Source of the DNA: Oculatellaceae cyanobacterium bins.114
GTDB lineage: Bacteria > Cyanobacteriota > Cyanobacteriia > Elainellales > Elainellaceae
Length of the DNA: 64,000 nucleotides
Assembly (NCBI GenBank): GCA_033764315.1
Contig: JANRJA010000077.1
Coordinates: 32,001 to 96,000 of the forward strand
Direction of reading: 5' to 3'
Shown here: positions 1 through 64,000 of the stretch, piece after piece
Layout of the letters: each line of letters begins with the position of its first letter
Position numbering within the stretch: position 1 is the stretch's first letter
Made by a program: the position numbers and the translations under genes
The notes under the pieces: generated by a model
Told to the model about the DNA's origin: nothing
The model's database searches: none
Seen by the model: the letters and a program-made list of their open reading frames with translations, nothing else

Positions 1-223
1 TCGTCCAGTATATGGCGGCAGCACCCTGTTTCAGACCGACCCTCACTGGCATGATCTGATCTTGTTCTATGAATATTTTCATGGAGATAATGGGGCAGGC
101 ATTGGAGCTAGCCATCAAACCGGGTGGACAGGGTTGGTTGCCAAACTGATTCAACAGTGGGGCGAATATGAGGGGCAAGACAAATCACCAGACCTCCATT
201 TGGAGGAGGGGTTAGTGAACTAA
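1..223 (+). CDS. C-terminal fragment of a glucosidase (GH63/MGH1-like glycoside hydrolase); runs off the left edge
   Basis: Frame +2 is open from the edge: RPVYGG...[28 protein letters not shown]..., stop TAA at 221-223. This motif is typical of the family's C-terminus. Not in the ORF track. Confidence 0.8.
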
Positions 224-372
224 TTTGCAATCACTGTCACCATAAAGAGAGAGAGTGTTGCTACAACCCAGTTACTACCAAGAGCGAGTTCTAGTGAACA
301 CTTTCTGCTCGAAGCTCCGTAAAATGAGCTTCTTACAGCTTCTTATGTCAACCATTTGTTGCTCTTGTTAGT

Positions 373-1812
373 ATGTCTGATTTGATTTTGTTTTGGCATC
401 GTCGCGATCTGCGGGTAACCGATAATATCGGGTTGGCAAACGCCCGTCAGCAAAGTTCTAAAGTTGTGGGGGTGTTTTGCTTAGATCCGGCAATTTTACA
501 GCGTGATGATGTGGCTCCTGCCAGAGTCACCTATATGATGGGCAGCTTAGAGGCGTTACAGTCTGCTTATACCCAAGCCGGGAGCCAACTGCTCATTTTG
601 TACGATGACCCGATTAAGGCACTTCCGACTCTAGCAACAACCCTCAATGCCAAAGGGGTTTACTTTAATTGGGATGTCGAACCCTACGCTAGAAGTCGCG
701 ATCGCGCCATACAGGAAGCCTTGAAAACCGCCGGAATCGCAACTCAAACCACATGGGATCAACTCCTCCATGCACCTGATGAGATTCGCTCTGGTTCTGG
801 TTCACCCTACACGGTTTACACTCCGTTTTGGCGCAACTGGAGCAGCCGACCCAAAGCTGATCCAGCTCTTGCTTTAGAGCAGGCAACGGGGTTGAACGAG
901 ACAGAGATGGAGTTAGCTAAAACAGCAGGGGCGATCGCCCTACCTTCAGCCAAAGATCTGGGCTTTGAGTGGACCAATGCTTTGTTGTTGGAACCAGGGG
1001 AACAGCCCGCTCAAGAACGGTTAGCTGAGTTTTGTCAACAGGCGATCGCGGACTATCAAGAACAGCGCAATTTTCCAGCAGTGGTGGGTACGTCTCATCT
1101 GAGTGCAGCGTTGAAATTTGGAGTAATTGGAGTTCGCACGGTGTGGGCAGCGACCGTTGAGGCAATGGAAAACAGTCGCAGCGATGAAACCCAAGATAGC
1201 ATTCGCACCTGGCGACAAGAACTGGCATGGCGGGAGTTTTATCAACACGTCATGTACTTCTTCCCAGAGTTGGCGGATGGGGCATATCGTGCCGCTTTCA
1301 AGAATTTTCCTTGGGAGAATAATCTTGACTATTTTCAGGCTTGGTGTGATGGCAAAACTGGGTATCCGATTGTGGATGCAGCGATGCGACAGATGAACCA
1401 GTTGGGCTGGATGCACAACCGTTGCCGCATGATTGTTGCCAGTTTTCTCACCAAGGATCTGCTGATCAATCCTCAGCTAGGAGAAAAATATTTCATGCAA
1501 AAGCTCTATGATGGCGACCTCTCTGCCAATAATGGCGGGTGGCAGTGGAGTGCCTCTAGCGGCATGGACCCTAAACCAGTGCGAATTTTTAACCCTGCTA
1601 GTCAAACTCAAAAGTTTGATGCTGAGGCAGATTACATTCGAGAGTGGCTCCCTGAGTTGAGAAGCTTAGACACTGAGGCGTTAGTCACCGGCAAGATTGC
1701 TCCTCTTGATCGTGAAGCCTGTGACTATCCAGCCCCAATTGTGGATCATCGAGAGCGACAACAACTCTTTAAGCAACGCTATAGCGAACAAAAGGCAGCC
1801 AGCAGTAGCTAA
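373..1812 (+). CDS. phr: Deoxyribodipyrimidine photolyase (class I CPD photolyase)
   Basis: WHRRDLRVTDN N-terminus; WREFY, GYPIVDAAMRQ, WMHNRCRMIVASFL and NNGGWQW FAD-binding motifs. Confidence 0.95.
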   Translation: MSDLILFWHRRDLRVTDNIGLANARQQSSKVVGVFCLDPAILQRDDVAPARVTYMMGSLEALQSAYTQAGSQLLILYDDPIKALPTLATTLNAKGVYFNWDVEPYARSRDRAIQEALKTAGIATQTTWDQLLHAPDEIRSGSGSPYTVYTPFWRNWSSRPKADPALALEQATGLNETEMELAKTAGAIALPSAKDLGFEWTNALLLEPGEQPAQERLAEFCQQAIADYQEQRNFPAVVGTSHLSAALKFGVIGVRTVWAATVEAMENSRSDETQDSIRTWRQELAWREFYQHVMYFFPELADGAYRAAFKNFPWENNLDYFQAWCDGKTGYPIVDAAMRQMNQLGWMHNRCRMIVASFLTKDLLINPQLGEKYFMQKLYDGDLSANNGGWQWSASSGMDPKPVRIFNPASQTQKFDAEADYIREWLPELRSLDTEALVTGKIAPLDREACDYPAPIVDHRERQQLFKQRYSEQKAASSS

Positions 1813-1820
1813 AGACTCAA

Positions 1821-1849
1821 AATTGCGGATTTTCTCAAAAGCCGCAATT
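1821..1849. terminator. Hairpin immediately after phr (small dispersed repeat or terminator)
   Basis: aattgcgg-attttctcaaaag-ccgcaatt; similar hairpins at 14250-14280 and 22811-22844. Confidence 0.45.
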
Positions 1850-1857
1850 CTCGTAGA

Positions 1858-2117
1858 TAACGTCAGTTCGGTTTAAGAGCCTAGCGAATAAATTCGCAGC
1901 TATCAGAGCGAAGTTCGCCTTCGCGAACTACGGAGAATCAAGGGTTGAGTGAGCCGACTCCTATAAAATCTGGCTAGTTGCTTACTAGTTACTTTCCTAC
2001 AGGCAAAGGTTTTAGCCTAGCCTTACAACAGGTAAGCAGCCAGATTTCATATCAGGTCGTTTTTGCTCCTGTAGTTGCGGTTTTAACCGCCAAATTCCTT
2101 ATCCCGAATTCACGTTA
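1858..2117. mobile_element. MITE family A copy 1 (167-bp family) carrying a nested ~90-bp element
   Basis: Near-identical to 5920-6086 and 18942-19108; terminal inverted repeats taacgtcagttcgg...ccgaattcacgtta. Confidence 0.85.
1962..2051. mobile_element. Nested mini-MITE inside family A copy 1
   Basis: Absent from the other two copies; own inverted ends tataaaatctggct...agccagatttcata. Confidence 0.75.
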
Positions 2118-2202
2118 AAGAAGTTGGAAGAAGCTTACCTCAACGGAGTGTGCTTCTTCCAACTCCCTAATCTCACAAATGATTTAGGACTGCTCTATAA
2201 CT

Positions 2203-3153
2203 CTAGCAATATAACGTCTGAACCCATTCCCACTCTTTTTCTAACCCATCTTTGAGAGACACCTGGGGTTGATAGCCAATTAGTTTTTGGGCTTTCGACA
2301 CATCAGCACTGGTGTGTCGAGCATCTCCCATCGCTTTCTCAACGTGGTTGCGCTTAATCGGTTTGCCGACGATCGCCTCCATCGTATCGAGCACCTCAGT
2401 CAAGACCACGCGGCTTCCGCCACCGACGTTAAAGATTTCACCAACCGCATCTGGAGCAGTGGCAGCCGCCAAGTTAGCGGCGATCGCATCACTAACAAAG
2501 GTAAAATCACGAGTTTGTTGACCATCGCCGTAGACAGGGATGGCTTGGTCTTCAATCACCGCCTTAAAGAACTTGTGGAATGCCATGTCTGGACGCTGAC
2601 GTGGACCATACACGGTGAAGTAGCGCAACGCCGTCACAGGAACATCAAAGTTGTAGTAATACAACCAACACAACCGCTCTGCTGCCAGTTTGGTAATGCC
2701 ATAAGGAGACACAGGCTGTGGGCAGGTTGTTTCAGACGTTGGCATGGTTTCAGCATTGCCATACACCGACGAAGTAGAAGCAAAAACCAGCCGCTTAAGC
2801 TGTTTGGCATCTTTAGCTGCTTCTAAAATCACCTGCGTGGCATTGATATTACGCTCTGTGTAAGCCCGAAATCCAGCCCCCCAGCTTGCTCTAACTCCGG
2901 CTTGAGCCGCCTGATGATAGATCACTTCAACCCCTTCAAGTAAAGCATTCCAGTCGAGTGTCTGAATATCACTTTCAAATAGTTTAAAGTTGGGGTGACT
3001 TAAAAAAGGAGCAACATTTTTGCGCTTGAGGGCAACGTCATAGTAATCATTGAATTGGTCAACCCCTATGACAGTTTTGCCTTGAGAAAGCAATGATTCG
3101 ACCAGATGAGAACCAATAAACCCTGCAACGCCAGTAACAATAACGCTATTCAT
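2203..3153 (-). CDS. NAD-dependent epimerase/dehydratase (UDP-sugar 4-epimerase family)
   Basis: TGVAGFIG, STSSVYG, YGITK (YxxxK), YFTVYGPRQRPDM. Confidence 0.92.
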   Translation of the reverse strand: MNSVIVTGVAGFIGSHLVESLLSQGKTVIGVDQFNDYYDVALKRKNVAPFLSHPNFKLFESDIQTLDWNALLEGVEVIYHQAAQAGVRASWGAGFRAYTERNINATQVILEAAKDAKQLKRLVFASTSSVYGNAETMPTSETTCPQPVSPYGITKLAAERLCWLYYYNFDVPVTALRYFTVYGPRQRPDMAFHKFFKAVIEDQAIPVYGDGQQTRDFTFVSDAIAANLAAATAPDAVGEIFNVGGGSRVVLTEVLDTMEAIVGKPIKRNHVEKAMGDARHTSADVSKAQKLIGYQPQVSLKDGLEKEWEWVQTLYC

Positions 3154-3203
3154 GGAATGCCAGCCAAGTAACTACAAATTGAACGAAAAGAACGAAAAAT
3201 AAA

Positions 3204-3980
3204 CTAGAGATAGTAGAAGCTGAAATTTGTTAATGCTAGTAACCGAGTTTTATTCAAACGGTAATGATAGCCCATGCGCCGCGAAATTTTTTCCCACCGA
3301 GTTCGCCCTTTCTTTTGATATGAAGCATCAATATGCTTTCTCGCATTATCAATTTCGTCGATTTGTTGGTCATGAATGATTGGGAAACCTGCCTTAAAAG
3401 CCGCTAAGCCAATTGCAATGCCGCTACCAGCATGAACATTTTGTAGCTCTAAATAGCGACCAATCATGCCCCAATATTTTAGAAACTCTCTTTCTTTACC
3501 CTGATTTTTTCTCACTACAAAAAGGGATTCTCCGACGTAAGTCACATCTTTAGGATTGATATCCAGCTTTGCAGCCACTTTTTCAACCGCTGATAACCGC
3601 TCTGGATTGTATTGACTCACATGCTCTACTAGATTTTCTTGATGGCGCGCTGTTAAGCCACCCTGCCAAATCAATTGGGGTGAAATTGCAGCCGTAATTT
3701 TAGTATCAGCATCAATCAAGATAGCGGCATCAAACTGATCTAAAGCTCTTTCAATAGGAAATCGTTTGTCGTGATAGCAGTGTAAAATTCCCTGTTGTTG
3801 ATGTTGAAATGCTAAAACGTTTCGGTTATTAGCAAAGTCTTTGGGTTCATCTGTTAAGACAACTAACTGAATGCCGGGAGCAAACTGCTCTAAGTTTTCA
3901 GCCAATTGTTGGGTTAGCAGACGATATTTAGGTCGTAACGCTAAGGTGCAAAAGCAAAATGTTTCTGGGGTCGCACTCAT
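3204..3980 (-). CDS. Hypothetical protein, possible GT-A glycosyltransferase-like
   Basis: 258-aa ORF with LIDAD (DxD) after a beta-strand and VLTD; co-oriented with the sugar epimerase. Confidence 0.55.
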   Translation of the reverse strand: MSATPETFCFCTLALRPKYRLLTQQLAENLEQFAPGIQLVVLTDEPKDFANNRNVLAFQHQQQGILHCYHDKRFPIERALDQFDAAILIDADTKITAAISPQLIWQGGLTARHQENLVEHVSQYNPERLSAVEKVAAKLDINPKDVTYVGESLFVVRKNQGKEREFLKYWGMIGRYLELQNVHAGSGIAIGLAAFKAGFPIIHDQQIDEIDNARKHIDASYQKKGRTRWEKISRRMGYHYRLNKTRLLALTNFSFYYL

Positions 3981-4118
3981 TGGTCGAAACCTTGATAATT
4001 TGAAGACATATTAGAAACTGTAATCATTCACACCCTCACTATTTTTCTAAAGAAATGAGTTAAAACAGGAACAAATGGAAGGTTGCAGATTTGCTGTGAT
4101 GATCTATGTTCGACTGAG

Positions 4119-4205
4119 CTATAACCGTCCTCAATCAGTGAAGATGGGCGGATTGTGAGATGGGCGGATTGTGAGAGGCGCACCCCTTTTTGGGGATTGC
4201 CCTAT
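4119..4205. repeat. Degenerate copy of MITE family C with an internal 16-bp tandem duplication
   Basis: Shares ttgtgagaggcgcaccc...gggattgc with 26410-26480; (gatgggcggattgtga)x2. Confidence 0.55.
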
Positions 4206-4707
4206 CAATTAGATCTAGAGGTTTTGTACTCAATGGGTTTGGGGGTCGATGTACTGCGAATGCTATCTTTGATTGCTGAAAACGGACAACTATCTTTGGC
4301 TTGCCACATTGAATCTTAAAGTAGCTTCTCTTCTAATTCCCTCTGGCTTCATTTGTTTTTCACATTGGATGTCTAAAGTTGTACCCATCCTAAACCGTTT
4401 TACTGAGGTTGCCCCTATTGCAGTGTCAACCCATCCATGAAGTATTGGTTTACCTGACTCCGTATAACCTCGATTGCCAAATTTCAGGGTTATGCTCTAA
4501 TAAGGCTCAAATTTTAGGGAGCGATCGCCACAGTTTCGTCAGTCTCATCTGAGTCAGAGCATTGCAGGGAGCTACCACCTTACGTCAGTTGTAAACGGCT
4601 TGCGACTCCGAGCAGGAGTTTCGCTCGTGCTGCATGGGATATTCGACATCGGATATTCAGCCATTGCAGGGACAGCTACTCCTCTATTCAAGTGGTTAAA
4701 TTTCGTC

Positions 4708-5751
4708 ATGCATAGCTTTGGGCAGAATAAAACTCCATTAATTTTGGTGGTCGATGACCAAAAAATGTTGCGTCTAACATTGCGGCGATCGCTCGAAAAA
4801 GAAAGTTATCGAGTGATTGAAGCGAGTAATGGGGCCGAGTGTTTGGCTCTGTGGCAGCCGCAGGGGTTGTTATTTGAGGAGGTGGAGCAACGCCCAGACG
4901 TTATTTTGCTCGACGCCATCATGCCTCAAATGGATGGCTTTGCCTGTTGCGCTCAACTGCATGCCACCCTCGGCGATCGCTGCCCTCCCATCTTGATGAT
5001 TACAGCTCTCGACGATGAAAAGTCAGTGGATTGGGCATTTGAGGTGGGGGCAACCGATTACATCACCAAACCTATTCATTGGGCAGTGCTGCGGCAGCGA
5101 GTGCGACGATTGCTGCATGCTCAGTGGGCAATGGAAGAACAACAACGGCTGCTATCTGAGTTGCGGGCGACGATGGCGCACGAGCGTTTATTAAAAGAGC
5201 AGTTAGAGGTGGCCAATCACAAATTAGAACGCCTAGCCTCGAGTGATGGGCTAACGCAACTTGCCAATCGTCGTTCATTTGATTTGTCCTTGCAACAGGA
5301 ATGGCAACGGCTCATCCGAGAACAAGTTCCCTTGACCTTGGTGTTATGTGATATCGATTACTTCAAAGCTTACAACGATAGCTATGGGCACATTGCAGGC
5401 GACGAGTGTTTACGACAAGTGGCCGCGTTGTTGCGTGATGTGGTCAAACGCCCCGCTGATTTAGTAGCACGCTATGGCGGAGAAGAGTTTGCCCTGATTT
5501 TGCCCAACACTGGTTTAGATGGGGCAATCCGCTTGGTAGAGGCGATTCAAACTCAACTCCGTCGCAAGGCGATCGCCCATGCTGGGTCATCGGTCAACTC
5601 GATTGTCACGATTAGTATGGGGATTGCTAGTGCGGTTCCTCACGCAAAACTGTCACCTCATGAATTGGTAGATCAGGCCGATCAAGCCTTATATCGAGCG
5701 AAGTTGCAGGGCCGGGATCGCTATTGCGTGTTTCAACGAGTGCAATTGTAA
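4708..5751 (+). CDS. PleD-like response regulator / diguanylate cyclase (REC-coiled coil-GGDEF)
   Basis: LVVDD, LLDAIMP, KP receiver motifs; RPAD I-site and RYGGEEF; ATG at 4708 preferred over TTG at 4600. Confidence 0.9.
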   Translation: MHSFGQNKTPLILVVDDQKMLRLTLRRSLEKESYRVIEASNGAECLALWQPQGLLFEEVEQRPDVILLDAIMPQMDGFACCAQLHATLGDRCPPILMITALDDEKSVDWAFEVGATDYITKPIHWAVLRQRVRRLLHAQWAMEEQQRLLSELRATMAHERLLKEQLEVANHKLERLASSDGLTQLANRRSFDLSLQQEWQRLIREQVPLTLVLCDIDYFKAYNDSYGHIAGDECLRQVAALLRDVVKRPADLVARYGGEEFALILPNTGLDGAIRLVEAIQTQLRRKAIAHAGSSVNSIVTISMGIASAVPHAKLSPHELVDQADQALYRAKLQGRDRYCVFQRVQL

Positions 5752-5919
5752 GTGGAGGACGGAGAGTAGGCAGGGGGTGAGAGTGTGAAGGGGTAAAAAG
5801 TCTTGCATCCTCTCGTTACGTCACCTTTTATAGCAATACAAGGTTGGGGTAAAGTATGAAACCCAACATCTGCATGGGTTACGCTAACGCATCCCAATAT
5901 TTAAATCAGTCCACCTACT

Positions 5920-6086
5920 TAACGTCAGTTCGGTTTAAGAGCCTAGCGAATAAATTCGCAGCTATCAGAGCGAAGTTCGCCTTCGCGAACTACAGGAAAT
6001 CAAGGGTTGAGTGAACCGACGCAGGTCGGTTTTGCTCCTGTAGTTGCGGTTTCAACCGCCAAAATCCTGATCCCGAATTGACGTTA
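5920..6086. mobile_element. MITE family A copy 2 (167 bp)
   Basis: Terminal inverted repeats taacgtcagttcgg/ccgaattgacgtta; its terminal tta is the coaX stop codon. Confidence 0.85.
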
Positions 6087-6875
6087 CTTACATGTAGCCG
6101 CGATGCCCTTTAGAACCAAATCAGCATCCCAATGGAGTCCAACGAACTCGTCTGGATAGAGGTTTTGCAAGGCGTGATGCAGCAGTGAACTGTCGCCTCC
6201 GGTGAGGGCGATCGCACTGGTGGGGTGTTGTTGGAGCCAAGCCACTGTGAACTCTCGGATGCTAGCCAGAGCAGTGTATAGCACTCCACTGCGAATGGCA
6301 TCGGGGGTATTGGTTGCCCAACGAGTTGGGAGATCAGTAAATTGAGGCGTGATAGGGGGTAGGGCAGCGGTGTGCTGTGAGAGCGATCGCATTTGTAGTT
6401 GCAGCCCAGGCAGAATGGCTCCCCCCACAAGCTGCTGATCGGCGTTTGCTCCGGTAAAGGTCAATGCAGTTCCGGCATCAATCACCAGGGCAGGTGCTCC
6501 CCATTGGGCGATCGCTCCCCTCAGTGCCAGTGCCCGATCGATCCCCAAGCTGGCATAGAGTCCTTGCAACGAAATGTCAGCCAGAGTCAGCAGATGAGCA
6601 TGGGAATAGACTTGCCAAAGAGCCGTTTGGGTCGGGACAACGGAGGCGATCCATAAATCGGGGGAGTGCAGATGCAGAGCGTCGGGCAGGGTGAGTTGGC
6701 TGGTCTGGGAGAGGGCAGTCAGGGTCAACTGAGTGTCGATCAGATGGGCGATCGCTTCGGCATTAAAATGGGGTGTATCCCAGGCATATTGCAAAGTTTT
6801 TTCAGTGAAGACTCCCCAGTGCAAGCGAGAATTGCCAATCATCAGGGCAATCCAGGAGGAGGGATCGGCAGTCAT
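6084..6875 (-). CDS. coaX: Type III pantothenate kinase
   Basis: IGNSRLHW, ASVVP, LGIDR, VIDAGTALT, GGAILPG, LTGGD; ATG at 6875 overlaps the miaA stop (ATGA). Confidence 0.9.
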   Translation of the reverse strand: MTADPSSWIALMIGNSRLHWGVFTEKTLQYAWDTPHFNAEAIAHLIDTQLTLTALSQTSQLTLPDALHLHSPDLWIASVVPTQTALWQVYSHAHLLTLADISLQGLYASLGIDRALALRGAIAQWGAPALVIDAGTALTFTGANADQQLVGGAILPGLQLQMRSLSQHTAALPPITPQFTDLPTRWATNTPDAIRSGVLYTALASIREFTVAWLQQHPTSAIALTGGDSSLLHHALQNLYPDEFVGLHWDADLVLKGIAATCK

Positions 6876-7915
6876 GTCTGGTGCTCCGCTGAATCTGCCG
6901 CTGCGGCTAAAAACGGTTGGACTCGCTCCCACACCCGTTCAAACAAGTGGGGATCATCTGAGTCGAACCACTGAATGGTCTTATCTGCCCGAAACCAAGT
7001 ACGCTGGCGTTTGGCAAACTGACGAGTATGCACAACAATCTGGGCGATCGCCTCTGTGAGTGAGAGGTCTCCTGTCAGGTACGGCTTGATCTCGGCGTAC
7101 CCCAGGGTGTTGAGCAACGGCAAATCAACTCCATATTTGTCGCATAACTGTTGCACCTCATCCACAAAGCCCGCTGCAATCATCTGTTGGGTTCGTTGCT
7201 CAATGCGATGGGTTAGAGGATCGGTCTCGGCAGAACTCAGGCAGTCTAAGCCAATTTGTAGAATGGGATAGCAGGGGGGATCTTCTCCCTGTTGCTGAGA
7301 CAGCGGTTGCCCGGTGGTGTAAAACACTTCTAACGCCCGCAGTGTGCGGACTTCGTCATTAGGGTGAATTTTGTCAGCTGAGGGGGGATCAACTTGCTGC
7401 AAAAAGACGTAACACTGGCTCTGTCCCATTTGTTTTAGTTGCGATCGCAATTCAGCTTGAGGAGGGACTCTGGGGATCTTTAATCCTTGAACAATGGAGC
7501 GAATATAAAGTCCAGTCCCCCCAACCAGCAGGGGAATGGGTTGATGGGTTGATGGGTGAGAGGCAGCTTTTAATGTTGAGTTTTGAGTTTTGAGTTTTGA
7601 GTTTTGAATGACCTCTTCCTCACTCCCGACTCTCGGCACGGACTGATGTAACTGCTGAATCACCTGTTGTGCCTGATGCTGATACTCTGCCACTGTAAAG
7701 GTCTCTGTGGGATCGCAAATATCAATGAAATAGTGAGGCACTTGGGTTTGCTCCATCGGGGTTGGTTTTGCTGTGCCGATGTCAAATTCACGATAGACTT
7801 GGCGAGAATCGGCACTCAAAATGACTGCATTGAGCTGCTGTGCCAACTTCAACGCTAAACCTGATTTTCCACTTGCCGTTGGGCCACAAATAACGATTAA
7901 AATAGGAACAGGAAT
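6872..7915 (-). CDS. miaA: tRNA dimethylallyltransferase; start uncertain (no ATG/GTG/TTG upstream of the P-loop)
   Basis: ICGPTASGKS lies in frame upstream of the track start; SADSRQVY, DIGTAKP, VGGTGLY, FAKRQRTWF. Confidence 0.92.
   Translation of the reverse strand: MPVPILIVICGPTASGKSGLALKLAQQLNAVILSADSRQVYREFDIGTAKPTPMEQTQVPHYFIDICDPTETFTVAEYQHQAQQVIQQLHQSVPRVGSEEEVIQNSKLKTQNSTLKAASHPSTHQPIPLLVGGTGLYIRSIVQGLKIPRVPPQAELRSQLKQMGQSQCYVFLQQVDPPSADKIHPNDEVRTLRALEVFYTTGQPLSQQQGEDPPCYPILQIGLDCLSSAETDPLTHRIEQRTQQMIAAGFVDEVQQLCDKYGVDLPLLNTLGYAEIKPYLTGDLSLTEAIAQIVVHTRQFAKRQRTWFRADKTIQWFDSDDPHLFERVWERVQPFLAAAADSAEHQT
7535..7610. repeat. Short tandem repeats (gttttga heptamer and gatgggtt octamer) in frame within miaA
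   Basis: Encode QNSKLKTQNSTLK and HPSTHQP. Confidence 0.8.
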
Positions 7916-8202
7916 ATTTAGTACAAACGTATTTGAACTCCAAAATTATAGAACGGAGACTCTAGATGTTTAAAGAGGCAGTTGATTACCCTCTTCAAAA
8001 CTACTTAATACTCGGTTTTGCGATCGACGAGTGACAAGCAACGAGTTGCCAGGATGAGGAACTTTGTGATCCATCCCGACTACGATTTTCACTCAAAACC
8101 GCCTTAAAACCGCTCCAGAGCCATTTGTGCTATAATTTTGGTGTGTTTTGATGTTCTGAAGTTAATCGGGCTTTAAGCCAAGCTACAGGAGTGACCCTAT
8201 TC

Positions 8203-10140
8203 ATGACAAATAGTTACGGTGCTGATCAAATTCAAGTCCTGGAAGGAGTCAATCACGTTCGTGCACGTCCAGGCATGTATATTGGCAGCACTGGACCAAG
8301 AGGACTGCACCATTTAGTCTATGAAGTCGTCGATAACTCTGTTGATGAAGCACTCGCAGGATATTGTAAACGAATTCAGGTGACGTTATACGCTGATGGG
8401 TCTGCCAGCATTACAGATGACGGGCGAGGCATTCCAACCGATATTCACCCTCATTCCAAAAAGTCTGCTCTAGAAACGGTCATGACTGTGCTTGGTGCCG
8501 GGGGCAAGTTTGGTGGGGGCGGCTATAAAGTGTCGGGGGGCTTGCACGGGGTTGGTATCTCTGTCGTTAACGCCCTCTCAGAATGGGTTGAAGTCACGGT
8601 TTGGCGCGATAAAAAAGTTCATACGCAGCGTTATGAACGCGGAGTGCCAGTCACTGAATTGCAAGTTAAGCCTGACTCTCAAAATCGTACGGGCACATCG
8701 GTTGTGTTTAAGCCCGACACCAAAATTTTTACGACTACCACTGAGTTTGACTATGCCACCCTGTCGGGTCGATTGAGAGAGTTGGCATACCTCAACGCTG
8801 GGGTTGAGATTCTGTTTACCGACAATCGCTTAGAGTTGCTCAAGAGCGATGAACCCAGAGTCGATCGCTACTACTATGCAGGCGGCATCCGAGAGTATGT
8901 CTCCTATATGAATATTGATAAGCAACCGCTGCACGACGAGATTGTTTTTGTTCAAGGCGAGCGCAACAATGTTCAAGTTGAGGTGGCGTTGCAATGGTGT
9001 GTCGATGCTTATAACGACAACCTTTTAGGGTTTGCTAACAACATTCGCACGATCGATGGTGGCACCCATTTAGAAGGTCTAAAAGCGGTGTTGACCCGCA
9101 CGATGAACTCTCTGGCGCGTAAACGCAACAAGCTAAAAGAGAATGAATCAAACCTGGCAGGGGAAAATATCCGCGAGGGTTTAACGGGTGTCATCTCTGT
9201 GAAGGTACCTGACCCTGAGTTTGAAGGACAAACCAAAACGAAACTGGGTAATACTGAAGTTCGAGGAATTGTTGATTCGTTGGTGGGTGAAGCCCTAACG
9301 GAATATTTAGATTTTCGCCCAGCGGTGGCAGATGCCATTTTAGAGAAAGCGATCGAAGCCTTTAAAGCAGCAGAGGCAGCCCGTAAAGCTCGTGAATTGG
9401 TGCGTCGTAAGTCGGTACTAGAGTCGTCTACGCTGCCTGGTAAGTTGGCGGATTGCAGTTCTCGTGACCCGAGTGAGTCTGAAATCTTTATTGTGGAAGG
9501 AGACTCAGCAGGTGGGAGTGCTAAACAAGGACGCGATCGCCGTTTTCAAGCGATTTTGCCCTTGCGAGGCAAGATTCTCAACATTGAGAAAACTGACGAT
9601 GCCAAGATCTACAAGAACACTGAAATTCAAGCCCTGATTACAGCCTTGGGATTGGGGATTAAAGGCGAAGAATTTGACTCGTCGCAATTGCGCTATCACC
9701 GCATTGTCATCATGACCGATGCGGATGTCGATGGTGCTCACATTCGGACGTTGCTGCTCACCTTCTTCTATCGCTATCAGCGGTCAATGGTCGATCAGGG
9801 TTTTGTCTACATCGCCTGCCCACCGCTCTATAAAATTGAGCGAGGACGCAATCACTACTATTGCTATAGCGATCGCGAACGGGATCAGATCATCGCTGGG
9901 TTCCCTGAAAATGCCAAGATCGAGATCCAACGATTTAAAGGTCTGGGTGAAATGATGCCCCAGCAACTTTGGGATACGACGATGAACCCAGAGACCCGCA
10001 CCTTTAAACGGATCGAAATTGAAGATGCGGCAGAAGCCGATCGCATTTTTACCGTGTTAATGGGCGATCGCGTAGCCCCCCGTCGGGAGTTTATCGAAAC
10101 CTATGGATCGCGATTAAACCTGGCTGATCTGGATATTTAA
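8203..10140 (+). CDS. gyrB: DNA gyrase subunit B
   Basis: [56 protein letters not shown]. Confidence 0.97.
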
Positions 10141-10193
10141 GGCTTCCAGATTTTTTCACTTACAGCGGTTGCCGCTTGAATAAGCCACAAATT

Positions 10194-10263
10194 GCAGGGT
10201 GGGCATCGCCCACAAAGCTTCATAGTCAAGGCTTTTGGGGAATGTGGGCAGTGCCCACCCTGC
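10194..10263. repeat. Palindromic small dispersed repeat
   Basis: gcagggtgggca...tgcccaccctgc with internal gtgggca/gcccac hairpins. Confidence 0.6.
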
Positions 10264-10313
10264 CGAGAATCTGCATCCAGTCAACCCAGTTGAGCAATTA
10301 CGGGGAATTAGTT

Positions 10314-10883
10314 ATGCTGCCGACGAAAGCCAAATTATGGACGGTGGAGGACTATCACCGCATGGTTGAAGCCGGAGTTTTGACGGGGAGCGATCGCGTT
10401 GAGCTATTGGAAGGACAAATCATCGAGATGAATCCGCAACTGCCACCTCATGCAGCAACGACTCAACGCGCCTTTCGCTACCTCGATCGATTGCTGGAAA
10501 CTGTTGCTTATGTGCGGATGCAGTTGCCTGTAATGCTGAAACCCAAATCGGAACCCGAACCGGATATTGCAGTGGTTCGCATTGATGCCAATGAGTATGG
10601 CGATCGCCATCCCACGCCAGAGGATATCTTTTTGATTATCGAGGTTGCTGATTCCACATTACTGGGCGATCGTCAGCAAAAAGCTCTAATTTATGCGAAA
10701 GCTGGAATTGCTGATTACTGGATTTTGGATGTGAATGCCAAACAGGTTGATATCTTTCGGGAACCAACTCCAGAGGGCTATCAGCAGGAAGCGAGCGTTG
10801 CTGCAAACACGATGCTTGCTCCAGTCGCCTTTCCTGACATCAGCATTCCACTCAACCAGCTCTTTCTCCAAAATGCGCTTTAA
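10314..10883 (+). CDS. Uma2 family (DUF820) endonuclease-like protein
   Basis: WTVEDYHRM, RVELLEG, EPEPD, IEVADST, YAKAGIADYW. Confidence 0.92.
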   Translation: MLPTKAKLWTVEDYHRMVEAGVLTGSDRVELLEGQIIEMNPQLPPHAATTQRAFRYLDRLLETVAYVRMQLPVMLKPKSEPEPDIAVVRIDANEYGDRHPTPEDIFLIIEVADSTLLGDRQQKALIYAKAGIADYWILDVNAKQVDIFREPTPEGYQQEASVAANTMLAPVAFPDISIPLNQLFLQNAL

Positions 10884-11039
10884 ATATTTGAATGAGAATC
10901 ACCCTCAAACGGTGCAAGGGCGATCGCGGTTTCATCGATTCGCTAGCTATTAAATTTCACTTAGTCCGCAATGATGAAGTCTGAAACGCTCATCTCGTTC
11001 AAGAAATTTCACTTAGTTCACAAACAGGAAGATACCTTA

Positions 11040-11159
11040 GTACTGCTTTTCACAGATAGGGTTCGGAAATAAAATCAAGGGGGTGTGGAGGCTACGGCCC
11101 CAGCCAGGGGTCTCACCCCTGCCCCCCAAATTCCCCCCCCTATTTACGACGAGTTGTAC
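11040..11159. mobile_element. MITE family B copy 1 (120 bp), TTA target duplication
   Basis: Highly similar to 22860-22979; gtac...gtac ends with imperfect inverted repeats; flanked by tta on both sides. Confidence 0.8.
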
Positions 11160-11187
11160 TTAGCAATTTAATGAGAATTGTTGACTC

Positions 11188-11201
11188 GTAAACTCTGATA
11201 C
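11188..11201 (+). promoter_or_regulatory. Putative NtcA-binding site
   Basis: GTA-aactctga-TAC matches GTA-N8-TAC; a TAN3T element (TATTGT, 11226-11231) lies 24 nt downstream; upstream of a transport/catabolic operon. Confidence 0.55.
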
Positions 11202-11297
11202 AGAATCTTCTGGGTTAGAAATCCATATTGTGTAGCTAAAGCAATCATTTATTAGGGATAACTTGGCGTGGTTATTCCCTACCAATAGTCCCTTTTG

Positions 11298-11339
11298 GGG
11301 GTGTCAGCGCAATCTGTGCTGGCACCCCTTATTGTTTTT
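11298..11339 (+). terminator. Terminator-like hairpin in the operon leader
   Basis: 13-bp stem (with 2 G-U pairs) ggggtgtcagcgc/gtgctggcacccc followed by ttattgttttt, just before ATG 11354. Confidence 0.55.
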
Positions 11340-11353
11340 AGCAGGACGCTGAT

Positions 11354-12238
11354 ATGGTGCCATTTCAGTTACAACCAGAGTCAACTTTCACGTTTCCGAC
11401 AGGCTATCGGTGTGCTGTTTTGTTGTCGTGGGATATGGATGCTGAGTCACCCTATCTGGCCGCTGATCCGCGCAATGCTCACCATTTGGGAGCGTTGTCA
11501 GATGGGGTCTATGGGGCAACCCAAGGATTACGACATATTCTGCATTTGCTGCGTCATTACAGCTTACCTGCCACTTTCTTTGTTCCGGGTTTGACAGCCG
11601 ATCGCCACCCTAAAGTCGTCGAACAGATTTTAGCAGCGGGTCATGAAGTAACTCATCATGGCTACTCGCACCAAAACGTCTTGTTGATGACAGAGGAGGA
11701 GGAAGAAGAGGACTTGGTCAAAGGCATTGAGGCACTGCGGCGATTGACAGGCACGATGCCCTTGGGATGGCGATCGCCCAGTTATGGCATTCGTCCTCAC
11801 ACGTTGCGATTGCTGGCGAAGTATGGATTTCGCTATGACAGCAGCCTTTTGGATGATGAGGTGCCTTACTTAATGCGCTTACCAGAGCGAGATATTGTGC
11901 AGTTGCCGATCAACCCGGCATTGGATGACTGGCAATATTTCAACGTGACGATGTTCCCTGATATCTCTGGCACAGTGTGCGCAGGGGAGGAGGTGTTGCA
12001 TATCTGGCGAGCCGAGTTTGAAGCCCTGTATGACGTTGGGGGGTGTTTTGTGTTGACCATGCATCCTCACCTGACCGGACGACCTAGCCGCATTAAAATG
12101 CTGAGTCGCTTAATTGAGCACATGCAATCGTTTTCGGGAGTCTGGTGGTCAACCGCCCGTGACCTCGCTGACTACACGCTAAATCAAGCTCAGTCACATG
12201 CAGTGATTCGGGATCCTCTCCAACTGGCCGTTACGTAA
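11354..12238 (+). CDS. Polysaccharide deacetylase family protein (CE4, PuuE/HpPgdA-like)
   Basis: SWDMDAE, ATFFVPG, HHGYSH, GWRSPS, YDSS, LDDW, TMHPHLTGRPSR. Confidence 0.88.
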   Translation: MVPFQLQPESTFTFPTGYRCAVLLSWDMDAESPYLAADPRNAHHLGALSDGVYGATQGLRHILHLLRHYSLPATFFVPGLTADRHPKVVEQILAAGHEVTHHGYSHQNVLLMTEEEEEEDLVKGIEALRRLTGTMPLGWRSPSYGIRPHTLRLLAKYGFRYDSSLLDDEVPYLMRLPERDIVQLPINPALDDWQYFNVTMFPDISGTVCAGEEVLHIWRAEFEALYDVGGCFVLTMHPHLTGRPSRIKMLSRLIEHMQSFSGVWWSTARDLADYTLNQAQSHAVIRDPLQLAVT

Positions 12239-12285
12239 AACGATTCATGGATAGGGGTTCTTTTCTCAATGGTATGGGGCGAGTT

Positions 12286-13218
12286 ATGCATCAGATTTCA
12301 CTCTATTTAGAAGAGTTTTTGTGGTATCACCACTTAGGTTTATTAGCGGCGTTAGAGAGTCAGGCATTTGCAGATCAAGGGCTGACGGTGAAATTAGTCT
12401 GTCCAGAGTATCACACACAAGGCTTAGACAAAGTTGCCAGGGGCGAAGCAGACTTTGCCCTCTCAGAACCGATTCACACATTGCCGTTGCAAGTGCAAGG
12501 AAAACTCGTAGTGGCGATCGCCCAATTGTTTGAGTTGCAGGGCAGCAGCGTCATGGCACGAGCCGACAGAGTCAAAACCGCTGCCGATTTTGCCGGAAAA
12601 CGGTTAGGTTATCCGACGGCTCCCAGCCCTAATGGTCCGGCCATTTTGCGGCAAGTCGCTGACTCCCAGGGTGTGGTGCTAGATCCAAAGAGTATGCAGC
12701 GAGTGGTGATTGGCAGCAATTTGATTAGTGCATTAGAGCGAGATGCCGCTGATATCGTATTGGTCACGGCACAACACAGCATTTTATTGGCGCAGCAAAA
12801 GCGACTGCCCGTCACCCTTTTTTCCACTGAAGCCGCCGGGATTCCCAGTTTTGGTCACAACGTGTTAGTGACTCGCCAAGCGGTAATGGATACGAAGCCT
12901 GATCTGATTCAGCGACTGCTAAAGGCGATCGCCCACGGCACTCAACGGGTGCAAACCGATTGGGCCTATGCCCGTGCACTTGCCCAAAAGCATATTGCCT
13001 TTCCCGTTGAATCCGGTGAAGCCTTTCTTCAGCAGACGTTACCTGTGCTGACAGCAAACTTGCAACAACCCTCAACCCTATGGCAGCGCGTGCAGCACTG
13101 GATGCATGAAACCGGTTTGCTTCGCCAAACGATTTCAACCGAACGCGTATTCACCAATGAATTTGCGTTGCAGGTGTCATCAACGGAGCATTTTGTCTCA
13201 AGCCCATCAACCCTTTGA
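12286..13218 (+). CDS. NMT1/THI5-like substrate-binding-fold protein without a signal peptide
   Basis: FADQGLTV, GEADFALSEPIHTL, DFAGKRLGY, C-terminal VFTNEF; no hydrophobic leader. Confidence 0.75.
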   Translation: MHQISLYLEEFLWYHHLGLLAALESQAFADQGLTVKLVCPEYHTQGLDKVARGEADFALSEPIHTLPLQVQGKLVVAIAQLFELQGSSVMARADRVKTAADFAGKRLGYPTAPSPNGPAILRQVADSQGVVLDPKSMQRVVIGSNLISALERDAADIVLVTAQHSILLAQQKRLPVTLFSTEAAGIPSFGHNVLVTRQAVMDTKPDLIQRLLKAIAHGTQRVQTDWAYARALAQKHIAFPVESGEAFLQQTLPVLTANLQQPSTLWQRVQHWMHETGLLRQTISTERVFTNEFALQVSSTEHFVSSPSTL

Positions 13219-13266
13219 TGGGAAAGGTGTTGGTTAATTCACTTTTGATTCTGAGGAGCACTTTTT

Positions 13267-14163
13267 ATGGATCGTCGTCATTTCCTACAGTTCTTTTTAG
13301 TCGGTGTTGGATTGGTGGCCTGCCAAACCACGACCACAACAGAGAGCAGCCCCAGTCCTGATGCGACAGCTAGCCCGACCGCTGGCAGTCAAGATGCATT
13401 AGATGAGATCAAAGCACGGGGCAAGATGATCGTTGCCATTGACCCAACCTTTGCACCGTTTGAATACACTGATGCCAGTGGCAAAATCATTGGCTACGAT
13501 CCAGCGATTTTAGAAAAAATAGCTCAAAGTTTGGAAGTCGAGATCGAATACCAACAGATGGCATTCTCTGGCATTATTCCTGGTTTGATTGCAGGCTCCT
13601 TTGACTTCACAGCGAGTGCTTTGTCTGTAACCGCAGAACGAGCACAAAAAATTGATTTCACCATTCCGATCGCAGAAGGAGTGAATGTTGTGTTGAAGCG
13701 AGCCGATGACACTTCAATCACCAGCAGCGATCCAGCATCATTGGCAGGCAAGCGATTAGGGGTTAAGGTCAACACCCAACCTGAACAAGTGATGAAAGCC
13801 ATCAGCGATGAATTGGTGGCACAGGGCAAACCCGCGATCGAGTTTCTCAGTATTGACACCGTAGAGCAAACCATTTCAGCCCTAGCCACAAAGCGGATTG
13901 ACTTTGTAGTAGACGATCAGTTGGTATTGGCGCAGGTGGTGCGCGAACGCCCGGAAGCCAAACTCGAAATTGTCGGTCCGATTGGCCCTAAAACCTACAT
14001 TTCCTGGGGCACAAACAAGAGTGATCCCAAACTCAACGCCTATCTCAACGAGCAGATCAAAGCCCTAAAGACCGACGGCACCTTGAGCAAACTGCAAGCA
14101 GAATATTTTTATGGCATCACCTTTGATGCCTTACCGGAAGCAGATTTTGTCCCTGCGGCTTAA
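13267..14163 (+). CDS. Polar amino acid ABC transporter substrate-binding lipoprotein
   Basis: MDRRHFL twin-Arg leader with lipobox LVAC; FAPFEY, IIGYD, RAQKIDFT, LKTDGT. Confidence 0.9.
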   Translation: MDRRHFLQFFLVGVGLVACQTTTTTESSPSPDATASPTAGSQDALDEIKARGKMIVAIDPTFAPFEYTDASGKIIGYDPAILEKIAQSLEVEIEYQQMAFSGIIPGLIAGSFDFTASALSVTAERAQKIDFTIPIAEGVNVVLKRADDTSITSSDPASLAGKRLGVKVNTQPEQVMKAISDELVAQGKPAIEFLSIDTVEQTISALATKRIDFVVDDQLVLAQVVRERPEAKLEIVGPIGPKTYISWGTNKSDPKLNAYLNEQIKALKTDGTLSKLQAEYFYGITFDALPEADFVPAA

Positions 14164-14315
14164 GCTCTCCCTTACAAAGAGGCAATTTAGTATCCCGTAG
14201 AGTGCCACGCACCAATTGCTTGGTATTTTCATTTCTGGAAATCGCCTTAGCAGTCGGCGTTCTTAAGAACTCCGACTGCTGCAACCCAACCTGTTTCAAC
14301 CCGATCCTGTTTTCT

Positions 14316-14978
14316 ATGGAAGAACTTGTTAGCCTCCAAGAATCCTTGCCCCAATTGCTCACCGGGGCGATCGTTACAGTGCAACTGACCCTATGTTGTG
14401 TAGTAGTCAGCCTTTGCATGGGGATTGCCTCTGTCGCTTTACAACTCTCTCGGTTGCCATTGGGTTATGGGTTGAGTCGGGTTTATGTCAGCATCATGAG
14501 GGGCACACCGTTGCTCGTGCAACTCTTTGTTGTCTTTTTTGGGCTACCGTTAATCGGTCTGCAAGGTCAAGCTTTTGCCTCAGCCGTGTTAGCGATCGGG
14601 TTAAATAGCGGTGCCTATGTGACGGAGATTTTGAGGGCATCTATTCTTGCGATTCCACAAGGGCAAGTAGAGGCTGCACGAACGGTGGGCATGTCTACTC
14701 TACAAATTTGGCAACGGCTGATTTTGCCCCAAGCCTTGGTGATGAGTCTCCCAGCACTAACCAACGAGTTCACTATCGTCTTGAAATCAACGCCGTTAGC
14801 ATCGGTGGTGGCGGTCACGGAATTAACCTTTACCGGGCAACTGATTGTCTCACGCACCTTTCGCCCTACGGCTGTGTTGCTAGCTGTGGCAGGTGGATAT
14901 GTGATCGTGTCTCTGACATTTTCACAGTTTTCACGTTGGTTAGAACGATACTTTGCTGAGTATAAGTTAAGTGCTTAG
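14316..14978 (+). CDS. Polar amino acid ABC transporter permease
   Basis: RGTPLLVQL, GAYVTEILR, GQVEAA, LKSTPLASV. Confidence 0.92.
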   Translation: MEELVSLQESLPQLLTGAIVTVQLTLCCVVVSLCMGIASVALQLSRLPLGYGLSRVYVSIMRGTPLLVQLFVVFFGLPLIGLQGQAFASAVLAIGLNSGAYVTEILRASILAIPQGQVEAARTVGMSTLQIWQRLILPQALVMSLPALTNEFTIVLKSTPLASVVAVTELTFTGQLIVSRTFRPTAVLLAVAGGYVIVSLTFSQFSRWLERYFAEYKLSA

Positions 14979-14990
14979 GAGGCGATCGCT

Positions 14991-15647
14991 ATGGATTGGG
15001 TGTTAATGCTAAAAAGCATCCCATTATTAGTCAATGGTTTAGGTTGGACTATCGTTATCTCAGGATTGGGAATGATGTTAGCCATGATCATGGGAATCGG
15101 TTTAGTGATCATGCGGCGATCGCCCATTCCACTGTTCCGATTTTTATCGCAGTGCTACACAGAAATTATTTTAGGAGTCCCAATTTTAGTCTTGCTGTTT
15201 GTGATTTTCTTCGTATTGCCCAACTTTGGCATTGTCATCGATCCACTCCCCGCTGGACTCTTAACCCTGATGTTGCACTACTCTCCCTATATCGCTGAAG
15301 TGATTCGAGGAGCACTCGATGCAGTTCCCAAAGGGCAGATTGAAGCCGGTCGAGCGATTGGCATGGCGCGTCATGAAATTGTGCAACGCATTGTCTTGCC
15401 TCAGGCGATCGGGGTGATGTTGCCACCCTTAACCGGACAGTTTATTGGACTGATTAAAGACTCTGCCATCTTGTCGGTGATCTCGGTCGCAGAACTCACC
15501 TTTGTTGCCAAACAGGTGATCTCTCGAACCTATGCGCCATTTGAAATCTACATTCTCATCGCCATTGGTTATTGGGTTTTAACCTTTGTGTTAGAGCTGG
15601 CTCTACGCAAATTAGAAACCCGTTTTACTGCTTACCGTTATGGGTGA
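14991..15647 (+). CDS. Polar amino acid ABC transporter permease
   Basis: YIAEVIRG, GQIEAG, LIKDSAILSVI. Confidence 0.92.
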   Translation: MDWVLMLKSIPLLVNGLGWTIVISGLGMMLAMIMGIGLVIMRRSPIPLFRFLSQCYTEIILGVPILVLLFVIFFVLPNFGIVIDPLPAGLLTLMLHYSPYIAEVIRGALDAVPKGQIEAGRAIGMARHEIVQRIVLPQAIGVMLPPLTGQFIGLIKDSAILSVISVAELTFVAKQVISRTYAPFEIYILIAIGYWVLTFVLELALRKLETRFTAYRYG

Positions 15648-15652
15648 TTGTC

Positions 15653-16471
15653 ATGAGTTTCATCAATCCTGCCATTCAAACGGCTATCCAGACCGAAGAT
15701 CTCTACAAATCCTTTGACCAACTGGAGGTGTTGCGGGGTGTGAATCTCACGGTCATGCCCGGAGAGGTGGTTTGCATTTTAGGCCCGTCGGGTTCTGGCA
15801 AATCTACGCTGCTGCGCTGTCTCAACTGGCTCTCGCCTCCCACTCGTGGTCGTGTGTGGATTGGTGGGCGACGGTTGGGGGTCAAAGAAACGGCTGAAGG
15901 GAGAATGGTGCCGCAATCAGATGCCGAACTGCGAACGATGCGAAGCCAGATTGGGATGGTGTTTCAGGGGTTTAACCTGTGGTCACACCGGACGGCGTTA
16001 GAGAATGTGATGGAAGGACCGCTCATTGTTCGCAAGTTGAACAAAAAAGTAGCCAAAGAACGGGGCATGTATTTTTTGGAGCAGGTCGGTTTGATCGATA
16101 AATGGAATGTTTATCCATCGAAGTTGTCAGGGGGACAACAACAACGGGTGGCGATCGCCCGTGCCCTGGCAATGGAACCAGAAATCTTGCTATTTGATGA
16201 ACCCACCAGTGCCCTTGATCCAGAGCTAGTGGGGGAAGTGTTAGCAGTCATGCGCGACTTGGCTCTAAAACACACCACAATGTTGGTGGTGACACACGAG
16301 ATCGGGTTTGCTGCTGAAGCGGCTGATCGCATTGTGTTTATGGATCAAGGGCAAATTGTAGAAGAAAACACCCCCAAAGAATTTATCCGCAATCCTCAAG
16401 AAGAGCGATCGCGCCAATTTCTTAATCAATTTCTTAGCCGCAATCCGTTTAGCTATATCGCTAACGTCTGA
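15653..16471 (+). CDS. Polar amino acid ABC transporter ATP-binding protein
   Basis: GPSGSGKST, LSGGQQQR, FDEPTSALDPE, VTHE. Confidence 0.95.
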   Translation: MSFINPAIQTAIQTEDLYKSFDQLEVLRGVNLTVMPGEVVCILGPSGSGKSTLLRCLNWLSPPTRGRVWIGGRRLGVKETAEGRMVPQSDAELRTMRSQIGMVFQGFNLWSHRTALENVMEGPLIVRKLNKKVAKERGMYFLEQVGLIDKWNVYPSKLSGGQQQRVAIARALAMEPEILLFDEPTSALDPELVGEVLAVMRDLALKHTTMLVVTHEIGFAAEAADRIVFMDQGQIVEENTPKEFIRNPQEERSRQFLNQFLSRNPFSYIANV

Positions 16472-16483
16472 AAGAACTGGTTT

Positions 16484-17515
16484 ATGGAACTCGCCTTTAA
16501 CACCCTTGATCTCGATCTGCTAGACGACTTGAGCATTTCCTACGAATCAGTCAACACGCTCAACAATGTCATTATTTACCTCACCGCAAGGGGGCAAACC
16601 GGTCTGGGGGAAGCCTCTCCCCATGCGGCTTATGGCGAAACTCAAGAGACCACCATTGCAGTTCTCAACTATCTCAAACCAACACTGGAGGCGATCGCCG
16701 ATCCGTTTCAGGTCATCGATATTTTGGCTCGGCTAGACGACCTGATTGAGGGACACGCTGCCACCAAAGCCGCTATCGACATGGCGTTGTATGACCTGAT
16801 AGGCAAACTGCTCGGCGTTCCCCTCTATCAACTGTTGGGGTTAAATCCTGAGAAAACGACGCATCTCACCTACACCATCGGCATTGACACAGTCGATCGC
16901 ATGGTGGAAAAGGCGATCGCCGCCAGCCATTACAAATATCTCAAAGTTAAGCTAGGAAGCTCTTATGACAAAGACATCATCACTGAGATTGCCAGTGCAA
17001 CGCCTGCGATTTTGCGGGTGGATGTCAATGGGGGATGGGAAGCCCGTCACGCCATCCGCTTTATCAACGAGGTGTTGGTGCACCATCCGGTGGAGTTTGT
17101 GGAGCAACCCCTCGCGCCAGGAGACTTTCGCGGCATGAAACTGCTGCATACCGCATCAGCGTTACCGATCGTGCTCGACGAAAGCATCAGCGATATGAAT
17201 AGCATTTTGCGCCATGCCGATTGTGTTGATGGGGTGAATATCAAATTGATGAAATGTGGAGGTATTCGCAATGCTCTAAAGATGATCCACACTGCACGAG
17301 CACTGGGTCTCAAGGTGATGCTAGGTTGCCGAGTCGAAACATCATTAGCGATCACAGCCGCTGCCCATTTAACACCCCTGGTCGATTTTGCCGACCTAGA
17401 TTTACACCTGCTCGTGGCCGATGATCCCTTTATCGGAGCCACCCTAGACAACGATGGCAAGTTTGTTTTGCCAACCGCTCCCGGTTTGGGGGTACAGGTA
17501 AAACCAGTGCCCTAG
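16484..17515 (+). CDS. Dipeptide epimerase family enzyme (enolase superfamily, MLE subgroup)
   Basis: GLGEA, IDMALYDL, KVK, D-V-N, EQP, DES, NIKLMKCGG, DLD. Confidence 0.88.
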   Translation: MELAFNTLDLDLLDDLSISYESVNTLNNVIIYLTARGQTGLGEASPHAAYGETQETTIAVLNYLKPTLEAIADPFQVIDILARLDDLIEGHAATKAAIDMALYDLIGKLLGVPLYQLLGLNPEKTTHLTYTIGIDTVDRMVEKAIAASHYKYLKVKLGSSYDKDIITEIASATPAILRVDVNGGWEARHAIRFINEVLVHHPVEFVEQPLAPGDFRGMKLLHTASALPIVLDESISDMNSILRHADCVDGVNIKLMKCGGIRNALKMIHTARALGLKVMLGCRVETSLAITAAAHLTPLVDFADLDLHLLVADDPFIGATLDNDGKFVLPTAPGLGVQVKPVP

Positions 17516-17534
17516 AGCCTGTCTGCTTGTTCTG

Positions 17535-17641
17535 CTCGTTCCTCAGGCTCTGCCTGGGAACATCAATCTAGAGGCTCTGCCTCTTTTTAGCTCAGGTGAC
17601 AGAGCTGCCCACAAGTATTTTTAGCCAGAGGCTAGAAACGA
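17535..17641. repeat. Degenerate cyanobacterial dispersed repeat (aggctctgcct family)
   Basis: ctcgttcctcaggctctgcctgggaa...gaggctctgcctc...gaaacga. Confidence 0.55.
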
Positions 17642-17668
17642 AAATGAACCCTTACACGGAGTACAACC

Positions 17669-18916
17669 ATGACTGAACTTGCGCGTTACGGCAGCCCTTA
17701 TAACTGGATGTCTGACACCGTTAAAAACTCAAACAAACCAGAGACTGTCATCATCAACGACCTGACTCTGCAAGGGGATGCCGAAGAGATGGCAGGCGTA
17801 CAAATTGGTGAAGCCGACAAGATCGCGATCGCCACTCGATTGAGCGAATTGGGTGTTCCACGGATGTCGGTGTTGGGCTTTTCGCCGCGCCCGCCAAAGG
17901 AGGAAATCAAAATTGTCGAAAAAATCTTGGCATTAGATTTGCCGATGCAATTTGGGTCATTTGTCAAATCGCCAGAAGAAATTGATATTGCTGCCCAGAT
18001 TGGCTTATGGGGCGTGACGATTTTGATTTGGGTGAATGACACGACCCTACCTCAAGGTAAAACTGGGGCTGATGTGCTCGATCGCGTCCAATATCTGACC
18101 GAATACGCCAAATCAAAAGGACTGCACACCTGTTTTATGGCAATGGATGCCACTCGCACGCGCCTGGAGTTTTTGCAAGCCGCCATCAAAACCGCTGAAC
18201 CCTATTGCGATGAAATTACGATCGCTGATTCCTTGGGTGTTGCTTCTCCCTATGGCTTTCAATACTTGATTCAAACCGTCTGTAGTTGGACAAATCTGCC
18301 CATTCAGGTGCATTGTCATAACCATTCATCTATGGCGGTCGCTAATGCGATGGGGGCAATTCTCGGTGGTGCGACTGTGATTCACGCCACCGTCAATGGC
18401 ATGGGCGAACTGGCGGGCTTGCTGCCTCTAGAAGAGTTAGCCGTTGCCCTATCGATGCACCTGAATGTTGCTACAGGCATTAAGTTAGAGAAACTCAAAG
18501 CCATGTCAGAACTGGTCGCCAAAGCCACAGGTGTTCCTGTCAACATTCAAAAACCCGTCGTGGGCGATCGCGCCTTTTGCATTCCTGAAACAGAGGAAAT
18601 TCAAGAAGCGTTGTATGCCCTAGAAGAAAAAGGGGTTTTACAAGAGAGTCTGACCTATCCCCCGGCACTGGTGGGTAATCAACTGCACATGTCAATCGGG
18701 CGACGCTGTAATGAATACACTGTTCGCTATAACCTGGGTTTGCGCGGCTGGGCAGCGGATGCAGACACCACTCAGCAGATCATTCAAGCCGTTCGAGACA
18801 TTGCCTGGGCACAAGACGGTTACTACTTGATGAGTGAAGATGAGTTTTTTGAGTTGATTCAAGCTAAGGGCTTTCAACTCACTCCGCTGCACCCCAAATA
18901 CCCCGTTGGTGTCTAG
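17669..18916 (+). CDS. DRE-TIM metallolyase superfamily protein (LeuA/homocitrate synthase-like) with atypical motifs
   Basis: NDLTLQGDAEE, IADSLG, HCHNH, TVNGMGELAG, KPVVGDRAF. Confidence 0.85.
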   Translation: MTELARYGSPYNWMSDTVKNSNKPETVIINDLTLQGDAEEMAGVQIGEADKIAIATRLSELGVPRMSVLGFSPRPPKEEIKIVEKILALDLPMQFGSFVKSPEEIDIAAQIGLWGVTILIWVNDTTLPQGKTGADVLDRVQYLTEYAKSKGLHTCFMAMDATRTRLEFLQAAIKTAEPYCDEITIADSLGVASPYGFQYLIQTVCSWTNLPIQVHCHNHSSMAVANAMGAILGGATVIHATVNGMGELAGLLPLEELAVALSMHLNVATGIKLEKLKAMSELVAKATGVPVNIQKPVVGDRAFCIPETEEIQEALYALEEKGVLQESLTYPPALVGNQLHMSIGRRCNEYTVRYNLGLRGWAADADTTQQIIQAVRDIAWAQDGYYLMSEDEFFELIQAKGFQLTPLHPKYPVGV

Positions 18917-18941
18917 TAGAGATAAGCCCCTACAAAGTATC

Positions 18942-19108
18942 TAACGTCAGTTCGGTTTAAGAGCCTAGCGAATAAATTCGCAGCTATCAGAGCGAAGTTC
19001 GCCTTCGCGAACTACGGAGAATCAAGGGTTGAGTGAACCGACCTGCGTCGGTTCAGCTCCTGTAGTTGCGGTTTTAACCGCCAAAATCCTTATCCCGAAT
19101 TCACGTTA
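18942..19108. mobile_element. MITE family A copy 3 (167 bp)
   Basis: Near-identical to copies 1 and 2; sits inside the inverted repeat taagccccta...tagggctta. Confidence 0.85.
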
Positions 19109-19136
19109 TCTAGGGCTTACCCATGTGGAAATCGGT

Positions 19137-19715
19137 TTAAGTAAAAATCTCAGCAGAAGTGAGAGCAAAGTTAGGGACTATATTGGACTGAATTTGATCC
19201 GATCCTCTATATACCTTGTCCTCATACTGTCCATCAATCCAATGACAGACGGTAATCTGTCGTTCCTTTGGGTCAATAATCCAATACTCATCAATCTCGC
19301 GGGCGGCATATTCTGTGTGTTTATAGCGATAATCGCGATCGCGGTTTGCCTTGCCGGGAGAAACAATCTCAATGACGAGTGCTGGGGGCGGCATATCACG
19401 GGTAATTGTGGCGCGGGTTGTGCCTGCTAATGCTGCTTTTGATGCTTCCGTATGGACTAACAAATCGGGTAATCGACACCGCGCCCGTCGCCCTGTAACC
19501 TCCAGTTCAGTTCCCCAGGCGACCCATGAAACGGGCAGGTGTCTGATCAGTTCTAACAGCAGTTTCCTGGCAATTTCAAGATTTTCGTCACTTTCGGGTG
19601 GCATCTCAACTAGCTCTCCATCCACCAGTTCATAACGGGTGTCGGTGCTATCGTCATAGGCGAGATACTCTTCAAAGGTGAGAGATTTAGGTTTGGATGA
19701 AGCAGTTTGGCTCAT
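19137..19715 (-). CDS. Uma2 family (DUF820) endonuclease-like protein
   Basis: LTFEEYL, YELVDG, PDL, IEIVSPG, RDYRYK, EYWIIDP. Confidence 0.92.
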
Positions 19716-19846
19716 GGGTACAATCGCCCCAAAGTGACAGGTATCACAGCAATTTTAACCAATTTTAATAAGGGTTCAGAATGCGATCGCTTTCCAGGCA
19801 GAGGGTTAGAAACGAGAGCCAACCCCTCAAGCGCAAGATGATGAGC

Positions 19847-20230
19847 TTAAATCTGAGACGTTATGACTTCAGAGTCTGCTTTTGATTTACTTCGATAGCG
19901 ACGACGCACCTGCTCACTTTTGCGTACTCCGCCTGCTGCCTCATATTCACTGCTGTTGCGACCAAACTTAGACGCAACCCCCAACAACATGTGATCTGTC
20001 AAATCTGCTAACGTCTTCTCAAACTCCAACATCTCAACATAGGTCGAATCAACACTGGCTAAAAGCTGGTTATAGAGATCTTGCTTGCGCCGCATTAACT
20101 CAATCGCCTCTAAAAAGCTAGACAGCGATCGCGAATTGCCAAAATCTAGCTCTATTCCCAGCGATTTTAACCCTGCGGCTCGACGTTCTGCTTTCTCTAA
20201 TACAGTAGATGACCGTTTCTGACGTGCCAT
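19847..20230 (-). CDS. Conserved hypothetical protein
   Basis: MARQKRSS-LEKAERRAAGLKS...LDFGN...FGRNSSEYEAAGGVRKS; recognised as a recurring cyanobacterial hypothetical family. Confidence 0.75.
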   Translation of the reverse strand: MARQKRSSTVLEKAERRAAGLKSLGIELDFGNSRSLSSFLEAIELMRRKQDLYNQLLASVDSTYVEMLEFEKTLADLTDHMLLGVASKFGRNSSEYEAAGGVRKSEQVRRRYRSKSKADSEVITSQI

Positions 20231-20379
20231 GTCTTTTCTCAATCAACGATAGATTTAATGTACCCAGTTGCTTTTGTAGGCTCTGCCAGTAAAAGTAATG
20301 AAAAATGGATGGGCGATCGCTGTTATGTCGAAATGACTCGGTGATTTTTCTGAGACTCCTGCCTAAATGAATGGCTCAA

Positions 20380-20547
20380 GCGGTAACTGAGTTCTCAAGT
20401 GGGGCAAAGGACCTCTCCTTGAGAGCAACTGAGTTCTTCGTAGGGGTTAATGAGTTCTCCTTGAGAGCAACTGAGTTCTCAAGTGGGGCAAAGGACTTCT
20501 CCTTGAGAGCAACTGAGTTCTTCGCAGGGGTCAACGAGTTCTCATTT
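20380..20547. repeat. Tandem array of 8 x 21 bp with 42- and 84-bp higher-order structure
   Basis: Units alternate agagcaactgagttct..... and gggg.....ga.ttctccttg. Confidence 0.9.
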
Positions 20548-20556
20548 AACCCCCAT

Positions 20557-20927
20557 TCAAACCCCCTGTGCGACTATTCCAGATCCCCGGTTTCTAGTGA
20601 TGGGAATCAGATCAAAGTTGGGTGGAATTCCAACTAATTGCTGCACTCCTTCTGCTGTCAGAGTCTGAGCTTGCACAGCAAACACCGCTTGTAACTCCTC
20701 AGAGGCTTGAGCGATCGCCCTTACCTTTCTGAGATATCGCTTACTGATCTGTTCCCAATTAAACTCATCGGGCAAACGAGGCAAATTTAGACTATTCCAG
20801 GTGTTTGCTAGTAGTGAAGTGCCCAAAGGAATCAGCTACGCTGCATCGCCTCAACTCGCTATGAAAAGTGGTAGCGCAGTTGGCTGCAAAAGTCCGGAAT
20901 TTGTTTGAAATACTCAATCCAGCTCAT
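20557..20927 (-). pseudogene. Possible decayed transposase remnant (ISAs1-like N-terminus)
   Basis: ATG 20927 gives MSWIEYFKQIPDF then a stop at 20859; a downstream frame has LNLPRLP; resemblance is from memory only. Confidence 0.3.
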
Positions 20928-21159
20928 CCTAGAAAACGGAACCTGTCAATCGAGCTTCACAAATAGAACCTAAAGAACGAGTTAATCGTTGTTCTTTAGA
21001 ACTTTGTCCAGGATAAATATACAAGAAAAATTATGACGAAATAGACTGATCAAACCAAGAAATAACGATAATAGAGTTGTCTTGGATGCAATTGTATCTT
21101 GTTCTCACTACAGCTAGGTCTAGCCACGTTGTCTTTACACCTCAAGGAGACTAACGATC

Positions 21160-22758
21160 ATGAAACCTACAAGTGTGCAGGTTACAACAACCAGTGATTA
21201 TGACGGCGATGGGAGTATTGATTCCCGTTTTTTAACGACGACCACCTATGACCGTCAAGGGCATGAGTTAACATCCACTTCTGAGAACGATTATGATGGC
21301 GACGGGAGTATTGATTCTTATGAGTCAACTACTAGAACCTATGACCGTTAAGGAAATGAATTAACTGATCTTCATATCAATGATTATGATGGCGATGGGA
21401 GTATTGATTCTCATTACCTAACAACGAATACCTACGACCGTCAAGGGCATCTATTAACCTCTGTTTTTGAGGTTGATGCGGGTGGCAACGGCAGCATTGA
21501 GTTTCGTGAGTCAACCACTAAAACCTACGACCGTCAAGGGCATGAATTAACGTCTATTGTGGAGAACGATGATGGTGGCGACGGGAGTATTGATTCTTAT
21601 GAGTCAACTACTAGAACCTATGACCGTCAAGGGCGTGAATTAACTGTTCTTTATATCAATGATTATGATGGCGATGGGAGTATTGATTCGCATCACTTAA
21701 CAACAAATACCTATGACCGTCAAGGGCATCTGTTAACCTCTGTTTTTGAGAGTGATGAGAGTGGCAACGGCAGTATTGATTTTCGTGAGTCAACCACTAG
21801 AACCTACGACCGTCAAGGGCATGAATTAACGTCTGTTACTATCAGTGACAATGATGGCGATGGAGACACCGACAGCTATGCTTCAACGACAAAGACCTAT
21901 GACCGCCAAGGGCATTTGTTAACCTCTGTTTCGGCTTCTGATTATGAAAACAATGGCAATATTGATTTTCGGGCGTCAACAACGAAAACCTATGACCGCC
22001 AAGGGCATGAGTTAACGTTCATTTATGTAGCTGATTATGACGGGGATGGGCAAACCGATTTTACTCAATCAATCACGAAGACCTATGACCGTCAAGGTCG
22101 TGAGTTGACGGTCGTTGATGCAAGCGATGATAACGGCGATGGGCACATCAACTACAGTTCTTCAACGACAAATACCTATAACCGTCAGGGTCGTCAGTCA
22201 ATAGTCGTTTTTGAAGGTGATTATAACGACGACAGTTTAATTGACTACCATAACACCACGACTACGACTTACGATCGCCAAGGTCGTGAGCTAACGGTCG
22301 TTTCTGAACATGATGATGACAGAGATGGGAGAATTGAATCTCGTTACTCAACCCTGAAGACGTATGACCGTCAGGGTCATCCGTTAACTATGGTTAATGT
22401 TCAAGATTCTAATGGCGATGGGATTACTGATTATCGTGACTCAACGATTAACACCTATGACCGCCAAGGTAATCAACTAACTGCCATTTTTACATCTGAT
22501 TCTAATGCTGATGGAAAAATGGATTATCGGGTTGAGACAATCTTTACCTATCAAGAGCTGCACAATCATAGCAGAAGTAGTTCGAGTAGAGTGACTCCTG
22601 ATATTAGAACGATGAGCTTAGGTCAAGCAGGTCAATCTAGACCAGCATTGTTCGGTCATGAATTGTCAGATCAACTCGCTTCACTCGATCCTTTTCATAA
22701 TCGACAGGGTATCGACCACTTCTCCTCGGTGGATGCAAATCTCAGAACGAGGTTTTAA
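21160..22758 (+). pseudogene. 31-aa repeat protein (TYDRQG plus DxDGDG) interrupted by one in-frame TAA at 21349-21351
   Basis: Track ORFs 21160-21351 and 21559-22758 share a frame; 14 TY(D/N)RQG units at exact 93-bp spacing from 21244 to 22453; AAGGAG RBS upstream. Confidence 0.85.
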
Positions 22759-22810
22759 GGTGCTGTTGACTCGCACTCCACTCGCCTGCTAAATGAATGT
22801 GTTGGGTTAC

Positions 22811-22844
22811 AGAAGGCAGAGTTTTCTCAAAAACTCTGCCTTCT
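22811..22844. terminator. Hairpin between convergent genes
   Basis: agaaggcagagtttt-ctca-aaaactctgccttct, perfect 15-bp stem. Confidence 0.6.
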
Positions 22845-22859
22845 GGGCATTTATTCTAA

Positions 22860-22979
22860 GTACTGCTTTTCACAGATAGGGTTCGGACATAAAACCAAGG
22901 GGGTGTGGGGGCTGCGCCCCCAGCCAGGGGTGAAACCCCTGCACCCCAAATTCCCACCCCTATTTACGACGAGTTGTAC
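22860..22979. mobile_element. MITE family B copy 2 (120 bp), TAA target duplication
   Basis: Homologous to 11040-11159; flanked by taa on both sides. Confidence 0.8.
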
Positions 22980-23206
22980 TAAGTATCATCGTTTCCCCAT
23001 TCTTCATACCCGATTAAATCGCCAATGTGATCACGCGGCAAAAAATCGTTCTCTTCCAGTTCTCGTTCAACGTCTTCCCATTCTTGGGCTGGAATGTATT
23101 TGTAGAGAGTGTAGATAGGTTGACGACGGCTAACCAAATCCTGTTGTACGAGATAACGAACTTCGTCACGAATAACCGTTAAAGAATATCGACTCGAAGA
23201 AGCCAT
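22979..23206 (-). CDS. DUF4327 family protein
   Basis: YSLTVIRDEVRYLV...SRRQPIYTL..YIPAQEW..VERELEENDF. Confidence 0.85.
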   Translation of the reverse strand: MASSSRYSLTVIRDEVRYLVQQDLVSRRQPIYTLYKYIPAQEWEDVERELEENDFLPRDHIGDLIGYEEWGNDDT

Positions 23207-23258
23207 AGTTTAGAAACCTCAGCGATTTCTGCTAAATCAATGAGAAAAAAAGCACGAG

Positions 23259-24059
23259 TTAACAAATACAAGAACGGGTCTTTAAGTCAAATCGATAGCC
23301 ATGCGACAAAATATGTAGCTTGACATCACAGAGAGCTAACGGTTCGTCTTTCAGCAGTTCCTCGACATTGCTATGGCTAATATCAGCCACGTCTACCACG
23401 GTGATCGAGTGTTCACCAATGACTTCGATTTCGTGACCATTCACCGCGATCGCCGTATTCTCGTCAATCCCAAAGCCCAGTGCCACTGGTTGTTGAGCCA
23501 CCGCTGAGAGTAACCGTCCTAATCGTCCTCGTTGAGCAAAATGTTGATCAATCACAACCCCTGGCAAAAAGCCCATGCCCCGATCCATCGTGACCACTTC
23601 CATTCGGGGATTGGTTTCACCCTCGCCTTCTACAATCATCATGTCAGGCATCATGGCGGCCCCTGCGCTGGTGCCCGCTACCACTAATCCCTCAGCAAAA
23701 CGGGTATGTAATGTGGCGTCTAATTCGGTGTCTTTCAAATACTCGGTGATGCGGGCTTGATTGCCTCCGGTAAAAAAGACCCCTGTTGCTTCATTAATAG
23801 CGGCGATCGCCTTTGGGTCACTTGCATCTTCGCGGCGAGCCGTGTCAACCACTTGCACCGCTTCAACCCCCAAGCGTTCAAACACATTTATGTAGGTTTC
23901 CCCTACTTCTCCGGGCAACCCTGTGGCAACGGTCATCACTACAATACGGGCTTGTAAACCACCCGAACGGCGCACAAATTCCCGCAAAATCTTAGATTCA
24001 CCTTCCTTATCTTCGGCACCCCCAATGATCATGAGTTGCCCCTGCGCGTCTAAAACCAT
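23259..24059 (-). CDS. cphB: Cyanophycinase
   Basis: IIGGAEDK, FFTGGNQ, GTSAGA nucleophile, IDQHF.QRGRLGRL, GIDENT. Confidence 0.92.
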   Translation of the reverse strand: MVLDAQGQLMIIGGAEDKEGESKILREFVRRSGGLQARIVVMTVATGLPGEVGETYINVFERLGVEAVQVVDTARREDASDPKAIAAINEATGVFFTGGNQARITEYLKDTELDATLHTRFAEGLVVAGTSAGAAMMPDMMIVEGEGETNPRMEVVTMDRGMGFLPGVVIDQHFAQRGRLGRLLSAVAQQPVALGFGIDENTAIAVNGHEIEVIGEHSITVVDVADISHSNVEELLKDEPLALCDVKLHILSHGYRFDLKTRSCIC

Positions 24060-24200
24060 GTTCTTATCCAATTTTGAGCTGTATTTGTCAATAAAGCATG
24101 ACAATTAAGACAACGTTAACAGCCCAAGGAAAGATCTTAGAGGAGGAGGGAGGGGTTTGGCACTTGCAAGTCCAGATCCCCGGTTTTTGGTGATGGCTCA

Positions 24201-25037
24201 TCACAAAGGACGATGACCCTTAACAAACGATCGCACTTCGTCAGCGACAACCTCAGGTGCCGTGTGCACAAGATTAGCTCCGGGGTGTTGATGAACCATA
24301 GCATAAGGGGCATTGGCATATCCCTGATTCAACAGAGCGATCGCCCGTTCATCGTCTTCCCCTTGCAACAGCAGCAGCGGTACTTTGAGCCAACTCAAGC
24401 GATCGTGTACATATTCGGCTTGAATTTCAGCTTTGCGGCGATTAAATAACAACTGACAGGCAGCGGGATATTGTTTTAGCAACCGCACCTCTTGTAACCA
24501 CTGCTGAATGCAATCGGTCTGTCCTAAGAGGCGAGCTAAGGGAGAGAGCGATCGCTCCGAGATACCCGCAAGGGGTCGCAATAACCAAACCACAAGAGGA
24601 CTATGAGTTAACCACCACCATCGTTGGTGCGCTCTACCTCGCACAGGCAGCCCTTCGGCTCCTAATAACACCAACCCCTCAACCTGATGGGGATAGCGGA
24701 GCGCATAGCTAGCCGCAACCCAACCCCCAACCCCTTGTCCAATCAAATAAACCTGTCGCAACTTCAGGCTGTCTAAATAGTTGGCCAGACACTCTACTTC
24801 AAACTCAATGGAGTAATGAACACGAGGGCGATCGGATTCGCCAAACCCTAACAGATCAGGAACAAAGCAGTGAAAGTCATGCCCTAACTGCTCAATCACA
24901 CGAATCCATTCACTGCCATCACTCCAGGAGTTATGCAGAAATACTAAAACCGTACCTCGCCCCAACTCCCGCCAAAAAATCTGACCCTGTGATAGTGAAA
25001 GACGAGAGTTGCGAATGGGTAGAGGCATGGTGAGCAC
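24201..25037 (-). CDS. Alpha/beta fold hydrolase-like protein
   Basis: VFLH, PDLLGFGES, YALRYP..VEGLVL; nucleophile elbow reads GQGVGG. Confidence 0.85.
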   Translation of the reverse strand: MLTMPLPIRNSRLSLSQGQIFWRELGRGTVLVFLHNSWSDGSEWIRVIEQLGHDFHCFVPDLLGFGESDRPRVHYSIEFEVECLANYLDSLKLRQVYLIGQGVGGWVAASYALRYPHQVEGLVLLGAEGLPVRGRAHQRWWWLTHSPLVVWLLRPLAGISERSLSPLARLLGQTDCIQQWLQEVRLLKQYPAACQLLFNRRKAEIQAEYVHDRLSWLKVPLLLLQGEDDERAIALLNQGYANAPYAMVHQHPGANLVHTAPEVVADEVRSFVKGHRPL

Positions 25038-25149
25038 GAGGGAAAGAGAGTGAGTTAGGGAGAGAGAAGTCAGAAGCGGGTCACTTGGGAAAATGCTCTA
25101 GGGGTCACGGTCAATCGCTCAAGCACAGGTGACTCTTGACCCCTGCCAC

Positions 25150-25605
25150 TTATGCCAATGTTGTTAGACCATTGAAATAGTCTTGTAACTGGCGATCGTG
25201 ATCGTGGGAGAGGCTACCAATAGGGATATCAGCGGGCGCAAATGCCTTTACATCTTTGATCTCAAGGGTGTCTTGCACTTGCATGGGGCCCTCGACAGCG
25301 GCCTCAATGACGACACAAATAGAGTGAAATCGAGGATCGCGATCGGGAGCCGAATAGATCCCCACCAACCGTCGAATTGCCAACAGTTTTAGTCCTGTTT
25401 CTTCTTCTAACTCTCGCTTGACCGTGGTGGGAATATCTTCTCCCCAGTTCACCATGCCACCAGGAACTCCCCAGAGACCATTATCTCGACGTTGAATCAA
25501 CACAATCCGACCATCTGGCAAGACGGGAATAATGCTTGTCCCTGTAATCGGATGACGCAGGATAAGCCCGATCGCCGCTTGTGCAAACTTCACCAATTGA
25601 ATCAT
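25150..25605 (-). CDS. NUDIX hydrolase
   Basis: PGGMVNWGE...KRELEEETGL Nudix box; YSAPDRDPR. Confidence 0.92.
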   Translation of the reverse strand: MIQLVKFAQAAIGLILRHPITGTSIIPVLPDGRIVLIQRRDNGLWGVPGGMVNWGEDIPTTVKRELEEETGLKLLAIRRLVGIYSAPDRDPRFHSICVVIEAAVEGPMQVQDTLEIKDVKAFAPADIPIGSLSHDHDRQLQDYFNGLTTLA

Positions 25606-25810
25606 AGGATTGGGAATGCCACTTACTAGTTTAGAAAAACAGCATGCACCTGGATCTGTGCTCTGCTGAAATCAGTGAACCCTGTAGATGCATGTGCTCT
25701 GACTCAGTTGAGTCCCTTGATAAAAAGGTGTTGAACACCCCCTGACACAAAAAAACAAAGTCATCCTCATATAGATTCAGCACAGCCTCAAGGAGTTGCT
25801 TAAACCAGGT

Positions 25811-26281
25811 TCAAGCTGAGAGGGCCGCTAAATCCGCCAAAATTTGAGCAGCATGATTGTCTGGCTTTACTTTCAAATACACCTTGGCAATCTTACCCTC
25901 TGGATCAATTAAAAACGTATTGCGGCTGATGCCCATGTATTCTTTACCCATGAACTTCTTTAAGCCATAGCTTTCATAGGTGGTTGACATCTGACCATCA
26001 GCATCGGTCAACAGGGGAAATGGTAAATCAAATTTCGTTGAAAACTTTGTATGAGACTTGGCATCATCGGTGCTAACGCCTAACACAACAACATCTTGAG
26101 ATTGGTAATTGGTATAAGCATCCCGAAATCCACAGGCTTCTGTAGTGCATCCAGGGGTGTTGTCGCGGGGGTAAAAGTAAAGCACAACCCACTTGCCACG
26201 AAAATCAGATAACTGAACTGTGTTGCCGTTTCCATCAGGAAGGCTAAAATCAGGGGCAATATCGCCAGGTTGAAGTGCCAT
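25811..26281 (-). CDS. bcp: Peroxiredoxin BCP/PrxQ
   Basis: YFYPRDNTPGCTTEACGFRD. Confidence 0.95.
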   Translation of the reverse strand: MALQPGDIAPDFSLPDGNGNTVQLSDFRGKWVVLYFYPRDNTPGCTTEACGFRDAYTNYQSQDVVVLGVSTDDAKSHTKFSTKFDLPFPLLTDADGQMSTTYESYGLKKFMGKEYMGISRNTFLIDPEGKIAKVYLKVKPDNHAAQILADLAALSA

Positions 26282-26409
26282 TGGTAAACCCTTTAAGAAG
26301 CTGTGAGTATTCAAGACCAATTCTGATTGTATGACTTGATTGCTCATTCGGGTATGGGTAGGAAGGAGTGGAGATGGAAGCGGGCGTTGACAAGTGTTTT
26401 AGCTGGTTT

Positions 26410-26480
26410 CTATAGCAGTCCCATATTAGTGGTGAGGCGAGCGGCTTGTGAGAGGCGCACCCCATTTGGGATTGCTATAG
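26410..26480. mobile_element. MITE family C (71 bp)
   Basis: Terminal inverted repeats ctatagcagtccca...tgggattgctatag; related end at about 2172-2200 and degenerate copy at 4119. Confidence 0.65.
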
Positions 26481-26544
26481 AAGGCAAACCGCAGCTTATA
26501 GTGAATCTCATGCACCGACTGACTAACAGGTGTACGGCTACTCT

Positions 26545-27291
26545 ATGCAAATCGCTCAGTTATTGATCAAGCCTTCTCTGGGCAAGGCGATGTGCCCTTG
26601 TGAAACGTTGGAGTTAAGGCGAGGTTATGGCATTGCGGACGATGCTAATGCGGTCATCGGTAGTCCGCGTCAGATTTTGCTCCTTGACGCTTTAACTCTC
26701 GATCGCTTTGAGCTCAAGCCAGGACAATTACGAGAAAATATTGTCTTAGCTGGCATGGAGCACCCATTTCAATCGGGACAGGTTTTGCAACTAGGTTCAA
26801 CAGCGTTAGTGCGGTTAACAACGAGCTGTGAACCCTGTGCTTTTTTGAATCAAATTCGCCCAGGTTTGGCCCAAACCATCCGCCACGACCGAGGGTTTTT
26901 AGGGATGGTCATCAAAAGTGGACAAATCAGAATTGGAGATTGGGTGGCTCTTACGGCTCATCAACTTCCAGTGATCCCAGAGACAACACGAGGCAAATTT
27001 GATGAGTTTATCGCCCGCATTCCAATCGGAAAGGTTGTCTCAACACCCAATTTACTACTGGCATTGGGGTTAACACAGAGCTATTACCGAACGATTCCTG
27101 CATTGTTAAAGAAGTCGCCCATGCATTTACCAGTTCATCGTATTGTCGCCGCAGATGGGAGTTTGATGACAAAGCACATTCCCGATCAATGTAGAGCATT
27201 ACAAGCAGAGGGTGTAAAAGTAATGCATAACCGAGTCAGCCCTGACTATTTTTGGGAGGCGATCGCATTTCATGAACTAGGTGATTTTTGA
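26545..27291 (+). CDS. MOSC domain fused to an alkyltransferase-like (MGMT/Atl) DNA-binding domain
   Basis: RQILL, LRENI, CEPC, RGFLGMV..SGQIRIGD (MOSC); IPIGKVVS, PVHRIV..DG, LQAEGV (Atl-like). Confidence 0.8.
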   Translation: MQIAQLLIKPSLGKAMCPCETLELRRGYGIADDANAVIGSPRQILLLDALTLDRFELKPGQLRENIVLAGMEHPFQSGQVLQLGSTALVRLTTSCEPCAFLNQIRPGLAQTIRHDRGFLGMVIKSGQIRIGDWVALTAHQLPVIPETTRGKFDEFIARIPIGKVVSTPNLLLALGLTQSYYRTIPALLKKSPMHLPVHRIVAADGSLMTKHIPDQCRALQAEGVKVMHNRVSPDYFWEAIAFHELGDF

Positions 27292-27479
27292 ACCAATTTT
27301 TGAACAAGTTGTTTATCAACTAGATGTGTGAATATTTTGTATAGTTTTAATGCGAAACAACTCCTTGAAATTAGGTTAAGGATAAATTTATAGTCTGAAA
27401 ATAACTTTTATTACACCGAATGCCCTCTTAAAGTTGTCTAATTGAAAGAGGAAGCTGTGGTGTACTGAGGAACTAGAGC

Positions 27480-28184
27480 ATGACTACAACTAAAAAGCGT
27501 TCATCTTCTCCAAGTGCGGTTGCGAAGACAGCACTTGAACAAGCAACTTTAGCATTGAGCGAGTTGCCCGAGAAACCCAGAGATGTTTGGTCGTTGAAAG
27601 AAGCAGTTGAATTTATGCATGAGTCGATTACAGCGGCTCTGGATAGAGGATACAGTTACGAAGAAGTGGCTGAAATGTTGAATAAAAACGGGGTAGACAT
27701 TCGGGCTGCGTCGTTGAAATATTACCTGACAGCACTCAAGCGAGAGCAAGAACCAGCCCCTAAAACTAAAACGAAACGTCCTCGTAAGGCCAGGGCTGAA
27801 AAAGCAGCCGCAACCGATCTGTCGAGTGCAGCGGTGAAGTCAATTTCCTTAATGCCGTCTGCGGCAACCGCCGAAACCTCTGAACCTACCTCATTAAATG
27901 GGGCAACACCAGAGGCGGAACCCACTCCGGCAACGCCTGTTAAAAAGCGCACCCGCTCTGCTGCTGGTACTTCGACCAAATCAACGGCGGCTAAAGCAAC
28001 AACTGCGGCCAAAACAACGTCTGCGGCCAAAACAACGTCTGCGGCTAAAACCAAGACTAGCGCAGGCACAAAGTCGAGAGCAGCCGCCAAACCCAAGACG
28101 ACTGCAACCAAGACAAGCCCAACTAAAGCAACCAAAACGGTGCCAACCCGGCGGCGCAAAAAGACAGATGCATCAGCCGAATAA
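27480..28184 (+). CDS. Hypothetical protein: helical N-domain plus Lys/Ala/Thr-rich histone-H1-like tail
   Basis: ALDRGYSYEEVAEML N-domain; AAKTTS repeats; GAGGA RBS. Confidence 0.8.
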   Translation: MTTTKKRSSSPSAVAKTALEQATLALSELPEKPRDVWSLKEAVEFMHESITAALDRGYSYEEVAEMLNKNGVDIRAASLKYYLTALKREQEPAPKTKTKRPRKARAEKAAATDLSSAAVKSISLMPSAATAETSEPTSLNGATPEAEPTPATPVKKRTRSAAGTSTKSTAAKATTAAKTTSAAKTTSAAKTKTSAGTKSRAAAKPKTTATKTSPTKATKTVPTRRRKKTDASAE

Positions 28185-28323
28185 GTCATCGTTCAAGGTC
28201 TGTCCTTTGAAGGCAATACTGAGATGATGTCGATTGTGAAGATTGTCTAGCAGAAGAAATAACCTGGCGATCGCTAAGTTAGGATAGCCCTGAAATTGCT
28301 CTAGTCAGGTTAGGAATACTCTT

Positions 28324-28881
28324 GTGAAGCGGATCAGAGTTTGGAAAAAAACGTTCGCAGTATTTGCGTCGGTTGGTTTCTCTGCATTGGGAATTAAGCT
28401 GCCTGCCGAGGCAATTACGTTGTCGGTTTCTCAATCTGAGTCAAATGACACTCTCGCAGACGATATGCCGCTGGCACAGGCATGTCCTGATGGGCAAACC
28501 CGTCAATTGTTTGCCCGCATTACAACTCGTGATCCTAATGGATCACTCAATATTCGGTCGCGTCCCAGTGCTAGTGGCGCGATTATTGGCTCGGTTCCCA
28601 GTGGTTGGGAAGTGGTCGTGGTAGAGCGTGAACCTAGTGGACGCTGGGCCAGAATCACAGGTCACTGGGGTGATCCCTACCCCTATGGCTTTGGGTCGGC
28701 ACCCGATTTCCGCGAGGGTTGGGTTTCGACATCATTTTTGCGCACGCTGGGGCGATTGTGTGACAAGCCATCTGACCCCTATAGCTTGTTGCAACCAGAA
28801 TTATTTGGCGATCGCACAGTGATGCTGCAAGAGGATTGGTTAGAGGTGGCAGATCAAGTATCAGCCAGCCTCAATCGCTAA
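28324..28881 (+). CDS. Secreted SH3b-domain protein
   Basis: Signal-like N-terminus (AEA site); LNIRSRPS..G.IIGSV, WARI, GWVS. Confidence 0.8.
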   Translation: MKRIRVWKKTFAVFASVGFSALGIKLPAEAITLSVSQSESNDTLADDMPLAQACPDGQTRQLFARITTRDPNGSLNIRSRPSASGAIIGSVPSGWEVVVVEREPSGRWARITGHWGDPYPYGFGSAPDFREGWVSTSFLRTLGRLCDKPSDPYSLLQPELFGDRTVMLQEDWLEVADQVSASLNR

Positions 28882-31167
28882 ATGGATGCCACCACGACAC
28901 GATTGCGCCAAATTTTAGAGTGCGCTGCAACCGTTCCTGGATATCGCGATCGCTTTCAATCAGCGGGTTTATTGACCGATCGCAAGGCAGTCCCTGACGC
29001 GGTATTGATTGCAGATTGGCAACAGGCATTTCTCAAACTGCAACCGCTGGATCGAGCCACCGTGCAAAGCCAACCGGGTGCATTTTTAGCAACAGCAACC
29101 GATGTTGTCTATCGGGGTGTCACCAGTGGCACCCAGGGACAGTCCCTCATTTATTTTGCAGGTGCAGCCTGGAACCAAGCCCGATTACACGCTCGCACTC
29201 GTTCTCTTGCCAGATGGGGCATTACCGATGAGGTTCCTATTCTCACTGTGGCTAGCCGCTTGTTGCCGCTGCGTCCAGTGGATGGGGCGATCGCCGGGAC
29301 TCTCACACCCCAATTGATTCATCAACTGCTTGAGCAGTTATCCACTCGCCCAACAGTCCTGCGGGGTTATCCCAGTCGGTTGTGTGAGGTGGCAGTGCAG
29401 TTGAGCCACACCCGACTTCCCCCTATTGTGGCGGTGATCTGCACCGGAGAGTGTTTGTTTGAGCAACAGCGGTCCCTGCTAGAGCGGGTCTTTTGTGCCC
29501 CGGTAGTGAATGAGTATGGCTGCCAGGAAACAGGTATCTCTGGGCTGACTTGCCCCGAAGCAGGACGATTGCATCTCGATAGCGATCGCTGTTATTACGA
29601 AATTGTGAATGGGCAGTTGCTGACAACGGATCTGTTCAATCAGGTGATGCCGATGGTGCGTTATGACTGTGGCGATCGCTTGGCAATTGACTCTGAACCC
29701 TGTTCCTGTGGTCGTTCCGGGTTGACAGCGACGGTTTTAGGACGGGCAGAAGACAGAGTTGACACACTCTGGGGGCAACTATTGGCGGGTGCTGTCTCAA
29801 TGCCAGCATTGGATGGGATTCAACAATATCGGGTCGTGCAACATGAGGCATCGCACTTAACACCGTCTGTACCCCTGTCTGTACAAGTACAAGCGTTTGT
29901 ACAACTTGCACAACTTGCACAACCTGTACAACCTGCACGACCTGCACAATCCCAGCTTAATTCTCGTCCACTAGATCACCTGGTGGATTGGGTAAAAACC
30001 ACGTTTGGCGATGTCAAAACTCAAGTAGTTGTTGAAGAGATTCCGGTGTTGCACTCTAGCGTCAGCACCGGGTGTGATGAGTCTACCTGGATGCAAACGA
30101 TAACTCAAGGGAGTTGGGCACAGTGGTTAAAGCAACCTGTATTGCCGCTGGGTTCTGCCCGTTGGGTCGCGGAGTTGTGGAGTGAGCTAATTAACCCACA
30201 AATAGTCTTCAATGCAGGATTGTCTCCCAAGGCGTGGCGATCGCTGCAAACAGTGCTCGACAGCCCAACCGATGTTGCCAATGAGGTGGAGTGGATAAAA
30301 GTCAGACTGTTGTTGTTTGCATGCAGTTTTTTGCCGACTCAAACGAGTCAAGAGACTCAAGCAACACAGGTCTATCAGCAAGCCATTGAGCGATTTCACC
30401 GCCTCTTGCAACGCCAAACTCTCAGCCAACATCAAGCCTCTCTCTTGCATCTCGATCGCTTGATTGCCTCGCTCTATTTACCCAACGGTGCAGCGATCTG
30501 GGTTGATCCTATCCCCAATCTGATCCAGTTAGATACCTTTGCGGTCAATCACCTATTACAAGCATTGGAAGCTGTCGCACATCAGGCGATCGCCCATCAT
30601 CGGTTACCTCACTTGCGACCGCTATTGTCAGTGCTGATCGGTGACTTGCAGTTTTTTGCGCCTCGTTTTGGGGTGTGGTTATTGGCTTATTGGTTTGAAT
30701 GGTTGCGACAGCCTATCCCCTGGGCTGTGCCCACTCCAACAGACCCATTTTCTCAAGCCTGGTTAACATGGCGACAAACCGGATTAGAGCAGATGCAAAC
30801 CGAGCCTATGAAGGTTTTGGAGGCACTGGCGCGATCGCCTTTAGAACACGCACGAGTCGTCTTAGAGCGAGGCTATGGTCAATTATTGCAGCAACAACCC
30901 CTTGACCCAGAGGAGTGGCTGCCGTTGGTGCGAGCCCACAGTGGAGCGATGGCTGGCAGTTCAACGAGTAATCCAATGGCTTGGGCACCCATTCTCAAAG
31001 CATTAGCCATCTCACTGATGGCGGTAGAACGGCGAGACTTAGCCTACCAATGTTTAGTAGCCGCGACAGCACCTGCATCTAGAGTGTCGGCCTTTGAGCG
31101 GTTAGCCGCAGGTGTGAGTGGCAAACAAAGCATTTTGGGAAGAGCAAGGATGAAGGATAAAGAATGA
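28882..31167 (+). CDS. CapK/phenylacetate-CoA ligase-like adenylating protein with a long unknown helical C-terminus
   Basis: TSGTQG, RGYPS, TGE, NEYGCQETG, TDLFN.VMPMVRYDCGD, GRAED. Confidence 0.8.
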   Translation: MDATTTRLRQILECAATVPGYRDRFQSAGLLTDRKAVPDAVLIADWQQAFLKLQPLDRATVQSQPGAFLATATDVVYRGVTSGTQGQSLIYFAGAAWNQARLHARTRSLARWGITDEVPILTVASRLLPLRPVDGAIAGTLTPQLIHQLLEQLSTRPTVLRGYPSRLCEVAVQLSHTRLPPIVAVICTGECLFEQQRSLLERVFCAPVVNEYGCQETGISGLTCPEAGRLHLDSDRCYYEIVNGQLLTTDLFNQVMPMVRYDCGDRLAIDSEPCSCGRSGLTATVLGRAEDRVDTLWGQLLAGAVSMPALDGIQQYRVVQHEASHLTPSVPLSVQVQAFVQLAQLAQPVQPARPAQSQLNSRPLDHLVDWVKTTFGDVKTQVVVEEIPVLHSSVSTGCDESTWMQTITQGSWAQWLKQPVLPLGSARWVAELWSELINPQIVFNAGLSPKAWRSLQTVLDSPTDVANEVEWIKVRLLLFACSFLPTQTSQETQATQVYQQAIERFHRLLQRQTLSQHQASLLHLDRLIASLYLPNGAAIWVDPIPNLIQLDTFAVNHLLQALEAVAHQAIAHHRLPHLRPLLSVLIGDLQFFAPRFGVWLLAYWFEWLRQPIPWAVPTPTDPFSQAWLTWRQTGLEQMQTEPMKVLEALARSPLEHARVVLERGYGQLLQQQPLDPEEWLPLVRAHSGAMAGSSTSNPMAWAPILKALAISLMAVERRDLAYQCLVAATAPASRVSAFERLAAGVSGKQSILGRARMKDKE

Positions 31168-31296
31168 AGAATGAAGGATAAAGAATGAAGGATGAAGAGT
31201 GAAGGATAAAGGATGAAGAGTGAAGAGTGAAGAGTGAAGAGTGAAGAGTGAAGAGTGAAGAGTGAAGAGTGAAGAGTGAAGAATAAAGGATAAAAA
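31145..31296. repeat. Heptamer short tandem repeat; (gaagagt)x9 perfect at 31215-31277
   Basis: Direct reading; variants gaagaat, gaaggat and aaaggat flank it. Confidence 0.95.
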
Positions 31297-31360
31297 GGCT
31301 AATTTAGTAGACTCAGTCACACGTTGGGTGAAGCAAAGTAAAACGTGACAACCACAAACT

Positions 31361-31398
31361 CTGACAATTGATGAATGACAATTGATGAATGACAATTA
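31361..31398. repeat. Short tandem repeat (tgacaattgatgaa)
   Basis: About 2.5 copies. Confidence 0.7.
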
Positions 31399-31409
31399 AT
31401 GCATGACGA

Positions 31410-32678
31410 TTGCCTAATGACGAAAGCATGAAACAAGCCGTCACCGTTATTACACATCAGGTTGGTTTCGGTGAGATCAATGCTTGGGCAACACTCTTAG
31501 CGGTGACATGGCTAGATGTCAGACAACTTCTGAGTGTGGCAGAAATACAAGCGGATAGCACTGTCATTCGCAGCGAGGTTGTCGTTTATCTGCCTCACCT
31601 TCCCACAAGGCTTAGTCAAATGACAAGTCCTGTGATGCCAAGTCACCCCTTTTTGATGCCGTGGTTTCCATCCTCTCCGTTGCCCACTGAGACAGCCATC
31701 GAAGCCCCCTTTGAGGCAGTTGCCTGGATAGCGTCTACCGAGTTAGTGCAGCAGGCATTGCCACAATTAGTTCAGCTCAAAGATTGGAGTTTGCTTAATT
31801 TAGCGCAGATATTAGAACAGCTCAATCTGCCCTTTTATTGGGGAACAGTGAGTGCATTACCAGTCAGTTCTATAACGTGTCCAACCTCTACCCACACTGT
31901 GTTGGCAGTTGTACCACACTATTGCTGTGAGCTGTGGTTAGCGCGATGTTTGCGATCGCTCCTGGCTCAAACCCGTCCACCCGATCACATTGTCGTGATT
32001 GATGATGCCTCCAACCGCCTCCCAGCCGAGATTGTGGAGTCGTTTCCCAGTGTGACACTGCTTGCTGCATCCCAACGAGTGGGGCCTTATCGGCTCATTC
32101 AGCAAGTGATTGATGACACCCATTATTGGGGCTATTTGTTTCAAGATGCCGATGATTGGTCAAGTAGCGATCGCCTTCAACAATTGATGTACTTGGCATT
32201 AACCACTGGAGCTGAACTGGTGGGCACTCAGGAAATGCGCGTCAATGAGGATACAGCCCGCTGCATTCCTATCAACTATCCATTGGATGTGAATGCCGCT
32301 CTAGCAACGAAACCAGGACATGCCATGTTACATCCCACCAGTTTAGTCACCCGCGATCTGGTGCAACGCCTCGGCGGATTTGCGACGGGTTTGCGCTTTG
32401 GCGGAGACACAGAGTTTTTGTTGCGAGCAGTGTGGGTCGCCCAAGTGATCAATCTTCCGAGCTACAGCTATTTTCGGCGCAAACGACCTAACTCACTCAC
32501 GACCGATCCAGCGACAGGGCTAGAGTCTCCAGCCCGCCGACAATTATTGCACCAGTTGAAACAAGGCGCGATCGCCCGTCAAGCCACATCCACAGCAGGA
32601 CAACAGCCTGATCTCAGGGCGATCGCTACGGCTCCAGCAATTCAGCTCACGCACATCACAGGGCCATGCCTCCACTAG
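31410..32678 (+). CDS. Glycosyltransferase family 2 with an unknown N-terminal extension
   Basis: VVPHY, SLLAQT, VIDDAS, FQDADDWS..DRL, GGDTEFL.R. Confidence 0.85.
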   Translation: MPNDESMKQAVTVITHQVGFGEINAWATLLAVTWLDVRQLLSVAEIQADSTVIRSEVVVYLPHLPTRLSQMTSPVMPSHPFLMPWFPSSPLPTETAIEAPFEAVAWIASTELVQQALPQLVQLKDWSLLNLAQILEQLNLPFYWGTVSALPVSSITCPTSTHTVLAVVPHYCCELWLARCLRSLLAQTRPPDHIVVIDDASNRLPAEIVESFPSVTLLAASQRVGPYRLIQQVIDDTHYWGYLFQDADDWSSSDRLQQLMYLALTTGAELVGTQEMRVNEDTARCIPINYPLDVNAALATKPGHAMLHPTSLVTRDLVQRLGGFATGLRFGGDTEFLLRAVWVAQVINLPSYSYFRRKRPNSLTTDPATGLESPARRQLLHQLKQGAIARQATSTAGQQPDLRAIATAPAIQLTHITGPCLH

Positions 32679-33013
32679 GTCGCACATACCTGTAGTGGGG
32701 TTTCCTTAGATCATCCTCCCGAACTGATCCCCCTCAGTCCCCCTGATTAAGCTAACTCTGTACGCACAAGTCCTCTCAACTCCTTAAATCTCCTAACTTT
32801 GGGAGGCTTTGAGCCTTTGCCAAGGGTCTTGCCCCCACCCGAAACACCCTAACTTGGAACCAATGCGAATCGTGCCTTTGGGTAAACTGAAACACCTTCT
32901 GCTAGGGGGCTTGGGGGAGGTAGGGAGATCTGATGTGTCGCATTCACAACTCAATATTGGTATAACTTGCACACGGCTATAGAGGCGATCGCCGGGTAAT
33001 AGGGTAATCAAAC

Positions 33014-33886
33014 ATGACATTGGCAGTCATCATTCCAGTTAAAAATCGAGTTGAGATCACTCAGTGCATTGCCTCACTGATGTCAATTGCGTGTGTCGAT
33101 CGAGTGGTGGTGTGTGATGGTGGTTCCCTTGAGGCGCATTATCTAGAACCATTAAACGCCTTAACTCAACCACCCCACGTTGAGGTGTTGCACTTGCCAA
33201 TCCCAGGATTTAACAAATCGTGGTTGATCAATCAGGGCATTCAACACACCCAGGATGAGGTGTTGCTGATTTCAGATGCTGACATTGTGTGGAACGCAAC
33301 AACGATAGAACAGTTGCGAGCTATGGTGATGACTCAGCCCAATACGATCGCCTGTGTGCATCAGGTGGCTGAATCTGATCCTACGGCAGTCTCGTTAAGG
33401 CGCGATCGCTACACTTACACCATTCAGACCACCGCAACCGAGGCGATTGTTGAAGTTGTAGCAGTCCCCGGTCAAATCAGTGATGTGAAATTCTCCCAAC
33501 GAGACCACCGCCCAGGATGTGGGTTGATTTGTGCCCAGAGAAGCACGCTATTGGCACTGGGAGGCTACAAAGAGCTGTTTCAGGGATGGGGCTGGGAAGA
33601 TCAAGATTTGCTGATGCGCGCGAGATTATTGGGCATGTCGATTCAAACGGTGGGTTCAGTTCTGCATTTGTCTCATGCTGACACCACTCGTAACCAGCAC
33701 TGGGGTCAGGCCGAACCGAGCCATACCCGTGACCAAAACATCGTTGCCTGTGTGCGATCGCTGGCTCAAGGGCAATTGTTGGGTGACTTATCGGGGGCGA
33801 TCGCACCACCCCACCCAATCGCTTGTTCTAAAAGCATCTCCGTTCGTTTACCAGCGACACTGTTGCAAAAACGCTTTAAAACTTAG
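33014..33886 (+). CDS. Glycosyltransferase (GT2/GT7-like)
   Basis: VIIPVKNR, CDGGS, FNKSWLIN.G, SDADI, GGY.E.F.GWGWED.DL. Confidence 0.87.
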   Translation: MTLAVIIPVKNRVEITQCIASLMSIACVDRVVVCDGGSLEAHYLEPLNALTQPPHVEVLHLPIPGFNKSWLINQGIQHTQDEVLLISDADIVWNATTIEQLRAMVMTQPNTIACVHQVAESDPTAVSLRRDRYTYTIQTTATEAIVEVVAVPGQISDVKFSQRDHRPGCGLICAQRSTLLALGGYKELFQGWGWEDQDLLMRARLLGMSIQTVGSVLHLSHADTTRNQHWGQAEPSHTRDQNIVACVRSLAQGQLLGDLSGAIAPPHPIACSKSISVRLPATLLQKRFKT

Positions 33887-34061
33887 CGTTTGAGTCATAG
33901 TTTTGAGCCTCATTTCAGGATATGTAAATTAGAGCGGCTCAGTCATTCACCCCCAGTCATTCACCGTGAATCATAACTTTGTTCGCCATTGTCTGCTTGG
34001 TGAGCTTGGGGTCACTGAGCGTTGTTGAAGTGCCGAACTCTACTCTCCATTTCCATCTAAC

Positions 34062-34790
34062 ATGACCATCAAACTCTCGTTAATCGTGACCTATCGTCGG
34101 CGTGAAGCTCATCTAGACACTCAACTCAACTGGTGGAAAGCACACCCCGAACTGGCTCACTTTTGCGAATTAGTTCTGGTCGAAGTAGATGAAACTCCGA
34201 CACCTTGGATTCAAACTGCAATTCGCCATACTCCGGTGCAATATCACTTTTGTCCCTGTCCGGGGGTGTTTCACAAAACAAAAGCTCTCAATTTAGGGTT
34301 GAGTGTGGCACAGGGCGAGTGGGTCGCGCCCTTTGATGTCGATTTGATTCCGGTGGCAGATAGCCTGACCTGCCACCTCCGCATTGCCGCGACTTCCCCC
34401 TCGCTGTTAGTGACAGGATATCGAGTGATGTCAACGGCTGAAACTATTCATGTGAGACAGGTAGACGCTGCGTTAGCGCAGGCCGCGATCGCCCCTGAAG
34501 ATATGCCAACAGCGTTGTGGAAGCATTTGATTCGGGGTGAACGGTTTGGTGTGGTTCCCTTTTTTCAACGCGATCGCCTGCTACAGATTGGCGGCTGGGA
34601 CGAAGCATTTGTCGGGTGGGGAGGCGAAGACCAAGACATCATTGAGCGATATTTAGAACGCGATCGCTATCTCTGTCGATGCCCTGAATTAGTCTATCTG
34701 CACCTGTGGCACGACCGCGATCCGCACTGGACAGAACCCAATCTCATCGAGCAAAATCGCCAACACTATTACAGCGGGCGTCGTTCTTAA
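34062..34790 (+). CDS. Glycosyltransferase (GT2/GT7-like)
   Basis: FHKTKALNLG, DVD, GGWDEAFVGWGGED, HLWH. Confidence 0.87.
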   Translation: MTIKLSLIVTYRRREAHLDTQLNWWKAHPELAHFCELVLVEVDETPTPWIQTAIRHTPVQYHFCPCPGVFHKTKALNLGLSVAQGEWVAPFDVDLIPVADSLTCHLRIAATSPSLLVTGYRVMSTAETIHVRQVDAALAQAAIAPEDMPTALWKHLIRGERFGVVPFFQRDRLLQIGGWDEAFVGWGGEDQDIIERYLERDRYLCRCPELVYLHLWHDRDPHWTEPNLIEQNRQHYYSGRRS

Positions 34791-34824
34791 ATCAAAGCAG
34801 CAATAGGACTAGCTAGCTATAGCT

Positions 34825-35046
34825 CTATGACTCCAATGCACAATTGGGAAATCTGCCTAATTTATTAGCATCCACGATCGCATTGCGACACTCTAACAAA
34901 CTGGCTCCAGTACGGCGCGATAATTCTCGCAAGTCAATCATGGGGTTGCTCGTTTGAGGTGCTCTTAGATACATCTCGTACGCCACATCCAGCACCTTGG
35001 AATTCAACATTAAAGGTTTGACAGTGGACTCTAATAACTCAAACAT
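34825..35046 (-). CDS. Small hypothetical protein, possible HTH
   Basis: 73-aa ORF with IDLRELSRRTGASLLECRNAI. Confidence 0.55.
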   Translation of the reverse strand: MFELLESTVKPLMLNSKVLDVAYEMYLRAPQTSNPMIDLRELSRRTGASLLECRNAIVDANKLGRFPNCALES

Positions 35047-35166
35047 AACCGGACACCCAAACGCATAAACTGTACTCTCTTCTATATCGCAGAATGAACA
35101 GGTACACGACTTCTACCTATGGGCAAATCTCAGTAGAGTCAGCCTTCTGCCAAAAGTAGAGGCACT

Positions 35167-37341
35167 TTAGCTGGGCATCCGCTCGCTCAGTGTCGAAGAA
35201 CCCACGAAACTCAGATCTGTCATACAGTTAGCACAACCACAACGGGTATAGGTGATGGGTTGGGATGAGGCAGAATTGTTAGAACGATTTTGAGAAGCTG
35301 CACCATAATTCACCGTAAAGCGAATATCATCCAAAACCGCCAGATCTAAAACCGTCGGCAGAATGCGAGTACCAGAGGCAACAAAAGGATTCATCAGAGG
35401 TGCACCATAATTGCCAAACTCATAGCCTGGGCGAATATGAGACCCATCGCCCGACAGTGGGATAGGATTGCCCCCGTTGTAAGCTTTAGCATTGGTACCT
35501 ATAAACGCCCCATTCACAACGCGACTGCTGAATGCGTTGTCAACTCCAGAAAAACCGAGGGTATGTCCAATCTCGTGCACAGCTACTGAAATGAAATCGA
35601 GATCACCCGCAGGAATATCATCAGCCGTGTTGGGGCTACTGTCAAAGAACCAGTTTGTGGAGAGATCAAACTCAACAGAGGCATCGGCACTAAACTCAGA
35701 GTTACTCCATGAGCGAGCGGCGGTCGTGCCGCCTAACTCATCTGCCACTACATTGATGGTCAGGTCAACGGCTCCAAATAGATCATCTTGAATAATCTTC
35801 TCCCAAATGCTGGCAGCCGCTTCTAATGCCGCTCGACGTTGAGGTGTAAACCAACCGATCGCATCACTACTGTAATCAAACTCGATGTTAAACGGACGAC
35901 TACTGGGTAAACCGCTAACGCTGACAGCATCTTGATCGATCGCATTCCCCCGGTTGCTGTTGTTACTCTCATCGGCTTCTCGAACGGCTCCGTTAGGGTC
36001 AATCGTCATACCCACGTAATAGGTGCCATTGTTTTGCCAAAAGAGGTCGTTGGCATTGGGCAGAGATAACGGGGCACTCAAGTTGCCTGTCGTGCTGTTG
36101 GCATTGAGGCCAGCCAGGTCATAGGAACCTAACAGGCGATCGCCCTTAGTGATCTGAGTATCACTCGACAGATAAAAGTTGACTCGAAACGCCCCAACCC
36201 CCTCAGTTCCTGTGTTTTGCAGTTGAAAATGAGCAGCAAAATTGCTACCCACACTGAGAGCACTGGGAGCCTCAAAAGCAGTCGCAATCAGATCGACAGA
36301 GGGCAGGTTGAGCGTTAGGGTGTAGGTGCTATCGCCCCGTACCTGGACGTAGTAAGTACCTGCCGTCAGATCGCGGGTGATGGATTTGACCCAATCTGAC
36401 CCCAAGACCACTTGCACCGTTGCGCCATTGCTATCTAACAACTCAATCGCCTCTGGAGAGTGCCCTAAGCCATCTAGCGTGAGTGCCAAATTAATATCTC
36501 GGCTTAGATGAAAACGATAGTAATCACGGGTATTGACACTAGAGCTGAGCCAGTTGCTGACCTGTTGAGTGCTGGTCAAGGTGCCTAAATCGCGGGCTTG
36601 CTCGCGGCTATTGCCAGCTTGGTCGGGTCTGGCATTTAACGTCAGAGTGTAGTTGAGCTGGGGCTGTGAGGGGTTGGCTTCAAGCTGGATGTAATAAGTC
36701 CCTGGTGCGACGGCCCAAGTCCAGGCTTGGCTGGTGTCCATAGCGGTCAGTTGCCCTGCAATGCTGCTGCCATCGCTTTGCAACAGAGACACGGTGCTAA
36801 GTGAGTTGTTAAGGTTGATCGTGAGATGGGTCAAACGAGTCAGATCAAAACGATAATAGTCGCGCTGATCGCTGCCCCCAATCGCCTCTTGCACCGTGCG
36901 ATCGCCAAACGGATCACCATTCAAATTGCCAAGATCACGGGCTTGATTGAGGCTATTGTTTGCGTCATCGACGGTTGGTTCTGGCGGTGCAACAGAGGCG
37001 GAGACCCCCAACAGATACCGAGTTTTGGCTCTGCCTCGCCCCGCCGAAACAACTCGAATAAAGTAAGTTCCTGGATTTAAGAGGGTGTTGATAGATTCGC
37101 GACTTTTACCAGGGTGGCTCGACTGTTGAATCACTTGCCCAGAGGCCGTGAGCAGTTGCAGATTGGCGTCTGCTGTGAATGGACTGAGGAAAAAATTGTA
37201 ACTCCGGCGATCGCTCAGGTTGAGCCTAAAGTAGTCATTGCGATCGCTGCCCCCAATCTGATCGCGATAACGTCTGTAACCAGAACCCGCATAAATCACT
37301 CTCGCCTGCCGGGGAGTGTTGTCAACACGGTCTACAGGCAT
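35167..37341 (-). CDS. Multi-PPC domain, CARDB and zinc metallopeptidase protein
   Basis: Three D..DY(Y/F)RF...GTY(Y/F)(I/V) repeats; CARDB (FYLSSD, IDP...EADESNN); HEIGHTLG; LMNP Met-turn. Confidence 0.85.
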   Translation of the reverse strand: MPVDRVDNTPRQARVIYAGSGYRRYRDQIGGSDRNDYFRLNLSDRRSYNFFLSPFTADANLQLLTASGQVIQQSSHPGKSRESINTLLNPGTYFIRVVSAGRGRAKTRYLLGVSASVAPPEPTVDDANNSLNQARDLGNLNGDPFGDRTVQEAIGGSDQRDYYRFDLTRLTHLTINLNNSLSTVSLLQSDGSSIAGQLTAMDTSQAWTWAVAPGTYYIQLEANPSQPQLNYTLTLNARPDQAGNSREQARDLGTLTSTQQVSNWLSSSVNTRDYYRFHLSRDINLALTLDGLGHSPEAIELLDSNGATVQVVLGSDWVKSITRDLTAGTYYVQVRGDSTYTLTLNLPSVDLIATAFEAPSALSVGSNFAAHFQLQNTGTEGVGAFRVNFYLSSDTQITKGDRLLGSYDLAGLNANSTTGNLSAPLSLPNANDLFWQNNGTYYVGMTIDPNGAVREADESNNSNRGNAIDQDAVSVSGLPSSRPFNIEFDYSSDAIGWFTPQRRAALEAAASIWEKIIQDDLFGAVDLTINVVADELGGTTAARSWSNSEFSADASVEFDLSTNWFFDSSPNTADDIPAGDLDFISVAVHEIGHTLGFSGVDNAFSSRVVNGAFIGTNAKAYNGGNPIPLSGDGSHIRPGYEFGNYGAPLMNPFVASGTRILPTVLDLAVLDDIRFTVNYGAASQNRSNNSASSQPITYTRCGCANCMTDLSFVGSSTLSERMPS

Positions 37342-37582
37342 AACGATGGTAGATAAAGAGTCAGTCTATTATGCCGTTCAACTCGCTTCAACGGGTTGAT
37401 TTTGTAGTGACTTACACAATCTTTTAGGATCTGTGAAACTCTAAAAAAGTTGTCACGCTGTACCAATAGTTCGGGAACATGCCTTGGGAGCATGGTTTGG
37501 GAAAATGCTTTGGGAACAGAGCCTTGGGAGTGGAGAACCCAGTCTTGCGGCTGTTTGCTGGCTGCCTATTGCTTTAGGCTGC

Positions 37583-40500
37583 CTATTTCTTTAAAAGTGT
37601 GGCGATCGCCTGAATCAGTTGATCGGGGTCAATTGGTTTTGCCAGATGCAGTTGAAAACCCGCCTGGAGGGCTTGTTGCTGGTTGCTCTCACCTGCATAG
37701 GCTGTCAAAGCGATCGCAGGCACCTGGGCATATTGCGGCAACTGATGACGCACTTGTCGCAGCAATGTGTAACCGTCAACTTCGGGCATGCCGATGTCAC
37801 TGATGATAATGTGAGGCTGAAACTCCTGTAATGCAGCTAACGCTTCAGCGGCTGAGGGGACTGCCCGCACGATCGCCTGATGTTCTTGCAAGATCACGGT
37901 CACTAACTCACGCGCATCCGGTTCATCATCAATGACTAAAATATGAGCGTGTTGAAGCGGCGATGAATAAGCTAGTGGAGGTTCTTGCCCATTCAGTTGA
38001 GCAGTATTGCTATGCCACTGACAGAGGGGAAGCCGCACCATAAATGAGGCTCCTTGACCTTCTCCAGCACTATAGACTTTGGCTGTGCCTCCATGCAACT
38101 CAGTCAAATGTTGAACGATCGCCAACCCCAACCCCAATCCCCCAAACCGTCGAGTTGTGGTGCTATCTTCTTGCCTAAAATAATCAAAAACGTGGGGCAA
38201 AAATTCAGGTCGAATGCCCTTGCCAGTGTCAGCAACCGTGATTTGGACATAGTCAGCCGGATGCAGGAGTAAGGGTGTAGAAACTATGGAAGGTTGACCG
38301 CTATGAGAGCCGCTGTTATTGGATGTGCTGTTATTGGATGTGCTGTGACTGGATGTGCTGTGACTGGATGTGTTGTTACTAGATGTGCTGTTGAATGTGT
38401 TGTTGGATAAAGGATTACTTTGGGTTCCCTGATTGCTTTTTTGCTCCAATTTGACATCAATTCGACCTCCCGCTGGCGTGAATTTGATGGCATTTGAGAG
38501 CAAATTCCACACAACTTGCTGTAACCGTCCTGCATCTCCCATGACTGGCTCAACCTGGGTTGCAAATGCAGTGTGTATTTTGATGCCCTTGGCTTCAGCC
38601 GCCAACCGTACTGTTTCCAAAGCAGCTTTGATCACCGCTTCTAAGTCAACAGTGGTGATATTCAATACCATCTTGCCCTGCAAAATCCGAGAAACATCCA
38701 ACAGATCTTCGACCAGTTGAGTTTGCAGTTTGGCATTGCGCTCAATGATGTCTAGAGCACGATCGCGAGTGGCGGAGTCAAACTGACGAGTTTTTAGGAG
38801 CTTAGTCCAACCCATGATCGGGTTGAGGGGCGATCGCAACTCGTGAGAGAGCACCGCCAAAAATTCATCTTTTATCCGGTTGGCTTCTTCAGCTTTGGCG
38901 CGATCGCGTTGAGCCAGGTTATACAAGCGAGCATTTTCAACCGCAAGAGCAGCCCGTCGTCCCAGTTCTTCGGCTAGGGCCAAATCGACGTGGTCATAGT
39001 GTCGCCCTGACTCGGCACTGGTAAAAGCGATCGCCCCCAACGTGCGGTCTTGGACTTTGATAGGTACAACAATGATCGAGCTAAAACCAACTTCTCGTAG
39101 CAGTCGCAGGTGATCGTCGTCTCGTGCCGCCTCTACTAAGAGCGCATCAGGAATCTCTGGATATATCTCAGACTTCCCGGTACGAATCACCTCTGCCACG
39201 CCACGGGGTTCATTGGGGTCATAGGGATAACGCTGTTGTAACTCTTTAGCCCAGACAACCTTTTTAGGGTTGACATGGGTCACTACGAGTCGCCGAGTCT
39301 GGCTGTCGTCATCTTGAATATGGACGCTGCACCAGTCTGCTAACGCTGGCACGGCCAATTCAGCAATGCTGGTTAGAGTGGTTTGATAGTCAAGGGATGA
39401 GGCGAGCACATTGCTTGACTCGGCCAAAAATCGACGAGCCTCCTGCAATCGAAATCGTTCTGTTTCGTCTAACACGTACATCAACACCGATTCCACTTGG
39501 TCGCCATTGTGCAAAATCGGCAGATAGTAGACTTTGTAATATCCTGGACGGCGATCGCTGCGTCCCGGCATGTGAATCGCTAAATGGGGTGAAACGAAAG
39601 GGGCACCCGTGGTGTAAATGCGTTGAAATAGCTCTACTAAGGTCGGGTCAGATTGTCCAAACAACTCTGCGATGGTGTGTCCTAAGTGATCGGCTTGGCT
39701 CAATCCGTTGATCTCAGCTAATGCCTCGTTGATAGCAATAAAACGTTGCCCACCGTCTAAAAATCCCATCCCCACAGGAGAAGTTTCAAAGATCAACGTC
39801 AGTTGTTGTTGTGCTCTCTCTGCGGCGGCTCTGGCTTGTTGCTCTCGCTCTAAAAGTTGGGCCCGTTCTGCTTCGGCTTTGACCCGGTCGGTGATGTCAA
39901 AACTCCAGCCAATAATGCGGGTTACAGTGCCCTGGCGATCGCGCTCAATGACGGCTCTATCCCACACATGGCGATATTGACCATCGCGATGGCGGACTCG
40001 ATATTCATTGGTGAAATTGCCTTTGCCAGTGATTAATGCATCTTGAGCGATCGCTGTAGTGCGGTGGACATCATCGGGGTGAATCTGCTGATTCCACCAG
40101 TCAACCGTGGGTTCTACTTCTTCGGGGTGATAGCCAATTAGATCACATAAGCCTTGCGATCGCTCGATCTGATGGGTCTCTGCACTCCACTCATACAACA
40201 CTCCCCGTACCGCAGCTGAGGCTAACTCAAACCGTTCCTTAGCTTGCATCAAAGCCGTTTCAGTGCGTTTGCGCTCAGTCAGGTCGATAAAGGCACTCAC
40301 GGCTCCACGAGGTTGACCCATTTCATCAAACAAGGGAGCCGCATAGCCAAATAACTTAAAGACGGCTCCATCCGATCGCACAATATCAATGTTGATGTCG
40401 TGGATCATCTCTCCAGCAGCGATCGCCCGTTGTAGGGGCAACTCGTCTGGCCGCAATTCTTGTCCGTCACAATACAGCTTAAACGTGAGGTTGCCAGAAG

Positions 40501-40936
40501 ATGGGGTTAAACAAGCATCTTGTCGGGGAGGAACTCCCAACAACTTGACAAGTGGGGGGTTGGCTTTTACCTGATGACATTGAGGATCTTCGGCGATCGC
40601 AATGCAAATCGGAATCACATCAAACAAGGTCTGCAACTCTTCGACGCGACGCTGCAAACTTTGATTTAATAACGAGATGGCGGCTTCAGCATCCTGGCAT
40701 TCATCTTGCAGTTGGTAGGATGTAGCTGATGCAGCAGTATGGGAGGTCTGTTGGGAGGGGCGATCGTCTTGTAAGCTGTGGGCAAACCGTTCAATCAACT
40801 CTGATTGAGAGATGCCCTGCCGATGCGCAGTTTCAGCTAATATCTGGCAAGCGGTGTTTGTCAACGAGAAATTGACCTGCTGTTTGAGGTCTGAATCTCC
40901 ATCGCTAATGGCTTGATCGGCTGAGCTACGTTGCAT
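37583..40936 (-). CDS. Hybrid sensor histidine kinase (RHH-like, PAS x3, GAF, HisKA, HATPase, REC)
   Basis: SHELRSPL, NLLSNAIKFT, DTGKG, GLGLGL, IDDEPD, SDIGMP. Confidence 0.93.
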   Translation of the reverse strand: MQRSSADQAISDGDSDLKQQVNFSLTNTACQILAETAHRQGISQSELIERFAHSLQDDRPSQQTSHTAASATSYQLQDECQDAEAAISLLNQSLQRRVEELQTLFDVIPICIAIAEDPQCHQVKANPPLVKLLGVPPRQDACLTPSSGNLTFKLYCDGQELRPDELPLQRAIAAGEMIHDINIDIVRSDGAVFKLFGYAAPLFDEMGQPRGAVSAFIDLTERKRTETALMQAKERFELASAAVRGVLYEWSAETHQIERSQGLCDLIGYHPEEVEPTVDWWNQQIHPDDVHRTTAIAQDALITGKGNFTNEYRVRHRDGQYRHVWDRAVIERDRQGTVTRIIGWSFDITDRVKAEAERAQLLEREQQARAAAERAQQQLTLIFETSPVGMGFLDGGQRFIAINEALAEINGLSQADHLGHTIAELFGQSDPTLVELFQRIYTTGAPFVSPHLAIHMPGRSDRRPGYYKVYYLPILHNGDQVESVLMYVLDETERFRLQEARRFLAESSNVLASSLDYQTTLTSIAELAVPALADWCSVHIQDDDSQTRRLVVTHVNPKKVVWAKELQQRYPYDPNEPRGVAEVIRTGKSEIYPEIPDALLVEAARDDDHLRLLREVGFSSIIVVPIKVQDRTLGAIAFTSAESGRHYDHVDLALAEELGRRAALAVENARLYNLAQRDRAKAEEANRIKDEFLAVLSHELRSPLNPIMGWTKLLKTRQFDSATRDRALDIIERNAKLQTQLVEDLLDVSRILQGKMVLNITTVDLEAVIKAALETVRLAAEAKGIKIHTAFATQVEPVMGDAGRLQQVVWNLLSNAIKFTPAGGRIDVKLEQKSNQGTQSNPLSNNTFNSTSSNNTSSHSTSSHSTSNNSTSNNSGSHSGQPSIVSTPLLLHPADYVQITVADTGKGIRPEFLPHVFDYFRQEDSTTTRRFGGLGLGLAIVQHLTELHGGTAKVYSAGEGQGASFMVRLPLCQWHSNTAQLNGQEPPLAYSSPLQHAHILVIDDEPDARELVTVILQEHQAIVRAVPSAAEALAALQEFQPHIIISDIGMPEVDGYTLLRQVRHQLPQYAQVPAIALTAYAGESNQQQALQAGFQLHLAKPIDPDQLIQAIATLLKK
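38312..38401. repeat. 15-bp tandem repeat in frame within the HATPase domain
   Basis: gctgttattggatgt / gctgtgactggatgt, about 5-6 units; encodes SNNTS/SHSTS. Confidence 0.85.
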
Positions 40937-41050
40937 GGAGCATTTCCGTATACACGACCACGGTTGCTCACATGGTAAGCTGACCCGATTTATTAAGAAA
41001 ATCTGTCTTAAGGGATAGTTCTATATATTCCTTAAAAACTTGTTGCACTA

Positions 41051-41743
41051 TTGAGCAAAAACTTGCAAATGATGGTGGCTGAGCCAATCACTACATTGAC
41101 GGACTATGCGATCGCACTTGAGGCATTCGTTCTAGCAGGGTGGCTGTGGCATCGAAAACAGCACGCCTCGGTGCAGCGTTCTGTGCGATGTTGGGCGGGT
41201 GCATTTGCGGCAACGGCGATCGCGGCTCTGTTGGGGGGCACCTGTCATGGATTTGTCGAGTCATTGGGTGTCAAAACGCTTCAGATCTTATGGCAAGCTG
41301 TCGCTGTGTCAATTGCGATCGCCAGTTTCTTGATAGTCCTGGGAACGGTCATCAGCACAATCTCCCGTCGCTGGCAGTGGATATGGTTGGTCGCGATTAG
41401 TATCAAGGCGATCGCCCATGTTGCGCTGTCATTTACCCAACCCGACTTTCAGTGGGTGATTGTTGATTATGGGTCAGCCCTGTTGCTTGTGGGTGTGCTG
41501 CAAGGAGTTATGGGGTGGCGTGGGCGATCGGGGCACCGCTTTGCGCCCTATTCCAAGAAGGACTTCACAGCTCTCAGCATCCGATGGATCAGAGCAGGAA
41601 TCATCGGATCATGGGTGGCTATTGGCATATTAGGGATGCAGTGGCAGATTGGTTGGCTACAAGCAAATGATTTATATCACTTAGGGCAAATGATCGCATT
41701 AATTTTCTTTTATCGCGGTGCTTTGTTGCTCAAAGATCAATAA
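41051..41743 (+). CDS. Integral membrane protein (DUF6962-like)
   Basis: Multiple TM helices; EP.T.LTDY, GGTCHG, NDLYH. Confidence 0.75.
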   Translation: MSKNLQMMVAEPITTLTDYAIALEAFVLAGWLWHRKQHASVQRSVRCWAGAFAATAIAALLGGTCHGFVESLGVKTLQILWQAVAVSIAIASFLIVLGTVISTISRRWQWIWLVAISIKAIAHVALSFTQPDFQWVIVDYGSALLLVGVLQGVMGWRGRSGHRFAPYSKKDFTALSIRWIRAGIIGSWVAIGILGMQWQIGWLQANDLYHLGQMIALIFFYRGALLLKDQ

Positions 41744-41747
41744 AACC

Positions 41748-42332
41748 TCACACCAAATGAGGATGCAAATTTTGAGGACTGTGCCCCCCTGAAGGATGGC
41801 CTGTCATCTGAGTGACATCAACCCCTTCATGTTTTAATAACCAGCGTTTGCGCTCTAAACCACCTGCATAACCCGTCAGAGCCGCGTTTGCCCCAATCAC
41901 TCGATGACAGGGAATCACGATCGCCACAGGATTGAGCGAATTTGCCATGCCAACGGCGCGATAGGCAGTGGCTTTGCCCAATTTGGCCGCTAACTCTCCA
42001 TAGGAGACCGTGACTCCTGGAGGAATGTCGCGCAATGCTGACCACACCTGACGCTGAAAGGCTGTCCCTCCTGGGTTAACCGCGATCGGGTCGAGTGCAG
42101 CGTAGTGACCTTGCAAATAAGCGCGTAACTGACTGCTCACTCCAGCAGGGTCAAGCGCAGGGGTTAAACGAAAGGAGCCATAGCGGGTGGTGAGCAACGT
42201 TCGCATGCGGTCTGCATAATCCGCATAATCAAGCGCACAGAGCGATTCTCCATCAGAGATGATGAAGATAGAGCCAATTTCAGAGTCGATCGTGTCAACT
42301 AAAAGTTCCATATGAACTGGAGCAAGGTTCAT
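41748..42332 (-). CDS. ogt: Methylated-DNA--protein-cysteine methyltransferase
   Basis: GTAFQRQVW, RAVG.ANSLNP, IPCHRVIG, YAGG; the track's extra N-terminus lies in a MITE. Confidence 0.93.
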   Translation of the reverse strand: MNLAPVHMELLVDTIDSEIGSIFIISDGESLCALDYADYADRMRTLLTTRYGSFRLTPALDPAGVSSQLRAYLQGHYAALDPIAVNPGGTAFQRQVWSALRDIPPGVTVSYGELAAKLGKATAYRAVGMANSLNPVAIVIPCHRVIGANAALTGYAGGLERKRWLLKHEGVDVTQMTGHPSGGHSPQNLHPHLV

Positions 42333-42394
42333 GGGAAGTGTACCACTTGGCTCAGAGGGTTCCTCAGGAATCTTTATTTCTGACCCTTTTTCTA

Positions 42395-42509
42395 ATACCA
42401 ATTTAAACAGTGAACCTTGAGTGAACCTTGCACTTGACCCCACCGCCTGCGGCACCTCCGGGAGGTTGGGAGGGGTTGCATTTGCACTGTTTTCAAATCA
42501 AATTGGTAT
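42395..42509. mobile_element. MITE family D
   Basis: Inverted ends ataccaattt...aaattggtat; GC-rich core; a related end (attggtata) at about 32956-32964. Confidence 0.6.
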
Positions 42510-42684
42510 CGCTTAGCCCAGATTCACTGTTATTAGACCGACCTACTTACCGTATTCCGTTTTCCCAAAAAAAAGCAGTTCCAGAGAACTGCTGAAGGTT
42601 GACGTTAGGAGAGTGAAATCTATGATGTCAAACCTAGTGATAGTTAGCAGACAAACACCATCCCAAAGCACGGTGATGAATGGT

Positions 42685-43245
42685 CTAGCGAACAGTAGCA
42701 GGCTCTCTGCGATTAGTTGTGCCATCTGCTTCGAGCGATTGCCCTTCAATGAAGGAACGCAGCATCCATGCCATCTCTTCGTGCGCTTCCATCAAACCTG
42801 TCAAGAAGTCAGCCGTTCCTTCATCGTGGAACTCTTCAGAACAGCGATCGATGTGCTCACGCATGTTGCGAATGATTTGTTCGTGATCATCAACTAGACT
42901 AGCTACCATGCCAGTTGCAGTCGGAATATCTTGAGCGGCTTCTTTGATCGAAGCGACTTTTAGAAAACCTTCTGCCGTTCCAATTGGATAAAACCCCAAA
43001 GTCCGAATGCGCTCAGCCACTGCATCAATGCTTTCAGTTAGAGCTTCATACTGCTCTTCCCACAATTGATGCAATGTGCGGAATTGAGGCCCAATGACAT
43101 CCCAGTGATATTTTTTAGTTTTGATCAAAAGTAGATAGGCGTCTGCTAAATCGCGATTGAGCAGCTCTGATACGCCTTGACGTTGTTCTTCAGTCAGACC
43201 AATGTTAACTTTACGCATGTTGAATGGCTTTTTGATCAACTCCAT
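42685..43245 (-). CDS. dps: Dps family DNA protection / ferritin-like protein
   Basis: KKYHWDV.GPQF..LH, D.VAERI, HEEMAWML. Confidence 0.95.
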   Translation of the reverse strand: MELIKKPFNMRKVNIGLTEEQRQGVSELLNRDLADAYLLLIKTKKYHWDVIGPQFRTLHQLWEEQYEALTESIDAVAERIRTLGFYPIGTAEGFLKVASIKEAAQDIPTATGMVASLVDDHEQIIRNMREHIDRCSEEFHDEGTADFLTGLMEAHEEMAWMLRSFIEGQSLEADGTTNRREPATVR

Positions 43246-43412
43246 CTATAAGCTCACCAGATTCACGGATAAAATTCATCGGTCAAATGGAAGACGTAGA
43301 GGTTGGGTTGGTCTAATGATTTAGGCGTAGAGCCATTGAGGAATAGAGCGATCGCCCCTTTAGCTAGCGAACGATTGACCAATCACTAATTCCGCTTGCA
43401 CACAACCCACCA

Positions 43413-44348
43413 CTAAAGCTGACTAACCGCTGTAGCAACTTGCTCAGAGATAAATGGCAAAATGGATTCGCTTTGGCTGTGCTCCTTGCCTTCGGTAAAC
43501 ACCACGAGCAGATAAGGGCGTTGGTCGGGTAGCTCAATATAAGCCGCATCATGACGCACTCGACTCATTAGCCCAGCTTTTGACCAAACACGAGCAGCGA
43601 GGGGAAGTCCGGCTCCTAAGAAGCCAGTGATCTGATTTTCAGGATCAGCGGCCAAGTCAACCGGGTCGAGACTGCGTTTTAGGAGTGTCATCATGGCTTG
43701 CGATCGCTCTGGTGAGACCGCAACCCCTCCCACAATGCTGTGTAATAACCGGGCTGTGGCATTGGTGGTGAGGCTGTTGCGATTCTCCATCAACTCTCCT
43801 AAAAAAGCCCTTTCTCGCCCATAAGCACCATCACACCAGGTTTTTTGGTTGACGTTGATGCTCTCTAACTCAGACCAGGCAAGCGATTGATAATAGCGAT
43901 TAATCAAGTTGCGTTGATGTTTCCAGGTTTCAAACGGGGCAGCAGGCAACTCAGGACCGCTCGTTGTGCCCGTCAACACATCCATAACCAAACTGGTGGC
44001 ATCGTTGCTAGAGTCTACAATCATGTCACGACTGGCACGGTCGAGTTCGACAGTGGGCTGAATCATGCCCTGCTGGAGCCATTCATGCATTGCAACCAGA
44101 TAAAACAACTTGACCACACTAGCGGGATAGATCGACTCGACCCCCCGATAGGCAAACCCTCTCACGGGATATCGCCAAAACTCTTCTGCACTCAAGGCAC
44201 CACCCGTATTCACCACCACCGGGGGATCGTAAACCAGCCAGGTGAATGCAAGTTGGTTTTGAGCCAGCTTTGGAAATGCTGCCCACGTTGACTCTAAAAT
44301 GCGATCGCCCCATGTTTCGAGTTGTTCATCTCGATGAAAAAATGGCAT
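43413..44348 (-). CDS. Serine hydrolase, beta-lactamase class A-like
   Basis: ASVVK (SxxK), SSNDA, SKAG, RHDAAY. Confidence 0.88.
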   Translation of the reverse strand: MPFFHRDEQLETWGDRILESTWAAFPKLAQNQLAFTWLVYDPPVVVNTGGALSAEEFWRYPVRGFAYRGVESIYPASVVKLFYLVAMHEWLQQGMIQPTVELDRASRDMIVDSSNDATSLVMDVLTGTTSGPELPAAPFETWKHQRNLINRYYQSLAWSELESINVNQKTWCDGAYGRERAFLGELMENRNSLTTNATARLLHSIVGGVAVSPERSQAMMTLLKRSLDPVDLAADPENQITGFLGAGLPLAARVWSKAGLMSRVRHDAAYIELPDQRPYLLVVFTEGKEHSQSESILPFISEQVATAVSQL

Positions 44349-44397
44349 GCTTGACTAGCCTTTGAACAACAACCAATGTCAATAGTAGTCAATATTT

Positions 44398-45138
44398 ATG
44401 GTGTCGCTTGCCGAATTGCATACCACTTGGTTAGAGAATCAGAGTATTGAATATGAATGTCAAATCAATTTAAACCTATATGATGCGCCTACCTTAAAGG
44501 GTTTAGCGACACAAGCCGTAGCTGGGCGTCAGTTGCGAGTGGTGGCGTTGCCGCCTACTCCCACGGCAACGGCTGCGATGGAGGCGATTCAGGTGTGCCT
44601 ATGTGAAGACCACTATTCGGGTTGGATGGCGTTAGAAGATCTGGATATGTTGATGCTGGCAGAGTCACCCTATCAAGCGATCGCCCTCACCGAGACCGAG
44701 ATTCGCGATCGCCTGCCTCAGGTGTTAACCTACGCTCAAGCAGCCATGAAGCAGCCCAATTATTATCTTTGGGGTGGCACAGTTGGCCCCAATTATGACT
44801 GTTCAGGATTGGTGCAAACGGCGTTTGCCTCTGTTGGCATTTGGCTACCCAGAGACTCTTATCAACAAGAAGCATTCGTGCAGTCCATCGCCTTGGATAC
44901 TCTGCAACCAGGTGATCTGCTCTTTTTTGGCAAACCCGAACGCTGTAATCATGTGGCGTTATATTTGGGCAATGAATTGTACATTCACAGCTCTGGAAAA
45001 GATCAGGGACGCAATGGCATTGGCATCGATCGCCTCTCAAACGAGGGGGATGCCGTGAGTCAAACTTATTTTCAGCAATTTCGGGGGGCAGGACGGGTGA
45101 TCGCCAGTTTTATTCCCAACTCAAAGGAATCTCAGTAA
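44398..45138 (+). CDS. NlpC/P60 (C40) cell-wall peptidase with an N-terminal SH3-like domain
   Basis: YLWGG, YDCSGL, LPRDSYQQ, PGDLLFF, HVALY, IHSS. Confidence 0.92.
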   Translation: MVSLAELHTTWLENQSIEYECQINLNLYDAPTLKGLATQAVAGRQLRVVALPPTPTATAAMEAIQVCLCEDHYSGWMALEDLDMLMLAESPYQAIALTETEIRDRLPQVLTYAQAAMKQPNYYLWGGTVGPNYDCSGLVQTAFASVGIWLPRDSYQQEAFVQSIALDTLQPGDLLFFGKPERCNHVALYLGNELYIHSSGKDQGRNGIGIDRLSNEGDAVSQTYFQQFRGAGRVIASFIPNSKESQ

Positions 45139-45140
45139 GG

Positions 45141-46046
45141 ATGAAAGCCAAATCAATTCTGCGGTGGGTGATTGTTGGGGGCACGCTGTTTTTCTTGACG
45201 ACAGTGTTACGAAATCAGTGGTCCGAGGTGCAATCTATCCGAATTGATGCGGTGGGAGGGTGGTGGCTGGCGATCGCCCTAGTCATAACCTTATCGGCCC
45301 ATGTCTGGTCAGGTTGGGTTTGGAGCTTGATCTTGCAGGAGTTGGGGCAACCTGCCACTGGCTTTTGGGGCATCGTAGTCTATTTGCGAACGAATATTGC
45401 GAAATACCTGCCGGGGAATGTTTGGCATTTTTATGGACGGGTCAAAGCGTGTGAGTCGGCTGGATTTTTAACAAGTGCAGCCGTGTTGAGCGTCATTCTA
45501 GAGTCGCTGTTGATGGCAGCAGTTGCCCTCACCTTTGCGATCGCTGGTCGGCTGCAAAACTGGACTTTTCATGGGGTGATTTTAGCGGGGCTGCTGATGG
45601 CCTTTCACCCCAGGCTATTGAACCCCCTCCTGCAACTAGCACGACGGTTGAAGACGAAAGACACTGAGATTGAGTCAGAAAACCGTTTACAAATCAAACG
45701 CTATCCCGTAATTCCCCTGATAGGAGAATTTGGCTTTGTCAGCCTGCGAGCAACTGGGTTTCTATTTGTGCTTCAGGCGTTGCAACCCGTTCCCATCGAG
45801 CAAGTGCCTGCTCTACTCAGTGCCTTTAGCTTTGCCTGGTTGCTGGGTCTAGTCGTTCCAGGGGCACCGGGGGGGCTAGGGGTCTTTGAGGCAACGGCGA
45901 TCGCCCTGATTGGGCAACCTTTTTCAGATGGAGTTGTGCTGAGCGGTGTCGCTCTCTATCGTTTAATCAGCACCTCGGCTGAGGCACTTGGGGCAGGTTT
46001 TGCGTCTTTAAATCAACATCCGGCAACAGATACCCCTAAAATCTAG
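45141..46046 (+). CDS. UPF0104 / lysylphosphatidylglycerol synthase TM-like (flippase-like) protein
   Basis: AKYLPG, PGAPGGLGVFE, LYR. Confidence 0.85.
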   Translation: MKAKSILRWVIVGGTLFFLTTVLRNQWSEVQSIRIDAVGGWWLAIALVITLSAHVWSGWVWSLILQELGQPATGFWGIVVYLRTNIAKYLPGNVWHFYGRVKACESAGFLTSAAVLSVILESLLMAAVALTFAIAGRLQNWTFHGVILAGLLMAFHPRLLNPLLQLARRLKTKDTEIESENRLQIKRYPVIPLIGEFGFVSLRATGFLFVLQALQPVPIEQVPALLSAFSFAWLLGLVVPGAPGGLGVFEATAIALIGQPFSDGVVLSGVALYRLISTSAEALGAGFASLNQHPATDTPKI

Positions 46047-46090
46047 AGGTTAAACCTAATCTGCATAAGGTTAAGTTGCTGACCCGTTAG

Positions 46091-47149
46091 GTGCTGCCAT
46101 CGTGTATGAGTCAATCTTTGCTGCCTGAAGACTACCCTTCTAATCTTTTAACCACTCTAGCTGACCCAGAGATATCAGTTGTGGTGCCCATTTATAACGA
46201 GGTTGAGAGCCTGCCTCGACTGCTAGGGGCAATTACTACAACGCTGCAACAAAACCACCTCAACTATGAAATTGTCTGTGTTGATGATGGCTCACACGAT
46301 GGCTCGGCTGATTGGCTCCGCCAGGAAGCTCTCAATCGGTCAGATTTGCGAACCGTTTTGCTGCGACGAAATTATGGTCAAACCGCTGCTATGGCAGCAG
46401 GGTTTAAGCATGCTGTGGGTCGAGTCATTGTTACCCTAGACGGAGATTTGCAAAATGACCCTGCCGATATTCCCAGACTGTTAGCCAAGCTAGATGAAGG
46501 CTATGACCTTGTTAGTGGCTGGCGCAAACAACGGCAAGACGCAGCACTGACTCGATTGTTACCTTCCAAGATTGCCAACTGGTTGATCAGCCGGGTCACT
46601 GGAGTTCAGATTCATGACTACGGTTGCTCCCTCAAGGCATATCGAGCAGAGGTTGTCACTGATTTAAATCTATATGGAGAATTACATCGATTTTTGCCAG
46701 TGCTGGCATTTATCGAAGGGGCACGCATTGTAGAAATGCCTGTGTTACATCACAGCCGCCAATTTGGTCAGAGCAAGTATGGGTTGGGGCGAACCTTTCG
46801 AGTGTTGATGGATCTCCTCACCATTTTCTTTATCAAGAAATTTCTGACCCGTCCCATGCATGTCTTTGGCTTGTTTGGGTTGCTGGCGATCGCGGCTGGT
46901 GTTGGTCTAGGGCTTTATCTCACGTTTGTCAAGATCGTGATGGGTCAAGCAATAGGCGATCGCCCCCTGCTGATTCTGACGGTGCTGCTGCTCACGACAG
47001 GCGTTCAACTCTTTAGTTTTGGGTTGTTAGCAGAACTCTCAATGCGAACCTATCACGAATCTCAGGGCCGCCCCATTTATCGAGTCCGTGAAGTCATCGG
47101 GGCAGGTCATATTCAACCCTCCCGAAATAGCGACAAAACAAAGCTGTAA
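46091..47149 (+). CDS. GT2 polyprenol-phosphate glycosyltransferase (ArnC/GtrB-like)
   Basis: VVPIYNE, VDDGS.D, RNYGQTAA, DGDLQNDP, two C-terminal TM helices. Confidence 0.92.
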   Translation: MLPSCMSQSLLPEDYPSNLLTTLADPEISVVVPIYNEVESLPRLLGAITTTLQQNHLNYEIVCVDDGSHDGSADWLRQEALNRSDLRTVLLRRNYGQTAAMAAGFKHAVGRVIVTLDGDLQNDPADIPRLLAKLDEGYDLVSGWRKQRQDAALTRLLPSKIANWLISRVTGVQIHDYGCSLKAYRAEVVTDLNLYGELHRFLPVLAFIEGARIVEMPVLHHSRQFGQSKYGLGRTFRVLMDLLTIFFIKKFLTRPMHVFGLFGLLAIAAGVGLGLYLTFVKIVMGQAIGDRPLLILTVLLLTTGVQLFSFGLLAELSMRTYHESQGRPIYRVREVIGAGHIQPSRNSDKTKL

Positions 47150-47266
47150 ACACGATAACTGTCGCGTTCTGGTAGAGAGCAAGACAACAGCAGAAAAATT
47201 GCATGGTATTATTCCCTCTAGCGATTTCTGCTGATTTAATCCTTCAAGCTTTCCCATCAAAAAAGC

Positions 47267-48928
47267 ATGTTTAAAGACATTACAAAAACACGACTGATTA
47301 ATAGTCTGTTTTTGATAGGTTTTCCTATCATTTACATCATTACTTATGTCGTTATTAGTCATCAAAAGGGGCCCTATTATTGGACTCCTAACCAGGATCC
47401 AGATTATGCCTATTTAATGGATTCATTAAATATCGTTAATAGCAGAAGTCCTGGCATTTTTCAGCATCCTGGCACAACCGCGCAAGTGCTAGGAGCATTG
47501 GTTATTATTGGCAGTTATTCGATTCAATCTCTGTTCAATTCTGGGCTTGCATCGATTAATGAAACGGTGTTGAGCAACCCAGAGCTTTACTTAGAGCTAA
47601 TCAACTACGCCATTATTGGGATCACGGCCTTTTGCTTGCTCTTATTGGGGTTTGTTTGTTATCAAGTTAGCCATAACATCTTCTTGAGTTTGATCTTGCA
47701 AACAACGCCCTTTGTCATGGCACTGTCGATCGCTGAACATGAGCCGAGTCGGGTGGCTCCCGAAGGGTTATTGTTTTGTGCCAGCCAATTATTAGCAACT
47801 CTTTTAGTAATTTATCTATTCAAACCAACTGTTGAACGATCGCCTTGGTTTGCCATTAGTTTTGGCATCGTTTTTGGGCTGGGCTTGGTGAGCAAACTGA
47901 CCTTTTTGCCCATGTTGTTATTCATCATTGTTGTTGCAGGTATCTGGCAAAAACTGTTAACGATCCTCGCTACCATCATCACCTTTTTTATTGCTACTCT
48001 GCCCATTTTTGATAAATACGCCAATATCGGAAATTGGTTTATTGCATTAGCCATTCGGGATGAACCCTATGGACGAGGTGAGGTGCAATTAATCAACATC
48101 GAAACGATCCTCAAAAATCTAGGACGTCTCTCTCAAAGAGATGCGCTTTTGATCTATTTAACGGGTCTCTTATTGTTAGGGTGTATTGGGGTATTTTTGC
48201 TCTCAAAATATGGCAAAGGTGAGTTAAAAATCAGTCTAGAAGCTATCCACACAAAGCGGTTGTTATTACTCTCTAGCCTGACAGCGATCGCCGTGATTGC
48301 GCAACTATTACTCACTGCCAAAGAATATTACCAAAGCCGTTATTTAATGCCCTCGATTGGGCTGGCAGGGTTTATTATTTTTTTACTCGTTCAGATTTAT
48401 TTACCTGTGATCTTGGCTCTGGGGCGCGACCTTTTAGATCGTCCAAGTTTAACAGAGTTTGTGTTGGCGATCGCATTGGGGTTGGCGATCGCGTTAGGAA
48501 TCTATCAAACCTATACAGCTTCTCGATTAATCGTCGATCGGAGTGCAGCTTTTCGTGCCGATACGGCTCAAATTCAAACCCTATTGAATACTCCAGAATA
48601 CAGTTCTTGCGTCTTAACCCTATCCAGACGAGCCGCAACAATTCCGTCTGCGCTGCACTTTGCCCAATTTTGGACAGGTAATCAATTTGGTGACGTTCTC
48701 ACTCAACTCTATCCCCAGGCGTTGTTTCACAACGAAGATAATAAGGTGTATGAAAACTACAGCCAGCGAGTGAAATTAGAGGATATTTCTGAACAGGGAC
48801 AGCGATGTGTTGTGTTTCAAACCAATCCTTTGAGAGGCCGTCGTGCCGAGCGATTTGGGCCTAAACAACCCATCGAAGAAATTTTTGTCGGGAAAGTACA
48901 AGCTCTATATCGGATTAAAACGAACTAG
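47267..48928 (+). CDS. Polytopic membrane protein, probable GT-C fold glycosyltransferase
   Basis: About 12 TM helices; DPDY and HPG in the first loop; SK..F; RYL.P. Confidence 0.6.
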   Translation: MFKDITKTRLINSLFLIGFPIIYIITYVVISHQKGPYYWTPNQDPDYAYLMDSLNIVNSRSPGIFQHPGTTAQVLGALVIIGSYSIQSLFNSGLASINETVLSNPELYLELINYAIIGITAFCLLLLGFVCYQVSHNIFLSLILQTTPFVMALSIAEHEPSRVAPEGLLFCASQLLATLLVIYLFKPTVERSPWFAISFGIVFGLGLVSKLTFLPMLLFIIVVAGIWQKLLTILATIITFFIATLPIFDKYANIGNWFIALAIRDEPYGRGEVQLINIETILKNLGRLSQRDALLIYLTGLLLLGCIGVFLLSKYGKGELKISLEAIHTKRLLLLSSLTAIAVIAQLLLTAKEYYQSRYLMPSIGLAGFIIFLLVQIYLPVILALGRDLLDRPSLTEFVLAIALGLAIALGIYQTYTASRLIVDRSAAFRADTAQIQTLLNTPEYSSCVLTLSRRAATIPSALHFAQFWTGNQFGDVLTQLYPQALFHNEDNKVYENYSQRVKLEDISEQGQRCVVFQTNPLRGRRAERFGPKQPIEEIFVGKVQALYRIKTN

Positions 48929-49713
48929 TGGCGTTTTTCTAGCTCGATTGTCATAAACATCGCTAAATATCGGTTCAACGGCGATAATACCCACTCAAGC
49001 AAGTGAACAAAGGGGTAACACCAAGACGGCAACAACTGTCTAAACGACAACCCCCCACTCAGCAAATATTTGAAGGGAGTATGCAGACGAATCGACCGTA
49101 ATCGCAAGTCTGGAAACTCTTTTTGAAAGGTTTCTATATCCCTAAAAAAAATAATCCAGGGAATTGCAATATTGGCTCCGCTGAGCGGCCCTCCTTCCTC
49201 AAACCCCCATCCTCCTTGGTCGTCAAATGGCTCTGGATGAAAATTACTAAAAATAAATTTGCCCCACAGGGTATTGGCAGGTTCAATCATCACCACCTTG
49301 CCACCCACTTTGAGACACCGTTGCATCTCTCGGAAAAACTGTCGCGAATCCTTGATGTGGTGTAGCACATCCGTCATCAGAAATGCGCTGACACTGTCAT
49401 CAGCTAAGGGAATATCTAATGCTGAAAAAACCTTATCTACTCCGTCATAGGGCAACACATCGGAGGTGATGAGGCGAGGTAACTCCGTTTTTAGGAAGCT
49501 GGCTCCGCTGCCCAACTCAATCAGTTCACCATCAGCAGGAACAGTTTTAACTCTACGAATAATATCGCGGTAGAAACTTTTGTAGGTGTTCACTAAAAAT
49601 GGTTTGCGCTTAATAATGCGTCGAATCACATAAATGCTAGCCGGATCGTCATGATCATCAATTTGAAGCTCTTTTGGTAACTTCAATCCACTCAATAAAC
49701 CTTGTTTTCCCAT
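48925..49713 (-). CDS. Class I SAM-dependent methyltransferase
   Basis: IELGSG, TSDV, DVLHH, LK.GG.V.MIEP. Confidence 0.85.
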   Translation of the reverse strand: MGKQGLLSGLKLPKELQIDDHDDPASIYVIRRIIKRKPFLVNTYKSFYRDIIRRVKTVPADGELIELGSGASFLKTELPRLITSDVLPYDGVDKVFSALDIPLADDSVSAFLMTDVLHHIKDSRQFFREMQRCLKVGGKVVMIEPANTLWGKFIFSNFHPEPFDDQGGWGFEEGGPLSGANIAIPWIIFFRDIETFQKEFPDLRLRSIRLHTPFKYLLSGGLSFRQLLPSWCYPFVHLLEWVLSPLNRYLAMFMTIELEKRH

Positions 49714-49748
49714 GACAGTCCATTCTATTGCACGTCTTGATACTGCAC

Positions 49749-50471
49749 CTATAACTTGACGGCTTCGATTAACAGTGAGCCACCAATTTGTTTGAGAAAG
49801 GTTTTGGAAATCAATGTTTCTAACTTGATCACCGTATCGATCCACTTTTCAGGAACAGAGGGATGCAGAAATTCGTAAGGTGTGACGGTGATCCGAGAAA
49901 AGCCTGCCCGTTTGAGCGATCGCCGGATTTGCCAAGCTGTAAAAGCATATTCATCTGGGCTATCCCCTAACCGTTTTTTGATGGGGGGAACTGTCTTTTG
50001 AATAAAGATCTGTGGATTTAACAAATTGGGTTCTGAGAACCGAATCACTCCACCGGGTTTAAGCTTGGTATAAAACCCTTGGAGGGCTAGATTCCAATCT
50101 AAGTGGTGCAACACAGAGCAACCAACAATGGCATCAAAACTGTTATCTGGAAACTCCAGATTGTGAGCATCCATTGCCGCAAAATGGACTGAGGGTGCTC
50201 TAGACCGTGCAATGTTAACCAGGTCTTCGCTAATGTCGATCGCCGTTAGATGAGAATAGACATCGGCTAAACCAACCGTAAAAGTGCCAGACCCCGCTCC
50301 GACTTCTAAGACCTCACCCTCAGCTTGCGCCAGTGCCTGGGCTAGATAGTTAAAGCGACGCTTCCAGCGAATTTGACCCGCAGGCGTTTTCCATCCCCAA
50401 TTATTTTCTTCGGTGGCGATAATCACCTTGCCGTGTTGACGTTCTCGCTCTAACCGTTGTTGTAGGGTCAT
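49749..50471 (-). CDS. Class I SAM-dependent methyltransferase
   Basis: VLEVGAGSG, IDIS, MDAHNL.F.D.SFD, VLHH, LKPGG. Confidence 0.9.
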   Translation of the reverse strand: MTLQQRLERERQHGKVIIATEENNWGWKTPAGQIRWKRRFNYLAQALAQAEGEVLEVGAGSGTFTVGLADVYSHLTAIDISEDLVNIARSRAPSVHFAAMDAHNLEFPDNSFDAIVGCSVLHHLDWNLALQGFYTKLKPGGVIRFSEPNLLNPQIFIQKTVPPIKKRLGDSPDEYAFTAWQIRRSLKRAGFSRITVTPYEFLHPSVPEKWIDTVIKLETLISKTFLKQIGGSLLIEAVKL

Positions 50472-50549
50472 AAATAAACTGAAGAGTCTAAAATTCAAGG
50501 ATGACTAGAGGGCAGGTTGATCAGGCTAAACCCCGATATTGCCCAACGA

Positions 50550-51893
50550 CTAAGAAATAAACTTAACCGACCAGAGAGCTTGCCAAACCACTCTCAACAT
50601 GATCAAACCATTTCTAATGCGTTTCGTCATCTTAGTAGTACCTTCCAATCGCTCAAAATAGCGCACAGGTAATTGAGCCATCTTGAGACCATAGCGAGAG
50701 GCACCAAAAATCAGATTGTAGTCACCCCAAACATCCGAGTGCTTCAAATTGGCTTTCATTTCTTCAAAAAGGGGCCAATCTCTACGCCAATAGACTTTTG
50801 TGCCACACAACGTATCGGTCGTGCGCTCGTCTAAAACATAGGTAAACAGAATGGAGAATCCCCAGTTGCCGACAATATTGGCAAAGCGCATGGCTCCTGC
50901 TTCACCGGGATACACCAGACGGGTGCCATGAATAAAATCAGCCCTGCGACGACGCATCGCCTCATAAAATTGAGGTAGATCTTCTGGAATAACCGTTAAA
51001 TCTGCATCCAAAATCATGCAGATATCCCCCGTCGCAAACTTCATTCCTTCGCGAACGGCTTCTCCTTTGCCTTTGCCCAACCCCTGCACTAAAACGACAT
51101 TTTTGTCGGGGAAGCGTTGCTGAAAATAGAGGATTTTTTCTTCGGTGCTGTCGGTGCTCTTATCGTTAATGAAGAGAATCTCAACCGATTGACCAAATGA
51201 GGGCATCCGACGAATCACCGCCTCAATGTTGTTCTCCTCATTTTTGCAGGGAACAAGAACCGTTGTGGAATAGTCTCTTGGGCTTCCTTCTGCACTTTTT
51301 CTGGCGATAAAAATGCTATTTAGAGACAGGTTTCGCAACACAGGAAGCCGTACCAAAAAGTTGTCGAATATCGAGCTTAGAATAGGGATTTCACGAGGGA
51401 GCATAAACCGTCTAATCTTCTTAACATGCTCCCAACCTGACATTTCCAAAAAGCAATCTAGGTCGCTATCAAAATAGAAATTACCAATTCCTCGTTGTCT
51501 AGAGAAACCAAGAGAAGCCGCCAATTCAAAGAGTGGTGCCCAAAGACAGTTGAAATTGCTATAAACCACTTTTGCATGGTCAGGAAGCTTATTTCTTAAC
51601 TGAGAAAAAAATTCAATGATGTCGTAGATATCAGTGACTGGGTCAACAATTAAAACGTAGTCTATGGTTGACAGGTCATAGTCAAGATCTTTTAATCGTT
51701 CACTAAAATCAAGAATATCTTGAGTCGTGTATAGCCAAATTTGCTGCTCTGAAGTGACATGAGAAGGAATGATAGAGCGATAGAATTTAGTCAGCCGCCG
51801 CCGCCATTGAGGAGTAATAACGCCATCTTTGATTGTGCCTTCTAGAGACGTTTTGCGGTTGAGCTTGGGGTTTTCTAAAATCGATCGCATCAT
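50550..51893 (-). CDS. GT2 glycosyltransferase with a degenerate methyltransferase-like N-domain
   Basis: VPCKNE, INDKSTD, GKGEAV, ILDADL, DTLCGTK. Confidence 0.88.
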   Translation of the reverse strand: MMRSILENPKLNRKTSLEGTIKDGVITPQWRRRLTKFYRSIIPSHVTSEQQIWLYTTQDILDFSERLKDLDYDLSTIDYVLIVDPVTDIYDIIEFFSQLRNKLPDHAKVVYSNFNCLWAPLFELAASLGFSRQRGIGNFYFDSDLDCFLEMSGWEHVKKIRRFMLPREIPILSSIFDNFLVRLPVLRNLSLNSIFIARKSAEGSPRDYSTTVLVPCKNEENNIEAVIRRMPSFGQSVEILFINDKSTDSTEEKILYFQQRFPDKNVVLVQGLGKGKGEAVREGMKFATGDICMILDADLTVIPEDLPQFYEAMRRRRADFIHGTRLVYPGEAGAMRFANIVGNWGFSILFTYVLDERTTDTLCGTKVYWRRDWPLFEEMKANLKHSDVWGDYNLIFGASRYGLKMAQLPVRYFERLEGTTKMTKRIRNGLIMLRVVWQALWSVKFIS

Positions 51894-52137
51894 AATTTTT
51901 TAGAATAGTGTTACGTGAACCCTTGCAATGGTATTCGTCTGTTCTCAAATCTCAATCAGTTGTCTGACAAAAATTCTAAAATAGAATGATTATGTGAAAT
52001 TATGGTTGACAAGATTGCAAGTTGTGGAATGCGATTTGCCAATAGAAAGATTTTTGTAAGGAAAAAATAAAGATACGTCAAAAAGATAATAATACATTTT
52101 CCATGAATTTTATCACTCGCCTTATTTCTGCTGGTTC

Positions 52138-53505
52138 GTGACTCAGAACCCACGCCAATCTGCCTTTTTAGCCCTTCGAGCTGTGCACCGAGGGGCATTT
52201 GTAGATGTAGCTCTTGACCGAGTGCTACAGCAGAATGCATTGACTGAACTCGATCGTGGTTTATTCACCGAATTAGTGTATGGCTGTGTCAGACAGCAGC
52301 GATCGCTAGATGCTCTGATCGACCAACTCGCCACCAAAAAGGCTCACCAACAACCACCCGATCTCAGGCTAATTTTGCAGATTGGCTTGTATCAACTGCG
52401 CTATTTGCACCATATTCCGGCCTCAGCCGCTGTGAATACGACGGTTGAGTTAGCCAAAACAAACGGATTGCAGGGGCTAACAGGGTTTGTCAATGGGGTG
52501 CTGCGGCAATATGTTCGATTAGCAGCACAAGACGGGTTGCAAGGGGTTGATCCGCTGACCTTGCCTGACGATCCGGTTGTGGCTCTAGGGATGCAATATA
52601 GTTACCCAGATTGGATGGTGCGGGTGTGGTTAGAGCAATTTGGTTGGGCAGAGACAACGGCATTGTGCCAAGCATTAAATCAAACCCCGCATATTGACTT
52701 GCGGGTCAATCAGTTGCGTAGCTCGGTAGAGACAGTAGAGACAGCCATGCAGGAAGCGGGCATTGCGATCGCCCCTTTTCCTCCTCTACCCCATGCGTTA
52801 CGGCTACTCAAGCCTGTGGGTTCCATTCGTCATCTCCCTGGCTTTGAGCAGGGGTGGTGGGTGGTGCAAGATGCCAGTGCTCAACTGGTTAGCCATTTGC
52901 TCGACCCGCAACCTGGAGAAACGGTGATTGACGCTTGTGCGGCACCTGGCGGCAAAACCACTCATATAGCAGAGCTAATGGGCGATCGCGGTGTGATTTG
53001 GGCGTGCGATCGCACAGCTTCTCGGCTCAAACGTTTGCAAGAAAATGTGCAGCGGTTGGGGTTAACCTCAATTCAAACCTGTGCCGAAGATAGCCGCCAC
53101 ATTACCCGATTGGCTAACCAAGCTGATCGCGTGCTAATTGATGCGCCTTGCTCTGGGTTGGGTACTCTGCACCGTCACGCTGATGCTCGTTGGCGACAAA
53201 CCCCCGACTCGGTTTTAGAGCTTGTCCAACTGCAAACCGAGTTGTTGGCTCAAGCGGCGACCTGGGTCAAACCAGGGGGTGTGTTGGTGTACTCGACCTG
53301 CACTTTACATCCGCTAGAAAATGAGGCGATCGCCCAGAATTTTTTGGCGACCCATCCAGATTGGCAAATTGATCCACCTCGACTAGACCATCCTGCTGCA
53401 TTGTTTGTCACTCCACCCGGTTGGATCAAAGTGCTGCCCCACCACCATCAAATGGATGGCTTTTTTATGGTGCGTCTACGGCGATCGCATGGACTGCCCA
53501 ATTGA
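52138..53505 (+). CDS. rsmB: 16S rRNA (cytosine967-C5)-methyltransferase
   Basis: NusB-like N-domain; VQDASAQ, DACAAPGGKT, DAPCSG, YSTCT, DGFF. Confidence 0.95.
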   Translation: MTQNPRQSAFLALRAVHRGAFVDVALDRVLQQNALTELDRGLFTELVYGCVRQQRSLDALIDQLATKKAHQQPPDLRLILQIGLYQLRYLHHIPASAAVNTTVELAKTNGLQGLTGFVNGVLRQYVRLAAQDGLQGVDPLTLPDDPVVALGMQYSYPDWMVRVWLEQFGWAETTALCQALNQTPHIDLRVNQLRSSVETVETAMQEAGIAIAPFPPLPHALRLLKPVGSIRHLPGFEQGWWVVQDASAQLVSHLLDPQPGETVIDACAAPGGKTTHIAELMGDRGVIWACDRTASRLKRLQENVQRLGLTSIQTCAEDSRHITRLANQADRVLIDAPCSGLGTLHRHADARWRQTPDSVLELVQLQTELLAQAATWVKPGGVLVYSTCTLHPLENEAIAQNFLATHPDWQIDPPRLDHPAALFVTPPGWIKVLPHHHQMDGFFMVRLRRSHGLPN

Positions 53506-53649
53506 ATCGTTTGAGGGTGGTATAAAGGGCAGTTTTGAGGGCTTGACGGCTACAGGATTGGCTTAGTTTAGAAGAAATGGTCAATAATCAATGGGTGACA
53601 AAAATTGACGATTGACCATTATTGAACAGAACCATTGTTAAACAGAGGT

Positions 53650-53859
53650 CTAGTTTCCTGGAACTTCATCATCTACTTCTGGAACGATATCAGGACGTTC
53701 TTTGTCTTCCCATCCGGGAGGACGCTTAGAGTTATACCAGGCGATCGAACCAATGCTAACAGCCGCAATAAAACCGACAACATACACTAGCGTAAAAGAA
53801 ATGGGAAAATGACCACCAGCATTGTCTAGACCAGCAGCAGCTTCCATTAAGGTCATCAT
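53650..53859 (-). CDS. psb35: Single-TM small protein, Psb35-like photosystem II assembly factor
   Basis: YVVGFIAAV.IGSIAWYNSKRP.GWE motif recognised from memory. Confidence 0.7.
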   Translation of the reverse strand: MMTLMEAAAGLDNAGGHFPISFTLVYVVGFIAAVSIGSIAWYNSKRPPGWEDKERPDIVPEVDDEVPGN

Positions 53860-53944
53860 GTGTAATTAACTCCTAATACAAAGACTAATTCAAACTATAA
53901 ATCAGACTATAAAGAGAACTTAGGGTAAAGCATCCTTCTTAAGT

Positions 53945-54649
53945 ATGTCAGTTTCTTCGTCAGCAAAATTTTCTGCTCTGATTCAACCCCTCCACCAGGG
54001 ATTGATCGTCTCCTGTCAGGCTCCGGTTGACTCTCCATTACACGACCCCTCAGTGATTGCGGCGATCGCCCAAGCCTCAGTTAATCAAGGAGCCATTGGA
54101 GTCCGAATTGATACCCCAGCCCACATTCAAGCGGTGCGATCGCGCATTACCGTTCCTATCATCGGGTTATGGAAGCAACAAATCCCAGGTTATAGCGTTT
54201 ACATCACTCCTCGGTTTGAGCACGCCCAAGCAGTCGCTGTCGCTGGGGCAGACATCATTGCGATTGATGCCACTGTGCGATCGCGCCCAGGTCAGGAAAC
54301 CGTTGCGACTCTGATTGAGCAAATTCACACCCAACTCGATAAGCCTGTGATGGCGGATGTCGATACCTTAGCGGGGGCGATCGCTGCGGCTGAGGCAGGA
54401 GCCGACATTGTCGGCACAACCCTCTATGGATATACCGACGCCACTCGCCAATATAAGCCACCCGGATTTGACCTGCTCAGTCAATTGGTGCAACACCTTA
54501 CCATCCCGATCATTTGCGAAGGTGGCATCGCGTCGCCACAAATGGCTCGACAAGCACTCAAACTAGGAGCTTACGCCGTAGTTGTAGGAACGGCAATTAC
54601 TGGAATCGACCTGTTAGTACAGCAATACCTGACAGGCATGAAAGAGTGA
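53945..54649 (+). CDS. nanE: N-acetylmannosamine-6-phosphate 2-epimerase
   Basis: GLIVSCQA, PIIGLWK, YITP, VMAD, GTTLYGYT, EGG, VVGTAIT. Confidence 0.93.
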   Translation: MSVSSSAKFSALIQPLHQGLIVSCQAPVDSPLHDPSVIAAIAQASVNQGAIGVRIDTPAHIQAVRSRITVPIIGLWKQQIPGYSVYITPRFEHAQAVAVAGADIIAIDATVRSRPGQETVATLIEQIHTQLDKPVMADVDTLAGAIAAAEAGADIVGTTLYGYTDATRQYKPPGFDLLSQLVQHLTIPIICEGGIASPQMARQALKLGAYAVVVGTAITGIDLLVQQYLTGMKE

Positions 54650-55093
54650 TGAGAGGATGAGGAATTCAAGGAAATTACGATACAGAGGGTAAAAGGAATC
54701 TCCAACCTCAGCCTTGCCTCCTCCCATTCACCTATTTCTAAACTCACCACTCAACCACTGACCATCCCTATTCTGTAATTTTTATGAAGGACTAGCCTGT
54801 AACTCTACGGAGCATATCGAGAAAGGCTACTACCTCTGGTTAAGGAGGGCTTGAAGGCCAAAGCCATTATCTAAAACCCTCTATAGCCCAAACTATAAAA
54901 ATAAGGATGAGGGGCTTAACCCCTTTTTTAGTCATTTTTAATACTTTATTTCTTTATAAAACTAAATTTCGTGCCTTGAATGGCAATGATTCTTAATCAA
55001 ACCAGCGTTGGGTTCATCTTGCGAAGGGCTGAAATTGAGGGAACTATACAGATATAGATTTTGTGTGTCTTAAATAACACTTTAACTTTAGTC

Positions 55094-58003
55094 ATGTCTT
55101 ATTACCCCATACGAGTCCTCGTCATTGAAGATGATGAGGACGATTACATCATTACTAAAGGGTTATTTGCTGAGATCGAACCTAATCGGTTCAGTTTAGA
55201 TTGGGTAAATACCTACGATGTCGCTTTAGAAGCGATCATCAACAATCAACATGATGTTTATTTGGTCGATTACCGTTTGGGGGCTAAAAATGGGCTAGAG
55301 CTAATTCAAACTGCGATCGCCTCAGGATGCAAAGCACCTATGATCTTGGTGACAGGTCAAGGAGATCATGATGTAGATATCGCAGCTATGAAGGCTGGCG
55401 TTGCCGATTATTTAGTCAAAGGACAAATCGATGCTTTATTGCTAGAGCGGTCAATTCGGTATGCCATTGAGCGCAAACGAACCCTAGAAGACCTGCGACA
55501 AGCCCTGAGAGACAATGACCAACTAGCACTGGCAATCGAGAATGTCACAACAGGGGTGGTCATTACAGCCCCTCATTTGCCTGGTAATCCAGTGATTTTT
55601 GTCAATCCTGCTTTTACAGCCATTACAGGTTTTAATCCCGAAGACATCATGGGAGAAAACTGTCGTTTGTTGCAAGGGCCTGACACCGATGTAAACGCGA
55701 TCAAGGAGATTCAACAGGCGATCGCCAACCGACAACCCATTACCTGCACGTTGCTCAACTATCGCAAAGATGGGACTCCCTTTTGGAATGAGTTGCAGAT
55801 TAACCCCGTCTTTGATGCTCAAGGTCAGTTGACCAGTTTCATTGGCTTACAAAATGATGTCACAGCCCGCAAACAAGCAGAAGATGCGTTAGATCGGCTC
55901 CGTCATTTGCATGAGCTAATTCTCAACTCGGCAGGGGAAGGCATTTACGGGTTAGATCTGAACGGCAATGGCATTTTCTTTAATCCTGCGGCGGCTCGCA
56001 TGTTGGGGTGGGAGGTCAATGAGTTAATTGGTAAACCAATTGACGCCATCTTGCATCACTCCAACCGAGATATTCCTCCTCCACAAGTGGCTTGCTTGAT
56101 TGAATTAACCCTGCGAGATGGCCTGGTGCACCATGTCGATGATGATGTGTTTTGGCGTAAAGATGGCACTTGCTTTTCGGTAGAGTACATCAGCACCCCC
56201 ATCTGGGAAAACGACCAACTAGTCGGGACGGTTGTGACCTTTCAAGATATTACCGAGCGCAAATGCTCAGAAGAGGCATTGCGAGAGAGTGAAGAACGCT
56301 ATGCTCTGGCAGTGCAAGGGGCAAATGATGGCATTTGGGATTGGAATCTTAGAACGGGAAATTTCTATTTTTCACCCCGTTGGAAAGCCATGTTGGGCTA
56401 TGGAGAGAGTGAAATTGGCGCGACCCAAACCGAGTGGTTTAGCCGAATTCATGTTGACGATTACTCGCGAGTTGAACGAGAAATCAAGGCACATCTCGAA
56501 GGGTTGACCCCTCATTTTGAGAATGAACATCGCATGCTGCATCGAGATGGCACCTATCGCTGGATGTTAAGCCGTGGCTTGGCAGTTCGGGATGCGGAGG
56601 GGCATGTCTCTCGCATTGCTGGCTCTCAAACCGATATCACAGCCCATAAACAGGCTGAGCAACGATTGTTACACAACGCCCTTTATGACGCTCTGACTGA
56701 TCTACCCAATCGGGCTTTGTTAATGGAGCGGTTGCATCATGTGGTGCAATGGGCACAACGGCATCACGATTACAGTTTTGCAGTTTTGTTTTTAGATCTC
56801 GATCGCTTTAAGGTGATTAACGATAGTTTGGGGCATATGATGGGCGATCGCCTCTTGATTGCGATCTCTCGTCGTCTGTCCAATTGCCTGCGCCCCGGTG
56901 ATACCATTGCCCGTCTCGGTGGAGATGAGTTTGTAATCTTGCTAGAGGGCATTCAAGACACCAAAGACGTCACCTCAGTCGCCGATCGCATTCAACACGA
57001 GTTAGCTCAACCGTTTAATCTAGAGGGACACGACATCTATACCAGTGCCAGCATTGGCATTGCCCTCAGCACCACCGATTATGAGTCTGCGGTCAGTTTG
57101 CTGCGCGATGCTGATACGGCTATGTATCGAGCCAAGGCGATGGGCAAATCTCGGTATGAAATCTTTGATCGGGGGATGCACGTTTGTGCCGTTGCTTTGT
57201 TGCAACTTGAGACAGACTTGAGACGGGCGATCGATCGCAAAGAATTGCAGATTCACTATCAACCCATCGTCTCACTCAAAAATTGCCGAGTTGTTGGGTT
57301 TGAGGCTTTGTTACGCTGGCATCATCCCGAAAGAGGCATGATTTCTCCAGCAGAATTTGTGCCCATTGCCGAAGAAATGGGATTGATTGTGCCGATGGGG
57401 TTATGGGTGCTCCAAGAAGCCTGTGCTCAAATGCGAGAGTGGCACTTGCGGTTTCCTGATCAATTGCCTCTAACAGTGAGTGTCAACCTGTCAGGCAAAC
57501 AGTTTGCCCCTGAGTTGATTCATCAAATTAACCAGATCTTGCGGCACACTCAACTGGGGGCACAATACCTGCGATTAGAGATCACCGAAAGTGTGTTAAT
57601 GGAGAACACTGACTCAGCCGCCATGATGTTGTCAGAATTGCAAGCAATGGGCATTCGATTATCGATGGATGATTTTGGCACAGGATATTCCTCATTGAGT
57701 TACCTGCATCGCTTCCCAGTAGACACCTTGAAAATCGACCGCTCTTTTATTAACAAAATCGATCGCGATGGAGAGCAGTTGGCAATTGTTAGAACAATTA
57801 TGACGCTTGCCTGGAACCTGGGTATGGACGTGATTGCAGAGGGCATAGAAACCCTAATGCAGCTTGCCCAACTGCGTTCTCTAAAATGTGAGTATGGGCA
57901 GGGTTATTTCTTCTCAAAACCTCTAGACAGCGAAGCGGCTGAACGGTTGATTGCGAAAGAACCTGTTTGGAGTAGTCCTCATAATGTTGCGTCCTCGCAA
58001 TGA
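55094..58003 (+). CDS. REC-LOV-PAS-PAS-GGDEF-EAL c-di-GMP enzyme
   Basis: IEDDEDD receiver; GENCRLLQG and NYRKDG.PFWN (LOV); RLGGDEF; FEALLRW; DDFGTGYSSL. Confidence 0.93.
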   Translation: MSYYPIRVLVIEDDEDDYIITKGLFAEIEPNRFSLDWVNTYDVALEAIINNQHDVYLVDYRLGAKNGLELIQTAIASGCKAPMILVTGQGDHDVDIAAMKAGVADYLVKGQIDALLLERSIRYAIERKRTLEDLRQALRDNDQLALAIENVTTGVVITAPHLPGNPVIFVNPAFTAITGFNPEDIMGENCRLLQGPDTDVNAIKEIQQAIANRQPITCTLLNYRKDGTPFWNELQINPVFDAQGQLTSFIGLQNDVTARKQAEDALDRLRHLHELILNSAGEGIYGLDLNGNGIFFNPAAARMLGWEVNELIGKPIDAILHHSNRDIPPPQVACLIELTLRDGLVHHVDDDVFWRKDGTCFSVEYISTPIWENDQLVGTVVTFQDITERKCSEEALRESEERYALAVQGANDGIWDWNLRTGNFYFSPRWKAMLGYGESEIGATQTEWFSRIHVDDYSRVEREIKAHLEGLTPHFENEHRMLHRDGTYRWMLSRGLAVRDAEGHVSRIAGSQTDITAHKQAEQRLLHNALYDALTDLPNRALLMERLHHVVQWAQRHHDYSFAVLFLDLDRFKVINDSLGHMMGDRLLIAISRRLSNCLRPGDTIARLGGDEFVILLEGIQDTKDVTSVADRIQHELAQPFNLEGHDIYTSASIGIALSTTDYESAVSLLRDADTAMYRAKAMGKSRYEIFDRGMHVCAVALLQLETDLRRAIDRKELQIHYQPIVSLKNCRVVGFEALLRWHHPERGMISPAEFVPIAEEMGLIVPMGLWVLQEACAQMREWHLRFPDQLPLTVSVNLSGKQFAPELIHQINQILRHTQLGAQYLRLEITESVLMENTDSAAMMLSELQAMGIRLSMDDFGTGYSSLSYLHRFPVDTLKIDRSFINKIDRDGEQLAIVRTIMTLAWNLGMDVIAEGIETLMQLAQLRSLKCEYGQGYFFSKPLDSEAAERLIAKEPVWSSPHNVASSQ

Positions 58004-59895
58004 ACAACTTGCAAGTCTATGCAGATTTAGTTGAGCAGATGCCAGTAGGCTTGATCGTCTGGCATTTGGAGGATCTTGAAGATCCAAGTACCTTTCAACT
58101 GCTTGAGATTAATGCTCTGGCAAGAGAGATATTGGGGCTGCCGCAGCAAGGAGAGTTGCAGCTAGGTTATGACCCATTTCCGGCATTTCTCAAAATTGAG
58201 ATGCCAGAGGTCTATGCTGAGGTGGTTCGTTCGGCAGTGACTCGTGATTTAGGAGAATTGCGGTATCGCGATCGCCACCAAGGTGAACGAATTTATTCAG
58301 GCAAAGCTTTTCCACTATCACAGCAGCGGTTAGGGGTCATGTTTGAAGATGTCAGCGATCGCGTTCACGCAGAACAACGATTGCGGCAATCTGAACAGCG
58401 GTTATCGTTTCACGTTCAACAAACTCCATTGGCCTTTATTGAGTGCAATATATACGGTGAAATTGTGGAGTGGAACCCAGCCGCAGAGAGGATTTTTGGG
58501 TACAGCCGACAAGAGGCGATCGGGCAGCGCATCCTGGATTTGATCGTGCCACCTGAGGCACATGCCCAGCTTGAGAGAGTCTGGTATGGCTTGATTAAGC
58601 AGTTGGGTGGAAGTCGGAGCACAAATCCCAGTATCACCAAAGATGGTAAACAGATCATCTGCGAGTGGTACAACACACTCTTAATTGCTGAAGATGGTGA
58701 GGTGATTGGCATTGCATCTTTAGCAGAAGATATTACGGCTCGACGCAGAACTGAAACTGCTTTGCAACAGAGTGAGCAGTTTCTTCGTAGCATTTATGAG
58801 GGGATTGCAGGCTCCATTTTTGTTGTCGATGTTCCAAGCAATGGAGACTTTCGCTTTGTAGGTATGAATCCTGCCCATGAGCGGCTCACAGGCATCTCCT
58901 TAACAACATTGCTGGGTAAAACTCCAGAAGATGTGTTTCCCCCAACCGCTGCGATCGCCGTTCGACAGCGATATCAAGACTGTGTCACTCTTGGTAAAGC
59001 TATCACCTATGAAGAATGCCTCCCCTTTGAGGGAGTAGACACTTGGTGGATTACTAAGTTGACTCCTCTCCAGGACGACCAATCACGGATTTATCGTTTG
59101 ATTGGTACGAGTCTCAACATCACAGACCGCAAACGTATTGAATTGGAACTGAGGCAGTTAACGTTGCGCCTAGAAGCCAGCAATCGTGAATTGCAGGATT
59201 TTGCCTCTGTTGCTTCCCATGATCTGCAGGAACCGCTCCGCAAAATTCAAGCTTTTGGCGATCGCCTCAGAGCTAAATATGCAGAGGTCTTAACCGACGA
59301 AGGACAGGATTATTTGCAACGCATGCAAAACGCAGCTAAACGGATGCAAACCTTGATTAATGACCTACTCACGTTTTCTCGCGTCACCACAAAAGCTCAA
59401 CCCTTCATGCCAGTTAACTTGACAGCTATTGTACGAGATGTCTTGTGTGATCTAGAGATCCAAATTCAGCGCGTGGGAGCACGACTAGAGTTAGGCGACT
59501 TACCTACGATTGACGCAGATCCACTACAAATGCGGCAGTTGTTTCAAAATCTGATTAGTAATGCCCTCAAGTTTCACGGTCAGGCATCTCCCATCGTGCA
59601 GATCAACGCTCAGATCCAACCTATGAATTCTGATCGACCCTTCTCACAAGGCACTCAACATCAATGTGAAATTACAGTTTCAGACAATGGAATTGGTTTT
59701 GACGAAAAATATCTCGATCGCATTTTTACCGTGTTTCAACGACTCCATAACCACAGTGAATATGAAGGGACTGGAGTTGGTTTAGCCATTTGCCGTAAGA
59801 TTGTGGAGCGGCACGGAGGGCAGATTCAAGCCCACAGTGCCCCTGGACAGGGAGCCGCATTTGTGGTGACATTACCCGTACACAACACAAGGTGA
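58000..59895 (+). CDS. Multi-PAS sensor histidine kinase
   Basis: ASHDLQEPLR, NLISNALKF, DNGIG, FQRLH, GTGVGLAIC. Confidence 0.93.
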   Translation: MNNLQVYADLVEQMPVGLIVWHLEDLEDPSTFQLLEINALAREILGLPQQGELQLGYDPFPAFLKIEMPEVYAEVVRSAVTRDLGELRYRDRHQGERIYSGKAFPLSQQRLGVMFEDVSDRVHAEQRLRQSEQRLSFHVQQTPLAFIECNIYGEIVEWNPAAERIFGYSRQEAIGQRILDLIVPPEAHAQLERVWYGLIKQLGGSRSTNPSITKDGKQIICEWYNTLLIAEDGEVIGIASLAEDITARRRTETALQQSEQFLRSIYEGIAGSIFVVDVPSNGDFRFVGMNPAHERLTGISLTTLLGKTPEDVFPPTAAIAVRQRYQDCVTLGKAITYEECLPFEGVDTWWITKLTPLQDDQSRIYRLIGTSLNITDRKRIELELRQLTLRLEASNRELQDFASVASHDLQEPLRKIQAFGDRLRAKYAEVLTDEGQDYLQRMQNAAKRMQTLINDLLTFSRVTTKAQPFMPVNLTAIVRDVLCDLEIQIQRVGARLELGDLPTIDADPLQMRQLFQNLISNALKFHGQASPIVQINAQIQPMNSDRPFSQGTQHQCEITVSDNGIGFDEKYLDRIFTVFQRLHNHSEYEGTGVGLAICRKIVERHGGQIQAHSAPGQGAAFVVTLPVHNTR

Positions 59896-59899
59896 ATTC

Positions 59900-60370
59900 G
59901 TGGAGAACAAACGCCGTCGCTCTATTGTGATCTTGATGGCAGACGATGATGAAGACGATCGCATGCTGGCAAGCGAGGCATTGGCAGAGTGCCGTCTGAT
60001 GAATAATCTCTACTTTGTTACTGACGGTGAAGAGTTGATGGACTATCTGCATCAACAAGGACGCTATGCTCAACCTGGAAGTGCCCCTCGACCTGGGCTG
60101 ATTTTGTTGGATTTAAACATGCCCCGCAAAGATGGACGGGAGGCATTGAAAGAAATCAAAGCATCTCCAGAGTTGCGTCACATTCCAATTGTGGTACTAA
60201 CGACTTCAAAAACTGAGGAAGATATTTATCGCAGCTACAACTTGGGTGCTAGTTCATACATCACCAAACCTGTGACATTTGAGTCACTCGTTGATGTCAT
60301 GAAAGCGATCGGTCAATATTGGTTTGAGATTGTAGAATTACCCCCAGATGATAGCAATAATCCAAACTAA
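59900..60370 (+). CDS. Single-domain response regulator (Rcp1-like)
   Basis: ADDDEDD, LLDLNMP, LTTS, YITKP, YWFEIV.LP. Confidence 0.93.
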   Translation: MENKRRRSIVILMADDDEDDRMLASEALAECRLMNNLYFVTDGEELMDYLHQQGRYAQPGSAPRPGLILLDLNMPRKDGREALKEIKASPELRHIPIVVLTTSKTEEDIYRSYNLGASSYITKPVTFESLVDVMKAIGQYWFEIVELPPDDSNNPN

Positions 60371-60587
60371 AATCGTGTTCTAAAAGTCATGTTTCTGGCT
60401 TGAGTATATGCAGCATATACGGGTTTTATAAAGCTATAGCTATAGTCTGTTCAATTAGATCCTGCTTACGGATGTCTAACCAGAGAGACGCAATTAATCG
60501 CGTCTGTTCTATTGATGGTTTGCCAATGAGGAAGGGGCAAAAGAATGGAAACCCTTTCACCCCTATTTATCTCTCTATTGTTCTTAA

Positions 60588-61043
60588 TTAAGGCGTAGTT
60601 TGAGGAGTGCCACCACAGTAGGTATTCACCTCATTTACCAACGGAGTTTCTTGATCGGTCGCGGTTTGCAAAGCAGTATAAGCCGCTTCAGCCCCCTGAC
60701 TATTGTTTGCATTGACAGCCGTAACCAAGTCACGGGTGGCTTTGCTAGTATCAGCATACATGGCAACAAACCGTTGTTTAAAGGTTTGGAGTGACTCATC
60801 AGACACTTCTAAAGCCTCCATAGAAGCTTTGGCCTGGTCTGCTGTCTCCGCAATTTGTGTCATTGCATTTACATCTTGAGGATTGGCACTAGCAGTGATG
60901 GCTTGAACATCTGACACTGCTTTATTAGCAACCTCAATCAGCTTATTGCATTGGGAGACCTTACTTTCACCACAACTTGCTGCTAAGACACTTAAGGCAG
61001 CAAGCACCGAGATAACGATCCCACGCTTACGAAAAGAAGGCAT
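60588..61043 (-). CDS. Hypothetical lipoprotein
   Basis: Lipobox AASC after a hydrophobic leader; helical body with two further Cys. Confidence 0.75.
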   Translation of the reverse strand: MPSFRKRGIVISVLAALSVLAASCGESKVSQCNKLIEVANKAVSDVQAITASANPQDVNAMTQIAETADQAKASMEALEVSDESLQTFKQRFVAMYADTSKATRDLVTAVNANNSQGAEAAYTALQTATDQETPLVNEVNTYCGGTPQTTP

Positions 61044-61088
61044 TCACATTCTCCTACAGTGATTACGTTGCTCTGCTGATCAGGGCAA

Positions 61089-61565
61089 TTAGGCATCTGT
61101 CGGATTGAGGCGCATCATCTCCCAGGTTGTATAGGTGCCAATCGGACTCCATAGCAAATAGGGAATCAAGAGTGCAGCCGCCCATCCAGACAGTGGCCAG
61201 ACTGTTGCAGCAAGCAATAGTGCCAAGATAGCACCCGCACCGCCAATGATTACACCAACTTTGAGACTCCGCAATGCAAGCATGACCGTATTGTAGGAAA
61301 GCGTTACAACTTCTAACAGGATGTAAAGCCCCATAAAAACCCATGTTTTAGGTGTACCTGGGGCTTGTTCCCAGGTGAGATAAGCCGACCATCCGGTGCA
61401 AATAAAAACGACCGTCCAAATAACGGGAATGGCTTTCTCAAAGGTTAACCAGCGAGGTCGCCGTAAGCGGCTAAACCATTTGATCCCTTTTGGTTCTAAG
61501 AAAACGTTACTAAGAATCGCCAGTGCGATCGCCACTCCTCCAATGACCATCCAAGATTTGATCAT
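61089..61565 (-). CDS. tspO: TspO/MBR family protein
   Basis: WF..LRRP.W, IWTVVF, PYLLWSP. Confidence 0.9.
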   Translation of the reverse strand: MIKSWMVIGGVAIALAILSNVFLEPKGIKWFSRLRRPRWLTFEKAIPVIWTVVFICTGWSAYLTWEQAPGTPKTWVFMGLYILLEVVTLSYNTVMLALRSLKVGVIIGGAGAILALLLAATVWPLSGWAAALLIPYLLWSPIGTYTTWEMMRLNPTDA

Positions 61566-61704
61566 GATTTTTCCTCAACTGCCAGGTGATGTGTGATTCC
61601 ACCCGCAGTGAAGACGGAACCAAAATAATCCTTGCAGATTGCACATGAGTTTGAATCAATCTCTAGAATGGAAGCGATTCATTACGTTTCTTTTTAACTC
61701 CTGA

Positions 61705-62967
61705 CTAGCCAAAAATATTGCCGAAAAAGTCGATCGCTTCTTTGAGGCTAGCGATAAAAGTGTCGATCTCATCGCGGGTGTTGTAGAAATACAAGCTGGC
61801 TCTGGCGGTGGATTGTGCTCCAAGATGACGGTGCAGAGGTTGGGTGCAATGGTGTCCTGCCCGAATAGCAATTCCGGCCTGATCCAGAATGGTGGAGAGG
61901 TCGTGAGGATGGACTGCCCCAGCGGTGAAGGAGGCAAGTGCTGCCCGTCCTTCGCCATTTGCATCGGGTCTGGGACCCAACAAACGCAATTCAGAAATCA
62001 GTTGTAGTTGTTGCCACAGATAGGCTGTTAACTCCGCCTCATAAGCGTGGATGGCGTCCATGCCAATATCACTGAGATAGCCAACCGCCGCACCCAGGGC
62101 GATCGCCTCAGCAATAGCGGGAGTGCCTGCCTCAAACTTGTGAGGCAGGTCAGCATAGGTAGCGTGGTCGAGAAAAACATCGGCAATCATCTCACCACCG
62201 CCCAAAAACGGAGGCATCGATCGCAGCACATCCAGCTTGCCATAGAGAAAGCCAATACCCGTCGGAGCACACATCTTGTGACCCGATGCGACTAGCCAAT
62301 CACAGGCGATCGCCTGCACATCGATTGGCATGTGAGGCACACTCTGACAAGCATCAATCAAGACTTTGGCTCCATAGTGATGGGCCAACGCAGTGATCTC
62401 TTGCACCGGATTGATGCAGCCTAAGGTATTTGATACGTGAACCACCGACACTAATTTAGTTTTGTCTGACAGCAGAGATTTGAAGTGGTCTAGATCAAAT
62501 TCTTGAGTCTCCGTTAACTCAACGAACTTCAACACCGCCCCTGTTCGCTGTGCCAGCATTTGCCAGGGAATCAAGTTGCTGTGGTGCTCCATCACCGACA
62601 AAATGATTTCATCCCCAACTTGCAAATTGCTCGTTCCCCAGGTATATGCAACTAAGTTGATTGCCTCAGAGGCATTGCGGGTGTAGACAATCTCATTGCG
62701 CGAGGCAGCGTTGACAAAGGCGGCCACCTTATCGCGTGCCCCTTCATAGGCATCGGTTGCTCGTGAACTCAGCGTGTGAACACCCCGATGCACATTGGCA
62801 TTGTCATGCTCGTAGTAATATTGCAACGCCTCAATCACAGCTTTGGGTTTTTGAGAAGATGCGGCGTTGTCAAAATAGATCAACGGTTTGCCATGAATTT
62901 GCTGATCCAAGATAGGAAAGTCAGCACGGAGTTTGGCAGCGAGGGTTCTTTCTTGAGCAAGAGTCAT
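61705..62967 (-). CDS. sufS: Cysteine desulfurase
   Basis: [33 protein letters not shown]. Confidence 0.96.
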
Positions 62968-63023
62968 AGGAGCAAGGAGTTAAATGGGACGAGGGGCGAT
63001 CGACAAAGGAGTAACAAAAACCT

Positions 63024-64000
63024 TTAGGGGTAAAGGAGTTGAGCCAATGTTTGTCGCAGAGAACTCAACGGCAACTGTTCTAAAATCTCGTAGGCGAATG
63101 CATAAATAAGTAGGCTACGGGCAGTATTGGCATCAATGCCCCGACTTTGTAGATAAAAGATCTCATCTGCCTCTAGTTGCCCAACCGTTGCCCCGTGGGT
63201 GCATTTCACGTTATCCGCAACAATCTCAAGTTGGGGTTTAGTGTCTACCCGTGCTTTAGAAGAGAGCAACAGGTTGCGATTGAGCTGTCCAGCATCGGTT
63301 AGTTGCGCTGCCTTGGGTACAAACACCTTACCGTTGAAAACCGCGTGTGCCCGGTCATCGATGATACATTTGTGCAATTGGCGAGTGGTGCCATAGGGCT
63401 TACTCAGGGCGATCGCACTATGGGTATCTGCCACCTGTTCCCCCCGAATCATCGTCAACCCATTGAGCGTCGTGTAGGTTTGCTCTCCAGTTTGATAAAT
63501 CTCAAGATTGTGGCGTGAAATTTTGCCCCCTAAACTCACCGCATTGCAGGTATAGCGAGAGTCACGCGCCTGAGAAACGGTAGTTTTACCAATGTGAAAG
63601 GCAGCTTGATCATCTCTCTGAACTCTAGTGTGGTTCACTTCAGCGTTTTCAGCGAGGCAGATTTCCGTAACGCTATTCGTGAAGTAAACCCCTTCACCTA
63701 GACCCACATAATCCTCAATGACGGTAACTTGACTGTTTGCCTCTGCCACAATCAAGCAGCGAGGATAGGATACCGTTGCAGCATCCTGACGAGTGGATAT
63801 AAAGAGCAGGTGAATGGGTTTCTCAATACTCTGGTTTTTGGATACCCAAATCACTGCACCGTCTTGAAAGCTTGCCGTATTCAAGGCAGTGAAGACTTCC
63901 TCTACTCCAGGTTGCTTGCCAAAATAGGTTTGTACCGGATATGTGCTGTTAAAACTGAGCAAACTACCCGTAGACAGACCGATTTGGGAGACTTGAGTCG
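63024..64000 (-). CDS. sufD: Fe-S cluster assembly protein SufD (5' end beyond the window)
   Basis: Frame open to the window edge; FNGKVFV, DTKPQLEIVADNVKCTHGATVG, FYLQSRG. Confidence 0.95.
   Translation of the reverse strand, partial: TQVSQIGLSTGSLLSFNSTYPVQTYFGKQPGVEEVFTALNTASFQDGAVIWVSKNQSIEKPIHLLFISTRQDAATVSYPRCLIVAEANSQVTVIEDYVGLGEGVYFTNSVTEICLAENAEVNHTRVQRDDQAAFHIGKTTVSQARDSRYTCNAVSLGGKISRHNLEIYQTGEQTYTTLNGLTMIRGEQVADTHSAIALSKPYGTTRQLHKCIIDDRAHAVFNGKVFVPKAAQLTDAGQLNRNLLLSSKARVDTKPQLEIVADNVKCTHGATVGQLEADEIFYLQSRGIDANTARSLLIYAFAYEILEQLPLSSLRQTLAQLLYP

Follow-up and report, generated by a model that had tools for sequence, protein, structure and literature searches.

Organization of the gene block

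The window, which is the whole 64-kb stretch of DNA analysed, carries eight co-oriented genes (g1 to g8) on the plus strand at 11354-18916, and our open reading frame and family searches agreed with the preliminary description on the families that they encode. The first gene, g1 (11354-12238), encodes a CE4 deacetylase-family enzyme (PF01522, 73.7 bits), and g2 (12247-13218) encodes a cytoplasmic NMT1/THI5-fold protein of an isolated subfamily (PF09084, 122 bits). By family match, the next four genes encode a polar amino acid ABC importer, with the SBP_bac_3 solute-binding lipoprotein g3 (13267-14163), the HEQRo_perm_3TM permeases g4 (14202-14978) and g5 (14991-15647), and the ATPase g6 (15653-16471). 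They are followed by g7 (16484-17515), an MLE-subgroup racemase/epimerase related to AEE and DgcA (MR_MLE_N and MR_MLE_C), and g8 (17669-18916), an atypical "R-less" DRE-TIM protein of the homocitrate-synthase fold (HMGL-like, PF00682). Judging from homologue lengths, the true start of g4 is probably the ATG at 14316, and that of g6 is probably the ATG at 15653, although the listed frame opens at TTG 15572. The intergenic gaps from g1 to g8 were 8, 48, 38 or 152, 12, 5, 12, and 153 nt, so the genes had rightly been called mostly tightly spaced (5-48 nt except for 153 and possibly 152). The 153-nt spacer between g7 and g8 contained a short terminator-like hairpin (17570-17584, plus strand) and a short dispersed repeat with nine blastn matches in the genome, including its own copy. 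None of the eight proteins reached a curated equivalog cut-off in the NCBIfam profile search, and a limited literature search found no described pathway with such a gene set, as had been claimed.

The position of the block between MITEs and two Uma2 genes was likewise confirmed by blastn and PF05685 matches. Upstream lie a Uma2-family gene (10176-10883, plus strand, 115.5 bits) and a MITE-like repeat of about 130 bp (11036-11163; 65 blastn matches in its own genome), and downstream a MITE-like repeat of about 170 bp (18942-19108; 147 matches) and a second Uma2-family gene (19137-19715, minus strand, 113.3 bits).

Promoter and leader

An NtcA-type box, GTAAACTCTGATAC (GTAN8TAC; 11188-11201, plus strand), precedes the block, and 22 nt past it stands a -10-like hexamer, CATATT (11224-11229, plus strand), which would place the transcription start near 11236. 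The box was found at the same place in a 92% relative (L032) and in the diverged leader of an 80% relative (L006), with the hexamers CATACT and CATATT, respectively. It is the sole GTAN8TAC in the window, where shuffles averaged 5.2, and this count is by itself not significant; its position and conservation carry the weight.

Two hairpins were predicted in the leader by RNAalifold over the three orthologous loci (window, L032, and L006). P1 (11253-11281, plus strand) has a conserved loop, TTGGCG(TG), and shows compensatory changes in L006, and P2 (11297-11339, plus strand), a 15-pair terminator-like stem with a T-rich tail just 5' of the first start codon, is a candidate attenuator. Compensatory changes were present in 7 of the 25 pairs of P1 and P2, and the z-score of the leader fold was -4.8. 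The leader matched no Rfam family and was found in this operon lineage only, where promoter and both hairpins are conserved in all three loci. These features suggest NtcA control combined with attenuation. The proposal of a nitrogen-regulated uptake operon gains from the conservation of an NtcA-type promoter before genes for an apparent SBP-dependent importer and cytoplasmic enzymes.

Conservation of the block and its core

All eight genes were retained in L032 at 84-94% amino acid identity within unrelated flanks, and seven at 74-84% in L006, from which the CE4 gene was absent. The relatives (L032/L033 and L006) carry a ninth gene after g8, encoding a PfkB-family kinase that weakly matches fructoselysine 6-kinase and 5-dehydro-2-deoxygluconokinase. 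This gene has no counterpart in the present genome, and in the proteobacterial clusters its only match was a marginal one (L010, 33% over 76 aa). Without it, the pathway here may be incomplete, or the substrate may have a sugar or polyol part. HIP1 sites had been taken to indicate long residence; the sites were confirmed, but their density is genome-typical. Since the block is missing at the syntenic position in a genome of its own genus (G413), since 400 further genomes sampled from the phylum yielded no g8, and since the 92% relative has other flanks, the block is a sporadic, portable islet and not an old resident of this locus.

The order SBP-permease-permease-ATPase-g8 was retained at 49-70% identity in eight loci (L009-L015 and L025), seven of them proteobacterial and one labelled only "bacterium". 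In a set of 36 non-redundant loci whose upstream sequence reached 900 bp or more, an ABC ATPase gene lay directly 5' of g8 in 10 and was joined to it via an MLE gene in 3; 10 non-redundant g8 loci (the MatE group) had no adjacent ABC importer. The widely conserved core is the ABC importer and the DRE-TIM gene only. The view of the block as one functional unit thus holds for the close relatives, which keep it whole, but across phyla it shrinks to this core, and the four non-transporter genes were not co-conserved outside one small cyanobacterial clade.

The importer and the R-less DRE-TIM protein

Read directly, the N-terminus of g3 (MDRRHFLQ...LVAC) resembles a Tat signal plus lipobox. In the S-x-T-x-x-R motif the protein retains the invariant Arg, and it also has a DD pair; these residues would bind carboxylate and amino groups of the ligand. 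The solved binding proteins nearest to g3 bind Arg/Gln or cationic amino acids, and its solved relatives include nopaline- and octopine-binding proteins. The permeases g4 and g5 scored 90.9 and 87.1 bits against a HEQRo_perm_3TM cut-off of 42.2.

The predicted structure of g8 (pLDDT 92.7) has the fold of homocitrate synthase (6KTQ; TM 0.78, Foldseek), which is also its best solved relative (120 bits), with MAMS (6E1J) likewise among the best. With these enzymes g8 shares the TIM barrel and C-terminal subdomain, the Asp and HxH metal ligands (D31, H215, and H217), and the DATR motif. In contrast, g8 has Glu/Gln instead of the Arg of DTTLRDGEQ along with one inserted residue, Glu instead of the Gln of GEQ, (I/V)PETEEIQ with nine inserted residues instead of HESGIH, and HxHNH/HxHNT instead of HxHND, and the LeuA_dimer regulatory domain is absent. 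The g8 score lay below all NCBIfam cut-offs (for example 234.6 versus 517). The family and the label "atypical" were borne out, but the C-C cleavage assigned to g8 earlier is doubtful, since its clade has lost both the invariant Arg of the superfamily and the catalytic His motif. According to PMC11532901, aldolase-type DRE-TIM enzymes also need the enolate-stabilising Arg. The substitutions would make the active site of g8 markedly acidic, in keeping with a substrate that is cationic or rich in N-H groups.

Accessory proteins

The g1 protein closely resembles structure 3RXZ. Its best named NCBIfam match was PuuE, but at 110 bits versus a cut-off of 424.6, and a true PuuE is encoded elsewhere in the genome; g1 was rejected as PuuE, and the PuuE/PgdA-type assignment was not upheld on this point. 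The description of g2 as a signal-less THI5-like protein proved correct, as its conserved domain begins at about residue 14-16, where the L006 orthologue starts. In g7 the KxK, D, E, D, K catalytic set is complete, and the DLD motif is present. Any roles given to g1, g2, and g7 are guesses made from their families.

Proposed function

Nitrogen metabolism recurs around the core, whose proteobacterial neighbours include allantoicase, ureidoglycolate lyase, arginase-family proteins, and other enzymes that release urea. Genes for ureidoglycolate lyase and allantoicase lie directly 5' of the importer in four loci (L009, L012, L014, and L015), allantoicase only is present in L055, and a UGL-like gene lies directly 5' of g8 in four others (L016, L017, L018, and L039). 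Other recurrent neighbours are arginase-family, AstE, ADI/DDAH-like, DUF1989, OTCase-like, amidase, and amidohydrolase genes.

Our tentative first choice, somewhat short of an even chance, is an NtcA-type, nitrogen-stress-inducible scavenging operon for a ureido-, guanidino-, or N-acyl-type amino-acid-like substrate. It is preferred because of the importer families, the promoter and leader, the conservation of the unit and its core, the nitrogen-rich neighbours, and the residues of g8 and g7. The Tat-exported lipoprotein g3, the permeases g4 and g5, and the ATPase g6 would import a small amino-acid-like compound with a carboxylate and N-H groups, most likely bearing a ureido, guanidino, or N-acyl group. 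In the cytoplasm it would be processed by the R-less metalloenzyme g8, the conserved partner of the importer across phyla, and the lineage-recruited accessories g1 (a metal-type CE4 amidohydrolase), g7 (an AEE/DgcA-like alpha-carbon racemase), and the NMT1-fold g2 may also act on it. Its nitrogen would be freed in the form of ammonia, urea, or an L-amino acid that the cell can use, and the conserved leader, with its terminator-like hairpin just 5' of g1, probably gates expression further.

Several observations count against this scavenging operon: the terminator-like hairpin between g7 and g8, the missing PfkB kinase, the g8 loci of the MatE group without an importer, and a GTAN8TAC count in the window not above chance. 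Moreover, the neighbours behind the ureido/guanidino theme are proteobacterial and metagenomic and not of this genome, which is without allantoicase and ureidoglycolate lyase and already has a complete urate-to-allantoate set elsewhere. Overall, the interpretation in the preliminary description is partly supported.

Alternative explanations

It is unlikely that the block is a ureide (allantoin/allantoate-type) cluster like yeast DAL, in which allantoate or a related ureide would be imported, the CE4 enzyme would open a hydantoin-type ring, the MLE enzyme would racemise an intermediate, and g8 would dispose of glyoxylate like the malate synthase DAL7. According to PMC13751858, the DAL cluster comprises allantoinase, allantoicase, ureidoglycolate lyase, a permease, malate synthase, and a putative racemase, which parallels the present composition. 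The allantoicase and ureidoglycolate lyase genes beside the core also favour this explanation, as do the PuuE match of g1 and two genomes (G403 and G404) in which the cluster allantoicase is the sole copy and a true PuuE lies elsewhere. However, g1 falls far below the PuuE cut-off, and in its own genome the genuine PuuE adjoins allantoate amidohydrolase, with HpxO, HIU hydrolase, and OHCU decarboxylase also present. Neither allantoicase nor ureidoglycolate lyase was detected in this genome (completeness 90.7%). The Arg and His required for Claisen chemistry are missing from g8, and of 16 genomes with g8, 8 also have malate synthase, so the two show no complementary pattern. Furthermore, allantoin offers no carboxylate to an MLE-type enzyme.

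Salvage of a peptidoglycan-derived or other D-amino-acid compound (an L-Ala-D-Glu-type dipeptide or an N-acetyl-D-amino acid) is similarly improbable. After import, the CE4 enzyme would carry out a de-N-acetylation, g7 would invert the D-residue and, in the relatives only, a sugar part would be phosphorylated by PfkB, whose gene follows g8 in L032 and L006. CE4 is the peptidoglycan deacetylase family, and the best NCBIfam match of g7 was the N-acetyl-D-Glu racemase DgcA. Its best solved relative was 3IJI/3IJL/3IJQ (242 bits), presumably BT1313 of Bacteroides thetaiotaomicron, an L-Ala-D/L-Glu epimerase. BT1313 is placed in cell-wall recycling in PMC4600125. Nevertheless, g7 lay under every equivalog cut-off (196 versus 400; 160 versus 500), the genome already has a DUF1611 gene adjoining a 41%-identical MLE paralogue of g7 on another contig, and outside the phylum the conserved partners of importer and g8 belong to ureide and guanidino rather than cell-wall metabolism. 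In addition, dipeptides and muropeptides are normally imported with SBPs of other families.

More doubtful still is a decaying remnant, that is, a horizontally acquired islet in which MITE and Uma2 insertion removed the ninth gene and left an incomplete pathway. Homology to L032 was confined to 11163-18911, starting right after the upstream MITE-like repeat and ending exactly at the end of g8, and the downstream repeat stands where the relatives carry the PfkB gene. MITE-like elements on both sides and the dispersed repeat in the g7-g8 spacer fit such a history, as does the lack of the block at the syntenic position in G413. On the other hand, all eight reading frames are intact and closely similar to those of L032, promoter and leader are nearly unchanged, and GC content and HIP1 density are near the genome values, with 11 HIP1 sites (GCGATCGC) in 11354-18916 (1.45/kb versus 1.61/kb genome-wide).

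Least probable is an amino acid-sugar conjugate (opine/Amadori type), imported by the polar-amino-acid-type ABC system and, in the relatives, phosphorylated by their kinase and then cleaved by an aldolase-like g8: the PfkB-family kinase with its weak fructoselysine 6-kinase match and the nopaline- and octopine-binding relatives of g3 point to it, but this genome and the proteobacterial clusters are without the kinase save for the L010 match, the operon has no deglycase or oxidase partner, and g8 is without the Arg that aldolase-type enzymes need (PMC11532901).

Comparison with known systems

The block resembles several known systems in part. Like PAAT importers (HisJQMP/Ehu/Tcy/Occ-type), its importer has four components with HEQRo_perm_3TM permeases and an SBP_bac_3 protein, and g6 scored 322 bits to TcyN and 304 to EhuA; none of g3-g6 reached an equivalog cut-off, the best match of g3 being a Lys/Arg/Orn subfamily model (137 versus 256 bits). 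The promoter follows the canonical NtcA-activated architecture outlined in the abstract of PMC3898017, with the box, the 22-nt spacing, and the -10-like hexamer, which would put the box near -41.5. Unlike those promoters, it leads into a structured leader of about 105 nt that contains a terminator-like hairpin. With L-Ala-D/L-Glu epimerases (YkfB/YcjG/BT1313) and DgcA, g7 shares the complete set of MLE-subgroup catalytic residues as well as the DLD motif, and AEE models were also among its best matches, with DgcA at 196 bits; in contrast to the DgcN-DgcA pathway, g7 is not paired with DUF1611 (DgcN) and sits in an ABC/DRE-TIM operon. Ureide clusters (yeast DAL1-2-3-4-7/DCG1 and bacterial puuE-alc-allA) differ in that g1 is not PuuE, g8 is not malate synthase and is without Claisen catalytic residues, and the purine-catabolic clusters of this genome, itself without allantoicase and ureidoglycolate lyase, are separate. 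Nevertheless, a transporter, a ring-opening amidohydrolase-like enzyme, a racemase, and a relative of Claisen-type synthases occur together in the ureide clusters and in the present block, and the proteobacterial importer-g8 orthologues are fused with genes for allantoicase and ureidoglycolate lyase.

Organization of the operon and its importer

Eight co-oriented ORFs were found at 11354-18916 of the window, and their families were assigned with Pfam and NCBIfam. The first, g1 (11354-12238), encoded a CE4 polysaccharide deacetylase and g2 (12247-13218) an NMT1/THI5-like protein. They were followed by an SBP_bac_3 binding protein (g3, 13267-14163), two permeases (g4, 14202-14978, and g5, 14991-15647), an ABC ATPase (g6, 15653-16471), a protein with MR_MLE_N and MR_MLE_C domains (g7, 16484-17515), and an HMGL-like protein of the DRE-TIM superfamily (g8, 17669-18916). 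The true starts of g4 and g6 are probably the ATG codons at 14316 and 15653. Uma2 genes lay on either side of the block, and the MITE-like repeats at ~11036-11163 and ~18942-19108 gave 65 and 147 blastn matches in the same genome, as dispersed elements do. The preliminary description of eight co-oriented genes between MITEs and two Uma2 genes was thus borne out by the ORFs, the domain assignments and the repeat counts. The 153-nt spacer between g7 and g8 (17516-17668) contained a short dispersed repeat (nine blastn matches genome-wide, its own copy counted) and a small terminator-like hairpin; it measured ~70 nt in L006 and ~120 nt in L032, the loci of two cyanobacterial relatives of the operon.

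The set for a PAAT-family ABC importer was complete in g3-g6, consisting of the SBP_bac_3 protein, the ABC ATPase and two permeases that both matched HEQRo_perm_3TM (TIGR01726) above its cut-off (90.9 and 87.1 bits vs 42.2). The N-terminus of g3, MDRRHFLQ...LVAC, reads as a putative Tat-type signal with a lipobox.

The active site of g8

The g8 protein matched the HMGL-like TIM-barrel family PF00682 with 137.6 bits against a cut-off of 29. Its AF2 model had a pLDDT of 92.7, with values below 50 only at loop 36-39 and the C-terminus, and it superposed on homocitrate synthase 6KTQ with a TM score of 0.78 over the whole length, followed by MAMS, HCS, CMS and IPMS structures. A search of the ESM Atlas with g8 returned only generic HMGL/IPMS-like clusters.

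The protein was aligned with the LeuA paralogues of its own genome and other canonical relatives, in an alignment that held 20 members of the g8 clade. D31, E39, H215 and H217 were invariant in the 20 clade members and aligned with the LeuA paralogues; the Asp and Glu of the D-R-E triad and the HxH metal ligands were therefore present, and the DATR motif was retained. The Arg of the triad was missing, being replaced by Gln (Gln35) in the window and by Glu in the clade consensus, together with a one-residue insertion. We refer to g8 and its relatives lacking this Arg as the R-less clade. In this clade DTTLRDGEQ was changed to DLTL(E/Q)GD(G/A/C)EE, so that the Gln of GEQ became Glu, HESGIH was changed to (I/V)PETEEIQ, and HxHND to HxHNH or HxHNT. 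According to PMC11532901, this Arg is invariant in the superfamily and essential for catalysis; the DRE-TIM literature further states that the Gln of GEQ is required and that the His is the key residue for enolisation. Since the Arg, the GEQ Gln and the HESGIH His are all replaced, g8 is, as judged from its motifs, no conventional Claisen or aldol DRE-TIM enzyme. By the marks of isopropylmalate, homocitrate and citramalate synthases (the HESGIH His and the GEQ Gln for enolisation of acetyl-CoA, and the curated scores), g8 belonged to none of them, and its NCBIfam scores were all below the cut-offs (234.6 vs 517, 206.8 vs 484.75, and 198.3 vs 462.9). The site is strongly acidic, which may point to a substrate that is cationic or rich in N-H groups, or to an extra metal.

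Conservation of the importer with g8

Scans anchored on g8 covered 26 genome loci and 53 metagenome loci. A g8 relative was present in 76 of the 79, and clustering at 95% nucleotide identity reduced these to 50 non-redundant groups. Among the 36 loci with at least 900 bp upstream, the gene directly before g8 was an ABC ATPase in ten, a ureidoglycolate-lyase-like gene in four, and an MLE gene in three, the last belonging to the cyanobacterial clade and having the importer ahead of the MLE gene. Among the 36 loci with at least 1200 bp downstream, a MatE gene followed directly in ten and an SBP_bac_3 gene lay within 500 bp in four. The order SBP-permease-permease-ATPase-g8 was kept in L009-L015 and L025, with identities of 54-61% for the SBP, 64-68% for the ATPase and 49-59% for g8.

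The CE4, NMT1 and MLE genes of the operon were restricted to the cyanobacterial clade, with the exception of CE4 proteins of 39% identity in the distant locus L074 and of 28% in L017. The 79-locus neighbourhood counts therefore gave opposite answers for the two parts of the operon: the co-occurrence of the four non-transporter genes, which the preliminary description had named as a check, failed, whereas the importer and g8 were co-conserved. A Rhodobacteraceae MLE gene near g8 was rejected as an instance of co-conservation; it was on the opposite strand at a distance of ~7.5 kb, beside DUF1611, in a DgcN/DgcA-type pair. In a quick ML tree of 41 rows (the window and 40 non-redundant HSPs, each 370 aa or longer, after removal of partial and redundant loci), the four cyanobacterial rows formed one clade (SH-aLRT 100) within an otherwise mostly proteobacterial g8 family.

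Neighbours of the g8 clade and the ureide alternative

In four of the importer-bearing loci (L009, L012, L014 and L015), genes for ureidoglycolate lyase (PF04115) and allantoicase (PF03561) stood directly upstream of the importer, and L055 had allantoicase only. In L016 and L037-L041, a divergent ureidoglycolate-lyase-like gene abutted g8, together with AstE/AspA-family and arginase-family genes. TauD-family genes were found in L018, L019 and L026, and a Paracoccaceae-type group had a set of ADI-like, GGACT, FAD-oxidoreductase and MatE genes. DUF1989, amidase and amidohydrolase genes recurred near the clade, and OTCase-like, ADI/DDAH-like, creatinase-like and CE4 genes were located near g8 relatives of 34-36% identity. 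The common theme of these neighbours is predicted urea or carbamoyl release from ureido or guanidino compounds.

Two neighbourhoods had further enzymes next to the DRE-TIM gene. In an Immundisolibacterales-type locus (L011, 11348-12385; also L047), a gene of the PEP-mutase/isocitrate-lyase superfamily was located directly downstream, which may hint at the carbon skeleton handled. In L074 (6961-9952), which carries a 36% member, a ketol-acid reductoisomerase-family gene came immediately before the DRE-TIM gene and DUF1989 after it, with two OTCase-like genes, an ADI/DDAH-like gene and the CE4 gene 39% identical to g1 in the vicinity.

Such neighbours, and a precedent in PMC13751858, are the grounds for reading the operon as a DAL-like ureide cluster in which g8 would handle glyoxylate. 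The motifs of g8, the separate purine genes and an uninformative malate-synthase pattern speak against this reading. Further purine-catabolic genes were absent from these g8 clusters, but a true PuuE was encoded elsewhere in 11 of 12 such genomes. In G403 and G404 the cluster allantoicase was the sole copy of the genome. In the genome of the window the purine genes were separate: allantoate amidohydrolase and a true PuuE were encoded on contig C97 (L103, 8277-10637), and HpxO urate hydroxylase, HIU hydrolase and OHCU decarboxylase on contig C51 (L105, 4078-8108), both apart from the operon. An allophanate-hydrolase fragment and IS630 pieces adjoined the C97 cluster. Of 16 genomes with g8, 8 had a malate synthase (PF01274), a pattern that was uninformative as to complementarity with g8 and lent this reading no help. 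We regard a DAL-like ureide cluster as unlikely.

Accessory proteins

The g1 protein matched PF01522 (73.7 bits vs 23.1), and its closest solved relative was the uncharacterised structure 3RXZ (240 bits). In the alignment with 3RXZ it had the motifs SWDMD and HEVTH, which we take from the CE4 family to supply the metal site (Asp and His-x3-His). The PuuE-type reading of this gene had to be given up: g1 reached 109.9 bits against the 424.6 of TIGR03212, and the genuine allantoinase PuuE (548 bits) was the one on C97. A CE4 paralogue 41% identical to g1 was found on contig C35 (L104, 1383-11164), alongside a fatty-acid-desaturase-like gene and one for a MarR-GNAT fusion. Divergently oriented to it were genes for an SDR, two SsuA/NMT1-type binding proteins, an ABC ATPase, a permease and a xylose-isomerase-like TIM protein; this context had no clear link to the operon.

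The g2 protein had the NMT1/THI5 fold (PF09084, 122 bits), and its best solved relative was ThiY with just 44.8 bits. The Cys-rich CCCxC motif is a feature of THI5p; g2 had a single Cys and no CCC motif, and was rejected as a THI5-type HMP-P synthase. It was also rejected as a periplasmic NMT1/SsuA-type binding protein, having no hydrophobic N-terminus and a domain that begins at about residue 14. That the protein lacks a signal, as first described, was confirmed by the domain start at about residues 14-16, where the L006 orthologue starts. When 5.8 billion proteins were searched by a word index, seven relatives came up in addition to the protein of the window, all at least 62% identical, and among 1.84 billion representatives only two clusters matched at E <= 1e-30, the next match being 31% identical. 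By these searches g2 is an isolated subfamily.

In alignments with 3IJI, 3JVA and the DUF1611-paired paralogues, g7 had the full catalytic set of the MLE subgroup (KxK, Asp, Glu, Asp, Lys), with roles that we presume from the family, and a DxD motif. It was closest to 3IJI (242 bits), presumably BT1313, to dipeptide epimerases and to the DgcA model, and it stayed under the equivalog cut-offs for DgcA (196.1 vs 400) and AEE (160.4 vs 500 and 129.3 vs 343). The DLD motif was dropped as a means of telling a dipeptide epimerase from a DgcA-type racemase because it was present in both. No DUF1611 (DgcN) gene was found in the operon. The only one in the genome, at 26083-26688 of contig C251, lay ~0.8 kb downstream of a second MLE-family gene (24180-25298, 41% identical to g7; L087, L085), in the layout of a DgcN/DgcA-type pair. 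Salvage of a cell-wall or D-amino-acid compound, an alternative for an operon with such an enzyme, seems improbable to us.

Relatives and mobility of the block

In L032, whose g8 was 92% identical, all eight genes were present in the same order with 84-94% amino acid identity. Nucleotide homology between the window and L032 was confined to 11163-18911, so that the promoter, leader and genes were in common and the flanks were not. In L006 and L007 (~80%), the genes from NMT1 through g8 were present; L006, from the same family as the genome of the window, was without the CE4 gene and had IS605-type remnants upstream. A ninth gene, encoding a PfkB-family kinase, followed g8 on the same strand in L032 (9516-10511), L033 (6161-7153) and L006 (11337-12257), the kinases of L032 and L006 being 63% identical. 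The genome of the window had no orthologue of it, and a MITE occupied that position. We consider it very unlikely that the block is a decaying remnant.

In G413, a genome of the same genus, gyrB and the downstream genes were in order and an ion-channel-family gene replaced ~10143-21000 of the window; the counterpart site (L114, contig C19, 4473-5784) had no Uma2-MITE-operon-MITE-Uma2 segment. At E <= 1e-60, g8 was found in none of 400 further genomes sampled from the phylum. Given the shared genes with unlike flanks, the absences from G413 and the 400 genomes, and the single cyanobacterial g8 clade, the block is, on these comparisons, a sporadic, portable islet. HIP1 sites had been taken to argue for long residence in a cyanobacterium. 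Their density in the operon (11 sites, 1.45/kb vs 1.61/kb genome-wide) agrees with long residence in cyanobacteria that bear HIP1, though not at this locus, as the G413 absence and the L032 flanks indicate. Downstream of the block, an internally repetitive ORF of 399 aa (21010-22758) gave many offset blastn matches to a 559-aa counterpart in G413 and only a weak match to a T9SS sorting domain.

Putative promoter and leader RNA

The motif GTAN8TAC occurred once in the 64-kb window, at 11188. Shuffled sequence gave a mean of 5.2 occurrences per window, so the count is meaningless by itself. The hexamer CATATT was located at 11224-11229, exactly 22 nt past the motif, and a GTAN8TAC centred near -41.5 together with a -10 box is described as the canonical NtcA-activated architecture in PMC3898017. 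The box, the spacing and the hexamer were kept ahead of the operon's orthologues in L032 and the far more diverged L006 (all three orthologous leaders). We infer a transcription start at ~11236.

Between this predicted start and the g1 ATG lay a leader of ~105 nt with two hairpins, conserved in the three-locus comparison (window 11236-11340, L032 1434-1537, L006 4421-4520). Hairpin P1 (11253-11281) had the conserved loop TTGGCG, and P2 (11297-11329) was a terminator-like stem of 15 pairs, after which came a T-rich tail. The leader fold was far more stable than those of shuffles (z = -4.8), and in 7 of 25 pairs the pairing was maintained through changes on both sides, in a three-sequence alignment that represents two independent lineages only. 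No Rfam family reached its gathering score in the whole window, and only sub-threshold, chance-level matches were found at 10800-19800. A covariance model of the leader gave one match in its own genome and three weak matches, none convincing, in 150 other genomes of the phylum. The best match (L096, E 1.9e-5) was rejected as a homologue, being a terminator hairpin that begins where an ORF ends. Because the search found only the operon lineage, the leader is no widespread riboswitch and offers no clue to a regulon. The region from 11188 may consist of an NtcA-type promoter and, behind it, either a leader resembling an attenuator or riboswitch or a small NtcA-dependent RNA with read-through.

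Function and comparison with known systems

We tentatively favor the reading that the block is an operon, regulated by nitrogen, for scavenging an amino-acid-like compound that the cell imports, probably of ureido, guanidino or N-acyl type. Its conserved core would be the importer together with g8, whereas g1, g2 and g7 would be accessories specific to the lineage, with the PfkB kinase as a further one in relatives. A bolder proposal, which we hold to be possible but rather doubtful, is that the R-less clade (DLTL[EQ]GD.EE, PETEEIQ) represents a new reaction class of the superfamily. The enzyme would be a metalloenzyme whose acidic site, inverted in charge, acts on a ureido or guanidino acid, cationic or rich in N-H groups, that the dedicated ABC importer brings in. 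Importer and enzyme together would give marine and soil Proteobacteria, and a few cyanobacteria, a widespread and undescribed means of scavenging organic nitrogen, controlled in the cyanobacteria by NtcA and a new cis-acting leader RNA of attenuator or riboswitch-like type. Catabolism of an opine or Amadori conjugate is most improbable.

If the core of importer and R-less DRE-TIM protein handles a ureido or guanidino compound, it would have a new enzyme activity in a superfamily where the catalytic Arg is considered invariant, and it would give marine and soil bacteria and some cyanobacteria an added nitrogen route from dissolved organic matter. If the substrate is ordinary, the operon is one more sporadically distributed islet for the use of an amino-acid derivative. 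The cyanobacterial version offers a clean case for testing NtcA control together with a leader RNA that is conserved and unclassified, and it illustrates how a catabolic core acquires different accessory enzymes in different lineages.

A limited search of openly available papers found no published description of such a DRE-TIM clade or gene set; our claim that it is undescribed rests on this search and on the lack of a curated equivalog or a close solved structure. Operons that combine uptake and catabolism under NtcA control are a known kind of system. What is new here is the link, across phyla, between an R-less DRE-TIM clade and its dedicated ABC importer, the specific accessory set of the cyanobacteria, and the conserved, unclassified leader.
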